DNA of 64,000 nt. Source: a candidate division FCPU426 bacterium. GTDB taxonomy: Bacteria; Oederibacteriota; Muellerivitia; Muellerivitales; Muellerivitaceae. The stretch spans positions 1 through 64,000 of the forward strand of contig CAWKAR010000028.1 of the NCBI GenBank assembly GCA_963847625.1, written 5' to 3'. The translations under genes were made by a program, and so were the position numbers. The notes under the pieces were generated by a model that was given only the letters and a program-made list of their open reading frames with translations, was not told where the DNA came from and ran no database searches. This document shows, piece after piece, positions 1 through 64,000 of this stretch. Each line of letters begins with the position of its first letter. Position 1 is the stretch's first letter.

Positions 1-83
1 AAAGTCTTTCCGTATTTTTTGTGTAGCGGCGATGGTAATTCCGCCTCTCAAGCCGGGAAATAAGCCCCGGCAGGAGGGGTAAA

Positions 84-1877
84 ATGGACGAAAAGCAGCA
101 GCAATCAGATCAAGCAGAAGCAGTTCCTTCACTTAGCACACCCATACAAATCAATTCGCATAACCCACCTTTGATGCCAACACAGGGAGAAGAACCTGTG
201 GACAGCCTTGAAAAGCGTCTGTTTTTGGTCAAGGAATACCTGAAAATCGGTGGTTCCCAGCGATCCTTTTGCATCACCCATGGAATAAATGGTTCGACCT
301 TTAATTGCTGGCTAAAGAAGTATCGGATTGAGGGCGAGGAGTGGATGAGAAAGCGGCACAACCAATATCTCGTATCAGGACACCACGATGGGCCATTCAA
401 GCCGGAAGAACGTCGACAGGCTGTGGAAATGTTCATGAAATCTGGATCGTCAGTCCATGATTTCGCAAGAGTATGGGGCGTAAGCGAAAACACACTGGAA
501 GGTTGGCTTCAGAAGTACCGAACTGGAGGGCCTAAAGCCCTTGAGGGCAGAAAACCCGGTGGCCGACCCCGGCGAAAAGGAGTGCGGGAACTCATTGAGA
601 AGGTAAAACAAGAAAATCCGGATTTTGGTTTGAGGAAAGTGAAAAATTTTCTAGGCCGAATCGCCGGCGTCAGGGTAAGTACCAGCAGTGTCCGTAACGC
701 TCTCAAAGGCAAAGGATATCCAAGCGGGAGGATGAAGAGAAGACGGGAAAAGTCACAACTACCTCGGCGTTTTGAGCGGTCTCGCGCGGGGGACTTGTGG
801 CAAAGCGACATCACGAGTTTCGTCCTCCCTCGATACGGGCAACGGGTTTACTTGACTGTGTTCCTGGATGACTACAGTCGGTACATTGTTTCTTGGAGAC
901 TGGCCTTTCAACAAAAACAAGAAATCGTGGTTGAGGCTCTTCTTTCGGGAATAGACCGGTTTGGGCAACCCAAGGAAGTTCTCACAGACCAAGGGCGGCA
1001 GTATTTCGCTTGGCGCGGGAAAGGCGATTTCCAACGGCTCTTGCGTAAAAAAGGTATCCAGCACGTGGTTGCGCGTACTCATCATCCACAGACGGTTGGA
1101 AAGACTGAGCGTTTCTGGGCAACGGTCATGGAAGAATTCTGGGGACGATATCAGCCACAGGATTTAGCCGAGGCAAAGGAACGATTGGGGCATTTCATCA
1201 ACCACTACAATCATTTTCGGCCACATCAGGGAATCGATGGAATGGTGCCAGCGGATCGGTTTTTCGGGGTGGAAAATGAGGTCAGAAAAGCGCTGGAAGC
1301 GGCCATGCAAAAGAACGAATTGCGTTTGGCTGTAGGTGAAGAACCAAGGAAGCCGGTATATTTGGTGGGTCAAATTGGGGACCAACAAGTGTCCATGCAT
1401 GGGGAGAAAGGGAAAGTAGTTATCCAGACGCCGGATGGACGTGTACAAGAACTAGGGTTGAATGGTTTGGGCGTGAAAATCCAGGAGGATACCAATGGAA
1501 GAGGCCGAGAAGGGCGAAAAGAAACGGATTTCCAAGGGCCGCATGAAGAGAAAATTCAAGTTTCAAATGAATGTGGCATTGCCAATGAAGGCCTTGTGGG
1601 AAACGGCAAGTCTGCAGGAGAAGGAGAAAGCGCACCAAACGGCGGCGGTGATGTTGGAATATTGGATGGGTCGCGTCACGAAGGAGGAAGCGGCGCAGAA
1701 ACTGGAAATACCACCGTTGCGAGTGTGGCAATTGTCCCAACAAGCGTTGGCGGGCCTGGCGGCGGGGTTGGTGAAGCAACCCAAGGCAGGCAAGAAAAAG
1801 ATGAGGGAGGCCTTGCCACCGGAGGAGGACCCGAAGCAACTGAACAAAAAAATCCAGAACCTAGAACGGGACCTTGA
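84..1877 (+). CDS. IS481-like DDE transposase (tandem HTH + rve integrase core)
   Basis: Two HTH-like repeats, then WQSD...LTDQG...GKTERF (D,D,E) and HYNHFRPHQGI. AGGAGG RBS upstream. Confidence 0.9.
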   Translation: MDEKQQQSDQAEAVPSLSTPIQINSHNPPLMPTQGEEPVDSLEKRLFLVKEYLKIGGSQRSFCITHGINGSTFNCWLKKYRIEGEEWMRKRHNQYLVSGHHDGPFKPEERRQAVEMFMKSGSSVHDFARVWGVSENTLEGWLQKYRTGGPKALEGRKPGGRPRRKGVRELIEKVKQENPDFGLRKVKNFLGRIAGVRVSTSSVRNALKGKGYPSGRMKRRREKSQLPRRFERSRAGDLWQSDITSFVLPRYGQRVYLTVFLDDYSRYIVSWRLAFQQKQEIVVEALLSGIDRFGQPKEVLTDQGRQYFAWRGKGDFQRLLRKKGIQHVVARTHHPQTVGKTERFWATVMEEFWGRYQPQDLAEAKERLGHFINHYNHFRPHQGIDGMVPADRFFGVENEVRKALEAAMQKNELRLAVGEEPRKPVYLVGQIGDQQVSMHGEKGKVVIQTPDGRVQELGLNGLGVKIQEDTNGRGREGRKETDFQGPHEEKIQVSNECGIANEGLVGNGKSAGEGESAPNGGGDVGILDGSRHEGGSGAETGNTTVASVAIVPTSVGGPGGGVGEATQGRQEKDEGGLATGGGPEATEQKNPEPRTGP

Positions 1878-2067
1878 TCTAATGAAAGACCTGGTGAAGC
1901 TATTGAGGGAGCTGCCGGGTAATCGGGAAGTGTTAAAAAAAGCGGAGGAGTTGGGAGGGAAAAAAAAGAAGCCCAAGGTGGTTCGCCCGGCAAGCGGGAA
2001 TGTTGTTGGGGAAGAAAAATTGCCGGGGCCAACGGAAGCTTCTATCCAGCCAACTTCAGGTGAGTGA
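1495..2067 (+). CDS. HTH + coiled-coil accessory protein (OrfA-like)
   Basis: Own AGGAGG RBS before ATG 1495. HTH-like segment (EEAAQKLEIPPLRVWQL) and heptad KQLNKKIQNLERDLDLMKDLVKLL. Confidence 0.7.
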   Translation: MEEAEKGEKKRISKGRMKRKFKFQMNVALPMKALWETASLQEKEKAHQTAAVMLEYWMGRVTKEEAAQKLEIPPLRVWQLSQQALAGLAAGLVKQPKAGKKKMREALPPEEDPKQLNKKIQNLERDLDLMKDLVKLLRELPGNREVLKKAEELGGKKKKPKVVRPASGNVVGEEKLPGPTEASIQPTSGE

Positions 2068-3010
2068 GAGGACGCTGAATAATTGGATTCGCGGGGCGCA
2101 TAATCAAAAAAGAAAACAGGGACGCCCCGCGTATTCCGCGAGTGCAAGGTATCGGGCTAAGTTGGCAGTAAGGCGTCAAGTGAGGGATTTTGGTTGGACT
2201 ACAGGATGGAGATCTATTGCGGCCATCCTTCGCGGCAAAGTATCGACGAGGTTGGTGCAGGAAAGCCTGTCCCAAATAAAGGCGAGACACAGGAAAAAGT
2301 TGAGGGAGTTGGCCGAGAAAAACCGGGTGAGCGTAGAGGTGTTGGCAAAAGATGTGATCTGGGCGCAGGACGCGGCGCACATTGGGCGTGTTGGAAAAGT
2401 AGCATTGCAGGCAGAAGTAATCAAAGATCGAGCGACTTTGGGTTTTAAGGGTCTGGCAGTCGGACCCGCTGCTAAAGCAGAAAATATATTGACCATGTTG
2501 GAGCTGCAAAAAAAGAAAACAGGACTGCCTTTGGTTTGGTCGACCGACAATGGTTCGGCCTACAAAAACGAAAAATTAACAGACTACCTACGACACGAAA
2601 AAGTGATTCATCTGCTTTCTCGACCCCGAACACCGCAGGACAATGGGGCCGCTGAGCGAGGAATCGGCGAAATAAAGGCGGAATCCAGCCTGGAAAAAGG
2701 GGTTGGATTTCGTGCTGTGCAAGAAGCAGTATCGTGCTTAGCGAAAACGTGGCACCTGCTAGATGGCCGACCTAGGGCCAGCAAAGGTTATCAGAGCGCC
2801 CAGCAGCTTGAAAACAGCCTTGTGAAAGGCCCTTCGCTGGTTGATCGGGAGACTTTCTACCTGGAAGCTTGCAGGAATATTAAAAAAGCGGTACAAGGAG
2901 GTGAAACACCCAGAGAAAAACGAAAAGCGGAGCGGTTAGCTATTTACGAAACACTTGAGAAAAATCACTTGATTAACATTCTGAGGGGCGGAAAAAATTG
3001 TCGTGCTTAA
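2000..3010 (+). CDS. Second DDE integrase/transposase (rve core)
   Basis: N-terminal HTH (VSERTLNNW), then WAQD...STDNGSAY...PQDNGAAERG (D,D,E). True start uncertain; the frame is open from 1937. Confidence 0.85.
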   Translation: MLLGKKNCRGQRKLLSSQLQVSERTLNNWIRGAHNQKRKQGRPAYSASARYRAKLAVRRQVRDFGWTTGWRSIAAILRGKVSTRLVQESLSQIKARHRKKLRELAEKNRVSVEVLAKDVIWAQDAAHIGRVGKVALQAEVIKDRATLGFKGLAVGPAAKAENILTMLELQKKKTGLPLVWSTDNGSAYKNEKLTDYLRHEKVIHLLSRPRTPQDNGAAERGIGEIKAESSLEKGVGFRAVQEAVSCLAKTWHLLDGRPRASKGYQSAQQLENSLVKGPSLVDRETFYLEACRNIKKAVQGGETPREKRKAERLAIYETLEKNHLINILRGGKNCRA

Positions 3011-3045
3011 CAGGAAATTCCGGAAGATATTTTGTGAACACTACA

Positions 3046-3667
3046 ACCATAGGAGGCCCGGCCATGTTCATAGGACCTCGGCCTTATGACCATAGGAGTT
3101 CCAGCCATGTTCATAGGCGGCCAGCCCATGCCGACGGTTGCCGACGGAAATGTGGGCAGTTTATCCCCCTTTGTTTAATGGGTTATCTCCCCGTTTAATG
3201 GGTTCGCCCGGTTCCGTTTAATGGATTCCGCTCCCGTTTAATGGGTTCGTGCCTCGTTTTACGGGTTCGCCTGGTTCCGTTTAATGGGTTCCGCCCTGTT
3301 TAATGGGTTCGCCCGGCTCCGTTTAATGGATTCCGCCCCGTTTAATGGGTTCCGTCCTGTTTAATGGGTTCGCCCGGTTCCGTTTAATGGATTCCGCGCC
3401 GTTCAAAGTGACCGGCCAGAGGTGGGGTTAAAGCACTTGGCCAGCTAGGGGGTTAAAGGTCGCGGCCAATGACATCCCGGTTCCGGGAACTCCGGAACCA
3501 CTGAAACTTGGGTATCCGGGGACACTGGAACTCTGGAACCGGCCTGGAACCACTGGAACTCGAGAATCCGGGAACTCTGGAACTGGCCTGGAACCACTGG
3601 AACGGGTTCGACGAACTCACCGCAGGCTGGCCGGGAACCCGGGAACTGGGTTGGCGGTCCTGGAATT
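3046..3667. repeat. Composite tandem-repeat locus A
   Basis: CATAGG x4 at ~21 bp period, one ATGTGGGCAGTTTATCCCC (3150), GTTTAATGG(G/A)TT(C) x11 at 19-23 bp period (3174-3394), then a GGAAC-rich block (3486-3667). Confidence 0.9.
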
Positions 3668-3710
3668 GGGTTAGTCGAGATAAGCCAGTATCAGAAAAAC
3701 TATGGTTGCC

Positions 3711-4070
3711 TTATATATCCAAGTCTTCCTTCTCAATGGGTTCATCCACGGTATCGACCACGTCCGAGTGGATTTCCAAGTCGAACCATTCATCGAATAA
3801 CTTTTCGGTCCGGTCTTTGGGCCAATGTTCCTTGTCGGTGTACCAGGCCCCCAACGATTCCTCAAAGATGTCCTTTTTGATGGAACTGACCTGCCCGCGG
3901 GCTTCCTCGTCGGAATCGAATTCGGGGATCAACAGGACAAGGCAGTCATCATTGACCTCCCCCAAACTTAAAGGCCCGCTTTTATCCCCATAAGCCTTGG
4001 CGGTTGAATTGATCCAATCCACGAAGGGCTGTTTCGCCTTGACGACCACCGCGAACCGGTTGATGTACAT
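3711..4070 (-). CDS. Conserved acidic hypothetical protein
   Basis: 119 aa with INR.AVVVK.KQPF.DW and W..D...WP.DRT...FDEWF motifs, resembling a widespread uncharacterised family. AAGGA RBS. Confidence 0.8.
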   Translation of the reverse strand: MYINRFAVVVKAKQPFVDWINSTAKAYGDKSGPLSLGEVNDDCLVLLIPEFDSDEEARGQVSSIKKDIFEESLGAWYTDKEHWPKDRTEKLFDEWFDLEIHSDVVDTVDEPIEKEDLDI

Positions 4071-4556
4071 GGTTTCCTTAACCCCTTACCCTTTCTTGGT
4101 ACGTTTCCACTGGGCGTAATAGTATCACGAAAATTTTACGTGATACCATTAATGGCTTGTTGATCTGATTCTTTCCCAAAGGGCATCCCGGCCCTTATCC
4201 AGGCACCTGATACGGCCCTTATGCTTCAAATCCGCCAATGCCCTTTTTAAGGTTGGATAGCAGACCCCGGGGCAAGCCTAGGGACATAGGTGGCTATTAG
4301 GCCGTTTAGAAAGGGGAAGGAAAATCAGAACGACGGTTTTTAGGTTAAAAAAAGAACCCTATAGCAAAGAGTGGGAGCCCACACTGGTTAAAAGATAGAA
4401 CTTTCAAAGTTCTATTTTAGACACCGTAACCCACCCAGACTGGTTAATAGATAGAACTTTTTCTCTTCGTTACAAGAAACCGAAGGTATGTCCAATAAGC
4501 TAATATTATAACTCCACCAATTTTACACTTTCGATTGTAATAATAATTTAATGATT

Positions 4557-5384
4557 TTAAAAGCAACCATGATCGCCGTATTCGCAGAACACCTTTGAGG
4601 CAAGATTTGCGTTTTCAACTGAAGGGTCTGATTTCAGGATTTTTATTGCATCCCACACGTATATTTCTTTTTTGACTTTTACGATATATAAATCCGGGCC
4701 GTAAGTAATGTCTTTTATAGTTCCCACCTTTGTAAAAATTCGTTTTTTATCCATCGAAGAAATATTTTTTTTAAATGACACGGCAACTTCATCCAGCTCA
4801 CAATTTGGTGGAAGACCAACTTTTTCTACCGCCGAATCATTTTTCAACTTATCAATGGCTTCATCTAGGTTCATGCCATTTGTGATTTTTAGTAACAAAT
4901 ACTTCTTCGGCCAATCATCAAAACCAACATCTTTTCCAATCAAATGAATTAATCGTTGCTTATCTTTTGTATTAATATTGGTTTTTAAACATATAAAAAT
5001 TTCCCCATATTTTAATAAAGGTGAAAAGTTAGAGCCACCCATTGCATGGCAAACTTCCAGTTTTTTATTTAATTCTTGGGTTGCATTTGGCATGTCGTAA
5101 TTCAAAAGGACTAGAAGCCAATCACCACAATTTTTAGAATCTTCTTTGCATATTTGCCCAAACGGTAAAAGAATTCTTTCTTTTTCAGATAAAAGAATAT
5201 CCGGTTTAAATTCCACCATTATGAATGGTCTTATTTGAATACGTGTTAAAGGTACATTTCCTCCGCTCGCTAACAAAGGGTGCCTTAGCCACAAACAGAT
5301 TAAAATAAAAACCAATAAAGAAAAAAGACTAAAGAATTGTTTTGGCTCAAGATTTTTTATTTGGATGCCTTTTTTGATTTTCAT
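4557..5384 (-). CDS. Exported protein with two subtilase-propeptide-like repeats
   Basis: N-terminal hydrophobic segment; two similar ~65-aa units ending AIDKLKNDSAVEKV and AIKILKSDPSVENA. AT-rich. Confidence 0.6.
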   Translation of the reverse strand: MKIKKGIQIKNLEPKQFFSLFSLLVFILICLWLRHPLLASGGNVPLTRIQIRPFIMVEFKPDILLSEKERILLPFGQICKEDSKNCGDWLLVLLNYDMPNATQELNKKLEVCHAMGGSNFSPLLKYGEIFICLKTNINTKDKQRLIHLIGKDVGFDDWPKKYLLLKITNGMNLDEAIDKLKNDSAVEKVGLPPNCELDEVAVSFKKNISSMDKKRIFTKVGTIKDITYGPDLYIVKVKKEIYVWDAIKILKSDPSVENANLASKVFCEYGDHGCF

Positions 5385-5420
5385 AAATTACTCGGAAATT
5401 TTTTAATCGATTACTGATAT

Positions 5421-5450
5421 TGGCGGGGTTGACGGGGCAATCGAACCGCG
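5421..5450 (-). other. tRNA 3'-end remnant (tRNA-Asp-like)
   Basis: Minus strand reads GGTTCGATTGCCCCGTCAACCCCGCCA: a T-loop, acceptor 3' strand and CCA, with no 5' half. Confidence 0.55.
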
Positions 5451-5574
5451 CTTACGCACTCACAGGAGAAATAACCCCTGTGTACCCCTTTAAACAACCG
5501 GGAAACTCCTGTTTCCCGAACCTTTCCCAGGGCTCTCGCCTCCAAATATTATCTGATTTTTCTTAGAAAAATAT

Positions 5575-5615
5575 CGGGGTTGACGGGGCTCGTACTCTCA
5601 ACCTCCTACATGGCA
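5575..5615 (-). pseudogene. Decayed 3' half of tRNA-Asp (att-like scar)
   Basis: TGCCATGTAGGAGGTTGAGAGTACGAGCCCCGTCAACCCCG aligns without gaps to the usual tRNA-Asp 3' half pattern (TGTCACG.AGGAGGTCGCGGGTTCGAGCCCCGT...), with G discriminator. Confidence 0.55.
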
Positions 5616-5853
5616 AAAAGACATTATAATCCAGCTTTTATAAGGGTTTGGCCTGTATAGAAAAAATTGAGAAAATCCCTTTTAGGTTGTAACCTCTGAA
5701 AAAGTCGGGCTTCGCCTCCTTTTTCAGAGAGACTTTGAAGGAAACCCCACGATTCCCTGCGGAAATCTTTGGGGTCGAAACCTCTGTTGGTCGCATTTTA
5801 ATTGGGACTTACATACTTAAGTCCGGAAAGAGGGGAATTTGAAATTCCTCATT

Positions 5854-6615
5854 CTATTTATTTATATCTATTGTTCGATTGTGTTTCCCTTGCATACTAA
5901 AGATAGAGAAATTGGATTTGGGACTAGCCCCATAACAAAATTCGGTTCGATGTTTAACTTTATAGATATCGCTATAGGCAATCCATCCACAAACATAAAA
6001 ATTCCCGCCATTACTACCATCCCGAACCCTTTTTATTACATCAGGAAATATTGGACCCGCACCACTCCGAACATTATTTCCTGGAGAAATCATTCCATAG
6101 GCTTGGCTTTCTGGGTTAGCAATGCGCGGATGATCGAAAAAGTTATTCACATCTTTCAAAAATTCGCATGTTCCTGTAACCACAACACATCCCAAAGCTG
6201 GTGTTTTGCCTGTGTTTATAATGGATATCTCAAAATCATCAGGATCATCACCATTCCAATGCGGTTTAACCCCGGAAGATGCCATCCAAGCTCTTTGGTC
6301 TATTCGTTGTTCGGACTGCATTTCAAAAATTTGTTTACTAGCTATTTCCAATTGCCCTTTCATAGTTTCATATTGGTTGTTCAAAACTCTCAATGTTTTC
6401 CAATTCACATAAATCGAAACAGCGGCCAAAATAACCATTGCCCAACTTGCAAACATTGTTCTCCTTGCCGATTTATCTATGGAACTTTCTTCTTCTTTGC
6501 TGGCATGATGCTTTTCTATTTCGCTCTTTATATAGTCGATTCCCCTTATATTCCCATCTTGTTTTGGTTTCTCCTCATCCTTATTTTGGTCTTGGGTTTT
6601 ATTAGTATCGGCCAT
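5854..6615 (-). CDS. Passenger membrane-anchored hypothetical protein
   Basis: 253 aa with a charged N-terminus, one TM helix, a coiled coil, a DQRAW motif and a beta-rich domain. Divergent from the transposase, inside the TIRs. Confidence 0.7.
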   Translation of the reverse strand: MADTNKTQDQNKDEEKPKQDGNIRGIDYIKSEIEKHHASKEEESSIDKSARRTMFASWAMVILAAVSIYVNWKTLRVLNNQYETMKGQLEIASKQIFEMQSEQRIDQRAWMASSGVKPHWNGDDPDDFEISIINTGKTPALGCVVVTGTCEFLKDVNNFFDHPRIANPESQAYGMISPGNNVRSGAGPIFPDVIKRVRDGSNGGNFYVCGWIAYSDIYKVKHRTEFCYGASPKSNFSIFSMQGKHNRTIDINK

Positions 6616-6670
6616 GGGGTTGGTATCCTTATGGATTTATTGGGTTTATTATAACACAAAAATACATTAG

Positions 6671-6703
6671 ATACTTGACTCCGTATCCGGAGTCAAGTAT
6701 AAT
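6671..6703 (+). promoter_or_regulatory. Sigma-70 promoter of the IS1595 transposase overlapped by a 13-bp palindrome
   Basis: TTGACT(6675)-N17-TATAAT(6698) inside ATACTTGACTCCG-tatc-CGGAGTCAAGTAT. Confidence 0.8.
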
Positions 6704-6736
6704 GCCTTTAGTAGATGATTTTAGGGAGGCAAAACA

Positions 6737-7653
6737 ATGAAAAACACAGCGATTAGCACATTCCAACTCTTCTCAATGTTTCCGGATGCAGAATCCGCAA
6801 GGCAACACATTGAAAAACTTCGTTGGCCCAATGGCCCAGTTTGCCCGTTTTGCGGAGAAACCAAGAGAATCGGCAACCGCAAACCTGAATTTTATTGCTG
6901 TAATGTTTGCATCCTGGACTTTACGGTACGAACTGGAACCATTTTCGAGAGAAGCCATATACCTCTTCACAAGTGGTTATATGCCATGTACCTTTTGGTA
7001 ACAGCACGTAAAGGAATATCTAGTATGCAACTTTCAAAAGAGATCGGGGTTACTCAAAAGTCGGCTTGGTTCATGCTTGGGCGTATTCGGGAAGCTTGCG
7101 GGCAAGATTTGGGAAAGCTGAATGGCGTTATTGAAATTGACGAAACTTATGTGGGTGGTAAAGAAAAAACAAACACGCAAATAAAAGAATAGGCGGTCGT
7201 GGTACTCGTGGAAAGGTTCCGGTTATAGGAATGCGAGAAGATGACGGCTTGGTTATCGCTGAACCATTAAACAACGTTAAGATTCCAACTATCAAAGAAG
7301 CCGTTCGCGAAAATGTTGAATCGGGTTCCGAAATTTTTACGGATGAAGCAACAGCCTATAAAGAAATGCCTGAATACAAACATGAATTTGTAACTCATAG
7401 CAAAGAAGAATATGTCCGCGGTGATGTAACCACTAACGGAGTTGAGAGTGTTTGGGCGATTTTAAAGAGAGGTTTGAACGGGGTTTATCATGGTCGGGTG
7501 GAAAAGAAACATTTAGCCCGTTATGTCAATGAATTCACTTTCCGTTTGAATGATGGAAACGTAACCCGCACAACCCAAGAGCGTTTGACAAGTCTTATTG
7601 ATGCTTCGATTGGAAAAAGGCTTACTTACAAAAAATTAACAGAGGTGGTTTGA
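6737..7653 (+). pseudogene. IS1595-family transposase, split by a 1-nt frameshift
   Basis: Zn ribbon (CPFC...CNVC), EIDETYVGG, IFTDE, TNGVESVW and RYVNEFTFR motifs. Adding one A in the A6 run near 7164-7169 restores GGKEKNKHANKRIGGRG. Confidence 0.88.
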
Positions 7654-7755
7654 ATGGCAAAGGCAAAAGAAAAAATAAATATTCTTTTAAATCGGATTTT
7701 TGCCTATGGGCCACATAAACCACGAAATAAGGGAAAAAAGAAAAAACGGACTTAA
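7654..7755 (+). CDS. 33-aa basic peptide inside the IS1595 element
   Basis: ATG directly follows the transposase TGA, with GAGGTGG RBS. Reads MAKAKEKINILLNRIFAYGPHKPRNKGKKKKRT; its stop lies in the right TIR. Confidence 0.5.
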   Translation: MAKAKEKINILLNRIFAYGPHKPRNKGKKKKRT

Positions 7756-7807
7756 GTATATAAGTCCCTTTTAATTTTTCAGAGGTTTCAGGTTATTGGA
7801 CCACCGG

Positions 7808-9079
7808 TTAAAACGTGGGGACCTGCTTCAGGTATTGGGTATTGATATCCGCGCATAAGATGCGGGTGATACCGTTGATATCCTTGAAAAGCCTGGCAAA
7901 AGTCACGCAAAGGCTTCCCGTCGGCTGGGACAAGTAGGCCTCGCTGACGTAAGTGGTTTTCCGCCCCCCGCCCTCCACCACCATGTAGTAATAGTCCCGA
8001 AGAGAATGGTCTGAGCCCGTTTTCCGGGGCTTGAACATCGTGCGGTTCCTGGAAATCCCCCCGGCTTCCCCGAAAATGGTTTCGGTGCATTGGATGCCAT
8101 GTTCGTCCAGGACATAGACGCACTCCACAAGTGGGAAATAATGGATAAGTTCCAGAAGTTTACGGTCAAAATCGCATTCCGGGATTTTAGAAACTTCCGT
8201 TTGTATTTCCCGCGTCATGAGTTCGTACTTGCGGAGGTTGAACCTCTTGACGTTGAGCTTTTCCAGGACCATTTCCTTGAACCTCTGGGAAAGGCGCTGG
8301 ATGGGGGCTTCCGAGACTTGGGCGTCCAGTTCGCCGAAGCGCTGGGGCGGGGTGATGAAATAGCCCTGGAGCATGTCCACCCCCATTTCCATGACGGTCA
8401 GGGCGTCCTCCTCAGTCTCGATTCCCTCGGCGACGATCAAGGCCCCGATTTGGCGCGCCAAGCCCACCAGGGATTTGAAAACCTCCTGCTTGTAAAAGTC
8501 TTTGGAAATATTCTCCACCAGGAACCGGTCAATCTTGAGGATATCGGGTTTCAAAAGGGGAATTCGATTGAGGTTGGAATGGCCCGCGCCGACGTCGTCC
8601 AAGGCGATGAGGAAACCATAACCCTGGTAGGTTTGTATGAAATTTTGAAGTTCCGCTAGGTCCTCGACCTGGGACTCGATGACCTCCATGGCGATGGATT
8701 CTGGTTTCAGGCCCAATGACAAGACTTGTTGGATCAGTTTCCCGGAATCGGAGCCTTTCTGGTCGATGACCGATACCTCGAAATTCAAGGACAGGAAAGC
8801 ATCGGGATTGTTCCCTAAAATCACCTTGAACTGTTCCAGGACCTTTTGCCGACAAAGCACGTCGAGGGAATAGGTAAGCCCCTGGATTTTGGCTTCCGAG
8901 AACAAATCACAGGGGTAAATGCGATGTTGGAGGAGAGGATGGATTCCGCGGGTCAAGCCCTCGTAACCGAGGATGGATTTTTTCCCAATGGAGACAATGG
9001 GCTGGAAATGGGGTTCGACGAATTCGCCGTCGATAACCTCATTCAGGTTGAAAGAGGCGGTTTGAGTCCGCAAGTTCAT
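7808..9079 (-). CDS. EAL-domain c-di-GMP phosphodiesterase with C-terminal sensor-like domain
   Basis: FQPIV, EGL, ALDDVGAGHS, LKIDR, VAEGIE and QGY motifs; YkuI-like C-terminus. Confidence 0.9.
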   Translation of the reverse strand: MNLRTQTASFNLNEVIDGEFVEPHFQPIVSIGKKSILGYEGLTRGIHPLLQHRIYPCDLFSEAKIQGLTYSLDVLCRQKVLEQFKVILGNNPDAFLSLNFEVSVIDQKGSDSGKLIQQVLSLGLKPESIAMEVIESQVEDLAELQNFIQTYQGYGFLIALDDVGAGHSNLNRIPLLKPDILKIDRFLVENISKDFYKQEVFKSLVGLARQIGALIVAEGIETEEDALTVMEMGVDMLQGYFITPPQRFGELDAQVSEAPIQRLSQRFKEMVLEKLNVKRFNLRKYELMTREIQTEVSKIPECDFDRKLLELIHYFPLVECVYVLDEHGIQCTETIFGEAGGISRNRTMFKPRKTGSDHSLRDYYYMVVEGGGRKTTYVSEAYLSQPTGSLCVTFARLFKDINGITRILCADINTQYLKQVPTF

Positions 9080-9325
9080 GGATGATTCCCGAAAATAAGG
9101 TCACTTATTCAGGCGAAACATAACGTTGTATACATAGAATTGGCTTTTATCCCGCCCATTATCAAGGGCCTTCAAAAATATTTTATACTTTCAACCGCTG
9201 TGGAACTTTTTAAGGAAAAAGGATTAGGTTGGAAAATCGAGGGTTACCATCGGTAATCGGGTGCTAAAAACATACTGCGTGACGCGAAGCACCGCTGTGG
9301 TAAAGCTGAAGTTTTGTAAGAAGTC

Positions 9326-10978
9326 CTAAATCTCCATAATAACGGGCAAAATCATGGGTCTTCGGTCGGATTTCTGGGAGAAGAACTTCTGGAGGGACTT
9401 GCGCATCACTTCCTTCACGCTACCCCAATCGACTATTTTGTCCTTCACTTCCGTTTCCAGAACCTTCTTGATCCGTTCCCGGGCATCCGCCATCAGCTCA
9501 TCCGACAGGCTTTCCGTAAAGCCCCGGGTCACCAAGTCGGGCCCCCCTACCACCGTCCCCTTGGACGCGTCCACGGTCACGAGGGCCACCACCACCCCGT
9601 CCTGGGATAAATGAAGCCTGTCCCGCAAGACCACTTCCCCCACCTCAGCCATGTGCTTGCCGTCCACGAAGATACTGCCGCCGGGTTGGTCCTTCTCGAT
9701 CCGGGCTTCCCCATCCTCGATGAGCAGTTTTTCCCCGTTCTCCAGCACCAGCGTGTTTTCCGGGGGCATGCCCATTTCCTCGGCCATCCGGGCGTGCATC
9801 ACCAGGTGGCGGTATTCCCCATGCACCGGGGCGAAATACTTGGGTTTCACCAGGGAAATCATGACCTTTTGTTCCTCCCGGCAGGCGTGGCCGGAAACGT
9901 GGATTTCCGAGACCGCCTCGTAAAGGACCTCCGCGCCGCGGCGGTAAAGCAGGTTGATGATGTTGGAGATGGCGCGCTCGTTTCCCGGTATGGTGCGGGC
10001 CGAAAGGAGAACAAGGTCGTCGGGTTGGATGGAAACCTGCTTGTGGTCGCCCATGGCCATGCGGGTCACGCTGCTCATGGGCTCGCCCTGGCTTCCCGTG
10101 GTCACGATGACGACTTTTTCCGGGTCCATCCCTTTTAAGTTCTCGGGGGACACCATCACGTTGGACGGCACATGCATGAAGCCCAGTTCCTGTGCTACCT
10201 GGGTGTTACGCACCATGCTTCGGCCCATGATGCAGACCTTTCGGCCGACCTTGCGGGCGGACTCGATGACCTGCTGGACCCGGTGGATGTTGCTGGCGAA
10301 ACAGGCCACGATGATGCGGCGCTTGGCCTTGGGAAAAATCTTGTCGAATTCCTCACCCACCACCTTTTCGGAGAGCGTGTATCCCTCCCGCTCCACGTTT
10401 GTGGAATCGGAAAGAAGGAGCAGGACCCCGTTGGAGCCGTAATGGGCGAAGCGGTTCAGGTCGATGGGCACGCCGTCGATGGGCGTGGGATCGATCTTGA
10501 AGTCGCCGGTATGGATGACCACCCCGGCCGGGGTCGTGAGGGCGATGCCGCAGCCGTCCACGATGCTGTGGGTGACCCGGATGTACTCGATATGGAAGGG
10601 CCCCACGTCGAAAGGCTGTTTAGGGTCCACTTCCACGAATTTGGGTTCCTCGGGCAGGTTGAATTCCTCCAATTTGGCCTTCACGAATCCCAGGGTAAGC
10701 TTTGTTCCATAGATAGGTACATTGAGTTTCTGGAGCAGATATGGCACGGCCCCGATATGGTCCTCATGCCCGTGGGTCAGCAAAACCGCCTGGAGCCGGC
10801 CGGGCGTTTCCGCCAAGAAGTTGAAATCGGGAATGATGTAATCCACCCCGGGGTGCCGGTCGTCCGGGAACATGATACCCGCGTCGATCATGACGGCCTG
10901 GCCGTCATACTCCAAAAGGGCCATATTCTTGCCGATTTCCCCCAGGCCTCCCAGGGGAATGAATGATAGCTTTCCCAA
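9326..10978 (-). CDS. rnj: Ribonuclease J
   Basis: GGLGEIGKN, THGHEDHIG, TGSQGEP, HVSGHA and PVHGE motifs. Confidence 0.97.
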   Translation of the reverse strand: MGKLSFIPLGGLGEIGKNMALLEYDGQAVMIDAGIMFPDDRHPGVDYIIPDFNFLAETPGRLQAVLLTHGHEDHIGAVPYLLQKLNVPIYGTKLTLGFVKAKLEEFNLPEEPKFVEVDPKQPFDVGPFHIEYIRVTHSIVDGCGIALTTPAGVVIHTGDFKIDPTPIDGVPIDLNRFAHYGSNGVLLLLSDSTNVEREGYTLSEKVVGEEFDKIFPKAKRRIIVACFASNIHRVQQVIESARKVGRKVCIMGRSMVRNTQVAQELGFMHVPSNVMVSPENLKGMDPEKVVIVTTGSQGEPMSSVTRMAMGDHKQVSIQPDDLVLLSARTIPGNERAISNIINLLYRRGAEVLYEAVSEIHVSGHACREEQKVMISLVKPKYFAPVHGEYRHLVMHARMAEEMGMPPENTLVLENGEKLLIEDGEARIEKDQPGGSIFVDGKHMAEVGEVVLRDRLHLSQDGVVVALVTVDASKGTVVGGPDLVTRGFTESLSDELMADARERIKKVLETEVKDKIVDWGSVKEVMRKSLQKFFSQKSDRRPMILPVIMEI

Positions 10979-11107
10979 AATAAATTACCTCCTCATGAGC
11001 TATAAACTTGATTCTTTCCTAAATAATGATAACCGTCTTGGGCATCAAAAGATTATGTCACAAACTCAACCTTTTTTCCTAGTTACGTGCCGCTGTTTAT
11101 TGAAAAA

Positions 11108-12094
11108 TTATTTTTCTTCCCAGGCAATATCATTCCAATTCGGGGCTTTTATATTTATAGCCGAGAGGCAATCCTGGAAATCCTTGGGCGGCGGGGCCAT
11201 GAAAGTCCTGGTGATGCCGGTCGTGGGATGCTTAAAAGAAAGCCGGAAGGCGTGCAGCATTTGGCGGGAAAACCCTCCCCTCTCCCCTCCATAAATGGAA
11301 TCCCCCAAAACCGGATGCTTGATGTAGGCCATGTGGACTCGGATCTGGTGGGTGCGGCCCGTTTCCAGTTTCAAATGCAGGAGGCTGGCTTTTTCCCCGC
11401 AAGAAAGTGAACGGAAATGGGTGATAGCCTTCCTTCCGGTCTCGGGCTGGACCGCCATTTTTTTCCTCGCCACAATATGCCGGCCCACCGGCGCGTCGAT
11501 TTTTCCATCTCCCTCCAGAATGCCACGAACGATCGCCAGGTATTCCCGGCCCAATTTCCTGGATTTTAACTGCTTGACCAGCGCGCGGAAGGCCAAGTCC
11601 GACTTGGCGATCGCCAACAATCCCGAGGTATCCTTATCCAACCGGTGGACCATGCCCGGCCGCAGAACACCCCCCACCCCCTCGATTTCGGGACAATGGG
11701 CTATTAACGCATTCATCAGGGTCTTATCCGGGTTACCCGCGCCCGGATGCACCACCAACCCCGCCGGTTTGTTCACCACCAATACCTGCCGGTCCTCGAA
11801 CACCACGTCCAAAGGCAAAGGCTGGGCCTCCATATGAGATTTTTCCAAAGGCGGGATCATCACGGTGAAGCTCTCTCCCTCTTTTATCAATAAACTGGGC
11901 TTCAGTTCCTTGGGGCGGGCATCGGAAGTCACGTTTCCCTTTTTAATCCAATCGTGGATATGGGTCCGGGAGACATCGGGCATTTGCGCAGTCAGAAAAA
12001 CATCCAGCCTCTTCCCCGCGAATTCAGGAGGGACCGCAAAGGTTGCTTCTTTAAGTTTGATGGGAATGGAACTCATGGGGGAAGGATATAACAA
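11108..12094 (-). CDS. rluD: RluA/RluD-family pseudouridine synthase
   Basis: S4 domain plus NKPAGLVVHP, HRLDKDTSG and TGRTHQIRVH motifs. Confidence 0.92.
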   Translation of the reverse strand: MLYPSPMSSIPIKLKEATFAVPPEFAGKRLDVFLTAQMPDVSRTHIHDWIKKGNVTSDARPKELKPSLLIKEGESFTVMIPPLEKSHMEAQPLPLDVVFEDRQVLVVNKPAGLVVHPGAGNPDKTLMNALIAHCPEIEGVGGVLRPGMVHRLDKDTSGLLAIAKSDLAFRALVKQLKSRKLGREYLAIVRGILEGDGKIDAPVGRHIVARKKMAVQPETGRKAITHFRSLSCGEKASLLHLKLETGRTHQIRVHMAYIKHPVLGDSIYGGERGGFSRQMLHAFRLSFKHPTTGITRTFMAPPPKDFQDCLSAINIKAPNWNDIAWEEK

Positions 12095-12928
12095 TCATGC
12101 CGCTTTAGGTGGCGGATTCTTCCGGTACTTGGCCCAGATCCAAACCAGGGCCGCCAGGGACGCCGCCACCAGGATGGCGCTGACGGCTTGGGACGCCGAA
12201 TTGAAAACAACGAGGTATCTTTTGTCCCAATCCCTCCGCCAGAACTCGATGACAAACCGGAGGGTTCCATAGGTCAACCCATAAAGGGCGAGGTTCAACC
12301 AGGAATAACGAAGCGTGTATTTCCGGCCCCAAAGAAGGATAAAGAACAGGGCCAGGTCGCCAGCTAATTCCCACAACTGCGTGGGAAGGTGCGGCAGTTT
12401 GTCATCCCCGCCCTGGAAAACGAACCCGTATTTCTGGCTCACATTACCGTAACAACATCCGTTCAAGAAGCAGCCCACCCGGCCAATGGCCTGGCCCAAC
12501 AAGGTATAGGGCGCGACCAAATCGAAAGAATAGGCAAGTGGCCATTTCTCCGCCTTGAACCAAAAGTAAGCCGCAACCAAAGCGCCGAAAAAACCACCGT
12601 AATAAACTATTCCTCCTTGCCAAATTTTATAGAAGTCGACCCACTTGTCACCACGAAACTCTTCGTGATTTTCAAAAATAAAGAAAATCCTGGCGCCTAT
12701 GATGGAAGAAAGGGTCAACCATAACACAAATTCGGAAGCTTTTTGATTGGCCTTCTCATAGGATGTCTTGATTTTCGGGGCAATGTATTTTCCCGCGTCC
12801 CTGCCAAAAAGGTAAAGACACAAAATCAATCCCAGGGCCAGACAAAACCCGTATGAATAAAAGTGGAGAGGACCCAGGGAAAACGAAAAAATGTGGAAGG
12901 GACCCAGGGAAAATAAAACGGGATACAT
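12095..12928 (-). CDS. lgt: Prolipoprotein diacylglyceryl transferase
   Basis: GAR, GGIVYYGG, GRVGCFLNGCCYG, PTQLWE and RFVIEFWR motifs. Confidence 0.95.
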   Translation of the reverse strand: MYPVLFSLGPFHIFSFSLGPLHFYSYGFCLALGLILCLYLFGRDAGKYIAPKIKTSYEKANQKASEFVLWLTLSSIIGARIFFIFENHEEFRGDKWVDFYKIWQGGIVYYGGFFGALVAAYFWFKAEKWPLAYSFDLVAPYTLLGQAIGRVGCFLNGCCYGNVSQKYGFVFQGGDDKLPHLPTQLWELAGDLALFFILLWGRKYTLRYSWLNLALYGLTYGTLRFVIEFWRRDWDKRYLVVFNSASQAVSAILVAASLAALVWIWAKYRKNPPPKAA

Positions 12929-13423
12929 TTAAAACCTTTCGAAAACACTTTCTTTTTTCCCGAACCAGTAAACCAAAACCAGGATCGACAAGCCGACCGT
13001 GATATAGGAATCCGCCAAGTTAAAGACCCATGGAAAATAAAATTTTCCAACATGCAGGTGGCCCACATCAATGAAGTCCACTACCTTACCATGAAAAACC
13101 CGGTCGATGAAATTCCCCATGGCCCCGCCCCAAATGAGACCAAGCGCGAAACGGGAAAAGGCCTTTTCGGCAGGGATAAAACGCTGGTAGGCGTAGATGA
13201 CCAGGCCCGCGCCGACCGTGATCATGATGAAAAAAGGGATTCGAACCAGGGCATTCATGTCGGCCATGAACCCGAAAGCAGCTCCTTTGTTTTGGATATA
13301 GGTCAAATATACAAAATGAGGAATCAGGGCGACCGACTGATCCAGCCTCAGAAAATGGATGACCGATATTTTGGAAATTTGGTCGATCAACAGGGCCCAG
13401 AGGGAGACGTGAAGGAGTCTCAT
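12929..13423 (-). CDS. lspA: Lipoprotein signal peptidase II (copy 2)
   Basis: DQISK, NKGAAFG, GGAMGNFIDR and FNLADS motifs. Confidence 0.93.
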   Translation of the reverse strand: MRLLHVSLWALLIDQISKISVIHFLRLDQSVALIPHFVYLTYIQNKGAAFGFMADMNALVRIPFFIMITVGAGLVIYAYQRFIPAEKAFSRFALGLIWGGAMGNFIDRVFHGKVVDFIDVGHLHVGKFYFPWVFNLADSYITVGLSILVLVYWFGKKESVFERF

Positions 13424-13896
13424 AAGGCGTTTTTACCGCTTTTCCTAAAGATGAACTCGAGAAGAAGAAAGATGAGGCCCACGGTGATGCAGGAATCGGC
13501 CACGTTGAAAATGTACCATTGGAATTCATGGTACCGGACATCCATGAAGTCGATGACTTTCCCATGGAGCAGGCGGTCGATGAAATTCCCGAAAGCCCCG
13601 CCCAGAACCAGCCCCAGCGCAACCCGGGAGAGAAGCCGGTCCGGGGCCAGGAACCGCTGGTAGGTATGGACGATGAAAACAGAAAGAGCGGTTACGGCCA
13701 CGAAAAAAGGGATCCGCACGAAAAGCTCCATATTGGACATGAACCCAAAGGCTGTGCCGGGATTTTGGATATAGGTAAAGTACAGTAAGTTCGGGCAAAG
13801 GGTGACCGATTCATTGAGATGAAGGGAACGGAGAATCAGGAACTTGGTGGCCTGGTCCAAGGCCGTCACCAGCATGGCGATGCCCAGGATGATCAC
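13420..13896 (-). CDS. lspA: Lipoprotein signal peptidase II (copy 1)
   Basis: DQATK, NPGTAFG, GGAFGNFIDR and FNVADS motifs. Overlaps the ileS stop. Confidence 0.93.
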   Translation of the reverse strand: MIILGIAMLVTALDQATKFLILRSLHLNESVTLCPNLLYFTYIQNPGTAFGFMSNMELFVRIPFFVAVTALSVFIVHTYQRFLAPDRLLSRVALGLVLGGAFGNFIDRLLHGKVIDFMDVRYHEFQWYIFNVADSCITVGLIFLLLEFIFRKSGKNAL

Positions 13897-16742
13897 GAGG
13901 CCAAGCCTCCGCCGGTTTCCCGCAGCTTTTTAACAACCGGACCGCAGCGGTGGCAGATATCCGGATAGGTTTTATCCATTTGTTCCGCCGGATAGTAATT
14001 CCAGCACCGGGCGCATTTTTGGCCCTTGGATTTTTTCGTCAAAATGCGGGTTTTTATGCGGGCTTCCTCGGCTTCCACGGAATCGGAGGGGGCCTTCCCG
14101 GATTGGAGCCCGACCCGGGAAACGAGGAAATAATAGCGGAGGTTTTCCAGGTGCTTTTGAAGGACCGGCATCACTTTTTCATTTTCAACGTACAAGTCGA
14201 CCTCGGCCTCCAAGGAGCTTCCGATGGTTTTATTTTGCCTTAGCGTCTCGAGCGATTTCGAAACTGCCCTTTTAACGGAAAAGAGATCCTCCCATTCCTG
14301 CAGGAAATTTTCATCCTTGGGGGATTCCAATTCCGGCCACCGGGATAAAAAGACGCTTTTTTCGCCTTTCTTTTTGAAGGAATCCTGGAGCGATTGCCAA
14401 ATTTCCTCCGAAGTGAAGGAAAGGATGGGGGCCACGGCCACGACAAATCCCATGAGGATGTCATAAAGCACCGTTTGAGCCGCCCGGCGGGCCTTTGAAT
14501 CCGCCTCGAAGGTATAAAGGCGGTCCTTTAAAATGTCAAAATAACCCGCGCTCAAACCCACGGAAAAAAATTGGTCCACCTGGTGGAAAACCTTGGTGAA
14601 CTGGTATTGGTCGTAAGCGGCGGTCATTCCGGATAGGGTTCTCTGGGCTTCCATCCAAGCCCACCGGTCCAAGGGTAAAAAGTCCTTTTCGCCCACCCGA
14701 TGTTCCGAGGGATGGAAGTCGAAAAGGTTTCCGAGGATGAACCGGAAGGTATTACGGATGCGCCGGTAGGCTTCGGACATCCGTTTGAGCATTTCCTCGC
14801 CGATGGCCACATCCTCGGTATAGTCCTCCGAGGACACCCAAAGGCGAAGCACATCCGCCCCGTATTTCTTGACCATTTCCAGTGGATCAATCACATTCCC
14901 CGCGCTCTTGTGCATGGCCTTGCCTTCGGTGTCCAAGACCCAGCCATGGGTCAAAACCCCGCTGAAAGGGGCTTTCCCTTTCAGGGCAACCCCCGTCCAA
15001 AGGGCGCTTTGGAACCATCCCCGGTGTTGGTCGCTTCCCTCCAAGTAGAGAACAAACGGTTTTTCCCCGGAGCTCACGGTTTTTAATTCATCGCGCTGGT
15101 CGATGACGGCGAAATGGGAATTTCCGGATTCGAACCAGACATCCAATATGTCGACTTCCTTCACGAAATCAGCTGAACCGCAATTCGGGCATTTATAGTC
15201 TTTAAGCCAACCGTAATTTCCCTCTTCAAACCAGCCCTCAATTCCCTCTTTTTCAACTTTATCCACAATCGATTCCAAAATGCGCCGGTCATCCACGACT
15301 TTATGGCATTTCCCGCAGTAAAAAGCCGTGATCGGCACCCCCCAGGACCTTTGCCTGGAAATGCACCAGTCGGCCCTGCCTTCCACCATGTTGCGGATCC
15401 TGTCTTTGCCCCAGGAGGGAATCCATTGGACCTTTTCGATCTCCTCCAGGCATTTTTTCCGCAAGTTCTTATTATCCAGCTCGATGAACCATTGGGCCGT
15501 GGCCCGGAAGATAATGGGAGTCTTGGACCGCCAACAATGGGGATAGCTGTGTTTCAGGGTCTCAACCGAAAGCAGGAGGCCCAACCCCTTGAGTTTTTCC
15601 ACGATTTTCGGGTTGGCGTCCCAAACCGAGACTCCCTCGAACTCCTTGAAACGGGAATCGTACCTTCCAGCCTCGTTCACGGGAGAATAAACCTCCAAAC
15701 CGTATTGAAGGCCGATCTCATAGTCCTCCCGGCCGTGGCCGGGGGCCGTATGGACCAACCCCGTTCCCGTGTCGGCGGTGACATGGGAACCCACCATGAC
15801 CAGCGAGTCCTTGTCGAGGAAGGGGTGGCGGGCCAAGGCCCGGTCGAGTGATTTCCCCATGGTTTCATCTATAACCTTCATTTCGGAAGCTTTCCAGCCG
15901 CAAGCTCCCGCCACCTGGGCCAGGAGAACCTTGGCCAGGATGTAATGCTTGTCCCCCACCTGGACAGTTACATACTCGAAATCCGGGTGGACGGAAATGC
16001 CCAGGTTCGCGGGCAGAGTCCAGGGGGTCGTCGTCCAAATCAGGAAGTAAAGGTTTTTCCGGGGGGTGTTGGGGAAAACCCCCTCCGGCAGTTGTTTGGC
16101 CGGGAAAGCCACGGTCACGGATAGGGACTCATGGTCGGCGTACTCCACCTCGGCTTCCGCCAGGGCCGACTTGCAAACCGGGCACCAATGGATGGGCCTC
16201 AAACGCCTGCTGACATAGCCTTCCGAGATCATTCGGGTCAGGGCCTTGACCAGGGAAAGCTCATAGGTGGGGTCCATGGTGGAATAGGGTTTTTCGAAAT
16301 CCCCGAACACCCCCAAGCGCTTGAATTCCTCCTTCTGCCGCTCGAGGTATTTTTTGGCGTACTTCCTGCATTCTTTCCAGATTTCAACCTTCGTCATGGA
16401 CTTCGCCTTGGAGCCCAGTTGCTCCACGACCTTATGTTCAATGGGCATTCCGTGGCAATCCCAGCCGGGGATATAGGGGCTATCGAAGCCCCGTAAAAAG
16501 CGGTACTTGACGATGATATCTTTTAAAACCTTGTTGAGCGCGTGGCCCATGTGGATATCGCCATTCGCGAAAGGGGGGCCGTCGTGAAGAATGTACCGGG
16601 ATGAACCGGATTTCCGCGGGACGGATTTATAAAAACCCAGTTCCTCCCAAACTTTCAGCCTCTGGGGCTCCGTCTGGGGAAGGTTGGCCTTCATGGGAAA
16701 GGCGGTTTGGGTGATGTTGAGTGTCGCTTTGTAATCGGCCAT
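13893..16742 (-). CDS. ileS: Isoleucine--tRNA ligase (type 1)
   Basis: HDGPPFANGDIHMGH, WTTTPWTLP, EGSDQHRGWF, AMHKS and C-terminal CARCW...CHRC Zn finger. Confidence 0.98.
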   Translation of the reverse strand: MADYKATLNITQTAFPMKANLPQTEPQRLKVWEELGFYKSVPRKSGSSRYILHDGPPFANGDIHMGHALNKVLKDIIVKYRFLRGFDSPYIPGWDCHGMPIEHKVVEQLGSKAKSMTKVEIWKECRKYAKKYLERQKEEFKRLGVFGDFEKPYSTMDPTYELSLVKALTRMISEGYVSRRLRPIHWCPVCKSALAEAEVEYADHESLSVTVAFPAKQLPEGVFPNTPRKNLYFLIWTTTPWTLPANLGISVHPDFEYVTVQVGDKHYILAKVLLAQVAGACGWKASEMKVIDETMGKSLDRALARHPFLDKDSLVMVGSHVTADTGTGLVHTAPGHGREDYEIGLQYGLEVYSPVNEAGRYDSRFKEFEGVSVWDANPKIVEKLKGLGLLLSVETLKHSYPHCWRSKTPIIFRATAQWFIELDNKNLRKKCLEEIEKVQWIPSWGKDRIRNMVEGRADWCISRQRSWGVPITAFYCGKCHKVVDDRRILESIVDKVEKEGIEGWFEEGNYGWLKDYKCPNCGSADFVKEVDILDVWFESGNSHFAVIDQRDELKTVSSGEKPFVLYLEGSDQHRGWFQSALWTGVALKGKAPFSGVLTHGWVLDTEGKAMHKSAGNVIDPLEMVKKYGADVLRLWVSSEDYTEDVAIGEEMLKRMSEAYRRIRNTFRFILGNLFDFHPSEHRVGEKDFLPLDRWAWMEAQRTLSGMTAAYDQYQFTKVFHQVDQFFSVGLSAGYFDILKDRLYTFEADSKARRAAQTVLYDILMGFVVAVAPILSFTSEEIWQSLQDSFKKKGEKSVFLSRWPELESPKDENFLQEWEDLFSVKRAVSKSLETLRQNKTIGSSLEAEVDLYVENEKVMPVLQKHLENLRYYFLVSRVGLQSGKAPSDSVEAEEARIKTRILTKKSKGQKCARCWNYYPAEQMDKTYPDICHRCGPVVKKLRETGGGLAS

Positions 16743-16899
16743 TCTTGATCCAATGACTTCGAATTAAGACCGTAAGATTATCAAATGCCGGTGGAAATGT
16801 TGAGTGTTTTCTGCTCGGTTATGATTGGGGGTCAGCGATCTTGAATAACTTATGCGTGTGTTGAAGCCTATTTGGGGCAGGCAGGCTTCAGAATGTTTT

Positions 16900-18186
16900 T
16901 CAAACTGAAACCCTCAGGACGCTGTTGTCGCCACCCAGGGTGTCGGTGACCCGTTCCGGGCAAGCCGGGTCCGGGATCCATTCCACGTCGTTCAACACGA
17001 ACTTGTAATGATAGACCCCTTGGTTCAGGGAGATGATGAACTGGAAACTGCCGTCGGGCTGCCGGACCATGGGGTCGATGTCCTTGTCCCAGTTGTTGAA
17101 ATCGCCCACGAGCGCGACCTTGAAAACCTCGCGGTGGGGCTTGAAAGTCAGGGTGACCTTGTTGGGCGGTTCAAAAGCCACCACCCGGTTTCGGCCCTGG
17201 GATTTGGCTTCGTAGAGACTGCTGTCGGCCGACTGGATCAACACATCCTCGTTGGCGGCGTCCACGGGAAAAGTGGCCACCCCCGCCGAAACGGTAAGAA
17301 CCCCTGTCGGCTTATACTCCATGTGCTCGAAGTGAGTTCCGGCAATCTTTTCCCGGATCCGGTCGGCCATCTCGAAGGCCCTCTTCCGGCTTGTTTCTGG
17401 AAGCACCAGGACCATCTCCTCCCCCCCGTACCGGGCCACGATATCAATCTCGCGGGCCTCGTTTTGCAGGATCTGCGCGATTTTTTTCAACACTTCGTTG
17501 CCGGCCGGGTGGCCGTTGGCGTCGTTGTATTTCTTGAAATGGTCGATGTCGATGATGATCAGGGAAAGAAGCCGGTGGTACCTCTCGGCGCGGATTCTCT
17601 CCTCTTTCAAGCGCTCCAGGAAATATCCGAAATTATAAAGGCCGGTCAGGCGGTCGGTGATGGCGATCTGGCGTGTCCGCTCGTAGAGGAGGGCGTACTC
17701 AATGGCCAACACGTCCTGGTTGAAGCCCTCTTCATCCTTCACGCGCATGGCGCTCTCAAAAAAAACAAGGCCCAGCCGGTTCAGGAGGGAAGAAACCTGA
17801 TCCAGTTCGTCGGCGTATACCAGATTCCCGTTGCTGTCACCTTCCCTCACGGACTCAGCCCCCATTTGCTTGAGGGTTTCCCGGAGGATATCCCGCATGA
17901 GGAACAGAAAAAAGACCATTTCGGTGGGGTTCAGTCGGTTTTCCGCCTGGAGGCTTCGAAGCTCGGAGACAATGGGCTTGAGCGCGGTGTCCACGGCCTG
18001 CTCGGCGCTTCCCTTTTTTTCCACGATGGCGACCAGGTCCATCAGGAGTTTCCGGATCTTATGGAAAATCGGCGAGTCGGGCTTGAATTGATCCACCCGG
18101 GACGACAAGGCCCGGGCCGAGGCGTTCCACTGTTCCCTCAGCAGGTCATCCTTGTTCTGTAAAAACTCTTTAAGTGAATTGATCAT
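16900..18186 (-). CDS. Diguanylate cyclase with RsbRD-like N-terminus and C-terminal CBM48/AMPK-beta-like glycogen-binding domain
   Basis: TDRLTGLYN, DIDHFKKYND, RYGGEEM and RxxD (REID). C-terminus VALVGDFNNW...YHYKFVLNDVEWIPDP...GGDNSVL. Confidence 0.88.
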   Translation of the reverse strand: MINSLKEFLQNKDDLLREQWNASARALSSRVDQFKPDSPIFHKIRKLLMDLVAIVEKKGSAEQAVDTALKPIVSELRSLQAENRLNPTEMVFFLFLMRDILRETLKQMGAESVREGDSNGNLVYADELDQVSSLLNRLGLVFFESAMRVKDEEGFNQDVLAIEYALLYERTRQIAITDRLTGLYNFGYFLERLKEERIRAERYHRLLSLIIIDIDHFKKYNDANGHPAGNEVLKKIAQILQNEAREIDIVARYGGEEMVLVLPETSRKRAFEMADRIREKIAGTHFEHMEYKPTGVLTVSAGVATFPVDAANEDVLIQSADSSLYEAKSQGRNRVVAFEPPNKVTLTFKPHREVFKVALVGDFNNWDKDIDPMVRQPDGSFQFIISLNQGVYHYKFVLNDVEWIPDPACPERVTDTLGGDNSVLRVSV

Positions 18187-18443
18187 GGTTTTCTTTTTCG
18201 TTCGGTATTAAAAGTGCCGCGGGCCTTATCCTTCCCCACGGCAGCAAATACTTTTATATTTTCAGCCAAACCCCGGTTTACATCCACTCCGTTCCAATTT
18301 AATTTCGCGTCCGGCAGGTATATCCTTTTAAATCAGGAGGATTTCCCGCGTTAAACCTTGAAGCCGTGAACGGCCTTTTCATTCGGACAATAAGAAAAAA
18401 AGTGCGGATATTCAAGGAAAGGGGAAGTCGAAAGGGCGGTTGG

Positions 18444-19961
18444 TTACTTTCTCATGATGGTTTCATAAAGGTCTTGGTATTTCCTGGCGGAGGCATCCCA
18501 AGAGAAATCCTGCCTCATGGCCCGTTGGACCAAATCCGCCCAAAGTTCGGGTTGGTGAAAGGCATTCACCGCCCTCTGGATGGCGGATAACAGCTCCCCG
18601 CTCTTGTAGTTGTCGAAAATAAAACCGGTTCCCTTATTTCCGTCCGTGGAAAGTTCTTCCACCGTGTCGGAAAGCCCTCCGGTCCTGCGCACGATGGGGA
18701 TGGTCCCGTATTTCATGGCGATCATTTGGCCCAGTCCGCAGGGTTCGAACCGCGATGGCATGAGAAACATGTCGCTGCCGGCGTAAATCAGCTTGGCCAA
18801 CGGGTTATCAAAGCGGATCGCCGCGGCCAGCTTTCGGGGATAACGGGCCTGCAGTTCCTGGAAAAGAGAATGGTACCTTGGGTCCCCCGTGCCTAAAATC
18901 ACGAATTGTACGTCCAGGGACAGGAACACGTTGATGATTTCCGCGATCAAATCCATTCCCTTCTGGTCCGTCAGGCGCGAGACGACCCCGATCACGGGCG
19001 TCTCCGGATTGAATTCCAGGTCCACCTCCCTCAGGAGTTTTTTCTTGGATTCGGCCTTGAGGCGATGGCTCTTGGGGGTGTACTGTTCGGGAATTTCCTT
19101 GTCCGTGGCGGGATTCCATTCCGCGTAGTCGATTCCGTTGACGATTCCGTAAAGGTCCGCCGCGCGGGCCCGCAGCAATCCCTGCAACCCGTGGCCGTAT
19201 TCGTCGGTCTGGATCTCCTGGGCGTATTTCTCGGATACCGTGTTCAGGGCGTCTGAGTAAACCAGCCCGGACTTCAAATAGTTCACCTGGCCATAAAACT
19301 CGATCTTTTCGGAAGTGAACTCCTCCCAGCCGATTCCAGTCATGGGAAGCACATACTTGGGAAATAGTCCCTGGTAGGCCATGTTATGGATGGTAAAGAG
19401 AATCCGTATCCTCTCGTAATAAGGCAGATCATGGTAGAGGGTTTTCAAGTAAGCCGCCGTGAGTCCCGTTTGCCAGTCGTTCAAATGCAGGAGATGGGGA
19501 TACCAATGGATGGTCTTGAGCATTTCCAAGACTGCCCGTGAAAAAAAGGCGAATCGCTCGGCGTTATCCTGGAAGTCCCCTTCGGCGGTGCCATACAAGC
19601 CCTCCCGATCGAAATAACGGTCGTTCTGTATGAAATAAACCTTGTAGGGAGTGTACCCCAGTTGGGTGGAAAGTATGTTGGCGTTCATTTCGCCCATTCC
19701 CATGGGCACGGGCACGTCTTTGGCTTCCATGCGAAGATGGAATTTCTCCGGGGATAACCTCCGATAGTGGGGCATCACGACCGCGACTTCGCATCCCAGT
19801 TTGACCAAAGCCGAGGGCAGGGCGCCCACCACGTCAGCCAGTCCCCCGGTCTTAGCGAAAGGTACAACCTCGGAGGAAACGAATAAGACCCGCCTTTTAA
19901 AAGGACCTGTCGGGGTTAGGTAGCCATCGAAGCCGTTATCAGTTGAGTTGTTTCGAGCCAT
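18444..19961 (-). CDS. glgA: Glycogen synthase
   Basis: KTGGLADV, TIHNMAYQG and PSRFEPCGL motifs. ATG 19961 preferred over GTG 19991. Confidence 0.96.
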   Translation of the reverse strand: MARNNSTDNGFDGYLTPTGPFKRRVLFVSSEVVPFAKTGGLADVVGALPSALVKLGCEVAVVMPHYRRLSPEKFHLRMEAKDVPVPMGMGEMNANILSTQLGYTPYKVYFIQNDRYFDREGLYGTAEGDFQDNAERFAFFSRAVLEMLKTIHWYPHLLHLNDWQTGLTAAYLKTLYHDLPYYERIRILFTIHNMAYQGLFPKYVLPMTGIGWEEFTSEKIEFYGQVNYLKSGLVYSDALNTVSEKYAQEIQTDEYGHGLQGLLRARAADLYGIVNGIDYAEWNPATDKEIPEQYTPKSHRLKAESKKKLLREVDLEFNPETPVIGVVSRLTDQKGMDLIAEIINVFLSLDVQFVILGTGDPRYHSLFQELQARYPRKLAAAIRFDNPLAKLIYAGSDMFLMPSRFEPCGLGQMIAMKYGTIPIVRRTGGLSDTVEELSTDGNKGTGFIFDNYKSGELLSAIQRAVNAFHQPELWADLVQRAMRQDFSWDASARKYQDLYETIMRK

Positions 19962-20394
19962 GGACAACCTTTTTCGTATCTTTACTATCACTTTTTTTAT
20001 TCAGGCGGCGTAAACAAAGAAGAGATGATTATATATATCAGACCGTGATTTTACCTTTCTCTCTTAAGCATTCCAGAAAAAGGCCGGATGTTTTTACTAA
20101 AATACCTTTTACAATCTCACCGGATCCGTTGGAAATTTAGACGTTTCCATCAAAGTTAAAGTGTAAAAAAAGCTTGTTTCAAAATGTTTTTCCGTTAAAC
20201 CGAGGCATTATATGGTTCAAAAGTCGGGTGTCAAGAAATGGATGCTGGTTTCAAAAAAACCTTCATCTGTTGGCGGGACATACATGGCATGTTGGAAATA
20301 GGCCAAATCAGGGGTGATTATTTGTGCAAAAATCCGAATTGTATATATTTTGGAAAACTCTATTTAAGAGGGCTATGAATTTATAACGCCCTTC

Positions 20395-21399
20395 TCAATG
20401 CGTCTGGCCAGATTTGTATTTTGCCTGGTAGGTTTCCAGAAGTTTGACCATTCGGGGATCTTCGGGAAGGTCCGCGGTAATGGGAATCAGCTGGCAATGG
20501 TAATCCAAGATGTTATATTCGGCGCGCTTGGTTTTCTTGTCCCGATGCCCTTCCACGGTAAGATCCAGGCGGCCCAGGTAAAGTCCCTGGGAGCCCGCTT
20601 GGCAGATCAGGGGGCCTAATAAGCTCCCATCCTTGGCCTTGGTGGCGATGGGTTCGGTCAACAGGGTGTGGCTATAGCCCCCGATAATGACGTGGATGAA
20701 GGAATTTTCCTTCGAGAATTTCTTGTCTCCCTCCACTCCCAAACGGCTTAAAGCCACGAAAATATCGGCGTCCTTCTTGAAGATCGTGTGAAGGCCCTTG
20801 GCCGAAGCACCGGGTTGGTTGAAAACCAGGCCCCTGACGTTTTCCCTGCCAGCCAGGGATCGCGTATCGGGATGGCTGAAACCGATCAAGCCGACCCGGA
20901 TCCCGACGTATTTCAACGCATAGGGTCGCAGAAAAGGCTGTACTCCGCTGACGACATTTGCGGCCACCCAGGGGATTCCAAATTTTTTCCGGTATTCCAG
21001 GAGGGTTTTCGTACCGTAGGTGAAATCATGTTCCCCCAAGGCAACGGCGTCGTACTTCATCAACTGGTAGGCCGCGCAGTCCACTTCCCCGCGGCTGGAT
21101 TCGGAAAGGGGCGTGCCCGTGAACAAATCCCCGGCGTCCACCAGGAGAACTTTTTTTTCCCCGACTTCCCGGCGGATCTTCTCGATCAAGGCCATTCTCC
21201 GGGCAACTCCTCCCACGGGTTTGGAGGGATCTGAGATGGACAAGGGTTCCACCTGGCCATGGTGGTCGTTGGTGAACAGGATGGTGAATTGGGTCTCGGC
21301 CGCATGAAGGGGCGGGGGAAAGAAAAAGCAAATTCCGAAAAGAAATGCCGGAACGCGGAAAAACAGGTTAGGAAAGTTTCGGAGGGTCGGAGCTAACAA
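20395..21399 (-). CDS. Secreted 5'-nucleotidase-like metallophosphoesterase domain, degenerate active site
   Basis: Signal peptide; TNDHHG and DAGD intact, but GEHDF, SRLG and GGYSH variants. No C-terminal nucleotidase domain. Confidence 0.8.
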   Translation of the reverse strand: MLAPTLRNFPNLFFRVPAFLFGICFFFPPPLHAAETQFTILFTNDHHGQVEPLSISDPSKPVGGVARRMALIEKIRREVGEKKVLLVDAGDLFTGTPLSESSRGEVDCAAYQLMKYDAVALGEHDFTYGTKTLLEYRKKFGIPWVAANVVSGVQPFLRPYALKYVGIRVGLIGFSHPDTRSLAGRENVRGLVFNQPGASAKGLHTIFKKDADIFVALSRLGVEGDKKFSKENSFIHVIIGGYSHTLLTEPIATKAKDGSLLGPLICQAGSQGLYLGRLDLTVEGHRDKKTKRAEYNILDYHCQLIPITADLPEDPRMVKLLETYQAKYKSGQTH

Positions 21400-21408
21400 G
21401 CAAATAGC

Positions 21409-21762
21409 CTAAAATTCCGTTACGGCGTCTTGCTCGGTTTTTAAAATATGAAAGAGGCCGGGAAGTTCCAGGAGGTCGAACACTTTATAGATATCCGCGT
21501 TGACGTTGGCGATTTTGATGTCGCCCCTGTTTTTCCGGACATCCTTGATGATGCTCATGAGGACCCCGAAACCCGCGCTCGAGATATAGGTGAGTTTTTT
21601 CATATTCAGGACGATTTTATACTGTTTCTTTTTGAACAGGTCCTGAAGGATCGCCTCGAATTCGCCGACGGTGTTGATGTCGAGGACTCCCTCGATATCC
21701 ACGACCGTTACCGACGTGTTCGACATGGCCGCTCGCGTGGCAAGCACCAAACGTTCCATCAA
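21409..21762 (-). CDS. STAS-domain anti-sigma factor antagonist
   Basis: EGVLD and LTYISSAGFGVL motifs; GAGGAGG RBS. Confidence 0.92.
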   Translation of the reverse strand: MMERLVLATRAAMSNTSVTVVDIEGVLDINTVGEFEAILQDLFKKKQYKIVLNMKKLTYISSAGFGVLMSIIKDVRKNRGDIKIANVNADIYKVFDLLELPGLFHILKTEQDAVTEF

Positions 21763-21773
21763 AATTCCTCCTC

Positions 21774-22706
21774 TTAAATCATCGTCAAGGAATCAGGCAC
21801 CAGGGCTTCGACGAACATCTTCGCGTCGAAAGGAATCAGATCTTCCATCCCTTCCCCGACCCCCAGGAACCGGACCGGGAGGCCCTGTTGCTCGCCAAGG
21901 GCCACCACGATACCACCTTTCGCGGTTCCGTCCAGCTTGGTTAAAACCAGGCCTGTCAAACCCATTTCCCGGTGGAAATCACGGGTTTGGTTAAGGGCAT
22001 TTTGCCCTGTATTGGCGTCTAAAACCAGCCATTTTTCCTGCTGGACGCCCGGAGCCGCTTTTTCTGCGACCCGGACGATCTTTTTGAGTTCCTCCATTAG
22101 ATTAGAACGGTTATGGAGCCGTCCTGCGGTGTCCACAATAAGGCAGTCCGAACCATTCTGCAAACCCGATTTTAACGCATCAAAGACGACGGCGGAAGAA
22201 GCCGCCCCATGGGACCCACGAACGAGTTCTACTCTAGCACGTTCGGCCCAGGACGTCAGCTGTTCTTCAGCGGCGGCCCGGAAGGTATCACCGGCGGCCA
22301 AAAGGACTTTTCGCCCCTCGCTGGAAAAGCGCGCTCCCAGCTTACCGGCCGTGGTGGTTTTGCCGGACCCATTTACCCCGACCAGCAGAATCACCGCGGG
22401 CCGGGCCAATTCCCAGGGGGTATGGCATGCCGAAAGCCGCTTAGTAAGAGCCTCCCTTAACAGACTCCGGATTGTGGCGGGATCGGCTTTTCCACCTTTT
22501 TCCACTCCCTCACGGATTTCCCTGAGTATCGCTTGGGCCATGCCTGCCCCTAGGTCGGTGGCCACCAACCCTTCTTCCAGTTCCCTGGCGGCATCATCGG
22601 AAAGACGGACCGTTTCACCCATCAGGGAGGCTAGATTGGAGGTCAACTGTTGGGCGGTCTTGGCCAGGCCCCGCTTGAACTTATCGAACAAGCCCATTTT
22701 GCTCAC
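21774..22706 (-). CDS. ftsY: SRP receptor FtsY
   Basis: GVNGSGKTTT, DTFRAAA, DTAGR and TKLDGTAKGG motifs. Confidence 0.97.
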   Translation of the reverse strand: MSKMGLFDKFKRGLAKTAQQLTSNLASLMGETVRLSDDAARELEEGLVATDLGAGMAQAILREIREGVEKGGKADPATIRSLLREALTKRLSACHTPWELARPAVILLVGVNGSGKTTTAGKLGARFSSEGRKVLLAAGDTFRAAAEEQLTSWAERARVELVRGSHGAASSAVVFDALKSGLQNGSDCLIVDTAGRLHNRSNLMEELKKIVRVAEKAAPGVQQEKWLVLDANTGQNALNQTRDFHREMGLTGLVLTKLDGTAKGGIVVALGEQQGLPVRFLGVGEGMEDLIPFDAKMFVEALVPDSLTMI

Positions 22707-22712
22707 CTAATC

Positions 22713-23813
22713 CTAAAAAATTTTCTTTATCACCGCAGATGCAATCTCCTCGGGACGCACCGAATCACAAAGGCAGCCCTTTTTACGAAATATCCTGTTC
22801 CCGTGAAGGTCGAGAGGCCCCCATCTTTTCGGTTCACTGGGTCCAAATATCGCGAAAACTTTCGCCGACAAGGCGCAGGCATGCATGATGCCGCTGTCCC
22901 CGCAAACCATGAGATTAAACCTCTTCGCCGCTTCCAATATAAAAAAAATATCACTTTCTGGCAGGACAAAGACGTTGGAAATTCCCTGGATGGATCTCCT
23001 GAACTTTTCCAGTTCCCGTGATTCCCCCTCCCCGTGAACCACAATTGTTTTCAAGCTCCTATGGCCCTGGAAAAGGCGAAGTAGTAGCACATAATTTTCC
23101 TGAAGCCAACGGTTGTCCCCCTTGTCCAGGGTGGGATGGACGGCCAAGACCTTATCCCTCCCCGTGATACCGCACTGCCGGTAGAAAAGCCGGGATTTCG
23201 AGGCCGCTTCCACGGAGGAAAAACGGGGGCTTAAATTCCCAATGCGGAAAACCACCCTTGGAAAAATTTTTTTAACCAGTAAAAAACTTTTTTCCGACTC
23301 GTGTGTATTCTCGGGCGGCGAGGGAATGCCCCAATTAAAAACTTTCCGGGAAAGGCCCTCACCCGGGGCCGGGCGCCAAAATCCCACCCGCCGGGAAGAC
23401 CTGGAGAGCAGCGCCAGAAGGGCCGACGTGGTCGAGAAAGGATAGGAATGGAAATCGATCACCGCGTCGTACTGTTCCAGAAGCACGCGGAGTAAAAGCC
23501 TGAGCCGTTTTAGCCCGCCGGGCTGCCAGACGAGTATTCGAGCTTCCGGAAAAATTTTCCGGGCCAGTGACTCGTTCCTTTCCCCCGCCACGAGGGTCAT
23601 GCGGCAGGAGGGGCCCGCTTCCTTTCGGATCGACAACAAGGCTGGTGAGGAAAGAATGAAGTCACCCAAACGGTCCGGCCTGAGTAAAAGCAGGGACTGG
23701 TAGGCCGCCGGAGGATTCGGTTTTTGGGGCCAAAAACCCAGCGTCCAGCCCAAAAGGAACCAAGTCAGTTCCTTCAAGACCTTTTCAGTCTGGGATAAGA
23801 GGGGGCGGATCAA
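22713..23813 (-). CDS. Glycosyltransferase family 9 (heptosyltransferase-like)
   Basis: DRLGDFIL, DSGIMHAC and AIFGPS...WGP motifs. Confidence 0.88.
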   Translation of the reverse strand: MIRPLLSQTEKVLKELTWFLLGWTLGFWPQKPNPPAAYQSLLLLRPDRLGDFILSSPALLSIRKEAGPSCRMTLVAGERNESLARKIFPEARILVWQPGGLKRLRLLLRVLLEQYDAVIDFHSYPFSTTSALLALLSRSSRRVGFWRPAPGEGLSRKVFNWGIPSPPENTHESEKSFLLVKKIFPRVVFRIGNLSPRFSSVEAASKSRLFYRQCGITGRDKVLAVHPTLDKGDNRWLQENYVLLLRLFQGHRSLKTIVVHGEGESRELEKFRRSIQGISNVFVLPESDIFFILEAAKRFNLMVCGDSGIMHACALSAKVFAIFGPSEPKRWGPLDLHGNRIFRKKGCLCDSVRPEEIASAVIKKIF

Positions 23814-26800
23814 GAAACCGCTGTTTCCTCGGGCCGGTTTTCCTTGAATTTGGCGGAAACAATCTTGGAAACGCCCGATTCCTGCATGGTGACCCCGTAG
23901 ATCACATCCGCCGTTTCCATGCTGACCTTGTTATGGGTGATCATGATGAATTGGGTCCGCTTGCTGAATTCCTTCAAAAGATTGGTGAACCGGCCGACGT
24001 TCACGTCGTCCAGGGGGGCGTCAATCTCATCCAGCAGGCAAAAGGGGCTGGGTTTCACCAGGAACAGCGCGAACAAAAGCGCGATGGCGGTCAGGGCCTT
24101 CTCCCCGCCGGACAGGAGGGAAACGGATTGGAGCCTTTTTCCCGGAGGCCGCGCTACGATCTCGATTCCCGACTCCAGCACATTCCCTTCGTCCACGAGG
24201 ATCAGCTCCGCCCGGCCGCCCTCGAACAACCGTTGGAAGACATCCTTGAAGTTTTCCTGGACCGTGGCGAAGGTGGAGGTAAACAGCTCCTTGGAAGTGA
24301 GGTTGATCTTGTGGATGGCCTTCTGCAGATCGTCCTTGGCCTTCAGCAGGTCCTCCTGTTGCTCAACGAGGAACTTATAGCGCTGGGACAGCTCGTCGTA
24401 TTCCTCCATGGCCACCATGTTCACCAGGCCCAACCGGTCGATCTTGGCCCGCAGCTCGATGGATTCCCTCTCAGCCGTTTCCCCGTCGAAATCTTTCTCG
24501 AGAGCAACGGGCGGGTTCTCCGGGTCCACCTTGTATTCCAACTGGAGTTTTTCCTCGATGTTGCGGATCTCCACGCTGATCTGGGCTTCCTGCAGGTCCA
24601 AAGCGTGCAGTTCCTTCTGGACTTCCTCGAATTTCAACCGGGCCTGCCGCACCTTTTCCGCCAGAGCCTCGGTTTCCGCCGAGAGGGCCGCCCTTTTTTC
24701 CGAGACTTGGCCGGCTTGCTCGTCCGCGTCCTTCTTGGATTGGGAAAGGCCCCCGATCCTCCGGTCCAAGTCCTCCAAGTCCAGCGACAATTGCTGTTCC
24801 TGGAGGCCCAATTGCTGGTTTTCCTCTTTTTTCTGGGTCACGAGCCGTGCCAGTTGGTCCAGTTCCGCCTGGTAACGCTCGGCTTCCTCCCGGGCCCTTT
24901 CCGCGACTTCTTCCAGGGAGTCCAGTTCCAAGCGGGCCTGCATCCTCTGCCGGGAAACCTCCTCCTTTTGGGTTTGAAGGGCCTGGAGCCCAGCCCGGGC
25001 CTCGTTGATTTCCTCTTGGGTCGAATGCTGGGCCCGCTCGCTTTGGCTTAATAAGCCGGAAAGTTCCCCGATGCGGTTCTTATCAGCGTTCCAATGGGCC
25101 TCCCACTGGCTTTTTTCCTTCTCCAGGGAGGTTTTTTCATTCTCCAAGCGCAGGAGGGTTTCCTGCGACTGGGCGATTTCTTTCTCCGTCTCGGCGAGGA
25201 GGATTCGAATTTGCTGGCGCCGGTTTTCCGAGGCCAAGAGGGAATCTTCCGTTTCCTTGCGGTTTTTTTTGGCGGCCGCCAGCTTGGCCTCGGCTTGCTG
25301 CACCTGGTTTTCCAGATCCGTCATTTTCTCCATCAGTTCATTCATCTCACGGTGACGTCCCAGGAGGGAAACTCCCGTGGCGACGGAACCGGCCTTCAGG
25401 GAACCCAAAGGTCCCATACGGTCCCCTTCCATCGTGACGAAACGCAAGCGGGGGTGTGAAACGCTGAGGTTTTCCGCCAGGGACCAGTCCGAGGCCAGCA
25501 GGTCTTGTCCGAAAAGGAACCGAACCACCGGTTCCAAGGCGGGGTCGTACTTCAGGAAGGATGACATTGAACCCAAAACCCCGGGTTCGGTAAGCGCCTG
25601 GGAGGGCATGTCCCCCTGGGCCTGCTTGGCCAAATCCTCCAGGATGAGAAGGGAAACCTTTCCTTGGCCTTCTGATTTCAAATAGTCGACGACTTTCTCG
25701 GCAGTCGATCGGTGGCGGACAACCAGCGACTGGAGTTGGCTTCCCAGGAGGGTTTCTACGGCAGCCTCATGGACTTTGTCCACCGATATCAGGTCGGCTA
25801 CAACGCCGAGGACTTCCTGCCACATGAGAGGTTCGGATTGCCGCGCTTGCAGGATCGTCTTCACACCGGCGTCATAACCCGTAAGCTTGTTTTGGAGTTC
25901 CACTAGGACCCCGTAACGGGACCGGGCTTCGGAAAAGGCGTTATTAAGGCGTTTTAACTCCTCATCCGTTTCTGCGATCAGGGCTCCCTGTTGGGCCAGG
26001 GCGGCCTGGAACCCCAGGAGATTCTCCTCAAGCCGGGCTTCCTCCGACTGGGCATCCTTCTTGCAGGTATGGAGGCTTTCCCCTTTTTCCGTGATTGCCT
26101 TTAACTCGCCCAGGTTCTTTTCCAACTGCGCAGCCAGGTCCGCCACCCGCCGGGAAGTTTCTTCGTCTTGGGCCTGGAGGGATTCGAGTTCGGCTTTCAT
26201 TTGGGCCGATTTGGTGACCAATTCCACCGCGGTGAGGTTCATGGCGTCCAAGTCCCGGCTTTTCGTTGCCCATTCCGATTCCAAGGCCTCCATTCGCGCC
26301 TGGAGTTCCTGTTCTAACAGGGCCTTTTCCTGCTTTTGGCTTTCCTTGGTTTCCTGCAGGCGTGATCGTTCCGCCACCCATACCTTGAGTTGCTCGGTAC
26401 GGCCGGAAGCCTCCGCGGTTTGCTGGTCGTTACGCTGGCGCTGGTCCGCCAGCATGTTCTTGTGGCGGCGGGTCCCTTCCAACCGGCCTTGGGTGACTTC
26501 CACCTCGCTGGAAACCTTATAGGCTTGCTCCCGAACCTTCGCCAGCTCCTGCTCGATATCGGCCAATCGGGCCCGGAGCTGTTTTTCCCCCTGTTCCAAC
26601 CCCGCCGCATTTTCCTGGGCTTCTTCCAGGCGTTCCTGAACCTCGTTTATTTTTCGATGGAGGCTTTCCGACTTGGCCTTCAATTTGGCGGATTTGTCCA
26701 GGTGGATTTGGATCTGGAGCATCCCGAGCTTTTCCTTGAACTGGCGGTATTTCTCGGCTTGTTTGGCCTGCCGTTCCAGGGAATGGATCTGCCGCTTCAG

Positions 26801-27403
26801 TTCCGCGATGATGTCGGAGATGCGCACTAAATTCTGCTCCGTGGCCTCGAGTTTCCGCAAGGCCTCGATCTTCCGGGATTTGAACTTGGTGATGCCGGCG
26901 GCTTCCTCGAAAAGGGAGCGCCGCTCGATGGGGTTGGAGGTGACGATCTGTTCAATCTGGCCCTGGGCCATCACCGAGTAGGCGCTGATGCCCAGCCCGG
27001 TTCCCATGAAAAGTTCCTTCACGTCCTTCAAACGGACCGGAGCCTGGTTGATGAGGTATTCGGATTCCCCCGACCGGTAAACCCGGCGGGTAATGGAAAC
27101 CTCGTTGAATTCCAAAGGAAGGGTCTTGTCCTCGTTGGATAGGACCAGGGTGACTTCGCTCATACCGGAGGGCTTCCGGGATTCGGTCCCGTTGAAAATG
27201 ACGTCGGTCATTTCCGAGGCCCTCAAACCCTTGGCTGATTGCTCCCCCATGACCCAGCGGATGCTGTCCGCCACATTGGTTTTACCGCAGCCGTTGGGGC
27301 CCACAATGGCGGTAATTCCCGGTTCAAAAAGAAGTTCCGTCCTGTCCGAAAAGGACTTAAAACCATGAACTTCAAGTTTTTTAAGGAACAAAAGATTCTC
27401 CAA
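23810..27403 (-). CDS. smc: Chromosome segregation protein SMC
   Basis: GFKSF, GPNGCGKTN, coiled coils with hinge, LSGGE and LLDEIDAPLD motifs. Confidence 0.98.
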   Translation of the reverse strand: MENLLFLKKLEVHGFKSFSDRTELLFEPGITAIVGPNGCGKTNVADSIRWVMGEQSAKGLRASEMTDVIFNGTESRKPSGMSEVTLVLSNEDKTLPLEFNEVSITRRVYRSGESEYLINQAPVRLKDVKELFMGTGLGISAYSVMAQGQIEQIVTSNPIERRSLFEEAAGITKFKSRKIEALRKLEATEQNLVRISDIIAELKRQIHSLERQAKQAEKYRQFKEKLGMLQIQIHLDKSAKLKAKSESLHRKINEVQERLEEAQENAAGLEQGEKQLRARLADIEQELAKVREQAYKVSSEVEVTQGRLEGTRRHKNMLADQRQRNDQQTAEASGRTEQLKVWVAERSRLQETKESQKQEKALLEQELQARMEALESEWATKSRDLDAMNLTAVELVTKSAQMKAELESLQAQDEETSRRVADLAAQLEKNLGELKAITEKGESLHTCKKDAQSEEARLEENLLGFQAALAQQGALIAETDEELKRLNNAFSEARSRYGVLVELQNKLTGYDAGVKTILQARQSEPLMWQEVLGVVADLISVDKVHEAAVETLLGSQLQSLVVRHRSTAEKVVDYLKSEGQGKVSLLILEDLAKQAQGDMPSQALTEPGVLGSMSSFLKYDPALEPVVRFLFGQDLLASDWSLAENLSVSHPRLRFVTMEGDRMGPLGSLKAGSVATGVSLLGRHREMNELMEKMTDLENQVQQAEAKLAAAKKNRKETEDSLLASENRRQQIRILLAETEKEIAQSQETLLRLENEKTSLEKEKSQWEAHWNADKNRIGELSGLLSQSERAQHSTQEEINEARAGLQALQTQKEEVSRQRMQARLELDSLEEVAERAREEAERYQAELDQLARLVTQKKEENQQLGLQEQQLSLDLEDLDRRIGGLSQSKKDADEQAGQVSEKRAALSAETEALAEKVRQARLKFEEVQKELHALDLQEAQISVEIRNIEEKLQLEYKVDPENPPVALEKDFDGETAERESIELRAKIDRLGLVNMVAMEEYDELSQRYKFLVEQQEDLLKAKDDLQKAIHKINLTSKELFTSTFATVQENFKDVFQRLFEGGRAELILVDEGNVLESGIEIVARPPGKRLQSVSLLSGGEKALTAIALLFALFLVKPSPFCLLDEIDAPLDDVNVGRFTNLLKEFSKRTQFIMITHNKVSMETADVIYGVTMQESGVSKIVSAKFKENRPEETAVS

Positions 27404-27727
27404 AAAAAGGTCTGGGAAACGTCAGCGGGGTTATGGACAAGGCGTAGGAAACCGCTTATGGGAAAAATGAACTGACAACGTTTTTCTTTTGCAAATGTAC
27501 CATTACCACCTATAGATGTCAAAACTTTTCAAACCACCAAATATGGGATAAAAAACGAGGTTGTGTGTTATCGATTCAGAAGATAGAGCCAAATTTTCAG
27601 GGAAATTTTACAGGTTTTATAAGCGGTGATTTGGTTTCCACAATCCTAAATAAATTAAAGCCGCGATGACCTTTGCTCCACAGCTTCAGCGGAAAGGGGG
27701 TCAAGCGGGGAAAAGGAGTTTCGCTAA

Positions 27728-28210
27728 TTAGCTGAACTCCAGGAGAGAAAGGGCCAAATTCGTCCGGCGGAGCCGGCTGGAGATCTGGCTGATCAAGGTG
27801 CAAAAAACATCGAAGGCCACCTCCGGGTTTTTCTTCAGGAATTTCTTGAAATCCGGGCCTTCGATCATATGGACCGAACATTCCTCTTTCGCCAGTACCG
27901 AAGCGGAGCAAGGGGCATTGTCAAAAACGCTCATTTCGCCGAATACGGAGCCGCGTTCCAAATCCGCCAGGTGCTTGTTGCTTCCTGGATCCTTGCCTGC
28001 TTTTACGACCTCCGCCCGGCCGGTGATAATGATATAAAGATTTCCGCCCTCCTGGTTCTCGCGGATGATGAGGTCCCCCGCTTTGAAATGCTGGACCTTG
28101 CCCAGCCTGAAGATCAGGCTCAATGTCTTATCTTGCAGCCCGTCGAATAAGCTGACTTCCTTTAAAAAATCAGTGTACGTTTCCTTACGGATTGCCATGT
28201 CTTTCCCCAA
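27728..28210 (-). CDS. Stand-alone cyclic-nucleotide-binding domain protein
   Basis: IIRENQEG...FGEMSVFDNAPCSASV; no HTH. Confidence 0.88.
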   Translation of the reverse strand: MGKDMAIRKETYTDFLKEVSLFDGLQDKTLSLIFRLGKVQHFKAGDLIIRENQEGGNLYIIITGRAEVVKAGKDPGSNKHLADLERGSVFGEMSVFDNAPCSASVLAKEECSVHMIEGPDFKKFLKKNPEVAFDVFCTLISQISSRLRRTNLALSLLEFS

Positions 28211-28243
28211 TCCAATTTAGGATAAAAAAACTAAAGCAATAAC

Positions 28244-28429
28244 TTAATCATCACTCCTGCTTGACGCCGATTCCTCCCGGGGAATTGACTCTTTCCCTCC
28301 CCGTAAGCTTCCACGGGACTCCCTTTCCTTGCGCATTTTCCAGACCAAATAATAGGTCCGGCCAAGGGCGAACATAAGACCGGCTATTCCAACGCCGAAA
28401 AGAAAATAAGAGAGGCTATGCCGAAACAT
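28244..28429 (-). CDS. Small membrane protein
   Basis: 61 aa with one hydrophobic helix and a basic tail; fills the gap between co-oriented genes. Confidence 0.5.
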   Translation of the reverse strand: MFRHSLSYFLFGVGIAGLMFALGRTYYLVWKMRKERESRGSLRGGKESIPREESASSRSDD

Positions 28430-28437
28430 CCGGGTTT

Positions 28438-29670
28438 TTATTCATCCGCCGTTTCTTTTTGAAAATGGTATGGGGCGTCCCATAGCGCTACAATCCTGTG
28501 GGGGCGCAGCCGTTTTTTAAATTGTTTCCTTAAGAGAGCCAGGGCTTTCAGGTCTTCCGCCTTTAATTTCTTCACAAAGGCCATGGATTGCCCAGCCGGC
28601 GGTTCGGGCGGACCCACCCGCATCCAAACTCTTTTTCCATCTTGGCGGACATAGACTTGTAATATGGTTTTGGTCTTGGGGATTCGAAAGCTGAACTGCC
28701 GCCATTGGCGGCCCTTTTGGCCTTCATAACGGCCTTCTTCCTTGATCAATTTATAACCCCTGAATTCAAAGGTGTTCAAGATTTCCTGGGAAGTCCAAGC
28801 GATTCGAGATCCCTCATTTCCACCTTTTGGCAGGACCCAGCCCCCGAAAATAACGTTAGCCTGTGGAACGGGTGGATGCCATTTTTTCCCGGTGGTTTGT
28901 TTGGCCGGGGAAGCGCCTTCCTCGGTGGTAGAGGAAGCGGCTTCCGAAGTCGCAGCGTTTTCACCTGTTGGGGCTGGAGTCGGGTTTACCTGGGCGGAAG
29001 CCCCGCCTTTTCCAGGAAGGACCGGTAAGGCCCCGGCATTGGCATTCTCAGAGGAGGCTCCCCCCAGGGTCGGCAAAGCCGGCATCGTGGCCGCGTTGTT
29101 GCTCTCAGTGGAAGTTCCGCCGGTTGAAGGCAAAGCGGGAAGCGTTGTGGATGTCCCTCCTCCCTGGTTGGGCAGTGCCGGCAAGGGTGCTGCATTGGCG
29201 TTGTCAGCTGAAGGAGCAGTTGCCTGTCCAGGTAAAGCCGGCAAGGGCGCGGCATTGGTATTTTCGGCGGTTGGAGCGGCTGCTTGCCCCGGCAAGGCGG
29301 GCAATGGCGCGGCGGTGCTGTTCTCGGCCGGAGCGGCACTCTGGTCTCCGGGTAATGATGGCAGCGTTGCGGATGTCCCACCTTCCTGGTTGGGCAGCGC
29401 CGGCAAGGGCGCTGCATTAGTGTTGTCGGCTGAAGGAGCGGCGGCCTGTCCCGGCAAAGCGGGCAATGGTGCGGCATTTTCGGTTGAAGGAGAAGCAGCC
29501 TGTCCCGGCAATGCGGGTAAAGGAGCGGCAGTGCTGTTGTCAGCCGGGGCGGCGCTCTCGCCGGGCATGGATGGAAGAGGCGGCATATCCTGGGCCCACA
29601 CGAGGTTTAAACCCAACCAAAAGATCCCCAAGGCTAATATTGGTTTGAACATGCCGGACACTCCTTGCAA
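28438..29670 (-). CDS. Exported Pro/Ala-rich repeat protein with basic C-terminal domain
   Basis: Signal peptide; about 10 (P)LPALP-type repeats; basic C-terminal ~150 aa. Confidence 0.8.
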   Translation of the reverse strand: MQGVSGMFKPILALGIFWLGLNLVWAQDMPPLPSMPGESAAPADNSTAAPLPALPGQAASPSTENAAPLPALPGQAAAPSADNTNAAPLPALPNQEGGTSATLPSLPGDQSAAPAENSTAAPLPALPGQAAAPTAENTNAAPLPALPGQATAPSADNANAAPLPALPNQGGGTSTTLPALPSTGGTSTESNNAATMPALPTLGGASSENANAGALPVLPGKGGASAQVNPTPAPTGENAATSEAASSTTEEGASPAKQTTGKKWHPPVPQANVIFGGWVLPKGGNEGSRIAWTSQEILNTFEFRGYKLIKEEGRYEGQKGRQWRQFSFRIPKTKTILQVYVRQDGKRVWMRVGPPEPPAGQSMAFVKKLKAEDLKALALLRKQFKKRLRPHRIVALWDAPYHFQKETADE

Positions 29671-29742
29671 AGATATGAAGCCCTACCAAAAAGCCCCTTA
29701 TTTTAACCCGATCTTGAAAAGCCAAAACAAAAATCTTTAAGG

Positions 29743-30276
29743 TTAAAACCTGGCTGTGACTAACGGGATTTGGCAGGCCAGCCTGGGTTGGAATGGACTT
29801 TCCAGGACATAATATTTAGAGGCGGGCGGGGGATACCGGTTCGTCAGAACCGATACGCAGGCAATAGTCGTGGAGCCGCCAACTACCCCGCCCAGGAAGG
29901 GCCAAAAGTAATTCCCGTTCACGGAAAATTGATTCCGGGCCGCCAATGACACCACCCCGGTCAGGCAGAAACTTGCCAGGGCCGTAAAGGGCATGGAAGT
30001 GATGAAAACCACTTGAAAATCCTCCGCCTGGTTTTCGTTGTATTCCACCCCCTCAGGGTCATATCCATAGGCCTGCCGCTCGTACTCGTAGGGTTTGGCG
30101 AAACCTTCCTGGGAACCCTGGTCCCCCTGTGTCGTCGTGGGCGTCAATCCGGCCGTTTGGGCGGTTAAATACGAGGGACCGGCGAGTCCGAGTAGGATGA
30201 CAGTTAAGAATATTTTGAGAAGTTTAGAAAACATGGGGATATTGTAACGTTGAAGTCTTATGAAAGAAACCATCAA
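29743..30276 (-). CDS. Hypothetical membrane/exported protein
   Basis: Signal peptide plus two hydrophobic segments; ends in F. Confidence 0.65.
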   Translation of the reverse strand: MMVSFIRLQRYNIPMFSKLLKIFLTVILLGLAGPSYLTAQTAGLTPTTTQGDQGSQEGFAKPYEYERQAYGYDPEGVEYNENQAEDFQVVFITSMPFTALASFCLTGVVSLAARNQFSVNGNYFWPFLGGVVGGSTTIACVSVLTNRYPPPASKYYVLESPFQPRLACQIPLVTARF

Positions 30277-30296
30277 TCCCCCGCCGCCGTCAAAGG

Positions 30297-31277
30297 TTAC
30301 TTAGTGAACATCTGGATTTGGACGCCCGAAACCGCCGGTAGGTTCTTTTCCTTTATTTTTTTCTGCAAGGCCCTGTCGCCCTTGAGGTAGGCGTCCCAAA
30401 AAAGCGTGGTTGCCTTTTGGAGCCATTCGTGGACCTTGGGGTTCCGGACTTTTCCGTCGAACTGGGTGTCCGAAAAATCCATGTGGTTGGCTCCCTTGAT
30501 CACCGCCAGGAATTTGTGCCCCGGCCTCAAGTCCTCGAACGCTTTTTTCCGCCAGTTGGGCGACTCGTTATTCTCAAATCCCCTGTCCTGGGTTCCTGTG
30601 GCCATGAACACCGGACGTCGGATGGTTTCCCAGGAATTTTCCCGGAAGGCCCAATGGCCCGGCCCTTGCGGGGACAAGGCGAGAAACGCGATGACCCGGG
30701 TATCCCCGAATTGGACAGGCTTTTCCTCCTTGGGCGAAAGATAGATTCCGGCCCCCGCCACCGCCATGGAAGTGTAGGCCCCAAAGGAGTGGCCCCCGAC
30801 CCCGACGTGGGTGGGATCGATCCGGCCCTCCAGGCCCGGAAAGGTTTGTCCGATGTCAGGAAGGGAATTCAGGAGAAAAATAATATCCCTAGGCCGGTTG
30901 GAAAGATTTTCCTCCTTGCGGATCATCCCTTTAATGGCGCGCAAATTATAGAGAGGCCTTTTCGGTTTAAGCAAGGAACGGTCGCTTCCCAGATGGGTGG
31001 GATGCAGCACGACGTAACCGTGGGCGGCCCAGTAACGTCCCAGGTAGGCGTATCCATCCTTGGACCCGCCCGCCCCGTGGGAAAATATTAAGACAGGAAA
31101 GCGCTCTTCCCCGGAGGTCTTGGGATAATAGACCTGTAGGGGAACGTTCCGGTTCCGTGCGGAGTCATGCAAGGTGGCGGAGGCGGAAGCCACCGGATAA
31201 ATTTGAGCGCGAACAGGGACAGTATTGGAAAAAAGGAGAGCGCCCACGAACCAACACAAAAAAGCGGGTTTATCCAT
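30297..31277 (-). CDS. Secreted alpha/beta hydrolase
   Basis: IFSHGAGG, GHSFG nucleophile elbow, GTQD and GANHMDF motifs. Confidence 0.88.
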   Translation of the reverse strand: MDKPAFLCWFVGALLFSNTVPVRAQIYPVASASATLHDSARNRNVPLQVYYPKTSGEERFPVLIFSHGAGGSKDGYAYLGRYWAAHGYVVLHPTHLGSDRSLLKPKRPLYNLRAIKGMIRKEENLSNRPRDIIFLLNSLPDIGQTFPGLEGRIDPTHVGVGGHSFGAYTSMAVAGAGIYLSPKEEKPVQFGDTRVIAFLALSPQGPGHWAFRENSWETIRRPVFMATGTQDRGFENNESPNWRKKAFEDLRPGHKFLAVIKGANHMDFSDTQFDGKVRNPKVHEWLQKATTLFWDAYLKGDRALQKKIKEKNLPAVSGVQIQMFTK

Positions 31278-31322
31278 GGGGATATTTTATCTCATTTGGA
31301 TCTAAGCAGGAGATACTAGGAA

Positions 31323-33167
31323 TTAAGCCCGGGTATTTTGGGCTGTTTTAGCGGACCATTTCTCGGCCTTCATGCGCTCATTGTTGTTCAGGATTCTTTT
31401 GCGCATGCGGAGGCTTTTAGGCGTGACTTCCAGCAACTCGTCGTCCTGGATGTATTCCAGGCATTGTTCCAGCGAGAAGATCGTCGGGGGTTCCAGGGTC
31501 AGGGCCTCGTCCGAGGCCTTGCTCCTCATATTGGTGAGGTGCTTGGTCTTGCAGGGGTTCACCGCGATATCGTTCTCGCGGGTATGCTCCCCCACCACCA
31601 TTCCCTCGTAAACCTCCACCCGGGCCCCCAGGAAAAACCTTCCCCGGTCCTTCAATTGGAACAAACCGTAGGCGGCCGTGACGCCCGGCTCGAAAGCCAC
31701 CAGCACGCCCCGCGTCCTTCCGGGTATCTCCCCCTTGAACTCGCCGTAACTGGAAAAAACGTGATGCAGGATTCCCTCGCCCTTGGTATCGGTCAGGAAT
31801 TCCGTCCGGAAGCCCATCAGGCAGCGGGACGGGATCAGGAACTCGATTCGGGTGGTCACCTCCGAGAGGGGCACCATGTTTTTCATCTCCCCCTTCCGCG
31901 ACCCCAGCTTCTCCATGACCACGCCCACCGAGTTGTTGGGCACGTCGATGACCAGGTTTTCGTAGGGTTCCTGGACCTTTCCTTTCACTTCCTTATAGAT
32001 GACCTTCGGCCGGGAAACCTGGAACTCGTACCCCTCCCGGCGCATGGTCTCGATGAGGATGCCAAGGTGCAGCTCCCCCCGCCCGGAGACTTGGATGGCG
32101 TCCGGGCTGTCGGTGTCGGCGATCTTCAGCGTGGGATTGGCCTCCGATTCCTTATATAAGCGCTCCCTCATGTGCCGGGAAGTGACGAACTTCCCCTCCC
32201 GCCCGGCGAAGGGGCTATTGTTGACCGAGAAAACCATGGACATGGTGGGCTCGTCGATGGTGGTGGGGGGGAGGGCCTCCGGGGCGGAGGTTGCGGCCAC
32301 GGTCTCGCCGATCTGGACGTCCTCCAGGCCCGCCAGCAGGATGATGTCCCCCGCCGAGGCCTCCTGGCATTCCACCTGCTTGATGCCCTGGTAGGTGAAA
32401 AGTTTGGTGGCGCTGTTGTTGATCATGCGGCCGTCCAGCTTGATCAGGGTGATGAGGTCGTTCAACTTGATCTTCCCGCGCTTGATGCGCCCGATGGCCA
32501 TGCGGCCCAGGTACTCGTTGTAAGCGGTGGTGGTCACCAGCATTTGGAAGGGCGCTTCGACATCCACTTCAATGGGCTTGAAATGCTTGAGGATTGTCTC
32601 GAAGAGGGGGGTGAGATCTTTCCCAGGCTTTGCCAAATCCCGGGTAGCCGTCCCCTCCCGTGCTACCGTGTATAGGACCGGATAGCTGATTTGGTGCTCG
32701 TTGGCGCCCAGCGCGATGAAGAGGTCCAGAACCGCGTCCACCACCTCGTGGGCCCGGGCGTCCTGCCGGTCGATCTTGTTGATGACCACGATGGCGTCGA
32801 GGTTCTTTTCCAGGCTTTTGCGAAGAACGAACTTGGTCTGGGGCAGGGGCCCCTCGGCGGCGTCCACCAGCAATAACACCCCGTCCACCATGGAAAGGAT
32901 GCGCTCCACCTCCCCGCCGAAGTCGGCGTGGCCCGGCGTGTCCACGATGTTGATCTTCACCCCTTTCCACACCACCGAGGCGTTTTTGGAAAAGATGGTG
33001 ATGCCGCGCTCTTTTTCCAGGTCGTTGGAATCCATCACGCGCTCTTCCATATGTTCGTTGGCGCGGAAAACCCCCGATTGTTTGAATAGGGCGTCCACGA
33101 GGGTGGTCTTGCCGTGGTCGACATGGGCAATGATGGCGATGTTTCTTAAATCTTCACGCAGAGTCAT
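31323..33167 (-). CDS. typA: Translational GTPase TypA/BipA
   Basis: AHVDHGKTTLVD, ERGITI, DTPGHADFGGEVER and GRGELHL motifs. Confidence 0.98.
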   Translation of the reverse strand: MTLREDLRNIAIIAHVDHGKTTLVDALFKQSGVFRANEHMEERVMDSNDLEKERGITIFSKNASVVWKGVKINIVDTPGHADFGGEVERILSMVDGVLLLVDAAEGPLPQTKFVLRKSLEKNLDAIVVINKIDRQDARAHEVVDAVLDLFIALGANEHQISYPVLYTVAREGTATRDLAKPGKDLTPLFETILKHFKPIEVDVEAPFQMLVTTTAYNEYLGRMAIGRIKRGKIKLNDLITLIKLDGRMINNSATKLFTYQGIKQVECQEASAGDIILLAGLEDVQIGETVAATSAPEALPPTTIDEPTMSMVFSVNNSPFAGREGKFVTSRHMRERLYKESEANPTLKIADTDSPDAIQVSGRGELHLGILIETMRREGYEFQVSRPKVIYKEVKGKVQEPYENLVIDVPNNSVGVVMEKLGSRKGEMKNMVPLSEVTTRIEFLIPSRCLMGFRTEFLTDTKGEGILHHVFSSYGEFKGEIPGRTRGVLVAFEPGVTAAYGLFQLKDRGRFFLGARVEVYEGMVVGEHTRENDIAVNPCKTKHLTNMRSKASDEALTLEPPTIFSLEQCLEYIQDDELLEVTPKSLRMRKRILNNNERMKAEKWSAKTAQNTRA

Positions 33168-33415
33168 TCAAAAACCTCATTAACATTCTGTTTGTTTACA
33201 TACCGCTAAACCACTGAAAATCGAATACCAGCAAGCGAAAACCGCTTCCGGGGAGGCGAGAGTATACCAAAAGGTCTAGGAAATAACAGGGATTTGCCCG
33301 GGGTATGGCTTGGTTAGGCTGGTCGATGAGAAGTGCCGCATAAGGCAAAAAAGACATACAACCCATAACCAACTAAGCGAGCGGAAAAGTCCGCGTCAAA
33401 AACCTTTTCAACGAT

Positions 33416-35083
33416 TTACTCTAGTACCGCCCCCCTGTTGGCGCTGGTGACCATTCGGGAATACCGGCCCAGCCAGCCTGTTTTAATTTTTAGGGCCGGG
33501 GCTTTCCACGCAGCTTTTCGGCGCGAAAGTTCCGCCTCATCCACCTTCAGAGTGAGGCTGCGGTGATTGATGTCGATGAGGATGCGGTCACCATTCTTCA
33601 CTAAAGCGATAGGCCCTCCCTCGGCCGCTTCGGGGCTGATGTGTCCCAGGCAGGTTCCGGAAGTCCCGCCGGAAAACCTTCCATCGGTGATCAGGGCGAC
33701 CTTCTTGCCCAAGCCTTGGCCCTTGATCATGGAGGTCGGCGAAAGCATCTCGGGCATTCCAGGCCCGCCCTTGGGTCCTTCGTACCGCAGGACCACGACG
33801 TCGCCGGGTTGGATGGTCCGCTTGGCTAGGGCCGCCAGGCATTCGTCCTGGGAGTCAAACACCACCGCTTTTCCCTCGAAAGTCCAGCATTCCGGGTCCA
33901 CGCCCGCGGTCTTGATCACCGCTCCCTTGGGAGCCAAATTCCCGAAAAGCACGGCCAACCCGCCGTCTTGGGTAAAGGGTTTTTCAATCGTGCGAATGAC
34001 GTTGCCGTCCGAGCTCTTGGCGTTGGCGATGTTCTCGCCCAAGGTTTTTCCGGTGACCGTCGGCCGCTTGAGATTCAAGGTTCCCGGCTTGCGGCTTAGT
34101 TCCTTCAAAATGGCGCTGATGCCGCCCGCTTTGTCGATATCCTCCATATGAACATCCATGCGGGAGGGCGAGACCTTGCACAGGCAAGGCGTGCGGGCAG
34201 AGATCTCGTTGATGCGTTCCAGCGGGTATTCCACCCCTGCCTCGACGGCGATAGCCAGGGCGTGCAAAACCGTGTTGGTGGACCCGCCCATGGCCATATC
34301 CAAGGCAAAGGCGTTGTCGAGGGATTCCCGCGTTACCAGATCGCGCGGTTTCAATCCGTCTTTCACCATTTCCATGATGCGTTTTCCAGCCAGGGGGATG
34401 AGGGCCTCCCGCTCCGGGTTGAGGGCCAGGATCGTGCCGTTGCCCGGCAATGCCAGGCCCACGGCTTCCAACAGGCAGTTCATGGAATTGGCCGTAAACA
34501 TGCCAGCGCAGGAACCGCAGGAGGGACAGGCGGTGTCTTCCAGAACTTTCAACTGCGCTTCGGTCATTTGGCCCGCTTGCACCTTGCCCACTCCCTCGAA
34601 GATATGGATCAAGTCCAGCTTGGTGCCGTCCGCGGCGGTTCCCGCCAACATGGGTCCACCCGTCAGGAATAGGGTGGGTATGTTCACCCTTAAGGCGCCC
34701 ATGATCATTCCCGGGGTGATTTTGTCGCAGTTGGTAAGGCAGACCAGACCGTCGAAGCAGTGCGCCATGGCCATGGTCTCCAACCCATCGGCGATGAGTT
34801 CCCGGCTGGCCAGGGAATAACGCATGCCCAGGTGGCCCATGGCGATTCCGTCGTCCACCGCGATCGTATTGAACTCGAAGGGAACCCCGCCCGCCTCGCG
34901 GATGGCCTTTTTCACCTTCTCCCCCAGGACGTTCAGCCGGATATGGCCCGGTACGATATCCGTATAGGAATTGGCCACTCCGATGAAGGGTTTTTTCATG
35001 TCTTCCTCGGTCACGCCTACTGCTTTCAGCAGGCCCCGGTGTCCCGCGCGGTCAATGCCCTTCTTGATGGTATCGGAAATCAT
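33416..35083 (-). CDS. ilvD: Dihydroxy-acid dehydratase
   Basis: [36 protein letters not shown] and TDGRFSG motifs. Confidence 0.97.
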
Positions 35084-35392
35084 GTCGCATCCTCCTAAAA
35101 TGGTTCAATAAAACCTTAAAAAGAAAAAGCACACTTTAATTTCGGCTCAAATTAAAGCCGCCTGGGAAACCATTAGAAGACGGCTCAACCTAATAGAGGG
35201 TCCCGCAAGTGGTGAAACGCCAAGATACGCCCAAAAGGATTGTCTAGCAAGTCTCAATGAAAAACTAGGGTAGCAGGAATGTAAATATTCCGGACCCCAA
35301 AAAAGGGATTTCGACCAAGCCAAATGGGTGGCTATAGGCTAACGGGAAGTGGGGCACTTGACGGAGTGTCTTATTTATGAGACTATCGTTTA

Positions 35393-35710
35393 GTGATATT
35401 ACCACTTCCTCAATGCATGAAAGAGATCGCAGAATTCCCCCGAGAGGTGCGGGAAGATCTCGCCGATGCCTTAGCGCGCTTGGATGAAGGTCATACACTT
35501 TCCATGCCCTTGTCCCGCCCTATGACTTCCATTGGCAAGGGTGTTCATGAATTGAGAATCAGGGATCGATCTGGAATTTATCGGGTGATTTATGTCCTGG
35601 TTGGCGCAGGAGCGATTTATTTGATTCATGCTTTTGTGAAAAAAGATAAGAAGACGCCGATGCCGAATATTGATTTGGTGAAAAGGCGCTTAAAGGAATT
35701 GATAAGATGA
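35393..35710 (+). CDS. RelE/HigB-like type II toxin
   Basis: IGKGVHELRIRDRSGIYRVIY...LIHAFVKKDKKTP; overlaps the HTH gene. Confidence 0.88.
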   Translation: MILPLPQCMKEIAEFPREVREDLADALARLDEGHTLSMPLSRPMTSIGKGVHELRIRDRSGIYRVIYVLVGAGAIYLIHAFVKKDKKTPMPNIDLVKRRLKELIR

Positions 35711-35994
35711 AACATAAAAGTACGGCGGTGGAAATTGCGAAATTGGCAGGTATTTCTCCAGCGAAAGGAATGGAAGCTATTATCAAAGCACAACTGATAA
35801 CAGCTGTTTTGCAAGCCCTTCAAGATAAGAAAACAACTCACCTGGAACTCGCAAAGCGCGCGAAGCTTCCAAGGAGCGCCGTGACGGGTATTCTTTCGGG
35901 TAGTTTACAGAAGGTAACCATTGATCGGGTTCTTAGGCTCATTGAAGCGGTTGGTCTTATCGCGGAGATTCGAATCAGGAAATCCGCCGCCTAA
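35707..35994 (+). CDS. XRE/HigA-like HTH antitoxin
   Basis: THLELAKRAKLPRSAVTGILSG...TIDRVL; ATGA overlap with the toxin. Confidence 0.85.
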   Translation: MKHKSTAVEIAKLAGISPAKGMEAIIKAQLITAVLQALQDKKTTHLELAKRAKLPRSAVTGILSGSLQKVTIDRVLRLIEAVGLIAEIRIRKSAA

Positions 35995-36294
35995 AGGTGC
36001 TTTCGGATTTCTTTTAATATTTTCTCCCAATATTCTGGAATATTAGAACGAGTCATTCAACACCTCCCCATATCCATCAACCTAATCGGTGCTATTTTTT
36101 CGTCCAATGCGGGTCCCGCAGGTAGTGAAACATAAATATTCCGCACGGCGGAAAGGGTAAAGTGGTTTCAATAGGTCCGTCATTTAGAAAATATTAATTA
36201 ATGACGCCTTTTTATAAGATAGCCGATCCATGATTCATGTGAAATCCATTGAAAAAAAGTAAAAATCGGCGGGTTTGAGCTGTTGAGAATAAGA

Positions 36295-39200
36295 CTACTT
36301 TAAGAGAAGGATTCTTTTGATTTGCCTGTTATAAGGCTCGACGAGATAGAGAATATAGACCCCGCTCGCGCAGGGATCACCGTTTTTGTTTCTCCCGTCC
36401 CAAAGATAAGAAGCGGCAATCGGACCTTCCAAGTGCCGCGCATCCAGGGTTTTGATGTGTTCCCCGGCGGAATTATAAATCCCCAGGGAATAGGCGCCCG
36501 GATACTGGCAGTAATCCACTTGAATGGAAATCGGTCCCTGGCTTGGCTGGAATATGTTTTCCGAGACGTAAAATAGATCGCAGGACGGAAGCGGCGTGAA
36601 GGTCGGAGTAGGGATTAGGGTCGGAGTGGGTGTCAGTGTGGTTTGTGGGCAACCCAGCAAAAACATTTTATAGCAATACCCGGTGGACGGCGCGGTTAGG
36701 ATGGCGGGATTCGGGTAGGTGGAAGGAATGGATCCCGTAATTGCCCCGGAGTCTGTTTGGCAACTATAAAGGCCTTGAGAATCAAAGCCGAGCCCGCCCA
36801 CCGGGAAATTTTCCAACAGGATGCAGGAATCGCCGCAAGGAAAGGTTACGGGGCCAATGGCGATCGTCACCCAACCGGCGGGCACACCGTTTACCGTGAC
36901 GCTGGTGGCGGCAACCAGGCTGGTGTTGTCATAAACCCCCAGGTTCATAGTCCAGGTGGTGGCGAACCCGGAATCTATAAAAAAAGCCATTTGACCAAAG
37001 GTGACGCCGCAGACCGCTGGATAGGCGTTGGCTACGTAATTGTTAGGGTTCATGAAAAAATATTTGAGTGGCGATTTATAATCCGACCCCAGTAAAACGC
37101 AATTCGAAGTGTTCGTCGGCGTGGGGCTGTATGTCACTGTAGGCGTATCGGTGGTCGTTAAGGAGTTCGTGGGTGTGGGCGTTGGGGACGGCGTCTGTGA
37201 CAGGGTGGGTGTACTGGTCGGGGTCAGAGTCGGACTATTCGTCGCCGTGTAAGTGCCCGTGGCGGTGGATGTGTACGTTGGAGTGACAGTAGCCGTGAAG
37301 GTATTCGTCGGCGTTGGGGTCAGGGTTGGGGTTGCGGTTTCTGTCGGCGAATAAGTCGGAGTATTGGTAGGTGTTGTGGTGCTGGTATTTGTGGGGGTGT
37401 TCGTTACTGTGCTAGTCGGGGTTTCGGTAAAAGTGCAGGTATCGCCGGGATAGCCGCAGGGTGTTGGCGTATAAAAATCACTCGCGTCAAACTTCGCAAC
37501 AAAAGCGTCAATAGCACCGGCATAAGCCGTCTGGAAGGCGCCGGTGGTCGTGGGAAAACCCGTTGAAGTCGTATATCCTGTCATATAAGCATTATCCGAC
37601 CCATCCAATACGATTCTATAACTTATACAATTACCGTTTCCACCCAAATAGGTCGAATAAACCAAGTCGCCCGTCCCGCCACCTGCCGGATTCAATTCCG
37701 CTAAAAAGGCATTCTGTCCACCGCCAAAAACAGTCTGGTATGCCCCGGGTGTCGTTGGAAAGTTGGTGGACATGGTGTATCCCGTTACGTAAGCGTTACC
37801 GCTCGAATCCAGGACAATTCCACAACCAGCATCACTGGCGCTCCCGCCAAAATAGGTGGAATAGAGCAGGGCCGTGCCGCCCGGGTTCAGCTTGGTCAGG
37901 TAAGCATTGGAATTTCCCAACAAAGTGGTTTGGTATGCCCCGGGTGCAGAAGGGAAATTGGTTGATGCTGTCTCACCCGAAACGTAGGCGTTCCCACTTG
38001 CATCCACCGCGATGCTATTACCTCCATCATCCCCGCTTCCACCCAAATAGGTCGAATACACCAAAACACTTCCGGAGGCGTTTAACTTTGCCACGAAGGC
38101 ATCCCAATAGCCGCCGCCATAAACCGTTTGATAAACCCCGCTGGTCGTGGGGAAATCAGTCGATTGCGTATAACCCGTCACATACGCATTTCCTGACCCA
38201 TCCACCGCGATGCTATTACCTCCATCATTCCCGCTTCCACCCAAATAGGTCGAATAAACCAAGTCGCCCGTCCCGCCGCCTGCCGGATTCAGCTTCAATA
38301 CGAAGACTTCATCGCCGGATAAACCGGTGGATCCATTACTTGTCTGATAAGCCCCTGCCGTAGTAGGAAAATCAATGGAGCTGGTGGTACCCGTCACATA
38401 GGCAAATCCACTGGAATCCACCACAATACCCGAACTCGCATCAACACCATTCCCCCCCAAGTAAGTCGAATAGAGTAAAACCGTACCCGCCGGGTTCAGC
38501 TTGGTAACGAAAGCGCTAGAGGGCCCACTTCCATGAATTGTTTGGTAAGCCCCAGCCGTAGTGGGGAAATTAGTTGAATAGGTGTAACCCGTCACGTAGG
38601 CATCCCCGCCCGAATCCACGGCGATACCTTGACCTAAGTCCATGTCACTCCCGCCCAAATAGGTTGAATAAACCAAGGCCGTGCCGGTCGGGTTCATCTC
38701 GGTTACAAAGGCGTCATAATTGACACCATCCAAACTTGTTTGGTAAGCCCCAGCCGTGGCGGGAAAATCGGTGGATTGGGTATAACCCGTCACGTAGGCA
38801 TCCCCCGACAAATCCACTGCAATTCCAACTCCATAATCCCAATCGCTCCCTCCCAGATAGGTCGAATAATCCAACTGTGGGTCGATCACCAGGGGAAGGG
38901 TTTTGTCATAGTTCCCCATTTCAAAACCAATTTTCCCATCCGGCTTTAACGAGTAATGGCCTTCTATCTTTTCATTTTCAATTGTCCATTCTCCATTTTT
39001 CATTCTCTTCTGGTAAACCACCGGTGCCTTGAAAGCAACATCCCCTTGGGTCATGTGGAAAATTAGATTTCCTTGGCCGTCCACTTCCGCGTTTTTGGCA
39101 CCCTCGTAATTGAGACCAATGACACTTGGGTCCACACCCGGCTTCACCTCGAAGTCGTATTCCAATTTTCTTTGATTGCCGTAATACTCCATGTCAATGC

Positions 39201-39792
39201 CGGGATAGACATCCTTCATTTTCACTTTGATATAGTTTGGAATATTGGTGCGCCACTCGGAGGGGTCATTTCCAATGAAATAATTGCTCTTCCCTTCCGC
39301 CTTTTCCAACCCCTCAAATTCGGCCAAGCGGTTCCCGCCTTCAAGCCTCAAACGCAAAACATCTGGAGAACCAATTTGGAATGAGGAATTAGGAATTGGG
39401 AATTCATGACCAAGTCTTCCGGCTTTTCGCGATAAATCTTTAGGCCCTCCATGCTTAAGGACAAACACCGCTTCAGCGGGCGTAATAAAGAGGGTATAAC
39501 CGCTTCCCCGAGAGAGAAACTTCACTTCGGAATTGGCCTGTCCTGAGCCTGTCGAACGGACCTGTCCCTCGTTGGGTTCAAAGTAAAGCGGGATATGTCC
39601 ATAATTCTGGTTGAGTTTTAAAAATGCGGTTTGATTGGGCTGGGCAATTTTGGAAAAGACATTCGTTTTTTGTTTAGCGGGGGAAGAACTGTTCCTGTTC
39701 GTTGAAACTAAACCTATCCCAAATACTGCGATGACGTAGACAAAGAGACCAGCATTTAAAAACCGGATATTATTTCGAGATACTTTCGGCAT
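36295..39792 (-). CDS. Secreted SBBP beta-propeller repeat protein (paralog 1, intact)
   Basis: FEPNEGQ...IDP N-domain, repeated YSTYLGG/AYVTGYT.STNFPTT units, T/P linker, Cys-rich domain, and FlgD-Ig-like C-terminus ([13 protein letters not shown]). Confidence 0.9.
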
Positions 39793-39810
39793 GTTTATTC
39801 CTTCGTCTAA

Positions 39811-39938
39811 AACTTTGCTGAAAAAGTCCCAAAATGGACTTTTTCAGCTGACGACATTTGTGGAAACCCCATGATTCCTGCGGAATCTTTGGGGTCGCAG
39901 GCTACTTGGTGGGCCTATTTTAATTTTTTAGCAGCCTG
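39811..39938. mobile_element. 128-bp MITE-like insertion with CTAA target duplication
   Basis: CTAA at 39807-39810 and 39939-39942; ends TGCTGAAAAA / TTTTTTAGCAG. The paralogous intergenic site at ~42760-42780 is empty. Confidence 0.8.
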
Positions 39939-39962
39939 CTAATTATATCTCGAAGGGGGTTT

Positions 39963-42751
39963 TTACTTTAAAAGAAGGATTCTTTTGATTTGGCGGTTAT
40001 AGGGCTCAACAAGGTAAAGAATATAGACTCCGCTGGCGCATGGATCACCGTATTTGTTCCTACCGTCCCAAAGGTAAAAAGCGGAAATTGGGCCTTCCAA
40101 ATGCCGCGAATCCAGGGTCTTGATGTGTTCCCCGGCGGAATTATAAATCCCCAAGGAAAAGTCACCCGGATACTGGCAGTAGGAAACATAGATCGAGACA
40201 GGCCCGTTGGATGGGAAAAACGCGTTCTTCGAGATGGAGAACTCAGAGCAGGATGGAAGCGCCGTAAAGGTCGGCGTCAAAGTATATGTGATCGTGAGGG
40301 TAAACGTGGTGGTAGGTGTCGGCGTAGGAGTCGGCGTGTTCGTAGGCGTGCTGGTATCCATGGGTGTGTAAGTGCCCGTCGGGGTGTTCGTCGGCGTGGG
40401 CGAGAAGGTGTCGGTGGGTGTGTTCATCGGCGTAGGGGTATTGGTATTCGTCGGGGTGGAAGTGAGGGTTGTGTTGGGGGTCGGGATGGAAAAAATGGAA
40501 GAGTCGAATTTCGTCACGAAACCTGTCAAATAGCCCCCCCCATAATTCGGTTGGAAGACCCCCGGGGTGATCGGGAAATTCGATCCGGCGAAACCCACCA
40601 TATAGACGCCGCCGTCGGACCCCAGGGCGACGCCAGCCGGATCGCTGTCCCAACTACTTCCGCTAAAATAGGTGGAATAAAGCAATCCAGTGCCTGTGGG
40701 ATTCAGTTGGGTCAAGAAACCGTCATCGGCGCTTGTGGTTTTACTGGTTTGGTAGGCCCCGGGCGTGGTGGGAAAATTTGAATCATCCGTATAACCGACC
40801 ACGTAGGCCCGGCCCGCGGCGTCCACGGCGATGGCCATCCCGACGTCCGTGCCGCCGCTGCCCCCCAGGTAGGTGGAATAAGCCAGGTCCGCGGCGCCGT
40901 TGCCGGCCGGGACGATCTTGGAAACAAAACAATCGTCACCCAGATTGGCCGTGGGTTGGAAGGCCCCGGGAGTCGTCGGGAAACCCGTTCCGGTGTAACC
41001 GGTGATATAAGCAGCCCCCGAAGAGTCCACCGCCAGACCGTTGCAATAAAAGTAGCCCACATAAGTGCAATAAAGCAGGGAAGAACCGGTAGAGTTAAAG
41101 ACCGCGACGTAGGGTGAAAACGGATTGTTGACGTTGGTGGAGGCGCTTTGATAGGCCCCGGGAGTGACGGGCATGCCCGCATAGGCGGTGCCCGCAAGGT
41201 AGACATTCCCGCCAGGACCCAAGGCTAATGAAAAACCGCCGGATAAGCCTCCGGAACATCCCAGATAGGTACAGAACAGCAAATCGTTGGCGCCGTTCCC
41301 GGCGGGGTTCAGCTCGGCCAGAAAGACGGCGTGGGAGCCTTGGACGGTGGTCTGGTAGGCACCCGAAGTCGCGGGCAGGTCCCCGTCAGTGGCACCCGTC
41401 GCGTAAATATCACCGGAGGCGTTCAAGGCGATCCCGCCCGCCGTGCTTCCCCCCCGCCCAAGTAAGTGGAATAAACCAGGAAAGATCCGTTGGGGTTCAG
41501 TTCCGCCACAGCCGGCCCCCCGCCCGAGCTGGCGGTCTCATAGCTGCCGGTGGTCGTCGGGAAACCCGTGGGCGCATTAGCCATGATGAACGCGTTCCCG
41601 GCCCCATTCACCGCGATGCCGGTAGGGGTGCCCTCGGCGGGCCCCAGGTAGGTCGCGTAAAGAAGTGTGGAGCCCGTGGGATCAATTTTGGAAACGACCA
41701 TATTGATAAGGTGGGATGAAAAGGCGGATTGATAGGCGCCGGGCGTGACCGGGAAATTGCCGTCCGAAGTCCCGGCGACATAGGCGTTTCCGGCCGCATC
41801 CACCGCAATCAGGTTCATCCCATCTATTATGTTCCCCCCCAGGTAGGTGGAGTAATCCAAGACCGGGTCGATCACCAGGGGAAGGGTTTTGTCATAGTTC
41901 CCCATTTCAAAACCGATTTTCCCATCTGGCTTTAACGAGTAATGGCCTTCTATCTTTTCATTTTCAATTGTCCATTCTCCATTTTTCATTCTCTTCTGGT
42001 AAACCACCGGTGCCTTGAAAGCAACGTCCCCTTTGTCCATGTGGAAAATCAGATCCCCTTGGCCGTCCACTTCGGCGTTTTTGGCACCCTCATAACTGAG
42101 ACCAATTACATTTGGATCCACCCCCGGCTTCACCTCGAAGTCATACTCCAGTTTTCTCTGCGCTCCGTAATAAACCATGTCAACACCCGGATAGACTTCC
42201 CTCATCTTCACTTTGGTATAGTTGGGTATGTTGGTGTGCCACTTGGAACGGTCATTGCCGATGAAGTAATTACTCTTCCCTTCCGTCTTTTCCATTCCCG
42301 CGAATTCTGCTAATCGGTTCCCACCCTCAAGCCTCAGTCTCAAAACATCCGGATTATTTGGTTTGATAGGTTCTTTCGCACCAAAGCCTTTGGCTGGGTC
42401 TCTGAGTCTCTGTGGTAAATTTTTCCCTTCGCCTCTTTTCAGGACAAACACCGCTTCGGCGGGAGTTATAAAAAGAGAATAACCACTTCCCCTAGAGAGA
42501 AATTTCACCTGGGGGTCGAATTGGCCTTCGTTGGGTTCGAAATAAAGGGGGATGTGCCCGTGATTCTGGTTGAGTTTCAAAAGCGCGGTTTGATTGGGCT
42601 GGGCAACTTTGGAAGCGGTTTGGGATTTTTTTGATACAGGGGAAGAACTGTTATGGGTTGTGGTAACCAAACCCATTCCAAAAACTAAGATGACACAGGC
42701 AAATAGACTGGCGTTTAAAAGCCTCATATGTTTCTTGGATACTTTCGGCAT
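39963..42751 (-). pseudogene. SBBP repeat protein (paralog 2), frameshifted at a G7 tract
   Basis: ORFs 41423-42769 and 39963-41426 join into [19 protein letters not shown] if the C7 run at 41449-41455 changes by +1 or -2. Confidence 0.85.
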
Positions 42752-43996
42752 GTTTATTCCTTCGTCCAATTATATCTCGAAGGTTGTTTTTACTTTAAAA
42801 GAAGGATTCTTTTGATTTGGCGGTTATAGGGCTCAACAAGGTAAAGAATATAGACTCCACTGGCGCAAGGATCACCGTTTTTGTTTCTCCCATCCCAAAG
42901 ATAAGAAGCGGTAATTGGACCTTCCAAGTGTCGCGTATCTAGGGTTTTGATATGTTCCCCGGCGGAATTATAAATTGCCAGGGAATAGGCGCCCGGATAT
43001 TGGCAGTAATCCACTTGAATGGAAATCGGTCCCTGGCTTGGCTGGAATATGTTTTCCGAGACGTAAAATAGATCGCAGGACGGAAGCGGCGTGAAGGTCG
43101 GAGTAGGGGTTAGGGTCGGAGTGGGTGTCAGTGTGGTTGTCTGTGGGCAACCCAGTAAAAACATGTTATAGCAATACTCGGTTGACGGCGCAGTTAGAAT
43201 GTTGGAATTCGGGTATGTGGAAGGAATGGATCCCGTAATTGCCCCGGAGTCTGTTTGGCAACTATAAAGGCCTTGAGAATCAAAGCCGAGCCCGCCCACC
43301 GGGAAATTTTCCAACAGGATGCAGGAATCGCCGCAAGGAAAGGTTACGGGGCCAATGGCGACCGTCACCCAACCGGAGGGCACAGCGTTTACCGTGACGC
43401 TGGTTGCGGCAACCAGGCTGGTGTTGTCATAAACCCCTAGGTTCATGGTCAAGGCGGTTGCGGCCCCGGAAGCTATAAAAAAAGCCATTTGACCAAAGGT
43501 GACGCCGCAGACCGCTGGATAGGCGTTGGCTACGTAATTGTTAAGGTTCATGAAAAAATATTTGAGTGGCGATTTATAATTCGACCCCAGTAAAACGCAA
43601 TTCGAAGTGTTCGTCGGCGTGGGGCTGTATGTCACTGTAGGCGTATCGGTGGTCGTTAAGGAGTTCGTGGGTGTGGGCGTTGGGGACGGCGTCTGCGACA
43701 GGGTGGGTGTACTGGTCGGGGTCAGAGTCGGACTATTCGTCGCCGTGTAAGTGCTCGTGGCGGTGGATGTATTCGTGGATGTGGGTGTGTTACTTGAGGT
43801 GTTTGTCGGAGTCTGGCTGGAAGTAACCGTTGGGGTATTAGTAAAAGTGAAAGTGTTGGTCGTCGACGGGGTGCTTGTTGAAGTAAAGGTGTCGGTTACC
43901 GTGAAGGTATTCGTTAGGGTGTCCGTTGGGGTTGAAGTGGCTGTCGGGGTTGTGTGTGTTTGCGTAATAGTTGGTGTGATTGTATAAATATCACTT

Positions 43997-45048
43997 GCTG
44001 AATTCAACCAGTAAGTGCAACACCTTGACTAAAGACCTGCTCCGGCGTTTTGAAACGAAGGCACTTGCGAGGACGATGGTTTAGGATCCGTTCCACGCGT
44101 CGTACATTCGCTGGGGTTATAGTAGCAAAATCCGTTTTCTTGGGATAGAAGCGACGAACAAGACCTGCAGTATTTTCAACACAACCTTTCTCCCAACTGT
44201 GGAAGGGCAAACAAAAGAATGAACGAGTGCCTGAAACACGATTCACCTGGAGATGTTCGACGTTTTCGGAGCCATTGTCGTATGTGATGGTACGGCGGAG
44301 GCCTTTTGAAATCCGAACCAACCGACGGTTGATTGCGGCTCTAGTGTGGAAAGCTGATTTTTGAGGTAGCCAAGCCAGTTTCACCAGACGACTTTTGCGC
44401 TCGACCATAACCAGAAGTGAGGGTTTGCTTTTCCGGGAGATGATGGTGTCGGCCTCCCAGTGCCCGAATTGCTGTCTTGTTTCAACGATAGCTGGTCGTT
44501 GGGTAATGGGAGTACGTTGAGGAATATGGCTTTTGCGATGTTTTTGAGTGTGCCAACGTCGCAAACGTTTTCGATGGGCCCGGGCTAGATGAGGAATGAG
44601 GTTTCGAGCTTCGCAGTAGATGAATTGATAGATGGCTTCATGGGAAACGGAAAGTTTTGGTTTCTCCCGGCGAAGAAAACCGGCAATTTGCTCGGGCGAG
44701 AGTCCACGAGGTATTTCTCGCAGTACTAAACGGCGAATCTCAGGATTTTTAAGCCTTAAATGAGTACGTGAAAGACGGTTTCGGTGTTCTGCACGCATGT
44801 GAGCTCTGGCGGGCAGGTAGCGGCGAGATCGTATAGGAGGGGCGTTGCGCTTCAGTTCTCGGGAAATGCTGGATACATCACGGCCCAGACGGCGTGCGAT
44901 TTCCCGAAGGGAGAGGCCTTCAGCATTCCAAACTGAAATTTCTTCACGTTCGGCTAACGACAGATGCTTGTAGGATGATTTCATAGCACTTAGGATAACC
45001 CCCGGGTTCTGCCGGGTCTAAGTGTTGCACTTCGTTATTGAACTGGGG
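43997..45048 (-). mobile_element. IS30-family insertion sequence
   Basis: Imperfect TIRs sharing TTCAA...AAGTGCAACAC; 3-bp duplication CTT (43994-43996 and 45049-45051). Confidence 0.9.
44004..44984 (-). CDS. IS30-family transposase
   Basis: SSISRELKRN, SPEQIA, SHEAIYQFIY, GHWEADT, TYDNGSE, WEKGCVEN and LNHRPRKCL motifs. Confidence 0.96.
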   Translation of the reverse strand: MKSSYKHLSLAEREEISVWNAEGLSLREIARRLGRDVSSISRELKRNAPPIRSRRYLPARAHMRAEHRNRLSRTHLRLKNPEIRRLVLREIPRGLSPEQIAGFLRREKPKLSVSHEAIYQFIYCEARNLIPHLARAHRKRLRRWHTQKHRKSHIPQRTPITQRPAIVETRQQFGHWEADTIISRKSKPSLLVMVERKSRLVKLAWLPQKSAFHTRAAINRRLVRISKGLRRTITYDNGSENVEHLQVNRVSGTRSFFCLPFHSWEKGCVENTAGLVRRFYPKKTDFATITPANVRRVERILNHRPRKCLRFKTPEQVFSQGVALTG

Positions 45049-47438
45049 CTTTGACTAAACTTGGTCACGAAAGCATCATAACTACCATTATTAATTGTTT
45101 GGAAAGCCCCTATTGTGGTTGGAAAAACTTCAGAAAGAGTTGATCCAACAACATATACATTTTTTGAATTATCCACCGCAATGGTGCGCCCATAGGTGTC
45201 ATATATATCCCCACATAAATAAGTTGAATAAATCAAATCACTTGCTCCCATACCAACCGGATTGAGAATTGCAACAAATGCACTTGCACCGCAGTTATTT
45301 GTTTCATATGCATCACTGGTAATCGGGAAATCAGTTGAAGCAGTACCTCCTGTTAAATAAACATATCCAGACATATCCAATGCGATACCAAATCCGTAAT
45401 CCATCCAACTTCCACCAAGATATGTCGAATATATCAAAGTACTTCCTGTAGGGTCTAATTCAGTCATTACAACATTTTGTTGGCCGTAAAGACCATTACC
45501 AGCATCCGCTGTTTGAAAAGCCCCACTTGTTGTTGGATATCCAGTCACCGTATAACCAACTATATATGCATTTCCCACCGAATTTACTGCTATAGCTTCG
45601 GCAGTACATCCTAAAAATGTAGAATATTCTAAGATACTTCCATCGACATTTAATTTTGAAACAAAACCACTAGCGGGTGTTGTTTGATAGGCACCGGATG
45701 TTGCAGGAAAATTATTGGTGTTGGTATAACCCGTCACATAAGTGTTGCCAAAAATATCCACTGCAATACCATAACCTTTATCATCATAAGAGCCTCCTAA
45801 ATAAGTCGAAAAAATTAAATCATTTACTCCTCCACCTCCAGGATTAATTTTTGCAACAAAGATAACACGTGGGGTTGCTTGATATGCTCCTGGGGTTGTT
45901 GGTATTAAGCCATCTGTATAACCAGTGATATATGCGTTTCCGGAACCATCAACAGCAATAGCATCACCTTCAGCCTGATACGTACAAGTACCAAAATAGG
46001 TTGAATAGAGAAGGTTATTACCAGATGCGTTCAATTTTGAGATGAAAATATTAAAAATGCCGCCAGGAAAATTTGTTTGATACGCACCGATAGTAGTTGG
46101 GAAATTTGGGCCTGCATAACCGGAAATATATGCGTTATCCGAACTATCCAATGCGATTCGATCCCCTTGGCTATTACCAGTACCTTCAAGGTAGGTTGAA
46201 TAGACAAGCGCATTACCATATGAATTCAACTTTGATACAAAAACACAAAGAATACCGTTCGTAGGTGGTAATGTTTGATAAGCCCCATTTGTAGTGGGAA
46301 AATCAACTGAAAATGTATTACCTGTTATATAAGCATTTCCTGAACTATCTACCGTAATACCCCGACCATCTTCGCTGCTGCTTCCACCCAAATATGTCGA
46401 ATAATCCAAAACTGGGTCGATCACCAGGGGAAGGGTTTTATCGTAGTTCCCCATTTCAAATCCGATCTTTCCGTCCGCCCTAATCTTGTAGGCGCCATCA
46501 ATTTTGTTGTTTCCCATTCTTTGTTCCTGGTAAACAACCGGCGCCTTGAAAGCCACATCCCCTTGGGCCATATGGAATACCAGGTTCCCTTGGCCGTCCA
46601 CTTCCGCGTTTTTGGCTCCCTCGTAACTAAGGCCAATGACGCTTGGATCTGCTCCTGGTTTTACCTCAAAGTCATACTCTAATCTTCTCTGTGCGCCGTA
46701 ATACACCATGTCGATGCCGGGATAGACATCCTTCATTTTCACTTTGGTGTAGTTTGCAATGTTGGTATGCCACTTGGTAGGATCATTTCCAATGAAGTAA
46801 TTGCTCTTCCCTTCCGCCTTTTCCATCCCTTCGAATTCGGCCAAGCGGTTCCCGCCCTCGAGACGCAAACGCAAAACATCTGGGGGGTTTGGAGTGCGGG
46901 GTTGGTGTCCAAAATTTTTGGCTATGTCTCTGGGTCCCTGTGGTGAAAATTTTTCTTCTCCCCGCTTCAGGACAAACACCGCCTCAGCGGGCGTAATAAA
47001 GAGGGTGTAGCCGCTTCCCCTGGAAATGAATTTCACTTGGGGATCGGTTTGGCCTTCGTTGGGTTCGAAGTAAAGCGGGATGTGTCCGTAACTCTGGTTG
47101 AGCTTCAGTTGTGCGTCGGGATTTGGTTGAGAAACTTTGGAAGAAGTCTGGGGCTTTTTGGAAGATGAACTGTTATGGGTTGTGGTAACCAAACCCATTC
47201 CAAATACTGTAAAGACACAGGCAAATAGACCTGCGTTTATAAGCCGCAACCTATTGCGGAATACGTTCTTCTTAAATCATTTGACCGTCCAGGGTGAGCC
47301 AGATATAGCTAATTTTCCCACGTTCTATATCTAAGGGGTATTTCTTTTCATTAACCTAGACGGTAAAAAGCCGATTTAATCCAAAAATTTAGAAATCTTT
47401 AATGGATTTTCAGGGGTAGCGGCAAGTTACCCCCCCTA

Positions 47439-47950
47439 TGCGGGCAGTGAATCCAGCCCGTGCGGTCAGGGCTACCGGCCTCTGCGGGCAGGGTTCCCAG
47501 CATCTGCGGGCAGGACCCCGCCCCCTGCGGGCAGGAATGTGGGCAGTTTATCCCCCCCTACCGGCAAATGACACCAGGAATGTGGGCAGTTTATCTCCCC
47601 TGCTGGTAGATGACACCGGGAATGTGGGCAGTTTATCCCCCCATTCCGACAGATGACACCGGGAATGTGGGCAGTTTATCTCCCCTACCGGCAGATGACA
47701 CCGGGAATGTGGGCAGTTTATCCTCCCGCGTACTGGGTTCGCGGCTCGCTATACTGGGTTCCCGGCCCACTATACTGGGTTCGCTGCCCACTATACTGGG
47801 TTCCAGGCTTACTATACTGGGTTCACGGCTCACTATACTGGGTTCGCAGATTCCTGCACTGGGTTCGCGGCCCGCTATACTGGGTATGTGGGCGGGTTAT
47901 CCCCTCGGGAACCCCGGAACTTCGGAACCCGGGAACTCCGGAACTGGCCG
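47439..47950. repeat. Composite tandem-repeat locus B
   Basis: TGCGGGCAGG x5 (21-22 bp), ATGTGGGCAGTTTATC x5 (42-43 bp; 47537-47707), TATACTGGGTTC x8 (21 bp), then a GGAAC block. Confidence 0.92.
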
Positions 47951-48151
47951 AGAACTTTTCGTTGAAATATGAAAAAATCGGCTTTGTTTACCAGAAACGC
48001 CGGTGCCGTTTACCAGAAATCAGGGTATGCCCTCCGACGGGCTCAGACCAGGCCGGGCCTTTCCGACGGCGGTATTGTAGCGATATCTTTATTGTCTTTT
48101 GGAAATTCGGCACAAGCCCGGGGCCTCGGCAGCCGGTGAATTAAATCCGGT

Positions 48152-48403
48152 TCATCTCTTCTTCTTTGATGATTTTCCCGGTTTAACTCCATAGGGGGCG
48201 GGCTTTTCAAAAACGGTGCCGGGCTGTATATGGCGTCTTTTTCCATTGGACATTTCGTTCGCGAGTGCGGCCATTTCCTCCTGGGCCTCAAGGATTTCAT
48301 CCAGGGAGAGCTTCGCCCACCGGTTTATTTGGTAACGCCGTTGTCCCTCCCAGGTGGTTTTTTCCCAGTCGTTGGCGCTCATTCCCCGGGTTCGATTCGC
48401 CAT
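48152..48403 (-). CDS. Small hypothetical partner of nucleotidyltransferase
   Basis: AAGGA RBS just after the NTase stop; WEKTTWEGQRRYQ...LSLDEILE. Confidence 0.65.
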   Translation of the reverse strand: MANRTRGMSANDWEKTTWEGQRRYQINRWAKLSLDEILEAQEEMAALANEMSNGKRRHIQPGTVFEKPAPYGVKPGKSSKKKR

Positions 48404-48407
48404 GCGA

Positions 48408-48914
48408 TTATCCTTTTTTCCCAAGGTCATCAATATCCGCCAGGTCCTTCGGCCTTCCGGCTAATTTCTTCATTTTTAGAAGCGTGCCCAAGGTAACAAA
48501 CCTGACGTCAACATCCCCGCCCAGAACTTTTATTAACGCTTTCTCGTATTCCGTGTTAAAAGCAAAGGGCTCATCCACCAATATATCCACCGAAGTTTCT
48601 TTGTGTTTGTCGCTATAAAATTGAAGCGCCCGCATGTTCTTTTTCCCGATCCACATCTTTCTCTTCTTTTTGTCGGCGAATTCCCGGGAGGTTATTGGCA
48701 CGATCGGCTTATACCCAAAAGCTTCAAGGGCCTGAAATGCCTTAATTATATTTTTAGAGGTCATTTCCAAGGCCAGATCTATGTCCACCGTGAACCGCAA
48801 GACACCATAGGCGTTAACGGCGAGCCCGCCGACCACCAAATATCGGACGCCGCCATCGTTTAAAGCCTTGAAAACCGTCTTCGCGCTTTGTTTTTTCACT
48901 GCCGCTCCCAGCAA
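48408..48914 (-). CDS. Minimal nucleotidyltransferase-family protein
   Basis: VVGGLAVNAYG..RFTVDID and MKKLAGRPKDLADI motifs. Confidence 0.85.
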   Translation of the reverse strand: MLGAAVKKQSAKTVFKALNDGGVRYLVVGGLAVNAYGVLRFTVDIDLALEMTSKNIIKAFQALEAFGYKPIVPITSREFADKKKRKMWIGKKNMRALQFYSDKHKETSVDILVDEPFAFNTEYEKALIKVLGGDVDVRFVTLGTLLKMKKLAGRPKDLADIDDLGKKG

Positions 48915-49026
48915 TTTGTTTGCGTTCTAATGGGACCTATATTATCACGATTCACAAGCCGCCGTTTCATGGCCGCTAACCGGCTGTTGTTTGTTAGCCT
49001 TAAACTCCCTAAAAAAGAGCCCGGTC

Positions 49027-49041
49027 TGGCACCTTTTTCGC
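49027..49041 (+). promoter_or_regulatory. Putative sigma-54 (-24/-12) promoter
   Basis: TGGCACCTTTTTCGC (GG-N10-GC), 40-50 bp upstream of the 49082/49091 start. Confidence 0.55.
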
Positions 49042-49081
49042 GCCATAGCATTATTAGTATCCCCTTTCATTCCGCGATAAA

Positions 49082-52000
49082 ATGTGGCAAATGAAAACCC
49101 GGTCCTGTCTATTCCTCATCCTTGCCAGTATTCCCCCCCTTCTCCAAGCCCAAACCTGGACCAACATGGGCATCGGCGGAGGCGGGGCCCAGTTCGCGCC
49201 GTCCTTCTCCTATCTCGACCCGAACCTTTTGTTCCTCCAATGCGACATGGGCGGCATCTACCGTTCCACCAATAACGGCACAAACTTCACCATGGTGGGT
49301 TACACCCAGTTCGATTCCTCCACCGACTATCCCAACGGCGCCTGCCCCATCGGCTATGACCCCAACAACGCCAACAACCTCTGGGCTTTCGGCGAGCAAA
49401 ACGACGATACCGGCGGGAGCCTATTAAAAAGCACCGACGAGGGGGTTCACTGGAGTTATGCCGTCCAACCCGCATGGGGCAATAACTACCGGATCACCCG
49501 CATTGTCCTGGACCGGGGCAATTCGAATTTCATCGTCCTGGGCGCGGATTCAGGCGCCTACTATTCCACTAATGGCGGAACCTCCTGGAACGCCTGTTCG
49601 GGCGTGGACGGTTACGTTTGGGACATCGTGATCGACCAATCCTCGTCCGTCGGAAACCGGACGGTCTATATCGGCTCCGACGTAGACGCGTATGCGGGGA
49701 CCGGCGGGGGCGTCTTTAAGGGAACCAACGTGAATACGGGCGGCGCTTTCGCAGCCGCCAATACGGGCCTGCCCGGCGCGGCCCTGACGGGTTTCTCGGG
49801 CGCCAGCCTCAGTAGTCCGGCTACCGTGGTGCTTTACGCGGTTTACGACGGCGGCGGTGGCTCGGGTTCGGGTGGAACAGACATATACCGTTCCCTCAAC
49901 GGGGCCGCCAATTGGACTTTGGCCTACGCCGGCTCCAACACCGACGGGTTCAACAAAATCGAATGTGCCGAAGGAAGCCCCGCCACGGCTTACACCATCA
50001 ATAATTCCTCTTCCGAAACCGAAGGTGTCTGGAAAACCACCGACTACGGCTCCACCTGGACCAACGTCTTCCTGCCCTCCACCAGCGGAGGCAATGTCAC
50101 CCTGGGTTGGTGCGATTACGACATCGTTTTCCAGGAAGGGGCGGCCTGGATCCAGTTGAAGGTGGACCCCGCCAACCCCAACCGGGTTTCGGCCACGGAC
50201 CTGGACTGCAGTTACGAAACCACCGACGGCGGGGCCACCTGGTCCGAAATCTATTCCACTTTCGCGGACACCCCGCCCATCGGGGCCGGGAAGAAATGGT
50301 CCACCAGGGGTTTGGAAGTCACCACCTCCTGGCATTACTACATCAGCCCCTGGTCCCCCGCCACCCACTACATCGCCCAGAGCGACATCGGCCTCCAGCG
50401 CTCCACCGATAGCGGAAATACCTGGTACCACAGCATTCCCTTCAGCACCGCCTGGCACAACACCCTCTATGAATTGGCCTTTAACTCCGGCACCAGCGTC
50501 ATTTACGCCGCGGCCTCGAACCAGCATGACATCCCGCATTCCACGCAAATCGGAAGGGCCCCGGGCGCGGGCGGGGTTTTGCAAAGCGTCAATAACGGCG
50601 TCTCCTGGTCCAGCGTCTCCACGGGACTTCCCACCCTACCCGCCACCTCCATATTGCGCGACGCAACCACGGGAAATCTTTACGTGGCCATGTGGGGCAA
50701 CGCTACTTCCGGCACCCAGGGCGGGGTATATATGTCCACCAACAATGGAACTTCCTGGACGGCCATGAACACGGGACTGGGCAATACGCCCAATTTCCAC
50801 GCCTACCAGTTAAAAGAGGACTCGAGCGGTAATTTGTACTGCCTGATCTCGGGTTACGACGTGGGCGGAACGTGGGTCGCTGGGGGTATTTGGAAATACC
50901 CCAAAGGGGGTACCACCTGGTCCTGCCTGACCGCCAATGGGGACGGAACGGGCGTTCCCCTTTATTACCTGCAGGGTTTTGACATCGATTCTTCCGGAAC
51001 CACCATCTATGCCGCTTCCATGAAATGGGGCTCGCCCACCCAAAAAGGCATGTACCGCTCAACCAATGGCGGGGCCAGTTGGACCCACCCGATTACAACC
51101 TTCCCCGGAACCGTCAATCCCATTGACGGATTTTGCCCCAGCGTCAACCCAAACAACTCCTCGGATGTTTATCTCGGAACCGAGGACGAGGGACTTTGGG
51201 AATCCCTGGACGGCGGAAATACATGGAGCCAAATAACCGGGGTGCCTTTCCTGAATACCCACCGGGTCTTTTTTGACCCAGCTACCGGTAACCGTTACTT
51301 GACCACTTTCGGGAGCAGTGCCTGGAAACTGGCGTCGGGCGGCATTCCCACCGTTACGCCCACCTCCACATCCAACTTGACCTCCACATCCACCCCTACT
51401 CGCACGGTCAGTTCAACACCCACGCCCACTGCCACACCGACTGTAACGGGTCCTACCACCTCGACAGCCACATCCACACCCACCGGCACACCCACTTTCA
51501 CACCAACTGGAACATCCACTTACACATCAACAGTAACTGTAACGCCTACTCTATCCCCCACGACAACTTCTTCCCTCACATCCACCCGAACCCCCACTTC
51601 CACTCCCACGGGAACAAATACGCCTAGCGCGACGGCCTCACCTTCATTTACGGCAACCCGAACCGCTTCGCCTTCGGCTACGCCAACATCGACTGGCACG
51701 CCCACTTCAACCCCCACCAGAACCGCGACCAGGACCCCGACCATGACCGCCACACCCACTCCATCCCCCGCCACTACCCCATCCCTCACACCCACTCGAA
51801 CCCCCACATCCTCGCCCACGGGCACGAACACGCCCAGCGCGACAATCTCACCCACTTTTACGGCGACGCGCACCGCCACACCCACTCCTACCATTTCCAA
51901 CACTTTTACGCCTTCAAGCACTTTCACTTTAACGCCGACCTTTACAGCCACCCCTTCCCCTACTGACACGCTTACCCCTACCGTTACACCCACCGGAACC

Positions 52001-52327
52001 ATCACCCCTATTTTAACCCCAACCCTTCCCCCCACCCCCTATCCGGTGGGACCGGTCCTGGTCTATCCGAACCCTGTGACGAACCTCGGTCCAGTTCAAA
52101 TCCAACTCGCGTTGGGCCAGGCGGCTAATGATGTCAGCGTTTCCGTATTCACGATTGTCTTCCGCAAGGTCAACCAGGTGGATTACGGTCCCCAGCCGGC
52201 TAAAACCCTGACATTGCCCTTGGCGCTTCAAGACCAATGGGGCGTACCCCTGGCCAACGGTTTTTATTATCTCGTCGTGAAAACTCCTGGGGGAAAACGA
52301 GTCGGAAAATTGATTGTTTTGCGGTAA
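49082..52327 (+). CDS. Secreted GH74/BNR-like double beta-propeller with T/P linker and T9SS-like C-terminal domain
   Basis: Signal peptide, IGGGG...CDMGGIYRS, many S.D.G.TW Asp-boxes, SDIGL, ~240-aa Thr/Pro linker, VYPNP...ANGFYYL...KLIVLR. Confidence 0.82.
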
Positions 52328-52409
52328 TCCCAAAACATTCCAAAGGTTTTGGGTCAAACTTAGGCAACCGTTCTTGAAATCTTTTGGATACCTGGATTTT
52401 GTGTTCCGG

Positions 52410-53777
52410 TTATAAGCGGCCCAATTCCCAGCGGAGGGCTTGTTCCAGGTCGGGATAGAGGAAAGTAAAACCATCCTGGGTCAAACGGGAAGGCATGACC
52501 TTCTGGCTCTCCAGAAGCAAAGTCTCCCCCATTTCCCCAAACAACGCCTTAACCACGCTCCCGGGCATGGATAACAACGAAGGCCGGCTCATGACCTTTC
52601 CGAGGATTTTCACGAAATCCCCGTTTCTCACGGGATTGGGAGCGGTGGCGTTGACCGGGCCCGAGAGATTTTCGGAATAGATCAAATGATGGATGACTCC
52701 GATAAGGTCCTCCATGGAAATCCAACTCATCCATTGATTCCCTTTCCCAATGGCCCCTCCCAATCCCCGCCGAAGGGGCGCAAGCATCTTGGGTAAGGCG
52801 CCACCCAAGGGGGATAATACAATTCCGGTACGCAGATGCGCGACCGCGATGCCGGCTTTTCGGGCGGGTTCCGCGGCGTCTTCCCACTCCTGGCAGACTT
52901 CCGGCAGGAATCCCCGCCCCGCGGGGCTTTCCTCGGTCAACTCCTCATCTTCCCTGTTTCCGTAATAACCGATGGCGGAAGCCACGATCAGGACCTTAGG
53001 CGGGTTCCTCAGTCCGGCGAGGACTTCAGCCAGAAAGCGGGTGCCTTTCACGCGGCTATTCCGGATTTCATCTTTTTTATTCTTCGTCCACTTCCCCGCG
53101 CCGATATTCTCGCCCGCCAGATGGATCACCGCGTCGTGGCCTTCCATCTCATTGGGGGCCAACTGCCGGCTGTAGGGATCCCAAAAGATTTCGCTGCTTT
53201 CGGGTTTCGGCATGCGGCGGACCAGGTGCCGGACCAGGTGGCCGGCGCAATTGAGGAACAGGTCCAACTCGGAGCCGATCAACCCGGAGGCTCCGCTGAT
53301 GGCGATCTTCAAAAGCCCCCTGTCCGAGAAGGGGAAGTAACGGCTCAAGTCATTCTGGGTGCGCTGGTGGCGGAAATTGAAAAGCCGGTCCAGTTTTTTC
53401 CCGACGATTCCCCCCATGGCCAATACGCCCAACGGCCCCAGGGGCGGCTCATACTCGACCCGGTCGGTGATGAGGCAGGTGTTATCGGTTTCCGGCAGGA
53501 ATTGGTGGGTATGGGTCCATTTCGGGAGAGGGGCCTGCACCGTCTCGTCGCATAGGAGTTTTCCCCCGGAAAAGTCGCTTTGGATTCCCACCAAGCGGCG
53601 GGTGAACAGGCCATGGCGGTTCTCCAAAATCAGGCGGCCGACATCCGACGATCCGACGGAAGGATGGTATTTTTCCAAAGGGAAGCTTAAACGCCGGAAA
53701 ACGGAAAGCCGGTTGTGCCAGGAAAATAGAACCTTGGCCGAGGCATCGATACGGGTTTTTTTTACGAAATAAAGCAT
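52410..53777 (-). CDS. TIGR01777/YfcH-like NAD-dependent epimerase with N-terminal SRPBCC domain
   Basis: ISGASGLIG, HLAGENI, SAIGYYG, LRTGIVL and GPVNATAP motifs; N-terminal WTHTHQF...DRVEY. Confidence 0.9.
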   Translation of the reverse strand: MLYFVKKTRIDASAKVLFSWHNRLSVFRRLSFPLEKYHPSVGSSDVGRLILENRHGLFTRRLVGIQSDFSGGKLLCDETVQAPLPKWTHTHQFLPETDNTCLITDRVEYEPPLGPLGVLAMGGIVGKKLDRLFNFRHQRTQNDLSRYFPFSDRGLLKIAISGASGLIGSELDLFLNCAGHLVRHLVRRMPKPESSEIFWDPYSRQLAPNEMEGHDAVIHLAGENIGAGKWTKNKKDEIRNSRVKGTRFLAEVLAGLRNPPKVLIVASAIGYYGNREDEELTEESPAGRGFLPEVCQEWEDAAEPARKAGIAVAHLRTGIVLSPLGGALPKMLAPLRRGLGGAIGKGNQWMSWISMEDLIGVIHHLIYSENLSGPVNATAPNPVRNGDFVKILGKVMSRPSLLSMPGSVVKALFGEMGETLLLESQKVMPSRLTQDGFTFLYPDLEQALRWELGRL

Positions 53778-53996
53778 AGCTTCCAGGCTCCGAATCCCGC
53801 CCCATTTTTCGGGTCAAGTTGAAAAAAGAATCGCCATCCGGCATCAACCGGATGGCGATGTTTGTGATTATAGCGGAAATCCTATAGGACCGCTCCTTTG
53901 CTTTCCCTTTTTGAGGTTGAGAAGCTCCTGGAGGCGGTCTTTCCCAGGAAGAATTCTTCACACGCTACCGGGGTAAAGGATGCACCTCAATCGGTA

Positions 53997-54554
53997 TTAC
54001 TTCCCGCTGTCGGGGTTGTCCTTTTCACCGGGCGCCGGCTTTTGTCCCTTATTTCCGGCCTTCCGGTTTTTCCATTGTTTTGACCACTTCCCCAACATTT
54101 CCCGTCCTTTTTCCCTCATCCCCAGAACGAACTTCGCCTGCTGGGTGGGGGTCAATATGGAACGAAGCTTGTCCTGCAGCTTCTGACGGTCCTCTTGCAT
54201 TTTCTTTTGATCCGCCCTCAGGGAATCCAAAACCTTTTTCAAATCCCCGTCCGAAGCCTTCGAATCGACCTTTTGTTTCAGGGTATCCATGTCTATTTTC
54301 ATCTGGTCCCATACCAGTTTCATGTCATCCTTTTGTTTTTGAAACAGGGCCTTTAACTGGCCGGCCTGCGCGTCGCTAAGTTCCAATTTTTCCTTCCACT
54401 TGTCGATGTGCCCGCCCATTCCTCCCATTAAATCCTGGGACATTCCCGCTTGTGCCTCTTCCCCGGCCGGGGCCGGTTTGCCGGCCCAAGCCATCAGGGT
54501 TGGCCCTAACAGTAGTGCCGTAAAGACTCCGGCCCATATCGTTGTCTTATTCAT
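53997..54554 (-). CDS. Spy/CpxP-family periplasmic protein
   Basis: Signal peptide; LELSDAQ and ILTPTQQ (LTxxQ) motifs. Confidence 0.85.
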   Translation of the reverse strand: MNKTTIWAGVFTALLLGPTLMAWAGKPAPAGEEAQAGMSQDLMGGMGGHIDKWKEKLELSDAQAGQLKALFQKQKDDMKLVWDQMKIDMDTLKQKVDSKASDGDLKKVLDSLRADQKKMQEDRQKLQDKLRSILTPTQQAKFVLGMREKGREMLGKWSKQWKNRKAGNKGQKPAPGEKDNPDSGK

Positions 54555-54702
54555 CTTTTTTCTCCTTTGAAAATTTCAACCCGCAAAAAACCCATCATGT
54601 GTTTGAATACGGCTCCTGGGTTTAGACGTTTCCAAATCGGGCGAGTGCCGGCAAACCGTTCCGAGAATTGCAATATTTGTGTGATTTGAGTCTTGGAATA
54701 TA

Positions 54703-55203
54703 TTATTCAGCGATGTACTTTCCGATATTGACCCGGTTGGCAATGGCTCCCTGAACGTATTCTTCGGCTAGCTTGGCTTTGGGTGTGTTGCGCGGCGCCA
54801 GTTCCAGGTACTTTTTCCAGCACTCCACCGCCTTGTCCTTGTATCCCCGGTTCAGGTAGATTCCCCCCAGCGCAAAATGCACGTCGATATGGTTGGGATC
54901 GAGCAGGAATACCCTCTCGTATTCCACCATGGCCTCCTCCCACCACATTTTGGCGTAATAGGCATTGCCGAGGTGGAAATGCGCGGAGGAATTCTCGGGC
55001 CTCAGGGACACGGCCCGTGTGCATTCCTTGACCGATTCATCGTAATGGCCCGTCTTAAACAAGACAATTCCCAGATTCAACTGGGCTGGAAAATAGGTGG
55101 GGTCGAGTTTGAGGGCTTCCCGGTAAAGCTCTTCCGCGCCGGATAAATCCTGTTCCTTATACAGTTGAACAGCTTGCTTGTTGAGTTCCGCAGCGTTGGA
55201 CAT
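54703..55203 (-). CDS. TPR-repeat protein
   Basis: Four 34-aa TPR units. Confidence 0.9.
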   Translation of the reverse strand: MSNAAELNKQAVQLYKEQDLSGAEELYREALKLDPTYFPAQLNLGIVLFKTGHYDESVKECTRAVSLRPENSSAHFHLGNAYYAKMWWEEAMVEYERVFLLDPNHIDVHFALGGIYLNRGYKDKAVECWKKYLELAPRNTPKAKLAEEYVQGAIANRVNIGKYIAE

Positions 55204-55287
55204 TCAAACCCCTGACAAAACGGTCGACAGCCGGCGATGGAAGAGTTTAAAACTCGCAGGCGGTAAATCGTTGACTATCGATTGGTT

Positions 55288-56163
55288 TTAAGGAATCACC
55301 TTATTGAGGGGATATTCCACGATCCCCTCGGCGCCTTCGTCCTTGAGCTTGGGAATGATCTCGCGAACGATCTTTTCGTCCACTACCGTATCCACGTCCA
55401 CCCAGTCCTTGTCGGTGAGGTCCGCGATGGTGGGGGAATTCATGGCCGGAAGGACCTTCAGCACCTTCTTCAATTTGGCGCGCGGGACGTTCATCTTCAG
55501 TCCCACCTTTTCCTCAGCCGCCAAGGCCCCCTTCAAGAGCAGGACCATATCCCCCGCCTTCTTCCTCTTCCAAGCGTTGGCCCAGGAGGCCTTATTGGCA
55601 ATCACCACGGTGTTGGATTCCAGCACCGTTTCCAGGATTACCAGATTGTTGGCCTTGAGGGAGGACCCCGTCTCGGTCACCTCGATGATGGCATCAGCCA
55701 ATTCGGGCGGTTTGGCCTCGGTGGCTCCCCAGGAAAATTCCACTTGCGCCTTCACGCCTTTCTTTTTCAAATACTCCCTGGATACGTTCACCAGTTCGGT
55801 GGCGATCTTCTTTCCTTGGAGATCCTTGGCCGACTTGATCTTCGATCCGGCGGGCACGGCCAGCACCCAACGCACAGGACGAAGCCCTTGTTTCGCGTAG
55901 ATGAGTTCGGCCACTTCCACCACGTCCGAACTGTTTTCCCTCACCCAATCCCTTCCGGTGATGCCGATATCCAGTGTGCCGTCCTCCACATACCGGCTCA
56001 TTTCCTGCGCCCGAATGAGCATGGGTTTCATTTCGGGATCGTCGACGGAGGGAAAGTAGGAGCGCGATGTGGACGAGATCTTATAACCCGCCTTGGCGAA
56101 GAGGTGGAATGTGGATTCCTGGAGACTTCCCTTGGGGAGGCCCAATTTAAGGACGTTGGACAT
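55288..56163 (-). CDS. hisG: ATP phosphoribosyltransferase (long form)
   Basis: [32 protein letters not shown] and C-terminal regulatory domain. ATG 56163 preferred. Confidence 0.96.
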
Positions 56164-56557
56164 TTCTTCATTCCTTTGGAACGTAGTTTCCGCAAAATCC
56201 CAAGATATTAAACAGTGACTCCGGGGGTTCTTCGCGCCCCCGTGACGGAATTGAAGTTTCGTTGATGCCACTTAATTTAACAGCCTGTTTCAAGCTTTGG
56301 CAAGGTTTGTTTGGCGGTTGAGTATTTGAATTCCTCATGCGCCAGATTGTATTAAAAGCAAAGACTTCCTCCTCCATGCGATTAAAAGGGATAAACCGTT
56401 GATTTTCCCAAGCGCCTTTTGTTTGCCCAAGAATTGATTATTTTAAACGGTGGTTAAATGCCTGTTTGTTACGGACATTTAACGATACCCGAACCTTTAA
56501 CACTGGCCGATGCTTTTGGTATGCTAGCCCCTCAAACGTCCGAGGAGAAAAAAGCTC

Positions 56558-57649
56558 TTGGAAACAATTGCCGACTTTTACAACCTAACCCGCGAGGAAA
56601 TAACCGGCCTGTTAATGAAATGGGGGTCCCCCCGTTATACAGGGGGCCAGGTTTTCCAGTGGCTTTACCGGAAAAAAGCCGGAAGCTTCGGGGAAATGTC
56701 CGACCTGCCCAAGAGCCTGCGGGAGGAACTCTCCTCAAAAGCGCTTCTCACCCCCCTGGCGCCGGTGGAGAAACAGGTGTCCTCGGACGGCACGCTCAAG
56801 TATCTTTGGAGGCTGGGGCCCGATTCCCAGGGCCGGTCGCCACTGGTGGAAAGCGTACTCCTTCCCATGTCGCAGGAGGAGGGCGGGGATCCCGGCTATT
56901 ACACGCACTGCCTTTCCACCCAGGTCGGGTGCCGCATGAAATGCGCCTTTTGCGCCACGGGGGTTCCCAAGTTCCGTCGGAACCTCTCCACGGGCAAGAT
57001 CATCGCCCAAATTCTCGGTATGGAACGGGACTCCAATATCCGGTTCAACAACGTGGTAGTCATGGGTATGGGCGAGCCCCTGGACAATTACGAGGCCACG
57101 GAAAAGGCCATGCGCATCCTGCATGATCCCGAGGGCCTGGGACTGGGCCGGCGCCGGATCACCCTTTCCACTTCGGGCCTGATGGAACCCCTGAAGCGCT
57201 TCATCAAGGACGATTGGCCGGTTTCCCTGGCTCTTTCCCTTCACAGCGCGGACCAGGAAGTCCGCGACCGTCTCATGCCCGTCAGCCGGTCCAACCCCCT
57301 GAGCCGGTTGAAAAAACTGCTTCGGCAGTTCACCTTTGTGCGGCGCCTGCCTGTCACCCTGGAGTACATCCTGCTGAAGGGGGTTAACGACCGTCCCCAG
57401 GACGCGGAAAAGCTGGCCGCCTACTGCAAGGACCTGCTTTGCAAGGTGAACCTGATCCGCTACAATCCCGTCCCCTCGCTTCCCTTCGTTTCACCCGGGG
57501 AGGAACAAGTTCAGGCCTTCAAGAATGACTTGAGAAAACGCGGTCTGAAGGTATTTTTAAGGGAAAGAAAAGGCGCGGATATCGCGGCGGCCTGCGGCCA
57601 GTTGGGGTTTGAGAACGCCTCCGTGGCCCAAAAACAAGGCAGGTCCTGA
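56558..57649 (+). CDS. rlmN: 23S rRNA m2A2503 methyltransferase (radical SAM)
   Basis: STQVGCRMKCAFCATG, MGMGEPL, SLH and AACGQL motifs. Confidence 0.95.
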   Translation: METIADFYNLTREEITGLLMKWGSPRYTGGQVFQWLYRKKAGSFGEMSDLPKSLREELSSKALLTPLAPVEKQVSSDGTLKYLWRLGPDSQGRSPLVESVLLPMSQEEGGDPGYYTHCLSTQVGCRMKCAFCATGVPKFRRNLSTGKIIAQILGMERDSNIRFNNVVVMGMGEPLDNYEATEKAMRILHDPEGLGLGRRRITLSTSGLMEPLKRFIKDDWPVSLALSLHSADQEVRDRLMPVSRSNPLSRLKKLLRQFTFVRRLPVTLEYILLKGVNDRPQDAEKLAAYCKDLLCKVNLIRYNPVPSLPFVSPGEEQVQAFKNDLRKRGLKVFLRERKGADIAAACGQLGFENASVAQKQGRS

Positions 57650-57650
57650 A

Positions 57651-58634
57651 ATGCAACCACCAACCCCGTATGGTTCCTGGACACCCGCCGAGAAAAGATT
57701 GCTTCAAAAAGCCCTGGTCCTTTTAGGCGGGTTCACCCTCATCACCCTCATCGCCGGTTCGGGCGCCATGTTTTTCATGAGGCGTCACCAACCCATGATC
57801 GTGCCGAAAATCATCGGCCTCGACCAGACCCAGGCGGAAAAGTTGGTGTCGTCCAAGGGTCTGGGGCTAAAAATCATCCGTTCCCAATACGATGAGCACG
57901 TGCCAGCCGGGCTGGTGAGCGAGCAGATTCCAAAGGCCAACAACTACGCCAAAAGGGGCCAGGTGATGGAAGCGGTCATCAGCAAGGGGAATCCCATGGT
58001 CAAGATCCCCCAGGTCGCGGGGATGTCCTTCCAAGAGGCTCAAATCCAGCTCGCGGCGAACCGCTTGAGGGTGGGCCGCGAATCCATGATTTCAACCCTG
58101 TCCGAACCCAAGGATTCGGTCATGGCCCAGGTTCCCGAACCCGGGACAACGGTGGAATCCTTCTCGGAAGTGGATCTGCTGGTATCCGCCGGGCCGCAAG
58201 ACCCGGCTTACGTGATGCCGGACATGAAAAATCAGCCGTTGGAAAAGGCCTTCAAGGCGTTGAGACCCGTTGGCATCACCATCGAGAAAATCACCAGCGA
58301 AGTCCACGACGACCTGGACTCGGAAATCATCCTTTCCCAAACGCCCGCCGCCGGGGTCAAGATCCAGCCCAAGGATTCCGTTTCCTTCGTGGTCAGCGCC
58401 AAGTCCGGCGAGGGGGACCTCAAGGCCCGTTACGCCAAGGTTTCCTACGACATGCCCGAAGGCAGCCCCAAACGCCTGCAGATCGACGTCTTCGACAGCT
58501 CCGGCACCCGCACCATCTATAACCGGATGGAATCACCCAAGGACCACGTGGAAGTGGGTGTCAGCGTGACCGGCAAGGCCTCTGCGCAGATCTACCTCAA
58601 CCAGCAGTTCATGAAGGAAATACCCATTGACTGA
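57651..58634 (+). CDS. Membrane-anchored triple-PASTA domain protein
   Basis: One TM helix followed by three PASTA repeats (VPKIIG, IPQVAG, MPDMKN); no kinase domain. Confidence 0.88.
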   Translation: MQPPTPYGSWTPAEKRLLQKALVLLGGFTLITLIAGSGAMFFMRRHQPMIVPKIIGLDQTQAEKLVSSKGLGLKIIRSQYDEHVPAGLVSEQIPKANNYAKRGQVMEAVISKGNPMVKIPQVAGMSFQEAQIQLAANRLRVGRESMISTLSEPKDSVMAQVPEPGTTVESFSEVDLLVSAGPQDPAYVMPDMKNQPLEKAFKALRPVGITIEKITSEVHDDLDSEIILSQTPAAGVKIQPKDSVSFVVSAKSGEGDLKARYAKVSYDMPEGSPKRLQIDVFDSSGTRTIYNRMESPKDHVEVGVSVTGKASAQIYLNQQFMKEIPID

Positions 58635-58666
58635 CGAAACGGAAACTTTTGGGAGGATCAAACCTC

Positions 58667-60049
58667 CTAGATCAACGGGCCCAAAACCCTTCCCAGGCCC
58701 TCGGCCAGGTCCCGCCAATAACCCACCTTGGATTCGGGCTTTCCCGCTTCTTGGAACTGTTTTTGGAACCAATGTTCCAAAGCTTCCAAGGGAGCACCTG
58801 AGCGGATCATGACACCAACCTCGTAATTCAAGAGGAGGCTCCTCATATCGAAATTGGCCGAACCCAGGATGGCGTATTTCCCATCCACCAACACGGCTTT
58901 GGCGTGCATCATTCTCTCGACCAGCGCTGTTTGGCAGCCCGACTTCAGGAGATCCCGCAGGTAAGTTCCCCGGGCCAGGTCAGCGAGGAAATGGTTCGAT
59001 TTCCGCGGAACCAACACCCGCACGTCGACGCCCCTCCGGGCCGCCAGTTTCAACGCCATGTTCAGGGCGTCATCCGGGATGAAGTAAGGGGTGGCGATCC
59101 AGATTCTTTTCGACGCCTGGTAGATCAGGGAGATCAGGGTGTCGTAAAGGGGGTCCCATAGGACGTCCGGCCCCGCGGCGATGACCTGCAGATTGGATTC
59201 CCCGGGCGCCTCCGGGCCCTCCGTTGTTTCCCGGCCCGGCTTTTCCCCCGTGGCGAACTTCCAGTCCTCACTGAAAATGGCTTCCATGTCCCGGACACAG
59301 GAACCCTCGGCCTCCAGACAAAGGTCAATCCAGCGGCCGGGATCGGGCGTGGGTCCGATGTATTCTTTCGCGATATTCATTCCACCCAGTAGGGCTTTCT
59401 GAGAGTCGACTATCAGGAGTTTCCGGTGGTAGCGCAAGTTGGCCCTTCCCCGCAGGGGCATGTGGATGACGGGGTTGAAAAAAACGGCCTGACCCCCTTT
59501 TGACCTTAATCCTTTAAAGGAAGGGTGTCTCACCATGAAAGAACCTAGCGAATCCAAAAGCAAGCGCACCTGGACTCCCTGCTCCGCCTTTTTTTCAAGG
59601 AGTTCCGTAAGAGCCCGTCCCACCGGATCATCAGCAAAAATAAAAGTCGTCAGATGGATCCTATGGCGGGCCGACTCGATGAGTTCGACGATTTCCGCGT
59701 AGGCATCCTCCCCCTTCAGGATCAACCGGGCTTTTTGCCCGGGCCAGGCCGGAGGCAGGCCCAACCCGGCCAGGAGCTTATCCACCATGCCCTCCTGCCG
59801 GGGGATTTCCTCAGGATTGGGCTGATACAAGGTCTTCTTCCTGCGCAAACGGGTCTGAAACTTACGGTCAGCCAGGAGGACGTAAAGAGGTATCCCGATA
59901 TAAGGGACCAGCACGATGAATAACAGCCAGGCCAGGGTATTGCCGGGAGGACGTTTGGAACGCAGGACGAAAGACACGAAGAGGATAGTCAAAAGAAAAA
60001 TCAGGATCAGGAAAATTTGACCCAAAGGCCAGGTGAATACTCTCGGCAT
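58667..60049 (-). CDS. cls: Cardiolipin synthase (PLD family)
   Basis: Two N-terminal TM helices; HRKLLIVD and HAKAVLVD HKD motifs; GSANFDMRS. Confidence 0.92.
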   Translation of the reverse strand: MPRVFTWPLGQIFLILIFLLTILFVSFVLRSKRPPGNTLAWLLFIVLVPYIGIPLYVLLADRKFQTRLRRKKTLYQPNPEEIPRQEGMVDKLLAGLGLPPAWPGQKARLILKGEDAYAEIVELIESARHRIHLTTFIFADDPVGRALTELLEKKAEQGVQVRLLLDSLGSFMVRHPSFKGLRSKGGQAVFFNPVIHMPLRGRANLRYHRKLLIVDSQKALLGGMNIAKEYIGPTPDPGRWIDLCLEAEGSCVRDMEAIFSEDWKFATGEKPGRETTEGPEAPGESNLQVIAAGPDVLWDPLYDTLISLIYQASKRIWIATPYFIPDDALNMALKLAARRGVDVRVLVPRKSNHFLADLARGTYLRDLLKSGCQTALVERMMHAKAVLVDGKYAILGSANFDMRSLLLNYEVGVMIRSGAPLEALEHWFQKQFQEAGKPESKVGYWRDLAEGLGRVLGPLI

Positions 60050-60285
60050 TAAAACCCCCGGAAAAGAAGAATGTTAATATGGCCGTTACAGCTTCACTAT
60101 TATCGCCAAAGGCCGGGGTGTTTGCACCAGGTGAAAAGAGTACCCATTTGCAAATTAAGAACAGATTGGGTATGAAAATGAAAGTGAGGGGAATCCAGCG
60201 AAATCATCCAGGATGCCTGAACGCTTTCCCTGGATTCGCGAAGAAGAAAGAAAGATTGAAAAGAAAACCGGCTCTGGGCTGATTT

Positions 60286-60660
60286 TTATAAGGCGAAAAC
60301 GCTATTTCCCGTTCCGGCATGATTGTTCTTGGCGCGGGCTTCCTTTTCCATTTCCATATCCAAACGGACATGGTAAAGATTCCGGGAAGATTCGATAACC
60401 AGGTGCATCAGTTTCAACAGGATATGTTCGCAAGCACTCCCCGAATCGAGCTGATGTCCCAAATTGTGAAGCTCCTCCAAGACGGGCCCCGCCCATTGAA
60501 TCCGGCGTTCCTTCGCCTTTACGGCCCAGGCTTCCATGTTTTTCATGAAAGCCCTGAGTTCCAGGGAATTGCCGGCGTTGTTCAAGGCCACCTGCGTGCC
60601 CAGGGTATTCAGGTCTTTTTCCATCTGCTCGAGCCACTCATCCGGAGTGAGGTTCATCAC
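60286..60660 (-). CDS. Hypothetical helical-bundle protein (Hpt-like, degenerate)
   Basis: 124 aa, all-helical pattern, GGGAGAG RBS; lacks the canonical H.LKG histidine. Confidence 0.55.
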   Translation of the reverse strand: MMNLTPDEWLEQMEKDLNTLGTQVALNNAGNSLELRAFMKNMEAWAVKAKERRIQWAGPVLEELHNLGHQLDSGSACEHILLKLMHLVIESSRNLYHVRLDMEMEKEARAKNNHAGTGNSVFAL

Positions 60661-60782
60661 ACTCTCCCATTTTGATTTTTACCGAAAGCCCCTTCGGTGC
60701 CACAAAAAACAAGACCTGAAACCAAAAATGCCTTTGTTTCACTTTGGCCCACTTGGTGTTAAACAGGTTTTGCCGCAAATTT

Positions 60783-61253
60783 TTAAGGTTCTTGGAGACC
60801 TAACAAGACACGGACCAAATCGGATGCCTCCTTCACCGGTACGGTCTTGTCCACAAACCAGGTTTCACGGTCCTCCTTGAATTCCAGCAAGAGTTGCGGC
60901 GTGATATTTCCGGTCAAGGCAAGGATGGGTTTACCCGGAATCCTGATAACAGCCCTCGCTTCCTTCAGGAAGACGTCTCCGGTTAACCCCTGGGTTTCCA
61001 GATCCAGGACAATGAGGTCAAAATTTTCTTTAATCATGGTTAACAGGGCGGGACCCACCTTGGATATTTCAAGGATTTCACAGTGACCCAGGGCCCGGTG
61101 GATAAACTTCAAAGCGAAATCCCTGACCTCCTCCCGATCCTGTACCAACAGGATTCGGGGAAACGCTTTATCCCTTGGCTCCCCCTTCACTCGGGTCGGA
61201 GTCTTGGCCAAGCGCTTCGGCGGTTTTTTTTCCTTATCGATATTCACGATCAT
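60783..61253 (-). CDS. Single-domain response regulator (atypical)
   Basis: ILLVQD, DLIVLDL, PILALTG and FVDK motifs; GGGAGG RBS. Confidence 0.8.
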   Translation of the reverse strand: MIVNIDKEKKPPKRLAKTPTRVKGEPRDKAFPRILLVQDREEVRDFALKFIHRALGHCEILEISKVGPALLTMIKENFDLIVLDLETQGLTGDVFLKEARAVIRIPGKPILALTGNITPQLLLEFKEDRETWFVDKTVPVKEASDLVRVLLGLQEP

Positions 61254-61702
61254 AACCTTCCTCCCACGGCGCCGAACTGGCTCACCGCATTCTCATCTAC
61301 TCCCGCCGCGACTGTTCCAGGATGCCTGGGCTCTTTCAATTTCTTGGAAACGTGGTTTATCAAATGGATCAGTCGGTTACGGATATCGGACAATGGGAAC
61401 CCCTCCCGGACAAGTTCGTCGATTCGCCGGACCCGCTCCAAAAAAAGAAAGGGCAAAAAGTTTTTCCTTTCAGGGGCCCGGTTCAGCAACCCTTCCATTT
61501 CAAGGCAACCATTCATGAGTTCGCGTTGTTTGGGTTTACTGGCCCAAGACAAGCGTACGGAAAGAGAAACCAAACCCCTGTCCAAATCACTGGAGAAATT
61601 CAAGGTGGGTGTGATCATGGGGCGCTTAAATCTTTCTTTTGAATAGCAATCACCGAGTTTCCTATTGTCAAAGACATATGGTGGGTGTTGGGAGAGAGTC
61701 AT
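61250..61702 (-). CDS. Hypothetical protein
   Basis: ORF directly downstream of the sigma-54 motif, ATGA-coupled to the receiver gene. Start uncertain. Confidence 0.5.
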   Translation of the reverse strand: MTLSQHPPYVFDNRKLGDCYSKERFKRPMITPTLNFSSDLDRGLVSLSVRLSWASKPKQRELMNGCLEMEGLLNRAPERKNFLPFLFLERVRRIDELVREGFPLSDIRNRLIHLINHVSKKLKEPRHPGTVAAGVDENAVSQFGAVGGRL

Positions 61703-61743
61703 GGATTTGGAGTTGAGAAAGTTTTTTCTTTCTATTGATTAAA

Positions 61744-61758
61744 GCAAGTGATATGCCA
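61744..61758 (-). promoter_or_regulatory. Sigma-54 (-24/-12) promoter
   Basis: Minus strand TGGCATATCACTTGC, near-consensus GG-N10-GC. Confidence 0.75.
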
Positions 61759-61824
61759 AGATTTTTAGGATGGAAAACGTTGGAAATATTGAGGTTTTTC
61801 AACAAAAGGAAGTTTAGGTTGGGT

Positions 61825-61853
61825 TGGTTATTACCCAAAATGAGTAATAACCA
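61825..61853. promoter_or_regulatory. Palindromic candidate enhancer (UAS)
   Basis: TGGTTATTAC-N9-GTAATAACCA perfect 10-bp inverted repeat, ~70-95 bp upstream of the -24 box. Confidence 0.55.
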
Positions 61854-61951
61854 TTTCAAAGTGAGAATTTAAAAGACAAATCAAAAAACTAGAAAAACTA
61901 GGAAAAATTGGCAATGGTTGAGGTTTATCCGCAGAAAATTTCTTGTTTGTA

Positions 61952-63292
61952 TTAAAGACCGTATTTTTTCATTCTATTAAAAAGGGTTTTTCGGGTGATG
62001 CCGAGTTCCTCGGCGGTCCTGGTCTTGTTCCAGTGGAATTGTTGGAGGGCCTGTTCCAATCGTGCTTTTTCCTCGCTCGCCTTTATACCGGTGCCTGGAG
62101 CCTCATCGACCGTGGTTATCCCCCCTTCGATGATCTCGTCCGGTAAATCGTCCAATCCAACCCGAGTCCCCTTACAGCAAAGGGCCATTCGGTTCACCAC
62201 GTTCTTCAATTCACGGACGTTCCCGGGCCAAGGATAGGCTTCAAACTCCTTCAGCACCGTATCCGGGAGTGGTTCCAGTTTCCGGTCGTAGGCCCGGCAA
62301 GCCTCGCTCCAAAAAAACCGGGACAACTCCACGATGTCTTGAGGGCGGCCCCTCAGGGGAGGCAGGGTCAGCGGAATGACGTTCAAGCGGTAGTAAAGGT
62401 CCAATCGGAAACGGCCCTCCCGGCTTTCCTTCTCCAAATTTCGGTTGGTGGCGGCGATCACCCTGACGTCCAATTGGATCTCCTTGACGCTCCCTAAGCG
62501 GCGCAGTTTTTTTTCCTCCAACACCTTCAATAGTTTGGCTTGGGTGGAAAGCGGCATTTCACCGACCTCGTCCAGGAAAATGCTCCCGCCATGGGCCGCC
62601 TCGAACAGCCCCAGTTTCTGCTTACGGGCATCGGTGAAAGCCCCGGCCTCGTAACCGAAGAGCTCCGATTCCATGAGCGTCTCGGGAAGAGCCCCACAAT
62701 GCAGTTCTACAAAAGGCTTTGTCGACCTAGGGGAAAGGAAATGAATGAGTTTGGCCACATGCTCCTTGCCGGTTCCAGTCTCCCCCAGGATCAGGGCCGT
62801 CACCTGGTCCTGCCGCGCCAATTGTTCGATGCGGCCGTAAACCTCCCGCATGGCGGGGTCGGGCAGGTAAAGGTATTCGTTGGCGAACTGTTCCTGCAAG
62901 TAGCGCTTCAGGGCCGTCACTTCCTCCACCAATCCCCGTTTTTTCGCGAACCTTGCCAGGACGATTTGAAGGTCATCCAGATTCAGGGGTTTCTGAAGGT
63001 AATCCTCCGCCCCGGCCTTGATGGCCTCCACCGCGGTTTTAACGCCGGCGGCGGCGGTCATGATGATGACCGATGTGGAAGGGAATCGGGCTCGAAATTG
63101 CTCCAGGAGGTCCAGGCCGTTCCCATCGGGCAAGTAGAGGTCCAGCAGGATCAGGTCGGGCCGGAATTTCTCGGCCTTTTCGCTTCCCTCGGCTCCCGTA
63201 AAGGCGCTTTCCACCTCGTGGCCTCCATCCTTGAAAAAAGGGACCATGGATATGTGCATGGATTTCTCGTCGTCAATAACCAGTATTTTCAA
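61952..63292 (-). CDS. NtrC-family sigma-54-dependent response regulator
   Basis: REC domain, GETGTGKE, ESELFG..GAFTDA, FLDEVGE, WPGNVREL and Fis-type HTH. Confidence 0.96.
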   Translation of the reverse strand: MKILVIDDEKSMHISMVPFFKDGGHEVESAFTGAEGSEKAEKFRPDLILLDLYLPDGNGLDLLEQFRARFPSTSVIIMTAAAGVKTAVEAIKAGAEDYLQKPLNLDDLQIVLARFAKKRGLVEEVTALKRYLQEQFANEYLYLPDPAMREVYGRIEQLARQDQVTALILGETGTGKEHVAKLIHFLSPRSTKPFVELHCGALPETLMESELFGYEAGAFTDARKQKLGLFEAAHGGSIFLDEVGEMPLSTQAKLLKVLEEKKLRRLGSVKEIQLDVRVIAATNRNLEKESREGRFRLDLYYRLNVIPLTLPPLRGRPQDIVELSRFFWSEACRAYDRKLEPLPDTVLKEFEAYPWPGNVRELKNVVNRMALCCKGTRVGLDDLPDEIIEGGITTVDEAPGTGIKASEEKARLEQALQQFHWNKTRTAEELGITRKTLFNRMKKYGL

Positions 63293-64000
63293 ACTGGACC
63301 CTCCTTCGCGGAAGGCAGTCGGAGAATAAAAGACGTGCCCCTCGTGAGACGTTCCACCTTTAGTTCCCCGCCGTTCGCCTCGGCGATTTTACGGCTGACC
63401 GAGAGCCCCAGCCCAGACCCGTTGGATTTGGTGGTGAAAAAAGGCTCAAAAAGCCGCGATTGAACCTCGTCGGTGATGCCCGGCCCGTCGTCCTGGACGG
63501 CCAGGAACACATCCCGGCCCTCTTCCCAGCACTTCAGGGTCAGGACTCCCTCCTCCCCCATGGCCTGGAATGCGTTCAGGATCAGGTTGGCCAGGATCTG
63601 CTGGATGCGGTAGGGGTTGGCGAAAAGGAAATAACGACCGGGCTCAAAATCCCAACAGACTTTTATCTTGGCATTCTTGGGGCCGAATTGCGCCTGGGCC
63701 TGCCGCAGGGAAACCGCCAGGAGGTCCCGGGTGTCTTTGAGAGTCTTTTCCTCAGCGGAACGGTCCCTGGCGAAATCCAGGGTGTCGTCCACGAGTTTTT
63801 TCAACCGTTCGGACTGCTCTATTACGTTTTGAGTCTGTTCCACGATCTCCGGCTGGGTCCCGTATTTACGCTGGAGGTATTGGGCGGATAGGGAGATGCC
63901 CGAGAGGGGGTTTCGGATTTCGTGGGCCAGCCCGGCCGCCATTTCCCCGATGGCGCTCAATCGTTCGAATTTCATGATGGCTTGCTCCGCGTTCTTGCGC
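63289..64000 (-). CDS. Sensor histidine kinase (5' part beyond window)
   Basis: LAHEIRNPL, NLILNA, DDGPG, FEPFFTTK and GSGLGL motifs; frame open to the window edge. Confidence 0.95.
   Translation of the reverse strand, partial: RKNAEQAIMKFERLSAIGEMAAGLAHEIRNPLSGISLSAQYLQRKYGTQPEIVEQTQNVIEQSERLKKLVDDTLDFARDRSAEEKTLKDTRDLLAVSLRQAQAQFGPKNAKIKVCWDFEPGRYFLFANPYRIQQILANLILNAFQAMGEEGVLTLKCWEEGRDVFLAVQDDGPGITDEVQSRLFEPFFTTKSNGSGLGLSVSRKIAEANGGELKVERLTRGTSFILRLPSAKEGPV

What the first reader, a model, noticed from the sequence alone, without database searches (positions are those of the whole stretch)
22..3045. One transposon, two catalytically intact DDE transposases plus an HTH/zipper protein
Seen: three tightly overlapping ORFs between TGTAG and CTACA. 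ORF1 (WQSD/LTDQG/KTER) and ORF3 (WAQD/STDNG/AAER) each keep a full D-D-E triad yet are highly dissimilar. I found no internal IS ends or target duplication that would mark one IS nested in another. A 12-bp motif sits ~17 bp from the left end and ~52 bp from the right end (inverted), more like the asymmetric binding sites of Tn7/Mu-type elements than simple IS TIRs. Known: IS481 and IS3 elements encode a single DDE enzyme. Inference: an unclassified element using a heteromeric or end-specialised transposase pair.
Basis: partly seen in the sequence, partly recalled or inferred. Interest (0 to 1): 0.8.

Follow-up and report, generated by a model that had tools for sequence, protein, structure and literature searches.

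The report
Insertion element with two different transposases
This is a real, recently mobile 3-kb jumping gene from a widespread, apparently undescribed family that keeps two different cut-and-join enzymes inside one pair of ends and, where it could be checked, sits between unrelated pieces of DNA instead of making the usual clean insertion.

Summary
The three ORFs and both D-D-E triads are real, but the window clips the element. The true left end lies 14 bp outside it (3059 bp in all). Both ends are ordinary ~26-bp imperfect inverted repeats with the 12-bp motif 53 bp inside, so the Tn7/Mu-like asymmetry is an artefact.

The genome holds five copies with different right flanks. All 63 testable loci found through ORF1 carry ORF2 and ORF3, across several phyla. 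Triads are intact in 81/81 ORF1 and 80/81 ORF3; all three genes show purifying selection.

No target duplication above chance was seen in 49 full-flank copies, whereas control ISs in this assembly keep theirs (21/22, 7/16). In eight copies the gene or repeat cut at one end does not continue at the other. Relatives carry five abutted end junctions with a 1-bp spacer and eight outward-facing end pairs holding 0.5-2 kb of mostly AT-rich DNA.

Best model, inferred: IS3-type circle formation, then uncoupled one-ended strand transfers by a two-enzyme complex. This scan reported the family before on other DNA (five notes). Nine literature searches found no description.

The parts
1..12 (+). Inner part (element bases 15-26) of the left terminal inverted repeat; the first 14 bases lie left of the window, beyond the contig break
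   Evidence: Complete 94.6%-identical copy in G001 (L086 2808-5866); left-end remnant at G000:C25:58088; family logo of 86 left ends
39..50 (+). Inner left-end motif, starting 53 bp from the true left end; probable second protein-binding site (inferred)
   Evidence: a related CCTC-type motif recurs 55-62 bp inside both ends in many relatives
84..1877 (+). ORF1, IS481-like DDE transposase (two N-terminal HTH regions, integrase core D242/D302/E342, conserved domain to about residue 470, then a Gly/Glu-rich tail read through ORF2)
   Evidence: Pfam rve 2e-22 and HTH_28; NF033577 IS481 212 bits, cut-off 224; triad 81/81; frame open over ORF2 in 71 of 79 against 6.4 expected
1495..2067 (+). ORF2, small helix-turn-helix plus long-helix (coiled-coil-like) protein resembling IS3 OrfA; own strong ribosome-binding site
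   Evidence: Model with helices 63-70, 74-93 and 113-139, mean pLDDT 70.6; only weak HTH matches in PDB, E>0.3; Atlas neighbours HTH_28/HTH_Tnp_1; weak NF033516 N-terminal match, E 0.002; dN/dS 0.04-0.18
2000..3010 (+). ORF3, second, faster-evolving DDE transposase with its own N-terminal HTH (D124/D183/E219)
   Evidence: Model pLDDT 93.4; Foldseek top hits retroviral integrases, IstA and TnsB; triad unsubstituted in 259 homologues apart from gaps; dN/dS 0.10-0.21
2982..2993 (-). Inner right-end motif, starting 53 bp from the right end (11/12 match to the left motif)
3020..3045 (-). Right terminal inverted repeat (~26 bp, one base shorter than the left in its outer part); transposition breakpoint at 3045
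   Evidence: Five copies diverge into different flanks after 3045; family logo of 80 right ends

Best explanation
A single 3059-bp autonomous element of a distinct IS481/IS3-related family that needs two different DDE transposases and a small HTH helper. SHOWN: fixed gene order inside one pair of inverted repeats, both triads conserved under purifying selection, recent multiplication, end-to-end junctions with a 1-bp spacer, no target duplication, and unrelated DNA on the two sides where this could be tested. INFERRED: (1) one end is nicked and joined 1 bp outside the other, giving an IS2/IS3-type circle or tandem junction. (2) The two enzymes, co-expressed from one operon, work in one complex, each probably serving one end or one step. 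(3) At integration the two ends are not transferred to opposite strands of one site but one at a time to separate sites. Each landing therefore joins unrelated DNA (deletion, replacement or fusion) and leaves no duplication. The same one-ended chemistry would put DNA between outward-facing ends and exchange the DNA next to orphan ends.
For: Linkage: 63 of 63 ORF1-found metagenome loci with >=900 nt downstream carry ORF2 and ORF3, and 69 of 69 with >=300 nt carry ORF2 (best 79 loci of 552 confirmed matches). 31 of 31 near-full ORF3 loci among L001-L033 with upstream DNA carry ORF1 and ORF2. Triads: ORF3 53/53/52 in 53 loci found via ORF1, ORF1 27/27/27 in 27 found via ORF3. dN/dS 0.02-0.21 in six pairs; identity matrices of ORF1 and ORF3 correlate, r 0.79. 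No duplication: 49 unique full-flank copies give 1 bp 16 (12.6 expected), 2 bp 2 (3.4), 4 bp 1 (0.15), 5-12 bp 0. Up to 45 bp nothing more in 52; no pair >=3 bp in 44 left-right cross pairs in 7 multi-copy genomes. Controls in G000: IS30-like 21/22, IS3-like 7/16. Broken continuity in eight copies: L075, L082, L008, L077, both copies in single-contig G035, L121 and L148. Five 1-bp junctions and eight outward-facing pairs. The same orphan left end has different DNA joined exactly at its tip in G000:C25 and G001:C12. Ends nested inside older ends: L212 and L039, L092.
Against: No activity data; which enzyme acts on which end or step is not shown. Missing duplications also result from ordinary insertion followed by adjacent deletion or recombination (PMC11708052, passages), and half of the IS3-like control copies lack theirs. 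Most loci come from metagenome assemblies that can mis-join repeats. Several copies with long open frames on both sides (L015, L114, L135, L019) could not be tested and may be clean blunt insertions. No strain-level filled/empty pair was available. How the bodies of the outward-facing pairs were lost is unexplained. A strict sigma-70 scan found no promoter at the L210 junction. Kin loci are not independent, and the 81 trios were chosen as intact frames.
Confidence: 0.5

Rival explanations
1. Step-specialised enzymes with normal insertion: one DDE makes the circle, the other inserts it concertedly with a short duplication, and very frequent later adjacent deletions by the resident ends erase the duplication at nearly every copy.
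For: 1-bp junctions show a copy-out step. Adjacent deletion is a known cause of missing duplications (PMC11708052, passages). Nested ends show that ends keep reacting. IS21 has step-biased products of istA (recalled).
Against: Only 1 of 49 copies has a 4-bp match (0.15 expected), including near-identical recent multi-copy sets, while IS30-like copies in the same assembly keep 21/22.
Confidence: 0.22
2. IS26-like replicative copy-in: the element forms cointegrates, adjacent deletions and inversions, with no free circle.
For: Directly repeated copies flanking short DNA (L113, 933 bp; L225, 3995 bp) resemble pseudo-compound transposons; flanks are unrelated.
Against: Copy-in should leave duplications shared between copies; none >=3 bp in 44 left-right cross pairs, including single-contig G035 and three-contig G073. 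Abutted 1-bp junctions point to a figure-eight step. The enzymes are IS481/IS3-like, not IS6-like.
Confidence: 0.1
3. Only ORF1 is the working transposase; ORF3 is a structural or regulatory partner that keeps its acidic residues for folding or metal binding.
For: ORF3 evolves faster (median identity 33% against 52%; long branches). One intact-frame ORF3 has E to V.
Against: All three acidic positions are unsubstituted in 259 homologues down to about 30% identity while neighbours vary. Lys/Arg at E+7 is kept in ORF3 (79/81) but not in ORF1.
Confidence: 0.1
4. Clean blunt insertion with no duplication; the unrelated flanks are assembly mis-joins across a 3-kb repeat.
For: No duplication is seen; some copies have frame-compatible open frames on both sides; many contigs break at the element.
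Against: Broken continuity is also seen in single-contig G035, three-contig G073 and 20-contig G001. There the missing gene halves are not at any other copy examined, and in G001 no near-identical continuation exists in the genome.
Confidence: 0.07
5. Two independent ISs (an IS481 and an IS3-like OrfA/OrfB pair) nested or adjacent by chance.
For: ORF2 plus ORF3 resemble OrfA plus OrfB in order and domain type.
Against: One pair of ends, no internal ends; linkage 63/63 and 31/31; ORF3 is in the +1 frame of ORF2 in 76 of 80 trios, not -1, and has its own HTH.
Confidence: 0.01

Closest known systems
IS481 family (NCBIfam NF033577; features from PMC10045372 and 10.1101/2022.12.17.520857, passages)
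   Same: TGT...ACA termini, imperfect inverted repeats, HTH plus integrase-core DDE transposase; ORF1 scores 212 bits against a cut-off of 224
   Different: IS481 members encode one transposase (recalled) and make 2-15-bp duplications, mostly 6 bp; this family has two DDE enzymes plus an HTH protein and no duplication
IS3 family, IS2 in particular (PMC3299598, passages)
   Same: Small HTH/zipper protein like OrfA; ends differing in length by one base; abutted-end junction with a 1-bp spacer
   Different: No -1 OrfA/OrfB relation (ORF3 is +1 to ORF2 and complete by itself); an extra full transposase upstream; IS2-subgroup elements make 5-bp duplications (PMC10045372)
IS1202 family (10.1101/2022.12.17.520857, passages)
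   Same: Related DDE core, TGT termini, two-part inverted repeats
   Different: Single 400-500-aa transposase, 5-6, 16-17 or 27-28-bp duplications, XerCD-site targeting in one subgroup; NF033594 only 72 bits against a cut-off of 250
Tn7, Mu, IS21 (multi-protein DDE systems; Tn7/IS21 from search listings and abstracts, details recalled)
   Same: Several proteins per element; ORF3 fold matches IstA and TnsB
   Different: Their partner is an AAA+ ATPase or a non-DDE nuclease (TnsA); here no ATPase, two DDE enzymes, and symmetric simple ends
IS26 pseudo-compound transposons and the IS2-like megacircle element of Burkholderia thailandensis (PMC6350997, abstract)
   Same: Directly repeated copies flanking captured DNA; rearranged flanks
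   Different: Those use one transposase type; no two-enzyme unit and no orphan outward-facing end pairs are mentioned in what I read
Tn554 and RIT elements (recalled, no call)
   Same: Two or three recombinase genes in one overlapping operon, with a small helper in Tn554
   Different: Tyrosine recombinases, not DDE enzymes

Membership tests
IS481 | 5'-TGT termini in imperfect inverted repeats | tested here: met
   Logos of 86 left and 80 right ends; L086
IS481 | Transposase matching NF033577 above its cut-off | tested here: not met
   ORF1 212.2 and ORF3 63.1 bits against 224, (ORF1 is a near miss)
IS481 | One DDE transposase per element | tested here: not met
   Two conserved DDE ORFs in 63/63 testable loci
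IS481 | Target duplication of 2-15 bp | tested here: not met
   controls
IS3 | orfA/orfB in 0 and -1 frames fused by programmed frameshift | tested here: not met
   ORF3 is +1 to ORF2 in 76 of 80 trios; an A6[AG] run is in the overlap in only 32 of 80 and in mixed frames. ORF1 scores above the NF033516 cut-off (172 against 160) but as a single ORF
IS3 | Circle or tandem junction of abutted ends with a short spacer | tested here: met
   Five chromosomal junctions with a 1-bp spacer; free circles not observed
IS3 | Junction promoter | tested here: inconclusive
   A -35-like and a -10-like hexamer 18 bp apart are visible by eye; the strict scan of L210 found none
IS3 | 3-5-bp target duplication | tested here: not met
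Tn7/Mu/IS21-type | AAA+ ATPase partner inside the element | tested here: not met
   Three ORFs fill the element and none has an ATPase domain
Tn7/Mu/IS21-type | Asymmetric arrays of repeated transposase sites at the ends | tested here: not met
   One outer repeat and one inner motif at base 53 of each end
IS1202 | Single transposase above the NF033594 cut-off; 5-6, 16-17 or 27-28-bp duplication | tested here: not met
   72.5 bits against 250; no long duplication
IS6/IS26 | Cointegrate-only (copy-in) transposition | not testable with these tools
   Needs an assay; no IS6-type family hit for ORF1 or ORF3
Two-DDE family proposed here | Both enzymes catalytically required and acting in one complex | not testable with these tools
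   Conservation only

The most novel reading that the evidence does not exclude
A new class of DDE element in which two different enzymes each drive one end into a separate DNA site. It would then act as a natural 'join any two DNAs' and gene-capture device: autonomous copies fuse unrelated segments, while orphan outward-facing ends left in chromosomes are re-used in trans to take up and exchange 0.5-4-kb pieces of foreign DNA, rather like an integron built from transposon ends.
Probability: 0.3. Interest if true: 0.92.

Novelty: new variant of a known kind. Interest (0 to 1): 0.8.

Why it matters
The DDE insertion sequences I know of use one catalytic transposase type for both ends and leave a target duplication (own knowledge; PMC7780238 and PMC3299598 passages describe how one enzyme must manage both the asymmetric circle step and the symmetric insertion step). 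A family that keeps two distinct active enzymes offers a natural way to assign these steps or ends to separate proteins, testable with two point mutants. If insertion is uncoupled, the family is an unrecognised engine of deletions, fusions and gene capture in many uncultured bacteria: the ORF3 profile hits 366 clusters at 50% identity at E<=1e-30. An enzyme pair with separable end reactions could also interest genome-engineering work.

Tried and rejected
Left end at 22 and asymmetric ends: rejected.

ORF2-ORF3 frameshift fusion: rejected as a rule. The frame is +1, slippery runs are not conserved (32 of 80), and ORF3 has a start candidate in 70 of 80. An obligatory ORF1-ORF3 fusion is also rejected: ORF1 stops before the ORF3 frame opens in 17 of 80 trios and in the window copy.

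Stop/start overlap of ORF1 and ORF3 as proof of translational coupling: I first counted 26 exact overlaps, then dropped the count, because a TGA stop makes such an overlap by itself (33 of 49, no enrichment). Only the open frame (71/79) and the stop lying within 100 nt of the ORF3 start (69/80) remain.

One-bp duplication: not above chance (16 against 12.6). Long duplications: none in 47.

Complex prediction of ORF1 with ORF3: no verdict.

Sequencing runs: no RNA holder listed; the one run laid gave seven short contigs and no joints.

Viral contigs: no ORF2 relative, no junction or right-end pattern match, and seven left-pattern matches that proved unrelated. Plasmids (PLSDB): no ORF2 match; ORF1 and ORF3 gave only generic IS481/IS3 hits of about 31% identity or less.

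Misses in the ORF3 scan (54 loci): L006, L031, L034 lack upstream DNA; L035-L037 hold only ORF3 fragments without partners; L038 and L046 show ORF2-like frames but no ORF1, and L042 ORF1 but no ORF2; L043 and L047-L054 are weak core-only hits without partners and were not followed. One ORF1 N-terminal fragment without partners was seen (L087).

Empty-site searches around L082 and L008 in relatives found no orthologous empty site. The left flanks of the five G000 copies could not be recovered.

The tree is the quick IQ-TREE run, with long ORF3 branches; the relation of either clade to IS481 or IS3 is unresolved.

Literature: nine searches found no description. ISfinder and TnCentral could not be searched, most subscription papers are outside the library, and no supplements were read.
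Full report
**1. Observation.** The three ORFs are as described: 84-1877, 1495-2067 and 2000-3010. ORF1 matches rve and HTH families and falls just short of the IS481 cut-off (212 against 224 bits); ORF3 matches rve and IS481/IS3 weakly; ORF2 has no confident family. ORF1 and ORF3 are not alignable by BLASTP, but their family profiles align over 288 columns. The ORF3 model is confident (pLDDT 93.4) and its best structural matches are retroviral integrases, IstA and TnsB. ORF2 models as an HTH followed by a long helix, with only weak PDB matches and HTH_28/HTH_Tnp_1 neighbours in the Atlas.

**2. Boundaries corrected.** The window starts at a contig start. The genome has five full copies: four at 99.9% or more and one at 94.6%. 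A complete copy in G001 (L086, 3059 bp) places the true left end 14 bp left of base 1. The ends are ~26-bp imperfect inverted repeats, the left one base longer in its outer part. The 12-bp motif begins at base 53 from each end. Among 120 loci, a left end was found in 86, a right end in 80 and both in 60, spanning 2730-3329 bp. The claimed Tn7/Mu-like asymmetry is therefore an artefact of clipping.

**3. A family, not a nest.** A scan of GTDB genomes with the ORF3 alignment gave 54 loci. Among L001-L033, all 31 with upstream DNA carry ORF1 and ORF2 in order; the remaining loci include fragments, a distant group and weak core-only hits, listed under Tried and rejected. The reverse scan with the ORF1 alignment kept the best 79 loci of 552 confirmed matches: 69 of 69 with at least 300 nt downstream carry ORF2, and 63 of 63 with at least 900 nt carry ORF2 and ORF3. 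In 101 relatives of the host, every ORF1 match above 200 bits that I examined has a second DDE gene downstream. Record titles name Bdellovibrionota, Planctomycetota, Acidobacteriota, Desulfobacterales and others. Two distant subgroups exist: one in Planctomycetota with two small HTH ORFs, and one with different end sequences (G073, three identical copies). In a quick tree of the catalytic cores, all ORF1 sequences form one clade (97) and all ORF3 another (96), each split into the same three subgroups and apart from 12 ordinary IS481/IS3-like sequences (long branches, quick method). The ORF3 profile hits 366 clusters at 50% identity at E<=1e-30.

**4. Both enzymes look alive.** In 81 intact trios the ORF1 triad is complete in 81 and the ORF3 triad in 80. 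Counting only loci found through the partner gene gives 27/27/27 for ORF1 and 53/53/52 for ORF3. In 259 ORF3 homologues from protein searches the three positions show no substitution, only 1-3 gaps each. dN/dS in six close pairs is 0.02-0.18 (ORF1), 0.04-0.18 (ORF2) and 0.10-0.21 (ORF3), and pairwise identities of ORF1 and ORF3 correlate (r 0.79; permutation maximum 0.13; kin are not independent). Each ORF is in the +1 frame of the one before in 75 of 80 trios. The ORF1 frame stays open across the first 120 codons of ORF2 in 71 of 79 (6.4 expected; the third frame is open in 0 of 80) and stops within 100 nt of the ORF3 start in 69 of 80. I read this as selection for an acidic tail or for ribosome delivery to ORF3 (inference; the window copy stops 125 nt short).

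**5. No target duplication, and unrelated flanks.** In 49 unique full-flank copies, matches of 1, 2 and 4 bp number 16, 2 and 1 against 12.6, 3.4 and 0.15 expected, and none is longer. Tests to 45 bp (52 copies), for long duplications (47) and across copies in seven multi-copy genomes (44 left-right pairs, none of 3 bp or more) add nothing. In the window's own assembly an IS30-like element keeps its 2-bp duplication in 21 of 22 copies and an IS3-like one its 4-bp duplication in 7 of 16.

Where the cut sequence could be recognised, it does not continue on the other side:
- L075: left flank 99% identical to G000:C15 up to base 1500, right flank 93-94% to G000:C20; neither continuation has a near-identical match in G001.
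- L082: left flank is the first 296 bp (99.7%) of a repeat whose continuation is absent on the right.
- L008 and L077: left flanks are promoter plus 5' gene parts whose paralogues continue differently.
- The two copies in single-contig G035 cut long genes whose other halves are not at the other junctions.
- L121 has a cation-efflux fragment on one side and an integrase on the other; L148 truncates cas1.
No copy was shown contiguous. L015, L114, L135 and L019 have compatible open frames and remain untested.

**6. Junctions and outward-facing ends.** An end pattern gave 42 matches in 13 of 93 genomes of the host phylum (one control match). Following those not belonging to full elements, I found:
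- five right-end/left-end junctions with exactly one spacer base: L208, L210, L211, L216 (left end decayed) and L218;
- eight outward-facing pairs around 494-1408 bp of AT-rich DNA (GC 0.31-0.37 against 0.50-0.56 around it), or 1971 bp including an IS30-like copy in G000:C25.
Only 26-283 bp of the element is recognisable beside these ends, and no transposase gene lies nearby. Most inserts hold one or two small ORFs, with few Pfam matches. No inward-facing miniature was seen in these loci. Intact forms also occur (element, 933 bp, element in L113; 3995 bp in L225). Three scars lie between genes that are neighbours or near-neighbours in G000. The G000:C25 left-end remnant has an orthologue in G001:C12 with different DNA joined exactly at its tip, and the remnant is absent at that site in the four other relatives searched. 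Ends also sit inside older ends (L212, L039, L092). A 1-bp junction spacer and ends one base apart in length are features of IS2 circles (PMC3299598, passages), but IS2-subgroup elements make 5-bp duplications (PMC10045372, passages).

**7. How it most likely works.** Shown: one unit, two conserved DDE enzymes, IS3-type junctions, no duplication, and unrelated flanks in the eight copies where this could be judged. Inferred: a figure-eight step makes a circle or tandem junction (as described for copy-out/paste-in in PMC7780238, passages). The two enzymes act together with the OrfA-like ORF2, and the two ends are transferred one at a time to separate sites. This one property accounts for the missing duplications, fused flanks, nested ends, captured inserts and exchanged neighbours of orphan ends. 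I put it at 0.5. The main rival (0.22) is normal insertion followed by unusually frequent adjacent deletion, a known cause of missing duplications (PMC11708052, passages). Copy-in (0.10), a non-catalytic ORF3 (0.10), blunt insertion with assembly errors (0.07) and chance nesting (0.01) are less likely. That both enzymes are needed, whatever the pathway, I put near 0.85. How the bodies of the outward-facing pairs were lost is unexplained.

**8. Comparison and novelty.** It works like an IS3/IS481-type element in its ends and junction, but fails membership of IS481 (two transposases, no duplication, below cut-off), IS3 (no -1 OrfA/OrfB fusion), IS1202 and the Tn7/Mu/IS21 types (no ATPase, simple symmetric ends). 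Nine literature searches found no description; ISfinder could not be searched. Papers seen: passages of PMC10045372, PMC11708052, PMC7780238, PMC3299598 and 10.1101/2022.12.17.520857; abstract and outline of PMC6350997; the rest as search listings only. Five earlier notes of this scan report the same kind of family on other DNA. I saw them after the main analysis; they agree on the two enzymes, three of them mention the missing duplication or footprint, and they are not independent support. The corrected ends, broken flank continuity, 1-bp junctions and outward-facing end pairs do not appear in the few lines shown to me. Verdict: real, a new variant with an unusual architecture and possibly a new mechanism; interest 0.8.

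Noticed in passing
window 3046-3670: Clusters of short REP-like direct repeats (19-23-bp and 33-44-bp units) right of the element; related clusters are scattered through G000 and G001.
   Followed up: no
window 6737-7653: IS1595-family transposase split into two frames (zinc ribbon, then DDE_Tnp_IS1595) at the end of an AT-rich stretch of unknown ORFs (about 4200-7800).
   Followed up: no
L225 (G035) 7333-10538 and 14534-17739: Two direct copies differ at 242 positions, all within about the first 1.2 kb (ORF1), and are identical over ORF2 and ORF3: a mosaic, suggesting exchange of ORF1 between variants.
   Followed up: partly
G000:C25:55834-58183 (L227) and G001:C12 (L289): Outward-facing end remnants next to gatB hold different inserts in the two genomes; G001 has two decayed ORF3-tail repeats, each next to a pair of small ORFs.
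   Followed up: partly
L210, L211, L216, L218, L208: Chromosomal right-end/left-end junctions with a 1-bp spacer and no transposase nearby; possible portable promoters or acceptor sites.
   Followed up: partly
L040, L041, L044, L045: Distant Planctomycetota subgroup with two small HTH/long-helix ORFs between the two DDE genes.
   Followed up: partly
L148 right junction: A copy of the element truncates a cas1 gene.
   Followed up: no
L075 flanks (G001:C7): Flanking DNA is 93-99% identical to G000 although other shared regions of the two genomes are about 83-85% identical; recent exchange or binning.
   Followed up: no
G000, several contigs: At least 22 copies of an IS30-like and 16 of an IS3-like element; many very long Thr-Pro-repeat proteins with beta-propeller-like repeats.
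   Followed up: no
L081, L077, L044 flanks: Rhs-like ORFs lie next to several copies of the distant subgroups.
   Followed up: no
flanks of 49 copies: Weak symmetric target bias: C is rare five bases left of the left end (2/49) and G five bases right of the right end (4/49).
   Followed up: no
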